A DNA stretch of 20,000 bases, taken from IMG/VR virus record IMGVR_UViG_3300006922_000014. One strand, given 5' to 3'. How positions within the stretch are numbered: the first letter of the stretch is position 1; every line of letters begins with the position of its first letter. Source of the DNA: an uncultured virus (IMG/VR IMGVR_UViG_3300006922_000014). Taxonomy: Duplodnaviria > Heunggongvirae > Uroviricota > Caudoviricetes. The translations under genes and the position numbers were made by a program. Below, one piece after another: positions 1 through 20,000 of the stretch. The notes beneath the pieces are model-generated. The model made no database searches. It was not told the origin of the DNA and worked only from the letters and a program-made list of their open reading frames with translations.

Positions 1-475
1 CTTTATCATTTATTAATCTTTTATAATATACTTCAGCATTCTTGATTTGATCCGTCATATGTAACTTAGTATCCATATTAGCTGTTCCGGTATGCTTTCT
101 AGTGTAATTCATCATATCACCAGCAACCATTCCGTTTGAACATACTTTAACATAAGCTCCTATAGCACACTGAAACCTTGTACTTTTATCATAAGAGTTT
201 GTCCAAGAGAACATCATACCTAGTTCTTCTTCTTCCATTATACTGCTATCAACAGGATTTAGAGGCTTTAAATGATAGATACCTTGTGCTACATTAGCAT
301 TCATATTAGATCTATAGACCTCTTTTATTATAGTGAATCCACTTGCATTAAGTAGACTCATAGTGTTGTCTATCACTTCTTTGTGTGATATGACTGTGTA
401 AGATTTACCATGGTTAGGTAAAGGTTGACTTTTTAGAAATGCTTTAGTCACTTCTGTTGGTTTTTTATATCCCAT
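1..475 (-). CDS. DUF932/DUF945-like phage protein (3'-truncated by window edge)
   Basis: Manual translation from ATG at 475: MGYKKPTEVTKAFL...YTVISHKEVID...WTNSYDKSTRFQCAIGAYVKVCSNGMV...RKHTG. The NSxD, CxNG and RxHT motifs are typical of DUF932. Not in the supplied ORF track. Confidence 0.75.
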   Translation of the reverse strand, partial: MGYKKPTEVTKAFLKSQPLPNHGKSYTVISHKEVIDNTMSLLNASGFTIIKEVYRSNMNANVAQGIYHLKPLNPVDSSIMEEEELGMMFSWTNSYDKSTRFQCAIGAYVKVCSNGMVAGDMMNYTRKHTGTANMDTKLHMTDQIKNAEVYYKRLINDK

Positions 476-509
476 AATTATAAACTTATTAAGTGTAAAT
501 ATAATAAAT

Positions 510-522
510 TAATCTGACTCAG
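510..522. repeat. 13-bp imperfect direct repeat, copy 1 (TAATCTGACTCAG)
   Basis: 12/13 match to 1378-1390. The pair brackets the radical SAM gene. Confidence 0.5.
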
Positions 523-526
523 CAAA

Positions 527-1369
527 TTAAAATATATATCTTATTGTGTTTAAAGGAAAATACTTCTTGTATATATCCTTGAATTCATTGATTAGCCTGC
601 CTTTATGTTCTAAAGGATACCTCATAACGCCTGATTGATTTTTAACTTCATAAGAACGCCTCATTAGTTCCTGGGCTTCTGGTGATGCTTTAATCATTTG
701 GTTCTTATGATTGGTTAAAGCTATAACCTCACATTTATTTATACCTGCTAGTTCTTTTACCTGTTTAAAAAGCTTATTATATTCTTCTTTCCAACCGGGA
801 TAAAAGACTAAAGGGCTATAATTAAGATGAACTTGCCAACCTAAATCTTTGAGACGGTTAACATCAGCTATACGGCTTTCTATCTTTTGCATCTTAGGTT
901 CTAATATATTAGAATACTTCTGAGGCATAAGACTAACACGTACTCTTGGAGGCTTGTTAAAATTACTAACGTCTAACGTTAATAGTCCTGGATACTTTGT
1001 AGCCATTGTTGTATTAAGATTTTTATGTTTATCATACATAAGCAAGTAATCATATAAAGAAATTCCTGCTTTCTTTACATGTTTTTGCATAAGTACTAAA
1101 TCTGTATTACAAGCAATGTCTACCATTGTGTATATAGGGTCTTGTTGATCAGGTACCTTATAGTAACTTTTTTCCCAATCAACAACAGACTTAAATATTT
1201 GGTCAACGTTTCTATTTACAAAAACTCTTTTACCATTATACCTAGACATATAACAATAGGTATCTACACAGCCACCAAAACAACCATATATGAGGTTTGG
1301 GGCTATGCAGTTAGCACTATTATTATTTGGTTTAGTTACAAGAGTTGTTGTTTTCTGTACCTTAATCAT
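527..1369 (-). CDS. Radical SAM protein, spore photoproduct lyase (SplB)-like family
   Basis: N-terminal Cys cluster GCFGGCVDTYCY; DIACNTD (compare SplB EAACTSD); ATK; RVRVSLMP; VHLNYSP; RY near the C-terminus. All recall the SPL-like family. Confidence 0.8.
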   Translation of the reverse strand: MIKVQKTTTLVTKPNNNSANCIAPNLIYGCFGGCVDTYCYMSRYNGKRVFVNRNVDQIFKSVVDWEKSYYKVPDQQDPIYTMVDIACNTDLVLMQKHVKKAGISLYDYLLMYDKHKNLNTTMATKYPGLLTLDVSNFNKPPRVRVSLMPQKYSNILEPKMQKIESRIADVNRLKDLGWQVHLNYSPLVFYPGWKEEYNKLFKQVKELAGINKCEVIALTNHKNQMIKASPEAQELMRRSYEVKNQSGVMRYPLEHKGRLINEFKDIYKKYFPLNTIRYIF

Positions 1370-1721
1370 TTCTTATGTAAGCTGACTCAGTGCCAGATAT
1401 AATATCTATATCTTTTACTTCAATATCTTTTACAAATTGACCGTTAACCATCTTTCCGGTACGTTTAGAGATTACATCATAAGCTGACTTGAGGCAGTAT
1501 TCTAAAGATACATTCTGCATCTTAGCCTGAATAATCAAGGTGACCATAATATCACCCATAGCATCAACAATCTCTTCACGGTCATCAGCATTGATAGCCG
1601 TGCAGAGTTCAGTTGTTTCTTCTAATGTTTTCAACGCTTGGGCCATTGGTGTGGCTTTGTCAAAAATACCTTTTTCTTCTGCCCAGCTTTCTACTGCACA
1701 TTCTAGTTCAAAATAATCCAT
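1362..1721 (-). CDS. MazG-like NTP pyrophosphohydrolase (single domain)
   Basis: WAEEKGI...QALKTLEETTEL...EIVDAMGDIMVTL...AYDVISKRTGKMVNGQFVK. Carries the EExxE / DxxGD metal-binding pattern of phage MazG-like proteins. Confidence 0.85.
   Translation of the reverse strand: MDYFELECAVESWAEEKGIFDKATPMAQALKTLEETTELCTAINADDREEIVDAMGDIMVTLIIQAKMQNVSLEYCLKSAYDVISKRTGKMVNGQFVKDIEVKDIDIISGTESAYIRND
1378..1390. repeat. 13-bp imperfect direct repeat, copy 2 (TAAGCTGACTCAG)
   Basis: 12/13 match to 510-522. Lies in the last codons of the MazG-like gene. Confidence 0.5.
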
Positions 1722-1725
1722 ATGT

Positions 1726-3717
1726 TTAAAATAATTTTAATTGATTAGATGACACCGTTAATATACTATTTATCTCAGACTCAATTGCTTGTAGATAATA
1801 AAGCTTATTGATATTATAGTTTTCCCATTTAGGTTCTACTTGCATATCATTAAATAAACTTTGTAACCACTTACCAGCCTCTAGTTGTATTTCACGATCA
1901 TCATTTTTGTTAACTTTTACGATCTTTACTCCATCTTTAGATATAAAATACCTATTGATTTTTTGTAATTTATCTTCAGTGTACTTGCCATCTTTAACAT
2001 ATCTTGCTACTTGTTGCCAATTACCCTTTGATTTACCACCTATACAATAATCTAGAATGTTTTTATTTTGTTCTAGATAGTCTTCAGGTAATATGTTTTT
2101 TACGAAGAAAGCATATATAGCTTTTGGTATAACTAACTTAGACTTGTTTTTATGTAACTGTAGGTTATGAAAATCAAATCTACCTTTCAGCTTAACAGGA
2201 GCATAGCTAAACTTATCATTCTTGACATTAAATAAATAATGTGGTAATGATTGTTTTACTTCTCTAAACTTTGTTATGTCAACATCAATAAAGTTGTTTA
2301 CACCTATATAGTTATTTACATCTGAAAGTATTAATTTTTGATATTCATCATGTTCTAAGTTTAAACTAGTTTTCTCCTCCCACTCTTTACATATCTGCAT
2401 ATATAAATCATAGTGCTCTCTTGGTATAATAGTTTCTACACCATCCGTGTTCTGTAATAAAGCAACAGCACCCGGTATACGCTCCATGATTTGTTCATAC
2501 AACATCATCAACGTTAGCTGACCATTAATTGTAATTCTCATACACAATTCTGGATCATAAAAGAAGCTATTTACATCATTGCTAAGACCAAATGTAGAAT
2601 TAAGTATAATCTTATATACATAATTCATTGGATTGCTCTTAGGAATCTTCTTACGCTCTTCAAAGAACCACTCATACTGATCACAAAACTGGTCAACTGG
2701 AAAATGTTCAGGAGACCATTTATTTTTGATTGCTAAGTTTGGGTAAAAAGATGTTACATCTGAACTCATAATTAACATATCATCATCACTTTCATAAACA
2801 CCTTTGTTAGCAGCACCATGTGCACCACCTAAACCAAAATGTGTCTTTACAGATTTATAGTTTATATGATATTTGAAACTACCTTTCAGGTTAGAAGCAT
2901 CTATCTCTAAAGTTTTAAACCTATCATGTAGTGTTTTAAACTCTTGAGATGTAAATGAAATGTATGGTAATAAAATATCAGATACTTTAATATTAGATCT
3001 ATGAGTCCTCATTTGTTTGAGATCTCTTTTTGGTATATTAAGCTTTTCTGATAAATAATAACCAAATAGTTCTTTACTAATTCTTGGTTCAGAGGCGCTA
3101 TATAGATTTATATTATATGTATCTGTTAGTTCTTTACGTAGTTTAATCTGTGACTTTGACCTATTAAATATTTCTTTGGTTGACTGTACATCATTAACAT
3201 TATATTCAATGATAGTGTTAATCTCCTCAAGAGTTTTAATTTCAGCTGTATGATCTATAGGCATTTCTAATATATTTTGCCAGTCCATACTATATTGTAT
3301 CCACTTAAGACTAGAACGTTTAGCCGGGTTATCCCAATGGTGTAACTTAAATAGATCTATCTGACCTATTTTCATCTTCCATATGGGGTAATCCATAAAC
3401 TCTTTGTTATTAGACTTATTAATACAGTACTGTGCGTACTTATAAATTATATTAGCTATCTCACATCCTTTAAGATTGTCCCATAAATAGTAATTATCTA
3501 TTATATATTGAGTGATCTGGCCATCAAATGCTAAACCATTGTATGATATATGCCACTCTTTATTATCTACATTATCTTTTAAGAAACTTATAAAATCATC
3601 AAAATCATTACGCAGGTCATGAACAACAAATGTTTTACTCTCATTTGTTTTATAATGCTCAAATACCCCGGTGAAACAATTAGATAAAGTTTCATAGTCC
3701 ATTACCCAGTGTTTCAT
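1726..3717 (-). CDS. polB: Family B DNA polymerase with 3'-5' exonuclease domain
   Basis: ExoI DYET, ExoII YNGLAFD, ExoIII YNVNDV; polymerase motif A SDVTSFYP, motif B KIILNSTFG, motif C QNTDG; downstream VNNY and KLKG. Confidence 0.92.
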   Translation of the reverse strand: MKHWVMDYETLSNCFTGVFEHYKTNESKTFVVHDLRNDFDDFISFLKDNVDNKEWHISYNGLAFDGQITQYIIDNYYLWDNLKGCEIANIIYKYAQYCINKSNNKEFMDYPIWKMKIGQIDLFKLHHWDNPAKRSSLKWIQYSMDWQNILEMPIDHTAEIKTLEEINTIIEYNVNDVQSTKEIFNRSKSQIKLRKELTDTYNINLYSASEPRISKELFGYYLSEKLNIPKRDLKQMRTHRSNIKVSDILLPYISFTSQEFKTLHDRFKTLEIDASNLKGSFKYHINYKSVKTHFGLGGAHGAANKGVYESDDDMLIMSSDVTSFYPNLAIKNKWSPEHFPVDQFCDQYEWFFEERKKIPKSNPMNYVYKIILNSTFGLSNDVNSFFYDPELCMRITINGQLTLMMLYEQIMERIPGAVALLQNTDGVETIIPREHYDLYMQICKEWEEKTSLNLEHDEYQKLILSDVNNYIGVNNFIDVDITKFREVKQSLPHYLFNVKNDKFSYAPVKLKGRFDFHNLQLHKNKSKLVIPKAIYAFFVKNILPEDYLEQNKNILDYCIGGKSKGNWQQVARYVKDGKYTEDKLQKINRYFISKDGVKIVKVNKNDDREIQLEAGKWLQSLFNDMQVEPKWENYNINKLYYLQAIESEINSILTVSSNQLKLF

Positions 3718-3729
3718 TTTTTATGTTTT

Positions 3730-4053
3730 TTAAGAGCTAGAGTCATTATTCTCTTTCTCATTTGAATTAGTGTTTCCATCATTATAATTTTTAAGTGCCA
3801 CTACTTTAGCTTCTAGTATTAGATCCATAATACTATCATAGATACTTTCTACCGCTTCTGGTGATCCATCACGCTCTAACTTTTTATCTATTTCTCTCTC
3901 ATATAAGTCAACTGTTTTGATTACATGCTTAATCTTTTGTTTAACTTTTTGAGTATGTATATACTGTAACCCGTGTGCTATCTCACCCATGCACTTAGTC
4001 ATAGCAAACAGGATGTTAACATCCATTATTTCTTCTGCTTTTAATTGTTTCAT
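3730..4053 (-). CDS. Hypothetical protein (predicted helical)
   Basis: 107-aa ORF in operon orientation with an AATT-ATG start. No recognised motif. Confidence 0.7.
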   Translation of the reverse strand: MKQLKAEEIMDVNILFAMTKCMGEIAHGLQYIHTQKVKQKIKHVIKTVDLYEREIDKKLERDGSPEAVESIYDSIMDLILEAKVVALKNYNDGNTNSNEKENNDSSS

Positions 4054-4072
4054 AATTTAATTTATTAGAGCC

Positions 4073-4104
4073 AAAAAAAGCCCAAATCAATGAGCTTTCT
4101 TTTT
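4073..4104 (-). terminator. Intrinsic terminator
   Basis: Minus strand AAAGCTCA-TTGATT-TGGGCTTT stem-loop (one G-U pair) followed by a T run, just downstream of the 4129..4548 stop. Confidence 0.7.
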
Positions 4105-4128
4105 AAAAATCAATAAAGTGTTAGACCT

Positions 4129-4548
4129 TTATTGACCAGGTAGAATTAAATTAGATGTTTTAGTTTCCTTTACATCTACATTCATAAACTGTGTGTAGTC
4201 AAATTCTGAAGCATTAACAGCAAACATATGAATAAAAGTTTCTATATCAGCTTTATCATTAAGATAAAACTCAGAGAAAGTATCTACTAGCCTTCTCTCT
4301 TCTTTAACCGTTTTACCAGTTTGTTGATTTGGTGTTTTTAATCTTTGTGGATCTCCGTTATCATCTAACTTTGGTACCATATGATAAGATTGTTTCATCA
4401 CTTTACTGATGACAGCTAAAATACCTGACGCAGGGTCAAACATAGCTTCTGTATAAGGTGAGTCTAAACTCACAGGAATTAATGTAAAAGAATTTACATT
4501 TCTAAATACTGATTTTACCAGCATCATATTTTGTCCTATTTGTGCCAT
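4129..4548 (-). CDS. Hypothetical phage protein
   Basis: 139-aa ORF with an AATT-ATG start, preceded by a promoter box and followed by a terminator. Confidence 0.8.
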   Translation of the reverse strand: MAQIGQNMMLVKSVFRNVNSFTLIPVSLDSPYTEAMFDPASGILAVISKVMKQSYHMVPKLDDNGDPQRLKTPNQQTGKTVKEERRLVDTFSEFYLNDKADIETFIHMFAVNASEFDYTQFMNVDVKETKTSNLILPGQ

Positions 4549-4556
4549 AATTGGTT

Positions 4557-5135
4557 TTATTTATTGCTCAAAGATATTGAAGTATCTTCTAATAACCTAG
4601 CTAAAAGATAATTATTATCAACTAAGGTTTCTTTTTCTAGATCTGGAGGTGTGCATATCTCATGAACATCTTTCAATTGTTCAACTGATACATTCAAGAA
4701 CTCTGCATATTCTTCATGACTTTCTTGTGGTGATAAAAATGAATGAACATACTCAGAAACCTTATCATCATCTCCAAAATAATCTAATATATTAATTTTA
4801 CTATCTATACTTATGTTTGAATACTTACCTTTAATGAAGTTATCATAATCAAACTTTAATGAAGTAAAATCATAAACTATCAGGTGTCTTCTCTCACTAA
4901 GTTTTATATGCTTATAAAAATGTTTATGAGAAAATACATGCTTTTCCAAAAACAATATAAATTTCTTAGTCATAGGGGTCTGATATAAACACATAAACAT
5001 TGTATCATCAATAGAGTAGACATCTTCCAAGGCTATATAAGTTTGCCTAGGAACATGTCCAATGCCTTTTTTGTACCCAAGTAATGGATACATAAAAACT
5101 TTACTCTTTTGAAAATAGTCTGTGTAAACACCCAT
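4557..5135 (-). CDS. Hypothetical phage protein
   Basis: 192-aa ORF starting 1 nt after the nuclease stop. Contains FMYPLLG and FIKGKYS segments; function not recognised. Confidence 0.8.
   Translation of the reverse strand: MGVYTDYFQKSKVFMYPLLGYKKGIGHVPRQTYIALEDVYSIDDTMFMCLYQTPMTKKFILFLEKHVFSHKHFYKHIKLSERRHLIVYDFTSLKFDYDNFIKGKYSNISIDSKINILDYFGDDDKVSEYVHSFLSPQESHEEYAEFLNVSVEQLKDVHEICTPPDLEKETLVDNNYLLARLLEDTSISLSNK
4569..4576 (-). promoter_or_regulatory. Bacteroidota-type -7 promoter element (TATCTTTG)
   Basis: Exact TAnnTTTG match 20 nt upstream of the ATG at 4548. The same octamer recurs before three other genes. Confidence 0.6.
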
Positions 5136-5136
5136 A

Positions 5137-6132
5137 CTATAATTTAACTTTATTTACTAAAAATTCATAGGGTAAACTATAGTTTCTTTCATTATAATGA
5201 TACTCAGCTGCTTTTAATACACCACCAAGACCTTCTGCCCAACCACCTAATGTTTGTTGAGACACATCAAATACATAAGTTTGATTATATTTATCAATTA
5301 CAACAAATTTAAAGTCTATTGTATAATCATCACGGTTCTCTACAGATTCCATATAGTCCCATACTAACTTACAATATATAGATGCTTGCAACCAATAATT
5401 ATAAAAATCTACTGTTTCTTTAAAATCACTTATTGTTTTACCTGTGGTTTTTAAATCAGTTATAACAGCTTTTTTCTCCTTATGATCTATGCTAAAGAAA
5501 TCTATATAACCATGTAAACCAAAAGGTAAACCTTTCAATTTACAGCTAAGGTATTTTTCTGCATGTGTTTCATAATCATCTAATTCAAAATCTGTAGGTG
5601 CCTCTTCAAATATAGCCATAACATCACTGTTACTTTTAATAATCTCAGATTGATCTTTACATCTTAGTAAAGTATCTTCATCTATTACATCTACATTGCT
5701 ATTAGATAAAAATTCCCAGTAAGGTTCAAACTCATCTTTTATGATTTTAACTATACGTTGTTCATCTGTTTTAAGAGATTGATACAAGTTCATTTCTTTG
5801 AGTGAATCTAATACTATTTCAGATGGAACATCAAAGAGCTTTTCTGCATCTGTATACAAAGACATATTTTTTAATACCTTTCTGACACTATCTGATGGTG
5901 CTTTACCGGGTGTTATACTAAACTTATCTTTTAAATTATCAGGTTCAAATAATAAACAATGAAGTAGCTTTCCTTCTACTAAATGCTTATCTGTTCTAAC
6001 CTCTTTATCTTTTAATATATAATCCTTATAAAATAAGAATGGTGAAAATAATAACTTGTTTAAAGAAGAGTAGCTAAAGCAAAATTTATTATTTGCATAA
6101 AACTCCTCTTCTTTTTGAAAATTTCTATTCAT
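5137..6132 (-). CDS. PD-(D/E)XK exonuclease (RecE/Exo VIII-like)
   Basis: FSYSSLN, GKLLHCLLFEP, E(K)...GYIDF...DLKTT and YWLQASIY match the RecB/RecE-type nuclease motif series. Confidence 0.85.
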   Translation of the reverse strand: MNRNFQKEEEFYANNKFCFSYSSLNKLLFSPFLFYKDYILKDKEVRTDKHLVEGKLLHCLLFEPDNLKDKFSITPGKAPSDSVRKVLKNMSLYTDAEKLFDVPSEIVLDSLKEMNLYQSLKTDEQRIVKIIKDEFEPYWEFLSNSNVDVIDEDTLLRCKDQSEIIKSNSDVMAIFEEAPTDFELDDYETHAEKYLSCKLKGLPFGLHGYIDFFSIDHKEKKAVITDLKTTGKTISDFKETVDFYNYWLQASIYCKLVWDYMESVENRDDYTIDFKFVVIDKYNQTYVFDVSQQTLGGWAEGLGGVLKAAEYHYNERNYSLPYEFLVNKVKL

Positions 6133-7267
6133 TTACGTTTTCTTCTATTTTGTCTACAATATACAAATTATCTAAATCAACTTTAAATATATCTGAACTA
6201 TCACCAACAATTGGTCCAAGTAAAGTATTTAAAAGCTGCTTTCTAGATTTATCTACTGCAAACCTTGTTAATTTTCTATCTTTTGCTAATAATGATAAGT
6301 AATTATTAAAACTATATATGGTGTTTGTGTTATGAACTCCTTCATATGCTTTTAATCTATTACGCATTGCCTTAACATTAACTGAATTCCAGTTATTTGT
6401 ACTCTTGAACCATTCATATTTCCAATAATATAATCCTGATACTACATCAAAAGATTTTTCTATATTACAATTAGCCATCATTTCTACTGCTAAAGATCTG
6501 TTGTCTATATCTGTGCTTTCAATCATTTTTCTAATATCTTCATATTTATCATTCCCTATTACTGCTAGCTCACTATCAATAATATTAGATATATCAGTAT
6601 CAAACACAATTTGACTTGTTGACTGCATAAGATTATTAAAAGCTTCCGCACTCTTTTTAGGTAATATCCAATCATTACCCTCATCATTACTCAGATCTTC
6701 ATCAATCATATATTTATTTACCTCGTCATATAATTTAGGGCTGCTGCCGTTCCAATGCTTATTTACTTTAAAATCTATCATACTAAAAGTTGGAGTTTCA
6801 TTTAAAAACTCTTGTATTTTAGCTGTTGCTAAATCAGTAAATGCATCTTTATCTGCTTTCATCCATTTTACAACTTGAAATAAAGACTGATATGGTATAG
6901 AACTAGCCCATGTTCTTTCAAGTAGGGTGTCAAATAATTTTAATGATACTATACATATATCTGCTTTTGTTATATCTCTTATAACTTTACAATTATATTT
7001 ATCTTTTATCAAATCCATTTTTTGTCTTGGCAGAGTTATCTTAGGAAATCTATATATTTTTTTATCCTGCAGATCTATTTCTTGATCACTTTCTACTACA
7101 GGTAAACCTATTTTTTCTAAATCTTCAGCTTCAACTTGCCAACCATTTTTATTATATAGCCATTGCTCTTCAACTTTATTAAATTCTATAGCGGATGCTT
7201 TAATTTTGCCATTTGAATCTATATGCTCATCATATAGATAAATATTAAATTTGTACTTCGGTCTCAT
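6125..7267 (-). CDS. Uncharacterised protein with BRCT-like segment and shared helical motif (paralog of 7275..8306)
   Basis: aa 69-108 KKIYRFPKITLPRQKMDLIKDKYNCKVIRDITKADICIVS and aa 236-272 VIGNDKYEDIRKMIESTDIDNRSLAVEMMANCNIEKS align by eye with the neighbouring gene. Confidence 0.7.
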   Translation of the reverse strand: MRPKYKFNIYLYDEHIDSNGKIKASAIEFNKVEEQWLYNKNGWQVEAEDLEKIGLPVVESDQEIDLQDKKIYRFPKITLPRQKMDLIKDKYNCKVIRDITKADICIVSLKLFDTLLERTWASSIPYQSLFQVVKWMKADKDAFTDLATAKIQEFLNETPTFSMIDFKVNKHWNGSSPKLYDEVNKYMIDEDLSNDEGNDWILPKKSAEAFNNLMQSTSQIVFDTDISNIIDSELAVIGNDKYEDIRKMIESTDIDNRSLAVEMMANCNIEKSFDVVSGLYYWKYEWFKSTNNWNSVNVKAMRNRLKAYEGVHNTNTIYSFNNYLSLLAKDRKLTRFAVDKSRKQLLNTLLGPIVGDSSDIFKVDLDNLYIVDKIEENVNE

Positions 7268-7274
7268 AATTTTT

Positions 7275-8306
7275 TTATTTTAAATATTTTTGATATTCTT
7301 TTTTAACAGCTACTTTAAATGTGTAAAGGTCTCTGTTATGAATGCTTATCTCTCTTCTTACTATAGGTTCAAGATATCTAAACGTTATTGTGTCAAGTTT
7401 ACCTTCTTGCTCTAACCATAATATCATGTCTTGTGCACTCTTACGGTTAAAATTGTGAAAGTTTGACGAATCCAACCAATACTGTAGATCCTTATCTCTA
7501 TTGTCTGCATATGTTATACTACTACAATCTTGTGCAAACTGCCATAATAAATGATAGTTTTTCTTATAGTCTATAGTAGGAACAATTTTAAGAGCTAAAG
7601 CTTTATCATCACCATATGAATTCAACTGGGCCTTAAGATCACTGAGAAGTTGCTCATCAAGAGTCATTTTGGTAGCAGACGCATGAAGGACTGTCTCAGG
7701 ATCAATAACACTAACATCTGTAGTATCAATTATATGAGCTAAGTTTATAGCCATACCAGTTAACATCCAGCTATCATATAAGCTATCTTCTATATCTATA
7801 TCATAGTATCTTACATTATCTGTAATCTTTGGTGTAATGATACATTCTAGACCCGAATTAGCTATATTTTTAAGAACGCCATGTCTATTCACATCTCCTT
7901 TTGTAGTCTCATAATTCCATAACTTATTCATCATTATAGTAGTTGGAATATTCTCCGCATTACTTAATTTATGAGTTGTTATTTCTTCATGACCTATGAT
8001 TAGATCAGCCAATTCATAATCATTTGTTACAGTTATACCATGCTCTTTAAGAGCAGACTTTAATCTATCTTGTGATACATTACACTTTGGTAGTATAAAA
8101 GCTTTCTTTTTGGTTCTAAAAGTTTGGTCATCCTCAGTAGGGACCGTTAGTATAGTGTTTATCTTTTCATAAGTTGTTTTATCTTGAGTACATAATACTT
8201 TATTAATACCTGTACTAGAAACTAACCCATAAGTAGGGTCAGTCTCTAGTCCAAAGTATACTAAAGCATCAGTATCAAAATCTTGATATACTGATTTATT
8301 TGCCAT
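7275..8306 (-). CDS. Uncharacterised protein with BRCT-like segment and shared helical motif (paralog of 6125..7267)
   Basis: aa 67-106 KKAFILPKCNVSQDRLKSALKEHGITVTNDYELADLIIGH; aa 214-250 MTLDEQLLSDLKAQLNSYGDDKALALKIVPTIDYKKN. Confidence 0.7.
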   Translation of the reverse strand: MANKSVYQDFDTDALVYFGLETDPTYGLVSSTGINKVLCTQDKTTYEKINTILTVPTEDDQTFRTKKKAFILPKCNVSQDRLKSALKEHGITVTNDYELADLIIGHEEITTHKLSNAENIPTTIMMNKLWNYETTKGDVNRHGVLKNIANSGLECIITPKITDNVRYYDIDIEDSLYDSWMLTGMAINLAHIIDTTDVSVIDPETVLHASATKMTLDEQLLSDLKAQLNSYGDDKALALKIVPTIDYKKNYHLLWQFAQDCSSITYADNRDKDLQYWLDSSNFHNFNRKSAQDMILWLEQEGKLDTITFRYLEPIVRREISIHNRDLYTFKVAVKKEYQKYLK

Positions 8307-8307
8307 T

Positions 8308-9579
8308 TTATTTCATTGTCATTTGGACAATCTCTGGGATCATCATTAGTTTATTAAACTTCTTTTTATTACCATTAAATATGGTACGTACAATTAAATA
8401 CTTAAGATCATTAGTAAAATAATCTTTAGTACATAATGCTTTAAGTCTATCAGTTACTTTCTGATTTATTGTATTATCCTGAGAATATACAACAGAGAAG
8501 TTACCAAGTCTTGTAGCTAAAGTAGACGCAATATCTGCACGATATGTGTCATCTTTACCAATACAACTTCTAAGCTCATTAAGAATATATTGCTCATTTT
8601 CATGTGTCAATAAATCTTTTGGTGTTACCAGCTTATCAAGTTTATTATTAATAAAGGTTGTAAACATAGAAGCAAAAGCATCACCTACACTACCTTCACC
8701 AATCATTTGAATCATACCAAGGTTATCTTCAAAGCTGTCAAAGCTTGATATTGCATTAAAGAATGTAGTAATAGATCTTGCATTTGTTTCTTGTGTTACA
8801 AGCTCTGGATGTAAAAGCAAGAAGTTAATACATCTTGTATCAATCCCTGCACCTTCTGCCCATTGTGCCCATACATTAACATCAAACTTCAAGTTAGCGG
8901 TTACATATCTGGTTTTCTGTGCACTATCTACACTGTTAACCATATAATCCCCGTTATCTGGATTTGCTGTTAAAATTATATGCCAGTCTTTTGGTAAAGT
9001 CCATGAAATATAAGATTGTCTGTCAATCAATTCCATAACTGCTTGAATAAATCTTGTATCAGCACGGTTCCAGTCATCTAGTAATAAAATACCACCAGCC
9101 TTTGCATCAGCAATCCATTCAGGAGCACAATAAGACATTCTGTTCTTACCTGTCATTTTGTATCCATTTTTTAGATACTCTTGCACGGCAAGTTCATCAA
9201 CCCATTGTCCTACTTTCTTGGTAACTGTTTGATTAAGATTAGCTAAACTAGTACCTGCAGCTCTTTGTGTTGCTGTAACCATAGACAGATTATCTTGTTG
9301 TTTTATTGCTACCTTTTTTTCTTTATACATCTGGAACTGACGTACAGGGAAGCCTACTAAATCACCTAACTCTTCTATCTGTGCTAAATTAAGTTTTACA
9401 AACTTTAGGTTATTATCTTGAGCAAGCTCTACTATAGTAGAAGTCTTACCAATACCTGATTCACCTACTACTTCTACTGATACAGAATTCTTTCCTGCTT
9501 CTTGTAGATACCTGTTGTTGGTAATTATATGATTTACAAATCCTTTTAGTTCTGTTACATTTAAATTTACTTGTGCCAT
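8308..9579 (-). CDS. MoxR-type AAA+ ATPase
   Basis: Walker A GESGIGKT; GDLVGFP; Walker B LLLDDWNRA; sensor-1 TANP; DSAQKTR (Arg finger); NARS (sensor-2). Adjacent to a vWA gene. Confidence 0.88.
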   Translation of the reverse strand: MAQVNLNVTELKGFVNHIITNNRYLQEAGKNSVSVEVVGESGIGKTSTIVELAQDNNLKFVKLNLAQIEELGDLVGFPVRQFQMYKEKKVAIKQQDNLSMVTATQRAAGTSLANLNQTVTKKVGQWVDELAVQEYLKNGYKMTGKNRMSYCAPEWIADAKAGGILLLDDWNRADTRFIQAVMELIDRQSYISWTLPKDWHIILTANPDNGDYMVNSVDSAQKTRYVTANLKFDVNVWAQWAEGAGIDTRCINFLLLHPELVTQETNARSITTFFNAISSFDSFEDNLGMIQMIGEGSVGDAFASMFTTFINNKLDKLVTPKDLLTHENEQYILNELRSCIGKDDTYRADIASTLATRLGNFSVVYSQDNTINQKVTDRLKALCTKDYFTNDLKYLIVRTIFNGNKKKFNKLMMIPEIVQMTMK

Positions 9580-9590
9580 TTTCTTTCTAA

Positions 9591-10754
9591 TTAATTAAGT
9601 TGTATTTTCTGTCCTGGTAAATCTTCATTTATACTACTCCTGCTACTATGCACCCATAATGTATTATGAGGACAGTTATCAGGAGAATATGCTTCACCAT
9701 CTGTTAAATATATAAGGGCTGTATATTGCCCTTTGTTTTCATTAAAGTGATCTATTACTGGTTGGAAGCTTGTCCCACCACGACCATGTATTTCCCAATC
9801 CTTTTTTGGATTAAATTCCTTCACGCTATTCAAGCGGGTATCACACTGTGCAACTGTAATTTTATGACCAGTCTTATGCATATGCGTAAGCTCACTAAAG
9901 AATTCCTTTAGTTCATCATTGTTTACAGATCCACTTGTGTCAACACCAACAAGTATATGATTCTTGAATTTAATCTTAAGTCCCGGATTAGCTGAATAAC
10001 GTTTATTGTATTTACGTCTCAGCTTTTTAGTATAAACTATACTAGAGTTACCTACAAATCTTCTTAGATAACCTTTCCAATCAAACTTTGGTGGTTCAAT
10101 ATGCATTAGTCTATGAATTAAATCAGCAAGCTCACCAGGCATACTACCTTGTTTCTTTTCTGTTTCCTCTGCGGCTGCTTTTAATTGATGTTCTATCTGC
10201 TTTTGAACCAACTTCTTATCAGCTTCAGGTAATTCTTCAAAATCTTTCCATGTGCTATGACAATAAGGTGACTCACCATTCATTTTATCCATTAAACTAT
10301 CTAGAGATGGGGATGTCCCGTCCTCTTGTGCCTGCTCCAAAAGTCTATAATATTCTTTTGTACCGGCTTTAGTAGGGAGGTTTAGTTCTGGGAAACTTGA
10401 TAATAATAAACCACCTTCAGGTAATTTACTTTCCAGTATGTACTGGTTTATCTCTAAATCTGCAGCTATATTAAATAGCTTATGATCACTGTAGAGATCT
10501 CTTAATATTAAATGACCAAATGCAATATGCAATAGCTCATGTTTAATTAATCCAAATCTGTGATCTTCACTGAGTTCATTATAAAACTCTGGGTTTATAG
10601 TCAATTGCATACCAATACCTTGCTTACTAACTCCTGCTGTAGGAATCTTATTGCTGTATTGCTTATTGATACCAATTAAAAAGAGCCCATAAAAGGGCTC
10701 TGTAAATATTAAACTTTTGGTTGTTCTTGCAACCTGGTCTTGTATATTTATCAT
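9591..10754 (-). CDS. DUF2201-type metallopeptidase + vWA domain protein
   Basis: HELLH zincin motif, NIAADLEIN, MIDAS VDTSGS, RGGTSF and YLTDG. Confidence 0.9.
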   Translation of the reverse strand: MINIQDQVARTTKSLIFTEPFYGLFLIGINKQYSNKIPTAGVSKQGIGMQLTINPEFYNELSEDHRFGLIKHELLHIAFGHLILRDLYSDHKLFNIAADLEINQYILESKLPEGGLLLSSFPELNLPTKAGTKEYYRLLEQAQEDGTSPSLDSLMDKMNGESPYCHSTWKDFEELPEADKKLVQKQIEHQLKAAAEETEKKQGSMPGELADLIHRLMHIEPPKFDWKGYLRRFVGNSSIVYTKKLRRKYNKRYSANPGLKIKFKNHILVGVDTSGSVNNDELKEFFSELTHMHKTGHKITVAQCDTRLNSVKEFNPKKDWEIHGRGGTSFQPVIDHFNENKGQYTALIYLTDGEAYSPDNCPHNTLWVHSSRSSINEDLPGQKIQLN

Positions 10755-11050
10755 CTTTTTATTTTTCTAAGAATATCCATGTATATATCATCTACTTTAC
10801 TTTTTTTAATGAATGCATAAATTTTATTTGTGTCTAATGAGTTAATTTTAAAGCTATATTTTACAGCTATACAAAAATCTACACGATCTTTAAACATTAA
10901 AGCTTTGGCCATAAGTCTATTAACTACTTCTTTTTCCTGGTAGTCAGTATTATTATACATATGCCAAGCCAATTCTTTATCTTCTTGTAGACCACTAAAC
11001 ATTTCTTTGTATTTAAAAAATTCATCAAGAGTTATTACTTTTTTTTTCAT
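10751..11050 (-). CDS. Small protein consisting largely of the helical motif shared with 6125..7267 and 7275..8306
   Basis: aa 4-40 KVITLDEFFKYKEMFSGLQEDKELAWHMYNNTDYQEK. ATGA overlap with the vWA gene. Confidence 0.7.
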   Translation of the reverse strand: MKKKVITLDEFFKYKEMFSGLQEDKELAWHMYNNTDYQEKEVVNRLMAKALMFKDRVDFCIAVKYSFKINSLDTNKIYAFIKKSKVDDIYMDILRKIKR

Positions 11051-11423
11051 TCTCTATTAATTCTATCCATACGCCTGGGTTCTTTTTATCATAAGTATAT
11101 TGCTCAAATGCAGGAATTATAAACTCTGCATTATCATCTTCTATCCAACCATACTTGACCATATCATCTTGCACTGTTTGTGCAGGATTTATATAATCAA
11201 ACTTATGGCGGCTGCCTCTAATAAATTCAAAAGAAATTTTTACTGGAAGCTTATGCTTCTTGAGCTCTTTCTTGAACTCTTCAGTATATTTAAGATAAAT
11301 ATCTTTAGTAGCTTTCCTGTAGTTCATTACAGCTTTGCTAGCAATAAAGTATTTACCTGTCCATCTTCTTCCGTTTTTACTAGAAGGTACATTTCCTGGT
11401 ATAAACCATCTATTGTTCTTCAT
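11025..11423 (-). CDS. RusA-like Holliday junction resolvase
   Basis: GNVPSSKN at the N-terminus; FDYINPAQTVQDDMVKYGWIEDDN (RusA DxDN...D..GxxxDD pattern); terminal PGVWIEL. Confidence 0.75.
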   Translation of the reverse strand: MKNNRWFIPGNVPSSKNGRRWTGKYFIASKAVMNYRKATKDIYLKYTEEFKKELKKHKLPVKISFEFIRGSRHKFDYINPAQTVQDDMVKYGWIEDDNAEFIIPAFEQYTYDKKNPGVWIELIENEKKSNNS

Positions 11424-11424
11424 A

Positions 11425-12402
11425 TTATTTATTTAATGTTTCTTTTAATAAGGGCTTAAGCATAGAGTGTACTTTATCAAAACCATGATTCTTCATAGCA
11501 TCTGATATATCTTTAGACATAGTTGGTACACAACCGTGTATTTTATATGTTTCTAAATATCTTTGTACAGCTTTTACGCCTGCATCATCATTATCAAATA
11601 GAGTTATAACTTTTTTATACTTCTGCTTCAGATTAAATATTATATGAGGTTTAATCATTGTATTTTCTGAATCAGGGCATATTACTTCTATATTATAACC
11701 CATACCTTTAAGACACATAGCATCTTTAAGTGAACTGCATATTACTAAATAAGGTTGATTGTATTCTAGTTGATCAATACCTTGTATATAATTCTTAACT
11801 TTATGAAACTTATGCTTTTTACTATAAGGTTGATATATTTTATATACTTCACCGTTTTTATCAAAGTAACCATAACAGCATTTGCTTCCAACTTGTAAGC
11901 TTTTATGCAAACCATTATCATCCTTGGCCATATTAAAATAATCAATTGGTTTTACATTATATTTAGTTAACATAGTTTTACCTATTCTAAATGATAACCA
12001 ATACTTTTGATCTTCAATGGTCCAATTTCTATACTTTATATAATCTATCTTCCACTTTGCTTGTGGTTTAAATGATTGATCTATTGATCCGCCTGATTGT
12101 ATAAAGTTGTTGTAGTCTTGAATTATTCTCCTGGTTGCTTGCGGATAACCTAAGTTAAATAGTAATCCAACTAAGTCAGCCTTGTTACCACCTTTACCTG
12201 TTGAGAAATCTTTAAATTTATATTGCATAATTGATTTATCAACATATATGCAGAAACTTGGTGTCTTCTCATTAGGATTAAATATAGATCTAATCTTAAT
12301 ATCTTGACCCGTAAGTTGCTCAGGTAAATCTAAATAATATTGAAATACCCAATAACTTGGTATTTCTGATTCTTCTAATTTTAAATTTTTAGTGCTGAAC
12401 AT
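11425..12402 (-). CDS. dnaG: DNA primase (Toprim, crAss-like type)
   Basis: Degenerate zinc-binding-domain-like N-terminus (EKTPSF...FKDFSTGKGG), KIYQP, ICSSLKD, PDSE and LFDNDDAG (Toprim DxD); KDISD at the C-terminus. Confidence 0.85.
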   Translation of the reverse strand: MFSTKNLKLEESEIPSYWVFQYYLDLPEQLTGQDIKIRSIFNPNEKTPSFCIYVDKSIMQYKFKDFSTGKGGNKADLVGLLFNLGYPQATRRIIQDYNNFIQSGGSIDQSFKPQAKWKIDYIKYRNWTIEDQKYWLSFRIGKTMLTKYNVKPIDYFNMAKDDNGLHKSLQVGSKCCYGYFDKNGEVYKIYQPYSKKHKFHKVKNYIQGIDQLEYNQPYLVICSSLKDAMCLKGMGYNIEVICPDSENTMIKPHIIFNLKQKYKKVITLFDNDDAGVKAVQRYLETYKIHGCVPTMSKDISDAMKNHGFDKVHSMLKPLLKETLNK

Positions 12403-12406
12403 AAAC

Positions 12407-12414
12407 CAAAGATA
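12407..12414 (-). promoter_or_regulatory. Bacteroidota-type -7 promoter element (TATCTTTG)
   Basis: Exact TAnnTTTG match between the terminator and the primase ATG, only 4 nt from the ATG. Confidence 0.6.
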
Positions 12415-12416
12415 TT

Positions 12417-12450
12417 AAAAAGAAATGGGCCCAGCATAACACTGAGCCCA
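12417..12450 (-). terminator. Intrinsic terminator
   Basis: Minus strand TGGGCTCAG-TGTTATG-CTGGGCCCA GC-rich stem followed by TTTCTTTT, downstream of the SSB-like gene. Confidence 0.85.
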
Positions 12451-12465
12451 ATCTTTAGGTTTATA

Positions 12466-13140
12466 TTATAAATCAAAGTCACTACCTGTTGAAGATACAG
12501 GCTCAAAACTATTTGTTGGTGCTGACTCTTTCTTTACAAAGGGTCTAAAATGATTTGTATTATTTCTATCAAACGTTAGTAAGTTAGAAGACTCTGCATC
12601 AATTGCTTCCAATGGCATACCATCTCTACTTCTTTTAGGTAAGAATAGATCATTGTTAACATAACCTTCTTTGTTTTCCCACTCACGTGCACCTAAACAA
12701 GCATTGATGTAACCAGTTTCTGAACAAATCTTTGCAGCTTTAATCATAAAGTCTTCAATAGTATTTGCCTCAATAGCATCTAACTCAGTTCTTTTACCAA
12801 CTACTTCAGATAAGAATACCATTGCTTTTAGAACTTCAGTATCACGACTAATCTCATTTCCATTATTTAATGTAGCATCTTTAAATGGATATGGAGAAAA
12901 TCTTACTCTACCAACTTGGCCTGCATAGCGCTCACCATTAGGATTATTCATATCTTTTAAGAATCCATTAAATTCTCCTGTAACTGGCTCTGATTCTACA
13001 TGCAATGTGATATTGTATGCTTCAGAGTCATAAGGTGTCTGATCAAATGTAATTGAGTTAATTTTCACTTTGTGATTTCCTGTTCCAATAACTGGTTTTG
13101 TCCCACCATTACCGGCAGACATGTCTTTAGTACTTAACAT
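12466..13140 (-). CDS. Probable single-stranded DNA-binding protein
   Basis: Beta-rich N-terminus (GNHKVKINSITF), low-complexity linker and acidic/aromatic tail SDFDL. Sits directly after the Sak4-like ATPase. Confidence 0.6.
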   Translation of the reverse strand: MLSTKDMSAGNGGTKPVIGTGNHKVKINSITFDQTPYDSEAYNITLHVESEPVTGEFNGFLKDMNNPNGERYAGQVGRVRFSPYPFKDATLNNGNEISRDTEVLKAMVFLSEVVGKRTELDAIEANTIEDFMIKAAKICSETGYINACLGAREWENKEGYVNNDLFLPKRSRDGMPLEAIDAESSNLLTFDRNNTNHFRPFVKKESAPTNSFEPVSSTGSDFDL

Positions 13141-13165
13141 AATTTACTTTTTTATTAATTATTAA

Positions 13166-13849
13166 TTATTGATTATACTTTTCAATACAATCTTTTACAA
13201 ACTGCAGGTCATTTGGGATAAACTTATCCTCAAACATACCCATTGGTGATTTACATGTGTTCTCTCCTGAGTTTTGTGTTTCAAAACCATATTCAAGTTC
13301 ACCATCATCATTTTTATTTACTTTACCAAATAATACTATAGAGAATAGTCCTTCTAATGTTAGAGTATTGTCAATCATTTTGCCAATAGTCTTAGCTTTA
13401 ATTTTTCTATTCCCATTTATATCAGTTGAATCTTCTGAGTGAGTCAAAAAGATTACTGTTAAATCTTCTCTTAGATCTTTAGGTAACTTAGCAACCATGG
13501 CTAAATTTGCTGCAATCTGAGTAAATTTATCATATCCTTTTTCATTTGCTCTATCAAAATATTCAAAAGAACTCATATATTGCCAATCATCTACAACTAG
13601 ATTAGTTATATGTGGCATTTTATCATTAACATGTTGTATAGCTTTAACTATACCTGCAGAAGAAGACGCTGAGGTTAAATTTCCATCTTTATTTTCTTTA
13701 CTGATTTGTGTATACTTGCTTTTCCATCCTTGAAATGGAAGTGGTTTGTTAGCAATGTTTATAATGAAAGTCTCTTTAGGGTTTAATGTTCTGATTGAGG
13801 TAGACTTTCCTGTACCTGAATCTGCAATTACCAATACGCTGTTTGCCAT
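13166..13849 (-). CDS. AAA_24/Sak4-like phage ATPase (putative recombinase)
   Basis: Walker A ADSGTGKST, VVDDWQY, GYDKF, LTHSE, KAKTIGKMID, EGLFSIVL, CKSPMGMF and IPNDL. Confidence 0.8.
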   Translation of the reverse strand: MANSVLVIADSGTGKSTSIRTLNPKETFIINIANKPLPFQGWKSKYTQISKENKDGNLTSASSSAGIVKAIQHVNDKMPHITNLVVDDWQYMSSFEYFDRANEKGYDKFTQIAANLAMVAKLPKDLREDLTVIFLTHSEDSTDINGNRKIKAKTIGKMIDNTLTLEGLFSIVLFGKVNKNDDGELEYGFETQNSGENTCKSPMGMFEDKFIPNDLQFVKDCIEKYNQ

Positions 13850-13850
13850 A

Positions 13851-14405
13851 TTACTTGTTTTTGATTATAGTTATTAATTCTTTTAATGTATTATTTAATT
13901 CATCTAGTTTATTTACTACAGGAATTAGGTCGGGAGCAGTGGAGGAAGGGAGCAGTTCATCTGGATTTGGTAAATCTGGATTAGCAAAATCTATGATTGC
14001 TTTACCTCTACTTGTTACATCATTAATAACTTTAAGTTCATTGACAGGTATTATGTGTCTGATAAAACCAGCACTTGATTGTATTAATTCATACTCATCT
14101 CTCCAATGTGGATTATGCTTATGCAAATATAACGTTCTCTTTGGATCCTCTGTATCATAATCTATAGATACAAACTCTGTGTATATATCTTCACCTTTCT
14201 CAAATTCACTGGGAAAGAAACTGATATGTAAATCATCTTTTCCAGATGGTCTATACGCCATCTTAGGTATATATAGAGAATTAATTATTCCCATTGTTTG
14301 GAAGTAATCCTCATGTTCTTCTCTGAGGGCTGCTACCTTTTGCTTTCTTTCTTGAGGTGTTAGTCCCATTCTTTTTTTATTATTTAAGTTTTTAGTATTT
14401 ATCAT
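13851..14405 (-). CDS. Hypothetical protein with C-terminal coiled coil
   Basis: 184-aa ORF with ATGA overlap to dnaB (true start may be M13). Ends NKLDELNNTLKELITII. Confidence 0.75.
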   Translation of the reverse strand: MINTKNLNNKKRMGLTPQERKQKVAALREEHEDYFQTMGIINSLYIPKMAYRPSGKDDLHISFFPSEFEKGEDIYTEFVSIDYDTEDPKRTLYLHKHNPHWRDEYELIQSSAGFIRHIIPVNELKVINDVTSRGKAIIDFANPDLPNPDELLPSSTAPDLIPVVNKLDELNNTLKELITIIKNK

Positions 14406-15358
14406 CTGCGTTCTTGTTGTCCTGGTGTTAACATTTCTTCTATTTGCATTTGTTCAAACTTTGCTTTAAAGAATGACATACGTGCATCACCATTTCTGGC
14501 TTTTAAAAAATGTAGCACCAATGTTCTATCATTTTCTATTATATATCTATCAGGCCCATAGTATCTGATCTTCTGCTTAGCTGGCCGGTTAATACCAATC
14601 AACATATCTGCATGTTGTAACATTGCATCTGAGCCAAATATATCTGACTCAAGTATATAATTACCATACTTACCATCTATAGCTCTGTCTGGATTATCTA
14701 TATTCCTATTTAGCTGTGATAAAGCTATAAATAAACATGGATAATCTCTTTTACATTGTGTAAAGAACTCACCTAATTCAAATAACATATCTAAACTACT
14801 ATTCTGATAGGGTGCTCTCTTTACAAGCATTGTATGATCTAATGTTATAATAGTATTTACACCTTTATGTAAAGTCATATACTGATCAATTTGCTCACGC
14901 ATTTGATTTACAGTCATAGGTGTACTAATTATATCAACCGGGTGCTTTACTCTTTCTTTTGCATACTGATGACATTTGTTTAATTCATTAGTACCTAATA
15001 CAGATCCTGCACTACATAATTCTTTATATGTCTTGCCGGTTATAGAACTGAATTCTCTAATAGCTGATGTTCTACCAACCATCTCAAATTGAAATTCTAA
15101 TACTCTAAATTTATCATTTGGATTTAATGCAAAAGACTCTCTTATAATTTGATCTTTAATTAATGTTTTACCTGAACCAGGTCTACCACCAATTACTGTC
15201 AATGTATTCCACTCTAATCCATCTGTAGCAGCATCATTAAACTTAGGCCAAGGTGTATATATAGATTTCTCTTCCCCTGTAGATCTCCTGTACATGTACT
15301 TAAGAGCTTCATTAAAGGCTGCATATTGCCCAACCCATGCTTCTGATGTTTTTTTCAT
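14402..15358 (-). CDS. dnaB: DnaB-like (SF4) replicative helicase, motor domain only
   Basis: H1 GGRPGSGKT, H1a FQFEM, H2 TLDH, H3 LSQLNR, H4 GSDAMLQHAD and KARNG. Confidence 0.9.
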   Translation of the reverse strand: MKKTSEAWVGQYAAFNEALKYMYRRSTGEEKSIYTPWPKFNDAATDGLEWNTLTVIGGRPGSGKTLIKDQIIRESFALNPNDKFRVLEFQFEMVGRTSAIREFSSITGKTYKELCSAGSVLGTNELNKCHQYAKERVKHPVDIISTPMTVNQMREQIDQYMTLHKGVNTIITLDHTMLVKRAPYQNSSLDMLFELGEFFTQCKRDYPCLFIALSQLNRNIDNPDRAIDGKYGNYILESDIFGSDAMLQHADMLIGINRPAKQKIRYYGPDRYIIENDRTLVLHFLKARNGDARMSFFKAKFEQMQIEEMLTPGQQERR

Positions 15359-15945
15359 ACTACGTTTTCTTTAAAGTGTTCATCTTCTGTGCTTACTCCG
15401 TCAACTATCATATCACAATAATCAGCTAATCTAGAATGTTTAACTCTATGCTTATCTTGTTTAGATATAAAGTATTGACTTGTCTGCATATACAAGTAGT
15501 CTGCATCTCTATACTCATTCACATACATTCTGGTTGCTTTTATTATATCATCCCATGTATGATCATAAGTTTCAAAGAACCATCTAAAATTTTCTCCTAA
15601 TGCTTTAACATTATTTCTTGCTGGATTACCGCTTGGTAGTTTCTTAGCAGGAAATATTTCTCTATAAGTATGGATCTTATCATTAAAGTCCTTACCCATG
15701 AGTTGTATATCAGTTTTCTTTTTAGCTTTAATAAAATAGTTATCTAGCTTTGCACAAAATGCTTTTGCATCTGGTGTCATTTTATAAAGACCATCCTCTA
15801 GAGTGAGCATGTTCATTTTTAATAAATATTCTTTGTCTTCAGATAATGAATTAGGTAATGATACGCCTTGCTTCATTCCAAATAGGATCAACGCTTGGTT
15901 TGGTGTTATCTTTACTTTCATTATCTTCTGAAATAGTTCCCACAT
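15355..15945 (-). CDS. Hypothetical protein, possible replication initiator/helicase loader
   Basis: wHTH-like N-terminus (ITPNQALIL...YKMTPDAK), YREIFP and YMQTSQYFI. Translationally coupled to dnaB. Function inferred from position only. Confidence 0.55.
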   Translation of the reverse strand: MWELFQKIMKVKITPNQALILFGMKQGVSLPNSLSEDKEYLLKMNMLTLEDGLYKMTPDAKAFCAKLDNYFIKAKKKTDIQLMGKDFNDKIHTYREIFPAKKLPSGNPARNNVKALGENFRWFFETYDHTWDDIIKATRMYVNEYRDADYLYMQTSQYFISKQDKHRVKHSRLADYCDMIVDGVSTEDEHFKENVV

Positions 15946-16360
15946 ATTTTTCTAAGTGTTTTAAAGTGTTATCATGAGCATCCATAACTTTTTTATCATT
16001 TGTAAAAAATCCATTTTCAATCATTGTACATGAATTGATGATGGTTGCATGGTTGCGTTTTAAAAATCTACCTATACTACTTTTAGTATGTCCTTCCTTG
16101 TGTGCCAAGTAAGACATTACCTGTACATATACAAGGTAATCTCTGAATCTAGTCCTATGCTGTAGATTTTTAACTCTACTAAATTTTGGTTCATTCTCAT
16201 GTAGAGCTGCTAATGCACTGTCATGAAATATACCTAAAGGAATCCTTTTGTTTTTTTCTTGGGGGGTGTAAATATACAATTTTACTCCATAAGATGTATA
16301 AAAAGATTTTTTAAATTCAGCAATATCTTGCTTCTGGTTAAGTTCCTGGTTATTAGCCAT
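15851..16360 (-). CDS. DnaA C-terminal (domain IV)-like HTH protein
   Basis: RTRFRDYLVYVQVMSYLA...SSIGRFLKRNHATIINS matches the DnaA domain IV signature (R..R...MYL...IG..F..RDHTTV). Confidence 0.75.
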   Translation of the reverse strand: MANNQELNQKQDIAEFKKSFYTSYGVKLYIYTPQEKNKRIPLGIFHDSALAALHENEPKFSRVKNLQHRTRFRDYLVYVQVMSYLAHKEGHTKSSIGRFLKRNHATIINSCTMIENGFFTNDKKVMDAHDNTLKHLEKYVGTISEDNESKDNTKPSVDPIWNEARRIIT

Positions 16361-16382
16361 TTATATTAAAATTTAAGGTTAT

Positions 16383-16413
16383 CAAAGATAGTAAAATTTA
16401 CCATTCTATACAA
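16383..16413 (-). promoter_or_regulatory. Bacteroidota sigma-A-type promoter (TTG-N20-TATCTTTG)
   Basis: Minus strand TTG at 16413-16411, a 20-nt spacer, then TATCTTTG at 16390-16383, upstream of the ATG at 16360. Confidence 0.7.
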
Positions 16414-17087
16414 GGTATATCTTGCTTTTCTAACTCTTGGTTTACTTTATTAAAGACATCATTACAATCCCATTCACCACCTCTGTATGCTGCTGAAGCT
16501 GGATGTGTAACTTTATAAATTTTTTGATTATTAAGCATTGTTTCCCATGCTTCTGCTTTCTTACCCATAAGTATTACAGGTATGTTTTTCTTATGTCTAT
16601 TTATATTTTCAAATATATATCTTGAAAATGGTTTCCATAAATCATAATGTGAGCCAATAGAGTTTACTTCACATGTAAATGCTGTATTAATAAGTAATAC
16701 GCCTTGGTTAGCCCAACATCTTAAATCAGTGTGATCTGTACCAATTGCTTTGTTTATATATTGTAAAGACTTTTCTGCTTTACCTTTTCTGCTACAGCTA
16801 AAAGCTATACCATCCGCAACACCTAGCTGTGGATAAGGATCTTGACCTACTATTATACATTTAAGATCACTATAATTACATTCTTTAAAACCATTAAAGA
16901 TGTCTTTAAATCTAGGTGTAAATCTTCTTTCTGCATTTACTAAGCTTACTAGTCTTTCAACTATAAGATCAAAGTCAAGACCATTTATAAAAGGAGTAAG
17001 CATAGGTGCCCATCCTGAGTCTTGTAGTTTATCATTTGCTGAATCTCTTAATTCATTTATGTCAATGTTAATTGGTATTTGTTTCAT
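16398..17087 (-). CDS. ung: Uracil-DNA glycosylase, family 1
   Basis: IVGQDPYP, ADGIAFS, WANQGVLLINTAFT, SH..LW, LMGKKA, HPAS and F.KVN. Confidence 0.93.
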   Translation of the reverse strand: MKQIPINIDINELRDSANDKLQDSGWAPMLTPFINGLDFDLIVERLVSLVNAERRFTPRFKDIFNGFKECNYSDLKCIIVGQDPYPQLGVADGIAFSCSRKGKAEKSLQYINKAIGTDHTDLRCWANQGVLLINTAFTCEVNSIGSHYDLWKPFSRYIFENINRHKKNIPVILMGKKAEAWETMLNNQKIYKVTHPASAAYRGGEWDCNDVFNKVNQELEKQDIPCIEW

Positions 17088-17104
17088 AATTAGTTAATTA
17101 TTTG

Positions 17105-17112
17105 TATCTTTG
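17105..17112 (+). promoter_or_regulatory. Bacteroidota-type -7 promoter element (TATCTTTG)
   Basis: Exact match on the + strand, 17 nt upstream of the ATG at 17130. Confidence 0.65.
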
Positions 17113-17129
17113 ATTAAAATCTATTTATT

Positions 17130-17546
17130 ATGTCTGAGAAAAAAACTATTATAAGCTACGATGTTACTAAAAACATGGACTGTCAAATAAATCCAGCATT
17201 TATTAGCGGCTTACAGCAAATATACTATAGATATATTACTGAGTTTTATGATGATGTAGGAAATTTTGGTGAACTTATAAAAGACTTTAACCTATTGGTT
17301 ACTAATCCTAAAGAAGCTAAAGCTAAGAATAGAATTTTTACACCTGTTGAGAGTGATATTTATACACTATATTCCCTTATAACATTACTTAAAGGATTTG
17401 CTGTTGAACAAGGTTTAGAAAGAACTGAAGAAACTGCTGTAGATAAAGAAGCATTTAAAAATGCTGCTGATAAAGCTATGAAAGATAGTAGCAATCCTAT
17501 AGAGATACTAAATAATCTTACTAAAAACTTAGGAGAGCTATCTTAA
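17130..17546 (+). CDS. Hypothetical protein (only plus-strand gene)
   Basis: 138-aa ORF filling the gap between minus-strand genes, with its own promoter box and strong A/T-ending codon bias. Confidence 0.8.
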   Translation: MSEKKTIISYDVTKNMDCQINPAFISGLQQIYYRYITEFYDDVGNFGELIKDFNLLVTNPKEAKAKNRIFTPVESDIYTLYSLITLLKGFAVEQGLERTEETAVDKEAFKNAADKAMKDSSNPIEILNNLTKNLGELS

Positions 17547-17921
17547 TTGCATTCCATTAAAGTCACCTATCTCTATACATGACTGTATTGCTAAGTTCAA
17601 CTCATCTTTATCACAGTCTGCAAAAGATTTACAATACTCTTGTTTGTCTCTTACAAAACATAGCCCTGCGGATCTTTTCACTTGTATTTTGGCTTCTTCA
17701 AAGGTGTAACCAATTTCTTGTGCTATTTCTCTAATCATTGCATGTACACGTGCTAATTGTGGGTTACTACCCTTATCACCACTCACACCTACAAATATTT
17801 CTAATTTAGATCCTTCTTCAAGCTGCTCAAAGAACTTTCTATACTTAGTACCCATTGCTTTAATAGGGAAATGTAGTTGACCGTCTTTAACTGATGCTTT
17901 TATGTATAAATTATCTTTCAT
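17538..17921 (-). CDS. NinB/Orf-like recombination accessory protein
   Basis: SNPQLARVHAMIREIAQEIG...SFADCDKDELNLAIQ resembles the NinB/DUF1367 pattern (RS..QN...HA...IA; S...L...EF...IE). Confidence 0.55.
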   Translation of the reverse strand: MKDNLYIKASVKDGQLHFPIKAMGTKYRKFFEQLEEGSKLEIFVGVSGDKGSNPQLARVHAMIREIAQEIGYTFEEAKIQVKRSAGLCFVRDKQEYCKSFADCDKDELNLAIQSCIEIGDFNGMQLR

Positions 17922-18067
17922 AAAGATATTATATTGTATAAACCAGTAACTGCTACGCTAGATAAAAATATTACTATCATCCAAAAGCAACCTTTATAAA
18001 CTTTTTCCATTTGTTCAGGAGATCTTCCTTGATTGCTCCTGTACTGTCTAAATTTTTTTTGTTTCAT
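17918..18067 (-). CDS. Small membrane protein (49 aa)
   Basis: Manual translation MKQKKFRQYRSNQGRSPEQMEKVYKGCFWMIVIFLSSVAVTGLYNIISL. Basic N-terminus, one hydrophobic helix, ATGA overlap with the next gene. Confidence 0.7.
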   Translation of the reverse strand: MKQKKFRQYRSNQGRSPEQMEKVYKGCFWMIVIFLSSVAVTGLYNIISL

Positions 18068-18194
18068 TTTGTTTAATTTTTTTTAATGTTTCTAATAAAA
18101 GTATAGCAACATCCAGGTTCCTTTGTGAGGTCCCCGGATTTACTTCTACTTTATCTAATAAAGTTATAATATCCTCTACTAAATTAGCTTTCAT
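18048..18194 (-). CDS. Small hypothetical protein (48 aa)
   Basis: Manual translation MKANLVEDIITLLDKVEVNPGTSQRNLDVAILLLETLKKIKQNETKKI. Overlaps both neighbours in operon fashion. Confidence 0.6.
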   Translation of the reverse strand: MKANLVEDIITLLDKVEVNPGTSQRNLDVAILLLETLKKIKQNETKKI

Positions 18195-18429
18195 GATATT
18201 CTAATACTTTTTCTTCTATATCTTCTTCTAATAAATGTTGTACATCTACGGTAACTTGATTACCGTTAGTATCCGTGTTAGTATACCAAACATGCTTTAT
18301 ATCTGCCGTTGGCCCATAACCCGGTGTCCCTGGATCTCCATTAGAATCATACCATTGGTCTGGTTCTCCTGGATCATAAGTATATTCTACTTCTACTGTT
18401 TCTCCTGTGTTAGTTATAAATTCCATCAC
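18184..18429 (-). CDS. Small acidic hypothetical protein
   Basis: 81 aa with YDPGEP...DSNGDPGTPGYGP. GTGA overlap with the upstream gene (start may be the ATG at 18426). Confidence 0.7.
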   Translation of the reverse strand: MMEFITNTGETVEVEYTYDPGEPDQWYDSNGDPGTPGYGPTADIKHVWYTNTDTNGNQVTVDVQHLLEEDIEEKVLEYHES

Positions 18430-18665
18430 AAAAATCTTAGTGCTCCTCCGTCAACATAAACAAACTCTTGTGCACACTCAGTACACTTGGCGTTTGATTC
18501 ATTGCGTAACAAAGTTGGCATATTACAGTTAGGACAAGGAGTTTCTCCTTCTTCTATATATTCTTCAATTGCTTTTCTTGCGTAGCTATGTATCATTGCA
18601 TCATGTGCACCACGATACTCTAGCTCTTCTTGTTGCTCAATAAAGAGCTCTTTCATTCTTCCCAT
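18426..18665 (-). CDS. Small zinc-ribbon protein
   Basis: CPNC-x12-CTEC; N-terminus MGRMKELF. Confidence 0.7.
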   Translation of the reverse strand: MGRMKELFIEQQEELEYRGAHDAMIHSYARKAIEEYIEEGETPCPNCNMPTLLRNESNAKCTECAQEFVYVDGGALRFL

Positions 18666-18667
18666 AA

Positions 18668-19789
18668 TTAATTTTTTAGTGGATTATAACGTTTTATTTT
18701 ACTTGAGTCAAATGAACTAAGAGCTGACTCTACCCATTTCTCATCTTGTGTTCCTTTATAGCATAGTATATGGCATACAGCTGTCTCAGTTGGGTTAAGT
18801 CTTAATAACCTACCAATCCTTTGTGCTGTTTTCTTTTCATTACCATATGCATGCATAATAATACCTTGTTTTAGCTGAGGTATTGTAACACCTTCTGATA
18901 ACTGTAACACACAGGATAACTTATTTATACGTCCATCTGAAAAGTATTCTAAGTTATCTGCTGATTTATTATTTCCTGAATGATAGCTGTACTTACAAAC
19001 ACGGTCTGCTTGATCTTGTGTGTTTGCAAATATTATACATTTATCATCTATATTATTAACCATAGACTTAACATATGCTTCTTTAGTAGTATATTCCATA
19101 AGTGCACGCATTCTCATAATATAAGCCCATTGCTGTTGCTTAGGAGTTTGTGCTTCTGCTACTCTACGAGTAACATAAGTATAGTCTTTAATTTCACTTG
19201 TGTACCAGTGTCCACCATTTTTGTTTTTCTTCTTAAGTGATGGTACACCTGATAATTGTAAATCATGTATAACTATTCTATAATCATTTAATATGTTTGA
19301 GTCAGTAGCATCATCAACTTTAAATGTATATTTTATAGGACAGTATTTTTGTACAAGCTTTCCCTTCTCTGATTGTTTATCTCTTGGCGGTGTGCCTGTC
19401 AAACCTAATATCTTACCTGTATAAGGGCCTAAAAACAATTCATGAGAGTATTTTAATGAATGACACTCATCTAAATATACTATGTCATAGTTATTAGGAT
19501 CTTTTTTTTTAAGAGATATATAAGTTGTAAAAGTAATATGCTGAAGTAAGGACTCTAATCCCATTTTGCCTAGTTCATCAATCCAAGACTGAGTAACTGA
19601 ATGCTTTGGTACTACTACCAAGACTTGTATAAATTGATTAAAGTTCATCTGCAGGTGCTGTATAGCAATTCTTGTTTTGCCTACACCCATAGATATACCT
19701 AAACCACATCTTTTATGTTGTGTTGCAATTGCTAGTGCGTCACTCTGTACTACATCTCTGGAAAGATTAGCTGAAGGATTGTATGCCAT
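18668..19789 (-). CDS. Superfamily 2 DNA helicase (DExH, UvsW/XPB-like)
   Basis: Motif I MGVGKT, II LDECH, III GLTGT, IV IIFAN, V LSEGVTIP and VI QRIGRLLR. ATG 19789 preferred over TTG 19822. Confidence 0.9.
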   Translation of the reverse strand: MAYNPSANLSRDVVQSDALAIATQHKRCGLGISMGVGKTRIAIQHLQMNFNQFIQVLVVVPKHSVTQSWIDELGKMGLESLLQHITFTTYISLKKKDPNNYDIVYLDECHSLKYSHELFLGPYTGKILGLTGTPPRDKQSEKGKLVQKYCPIKYTFKVDDATDSNILNDYRIVIHDLQLSGVPSLKKKNKNGGHWYTSEIKDYTYVTRRVAEAQTPKQQQWAYIMRMRALMEYTTKEAYVKSMVNNIDDKCIIFANTQDQADRVCKYSYHSGNNKSADNLEYFSDGRINKLSCVLQLSEGVTIPQLKQGIIMHAYGNEKKTAQRIGRLLRLNPTETAVCHILCYKGTQDEKWVESALSSFDSSKIKRYNPLKN

Positions 19790-19863
19790 AATATTATTGT
19801 TATTGTTAAGATTATTGTCCAAACTAATGTTTTTATTAGTCTATCTTTTTGATATTGTTTCAT
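19750..19863 (-). CDS. Small membrane protein (37 aa)
   Basis: Manual translation MKQYQKDRLIKTLVWTIILTITIILWHTILQLIFPEM. ATGA coupling with the upstream ORF and a single hydrophobic helix. Confidence 0.6.
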   Translation of the reverse strand: MKQYQKDRLIKTLVWTIILTITIILWHTILQLIFPEM

Positions 19864-20000
19864 TTCTCTTTGGTGTCAAAGGTTTTGTAGAAATCTTCAA
19901 ATGTTCCGTCTCCGTCACATTCATACATACCATCTTGCCAAGCAGACTCCATCACCTCTTTCTCTTTCTCAAGCATTGCTTCGGCTGCCTCAATACACGG
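19860..20000 (-). CDS. C-terminal part of a small hypothetical phage protein (5'-truncated by window edge)
   Basis: Open frame ...PCIEAAEAMLEKEKEVMESAWQDGMYECDGDGTFEDFYKTFDTKEK*. Confidence 0.65.
   Translation of the reverse strand, partial: PCIEAAEAMLEKEKEVMESAWQDGMYECDGDGTFEDFYKTFDTKEK

Follow-up and report, generated by a model that had tools for sequence, protein, structure and literature searches.

The open reading frame at positions 527..1369 of the window, i.e. the whole 20,000-nucleotide stretch of viral DNA analysed here, encodes an intact radical SAM protein that belongs, by sequence and predicted structure, to the spore photoproduct lyase (SPL) family, with a likeness far above chance. 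Since the residues that in SPL hold SAM, read the dihydrothymine and carry the radical cycle are kept, the most economical reading is direct reversal of a lesion of the spore photoproduct (SP) type: a working, shortened SPL-family enzyme would reverse an SP-type thymine dimer, independently of light, in the phage's own DNA, a reading to which we give a probability of about 0.5. The gene, its motifs and its neighbours are as follows.

527..1369, minus strand: short SPL-family radical SAM gene, 280 aa, open reading frame with ATG start
1253..1282, minus strand: cluster motif CFGGCVDTYC, residues 30-39 (C30, C34, C39), from the translation and the 4fhc alignment
1100..1120, minus strand: DIACNTD, residues 84-90, including C87, from the translation and alignments
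614..655, minus strand: beta-hairpin region SYEVKNQSGVMRYP, putative counterpart of the SPL R304/Y305 hairpin, from the translation, the model and the profile alignment
1362..1721, minus strand: MazG-like nucleotide pyrophosphohydrolase, 119 aa (PF03819, 29.9 bits; phrog_715, E 1.4e-28)
1726..3717, minus strand: DNA polymerase, 663 aa, one edge of a variable slot (phrog_1252, E 3.9e-127)
2..475, minus strand: DUF932 protein, truncated where the window ends, second border of the slot (PF06067, 31 bits; synteny)

The ATG of the SPL-family gene lies within the final codons of the MazG-like gene, with an overlap of 8 nt, and no upstream extension of the reading frame is possible; a 51-nt spacer sets the gene apart from the downstream DUF932 gene, whose uncut product has 293 aa in the complete relative G001. 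The initial annotation had placed the gene after polB and mazG. A MazG-like gene and a DNA polymerase are indeed found upstream, whereas the family B status of the latter is not confirmed: the polymerase had no sequence match in Pfam (E<=0.1) or in the PDB, and was read as family B from motifs set against the consensus motifs of that family. Two contigs from metatranscriptome libraries (two studies) lie over the gene, at 485-738 (X18) and 331-919 (X19), with DNA carry-over possible, and a 1306-nt contig (X17), the library of which is only guessed to be RNA, spans 416-1721; because DNA may be present, these contigs are not counted as evidence of expression.

Concerning family membership, the protein scored 56.5 bits (E 2.7e-15) with the Pfam SPL model PF20903, for which the gathering cut-off is 27, its residues 10-212 aligning with profile positions 68-258 of 338. 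The best-scoring curated model was TIGR03886, with 137.4 bits (E 6e-40) over model positions 62-346 of 346, and TIGR04070 gave 58.7 bits (E 4.6e-16), both scores being under the equivalog cut-offs of 437.55 and 400, respectively. Of the two HMMs named as comparators at the outset, TIGR03886 matched, below its cut-off, and TIGR00620 was absent among the NCBIfam matches of the protein at E<=1. In the PDB, phmmer matched SPL structures only (4fhc, E 1e-8), and the profile of an alignment of 59 SPL-family sequences (alignment A1) matched 4fhc with an E-value of 2.5e-34 over chain residues 92-366, which are residues 65-339 of the native SPL once a 27-residue tag offset, derived from the printed alignment, is subtracted.

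The AlphaFold2 model obtained with the same alignment is confident throughout (pLDDT 96.3, pTM 0.93) and displays the partial TIM barrel, C-terminal helices and hairpin of the SPL fold. With this predicted model, Foldseek placed six SPL entries on top (best E 1.8e-16, TM 0.73-0.76), the next radical SAM enzyme being RlmN (E 1e-4), and VIA-align superimposed 265 of the 280 residues on SPL 62-341 (4fhc/4fhf; Z 26.3, rmsd 2.4 A), with PFL activase as runner-up (Z 14.2). The first assignment of the protein, an SPL-like radical SAM enzyme with its H-donor cysteine in DIACNTD, is borne out by Pfam, by TIGR03886, by the 4fhc alignments and by the fold; SPL is the top match in both sequence and fold, and no clustering with a non-SPL radical SAM family was seen.

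No PHROG family was found for the SPL-like protein, and a tblastn search of 50,697 deposited phage records, among which close relatives of the window may have been withheld, returned nothing for it at E 1e-5; Cellulophaga phage phi14:2, a cultured marine crAss-like phage, was likewise without a match. With a short form nearer the centre of the family (P0145), a single weak match was obtained in deposited phage genomes (E 8e-4, 20.5% identity). No paper on SPL-family genes in phages was found in the literature. Automatic annotation in some sources labels these proteins 'spore photoproduct lyase'.

The functional residues of the Geobacillus SPL, including the H-donor role of Cys140, are described in its structure paper (PMC3467042). 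Mapped through the A1 profile alignment to 4fhc, they correspond to the following residues of the phage protein.

SPL C90/C94/C97 to C30/C34/C39: cluster cysteines, with two more residues between the second and the third
SPL Y96/Y98 to Y38/Y40: radical relay
SPL C140 to C87: H-donor
SPL K174 and S195 to K125 and S146: SAM contacts
SPL R193, E268 and Y339 to R144, E214 and Y278: dihydrothymine contacts
SPL S79 to S18: 3'-thymine loop

Across the 59 sequences of A1, C30, C34 and C39 are invariant, and S18, Y38, K125, R144, S146, E214 and Y278 are conserved at 90% or more. Y40 is also kept, being present in 55 of 72 representatives of the wider family and invariant in the 15 closest, and C87 falls opposite Cys140 of the Geobacillus enzyme (ACTSD) with both phmmer and the family profile. 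The cysteine cluster had been located at residues 30-39 from the start, and the translation agrees (CFGGCVDTYC); what that annotation passed over is the spacing, which is CX3CX4C versus the canonical CX3CX2C (CMGHCHYC in SPL).

Other parts of SPL are changed or missing. R273 is replaced by a nearly invariant threonine (T219) and K309 probably by V248, although the loop alignment is less certain there, so that neither phosphate contact is kept. The R304/Y305 hairpin tip corresponds to K243/N244, in a hairpin whose strands lie, in the model, at residues 241-242 and 248-250. In most of the short family, the hairpin comprises 23 residues and ends in a [Y/F/H]-G tip resembling SPL Y305-G306; that of the phage protein (EVKNQSGVMRY) is about five residues shorter and has no aromatic residue at its tip, a shortened form shared by the nearest cluster representatives. 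Finally, as had been noticed initially, most of the N-terminal region of SplB is missing: the protein aligns only to SPL residues from about 62-65 on, up to 341, and is devoid of the alpha/beta domain at the N-terminus (a four-stranded sheet plus three helices). An HMM of that missing part, which recovered 64 of 80 positive controls, found no match in the six frames of the window's own record and of one complete relative (best E 2.1).

When 1.84 billion cluster representatives were searched, 183 matched at E<=0.001, 27 of them at E<=1e-30. Full-length family matches are mostly 277-300 aa long and begin near TIGR03886 position 62, and nine short representatives (279-298 aa), among 23 scanned, scored 132-347 bits with that model. 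The cluster motif of the short proteins exists in two versions, CX3CX2C and C-x-G-G-C-x3-Y-C, the latter being CX3CX4C. In a quick maximum-likelihood tree of 99 rows, from which 13 fragmentary representatives and, in addition, all those below 262 or above 460 aa were left out, the short forms make up one clade (68 rows, SH-aLRT 98), next to which the full-length TIGR03886-type proteins form a clade of 13 rows; the outgroup consists of seven TIGR04070-leaning representatives, not bona fide Firmicute SplB, with the root on a clade of five. The CX3CX4C version is not cleanly monophyletic in this tree, the inner nodes of which are weakly supported. Judged by its sequence, the 280-aa protein is outside both curated families, TIGR04070 and TIGR03886, in a separate short clade.

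Bacterial relatives were surveyed with one genome per species, as the best 80 of at least 599 matches. Among these 80 loci, 62 hold long forms with CX3CX2C and 53-97 extra N-terminal residues, carried by Cytophagales, Sphingobacteriales, Chitinophagaceae, Myxococcus and Actinobacteria, including Curtobacterium, and ten hold short forms of 291-294 aa with CX3CX4C. The latter occur in Lewinella/Neolewinella, Cesiribacter, Candidatus Odyssella, Paracaedibacteraceae and Legionella sp., as well as in MAGs of Rickettsiaceae, Burkholderiales and Janthinobacterium. At five of these ten CX3CX4C loci, the neighbours are housekeeping genes, e.g. metK, mreB, miaA, mfd and glycerate kinase, and no phage hallmark domain was found in 45 ORFs. 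Because such chromosomal copies lie amid housekeeping genes, the short CX3CX4C form is a free-standing protein of both cells and phages and not an artefact of phage truncation. No SPL-family protein from outside the spore formers with a demonstrated substrate was found in the literature.

These results bear on a competing reading, in which the same radical chemistry would act on another nucleic-acid substrate, either a different thymine or pyrimidine lesion, or single-stranded or replicating DNA rather than SP flipped from a duplex. The absence of the N-terminal domain, the altered phosphate contact at T219, the short hairpin without an aromatic tip in the protein's own subclade, the scores under both equivalog cut-offs and the separate, well-supported clade of short forms all point that way, as does the presence of the short form in bacteria without a known dry or spore stage (Legionella sp., Odyssella, Lewinella). 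The equivalents of R193, E268 and Y339, the serine of the 3'-thymine loop and the Cys-Tyr relay are kept, however, which argues for a very SP-like substrate; a distinct substrate is accordingly rated as unlikely, while being the most serious competitor to SP-type reversal.

In IMG/VR, at least 594 stretches encode a relative of the SPL gene. Of the 80 best phage loci, 65 are intact (270-295 aa), 13 are cut by a contig end or have no called start, and two are of other lengths. All 65 intact copies have the CX3CX4C motif, and all 65 have the cysteine of D[IV]AC[NS][TS]D that is equivalent to C87. When the copies were compared with the gene of the window, the Nei-Gojobori dN/dS was 0.10 at the median and at most 0.17 over 59 pairs, three further pairs being saturated. 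As for occurrence, among 31 loci anchored on the polymerase and flanked by 8 kb or more on each side, the SPL gene lies within 10 kb in 18 and is absent in 13; PF20903 was not found anywhere in five whole records without an SPL gene near the polymerase, one of them a 114,829-bp record rated 100% complete. The SPL-family gene is accessory in this group of 114-117 kb crAss-like phages, yet it is under purifying selection.

It is very improbable that the gene is a dead or decaying remnant, whose stretched motif would be unable to hold a [4Fe-4S] cluster. Such a view draws on the departure of CX3CX4C from the canonical radical SAM spacing, on a literature without a paper naming CX3CX4C together with 'radical', and on the dispensability of the gene. 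It is at odds with three cysteines that never vary in the 59 family sequences, with a spacing kept in every intact phage copy and also found in bacterial chromosomal copies, with the low median dN/dS and with a model that is confident from end to end.

The window is a single replication/recombination block on the minus strand, the same strand as the SPL gene. Its order is helicase, UDG-superfamily protein, DnaB-like helicase, Sak4, primase, RusA and DUF2201 peptidase/VWA, continuing with MoxR-like ATPase, PD-(D/E)XK nuclease, polymerase, MazG, SPL and DUF932. Among relatives, the position of the SPL gene varies: PolB-MazG-SPL-DUF932, PolB-SPL-DUF932, upstream of the PD-(D/E)XK gene or downstream of DUF932. 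The gap from PolB to DUF932 ranges from 32 to 4997 bp, and this interval behaves as a slot for optional cassettes.

One of the two initial proposals was that the protein, together with MazG and PolB, forms a nucleotide-modification or sanitising unit, in which it would act as a DNA-modifying enzyme by analogy with gp53 of Pseudomonas phage M6. According to PMC8989533, gp53 is a radical SAM N-alpha-glycinylthymine isomerase, for which isomerisation of glycinylthymine in DNA has been demonstrated, and the authors used SPL to model it; it thus acts on a thymine derivative in DNA, and in the window the start of the SPL gene overlaps the stop of MazG. The distribution of the two genes speaks otherwise. 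Where the flank was sufficient (62 loci), MazG is directly upstream of SPL in 21 and missing from the locus in 38, and in the 66 loci with PolB and DUF932, which are non-independent samples, SPL and MazG occur together in 25, SPL alone in 15 and MazG alone in 16, the remaining 10 having neither gene. The presence of one gene is thus independent of the other, with no sign of linkage, MazG being a neighbour and not an obligate partner. Moreover, no thymidylate synthase or hydroxymethylase homologue was found in any of five complete or near-complete relatives, no kinase, transferase or PLP gene was found among the 105 ORFs of G001 (Pfam, E<=1e-5), and gp53 itself matches the family profile over 54 columns only and has no Pfam SPL match. 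With genes that sort separately, no hypermodification genes and only a remote similarity to gp53, the proposed unit is not supported, and a modifying role of this kind is considered quite improbable.

The window comes from a 29,273-bp IMG/VR record, estimated to be 25% complete, with a GC content of about 31%. Relatives whose SPL is 71-86% identical have a length of 114-117 kb and a completeness of 99-100%, and terminal repeats are present in one. In the complete relative G001 (105 ORFs, Pfam), the replication module is that of the window, and it is accompanied by genes for the tail proteins CrAss_Ring_1 and CrAss_Ring_2, by giant ORFs, the largest of 4607 aa, and by a class I ribonucleotide reductase. 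From this gene content, including the CrAss ring proteins, the phage is taken to be crAss-like. Crassvirales infect Bacteroidota, and by analogy a Bacteroidota host is expected here as well; the complete 114-117 kb relatives with crAss tail-ring proteins lend indirect support to the non-sporulating host presumed in the initial annotation. Five related records, three of them complete, were searched for a photolyase gene and for one resembling T4 endonuclease V, and neither was found.

Short SPLs with the canonical motif also occur in the replication module of another, unrelated type of viral contig (47-54 kb), which codes for a primase-helicase fusion, Sak4 or Erf, Gam and RusA. At 6 of 16 of these loci, a DUF932/phrog_1221 gene is adjacent to SPL or close by.

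As a whole, a shortened, well-conserved and optional relative of SPL is found in this uncultured marine crAss-like phage, which for that reason is likely to mend a thymine cross-link in the DNA it carries. By homology to the Geobacillus and Bacillus SPL, C30, C34 and C39 would hold a [4Fe-4S] cluster cleaving SAM reductively, with K125 and S146 holding the SAM. The resulting 5'-deoxyadenosyl radical would take a hydrogen from C6 of the 5,6-dihydrothymine moiety, the base being gripped by R144, E214 and Y278, and the methylene bridge to the adjacent thymine would then be broken. C87 would supply the final hydrogen, and the radical would be returned via Y40 and Y38. Such repair could proceed in the dark after injection, alongside replication. 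Dark repair of SP in phage DNA was the other of the two initial proposals, and among the mechanisms considered it has the most support.

Indirect support for SP-type repair is given by the five records without a photolyase or endonuclease V-like gene, and by an SPL-family gene of the non-sporulating Curtobacterium that is reported, in PMC12029717, to be induced by UVC. Other points go against it: the missing N-terminal domain, R273/K309 contacts and hairpin tip, the CX3CX4C spacing, the scores far below the equivalog cut-offs, and the existence of relatives that manage without the gene. Concerning the lesion itself, SP forms in dry or A-like DNA, according to references given in the same paper, and no report of SP in hydrated phage particles was found in the literature.

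A wider proposal, which is tentative and clearly less probable than not, is that sunlit marine phage particles gather the SP-type dimer in their dense DNA and that compact CX3CX4C phage lyases, which have no N-terminal domain and belong to a family also present in chromosomes of non-sporulating bacteria, reverse it in the dark after injection. Sunlight is regarded as one of the main causes by which viruses decay in surface waters, their repair being usually ascribed to the host photolyase. If the proposal were true, SP would have been missed as a lesion outside spores, the 'spore-only' lesion arising in virions, and UV repair in phages would have a third route beside host photoreactivation and DenV-type excision; a dark, direct-reversal enzyme in a phage would alter the understanding of UV survival in marine viruses. 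It would also provide a naturally minimised SPL (280 aa, with an altered cluster loop) for the study of lesion finding by radical SAM enzymes, and an entry point to the SPL-family genes, as yet unexplained, that non-sporulating bacteria carry.

Among known systems, T4 endonuclease V (DenV) is the classical phage-encoded, light-independent repair enzyme for UV pyrimidine dimers. It is a glycosylase/lyase acting on cyclobutane dimers, unrelated to SPL in fold and chemistry, and no homologue of it was found in the five related phage records. M6 gp53 shares with the protein described here that it is a phage-encoded radical SAM enzyme, one that acts on thymine-derived DNA. It is 480 aa long, and hhalign aligned it to the family profile with a probability of 90% across those 54 columns. 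Its gene lies in a kinase/transferase/PLP/thymidylate-synthase cluster, whereas these phages have no such cluster; the genes that define the gp53 type, for a 5-hmdU kinase, an aGPT-Pplase and a PLP decarboxylase, were not found among the 105 ORFs of G001.

Closer to the phage protein is the TIGR03886 family of non-spore-formers (343-385 aa), its sister group in the tree, function being unproven in both. Unlike the phage protein, the long forms extend 53-97 residues further at the N-terminus and show the CX3CX2C spacing, and their representatives have E, N or T at the position of Cys87.

The closest characterised relatives are the SplB/SPL enzymes of Geobacillus thermodenitrificans (4FHC/4FHD/4FHF) and Bacillus subtilis (TIGR04070, PF20903), to which the identity is about 20%. 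The differences are CX3CX4C in place of CX3CX2C, R273 changed to threonine, K309 not kept, no Tyr305-type tip, and a gene that belongs to a phage whose host does not sporulate; the common ground is the fold, the three-cysteine site, the place of the beta-hairpin, and the equivalents of the Tyr96/Tyr98 relay, the Cys140 H-donor, K174/S195, R193/E268/Y339 and Ser79.

The space between the putative family B DNA polymerase gene (PolB) and the DUF932 gene is variable in this group of phages: across 66 related loci, the gap between the two ranges from 32 to 4997 bp and holds MazG, a member of the spore photoproduct lyase (SPL) family, both, neither, or other ORFs. The features of the window and of the compared loci that are considered here are as follows:

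475-1726, variable slot between DUF932 and PolB
2-475 (minus strand, cut by the window edge) and 527-1369 (minus strand), DUF932 gene and short SPL gene; the same neighbourhood in two other SPL-bearing loci, L335 (5118-6840) and L332 (2795-5115)
8308-10754, adjoining pair of a MoxR-like AAA ATPase (phrog_1297) and a DUF2201 metallopeptidase/VWA protein (PF13203 and PF09967)
15851-16360, small protein whose helix-turn-helix resembles that of the DnaA C-terminal domain
16398-17087, UDG-superfamily protein (PF03167; phrog_12143, a PHROG annotated as of unknown function)

In two unrelated phage types, a DUF932 gene (PF06067/phrog_1221) adjoins the short SPL gene or lies near it. It is found directly downstream of SPL in 34 of the 62 crAss-like loci, and in the unrelated type of about 50 kb it adjoins SPL or is one gene off in six loci out of 16. 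As DUF932 follows PolB also in crAss-like genomes devoid of SPL, this proximity may merely be the product of a common insertion slot.

In the complete crAss-like relative G001, the third gene downstream of SPL (L084:3312-3626) is a 104-aa ORF with a match (E = 6.9e-11) to PF18909, the dATP/dGTP diphosphohydrolase N-terminal domain. Scanning this genome with Pfam revealed no PurZ-type gene.

SPL relatives were also found under bacterial names. Among the best 80 of at least 599 matches (genome contigs, one genome per species), a 19-kb contig of a Flavobacteriales MAG (L088) and a 100,089-bp contig of a 'Clostridium sp.' MAG (L089) carry SPLs that are 79% and 69% identical to that of the window, respectively, both with the CFGGCVDTYC motif kept; these are probably phage contigs binned into bacterial genomes. 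In Candidatus Odyssella thessalonicensis (L091:4249-6861), metK, the S-adenosylmethionine synthetase gene, is directly followed on the same strand by a short SPL-family gene with a CX3CX4C motif.

The replication module of the window also includes the UDG-superfamily and small helix-turn-helix proteins. The ORFs on either side of the MoxR-like/DUF2201 pair (6125-8306 and 10751-11050) gave no family match. For the 663-aa DNA polymerase (1726-3717, minus strand), no Pfam match was obtained at E ≤ 0.1 and a PDB sequence search was likewise empty; it strongly matches phrog_1252, and its stretches DVTSFYPN, KIILNSTFG and NTDGV resemble motifs A, B and C of family B polymerases.
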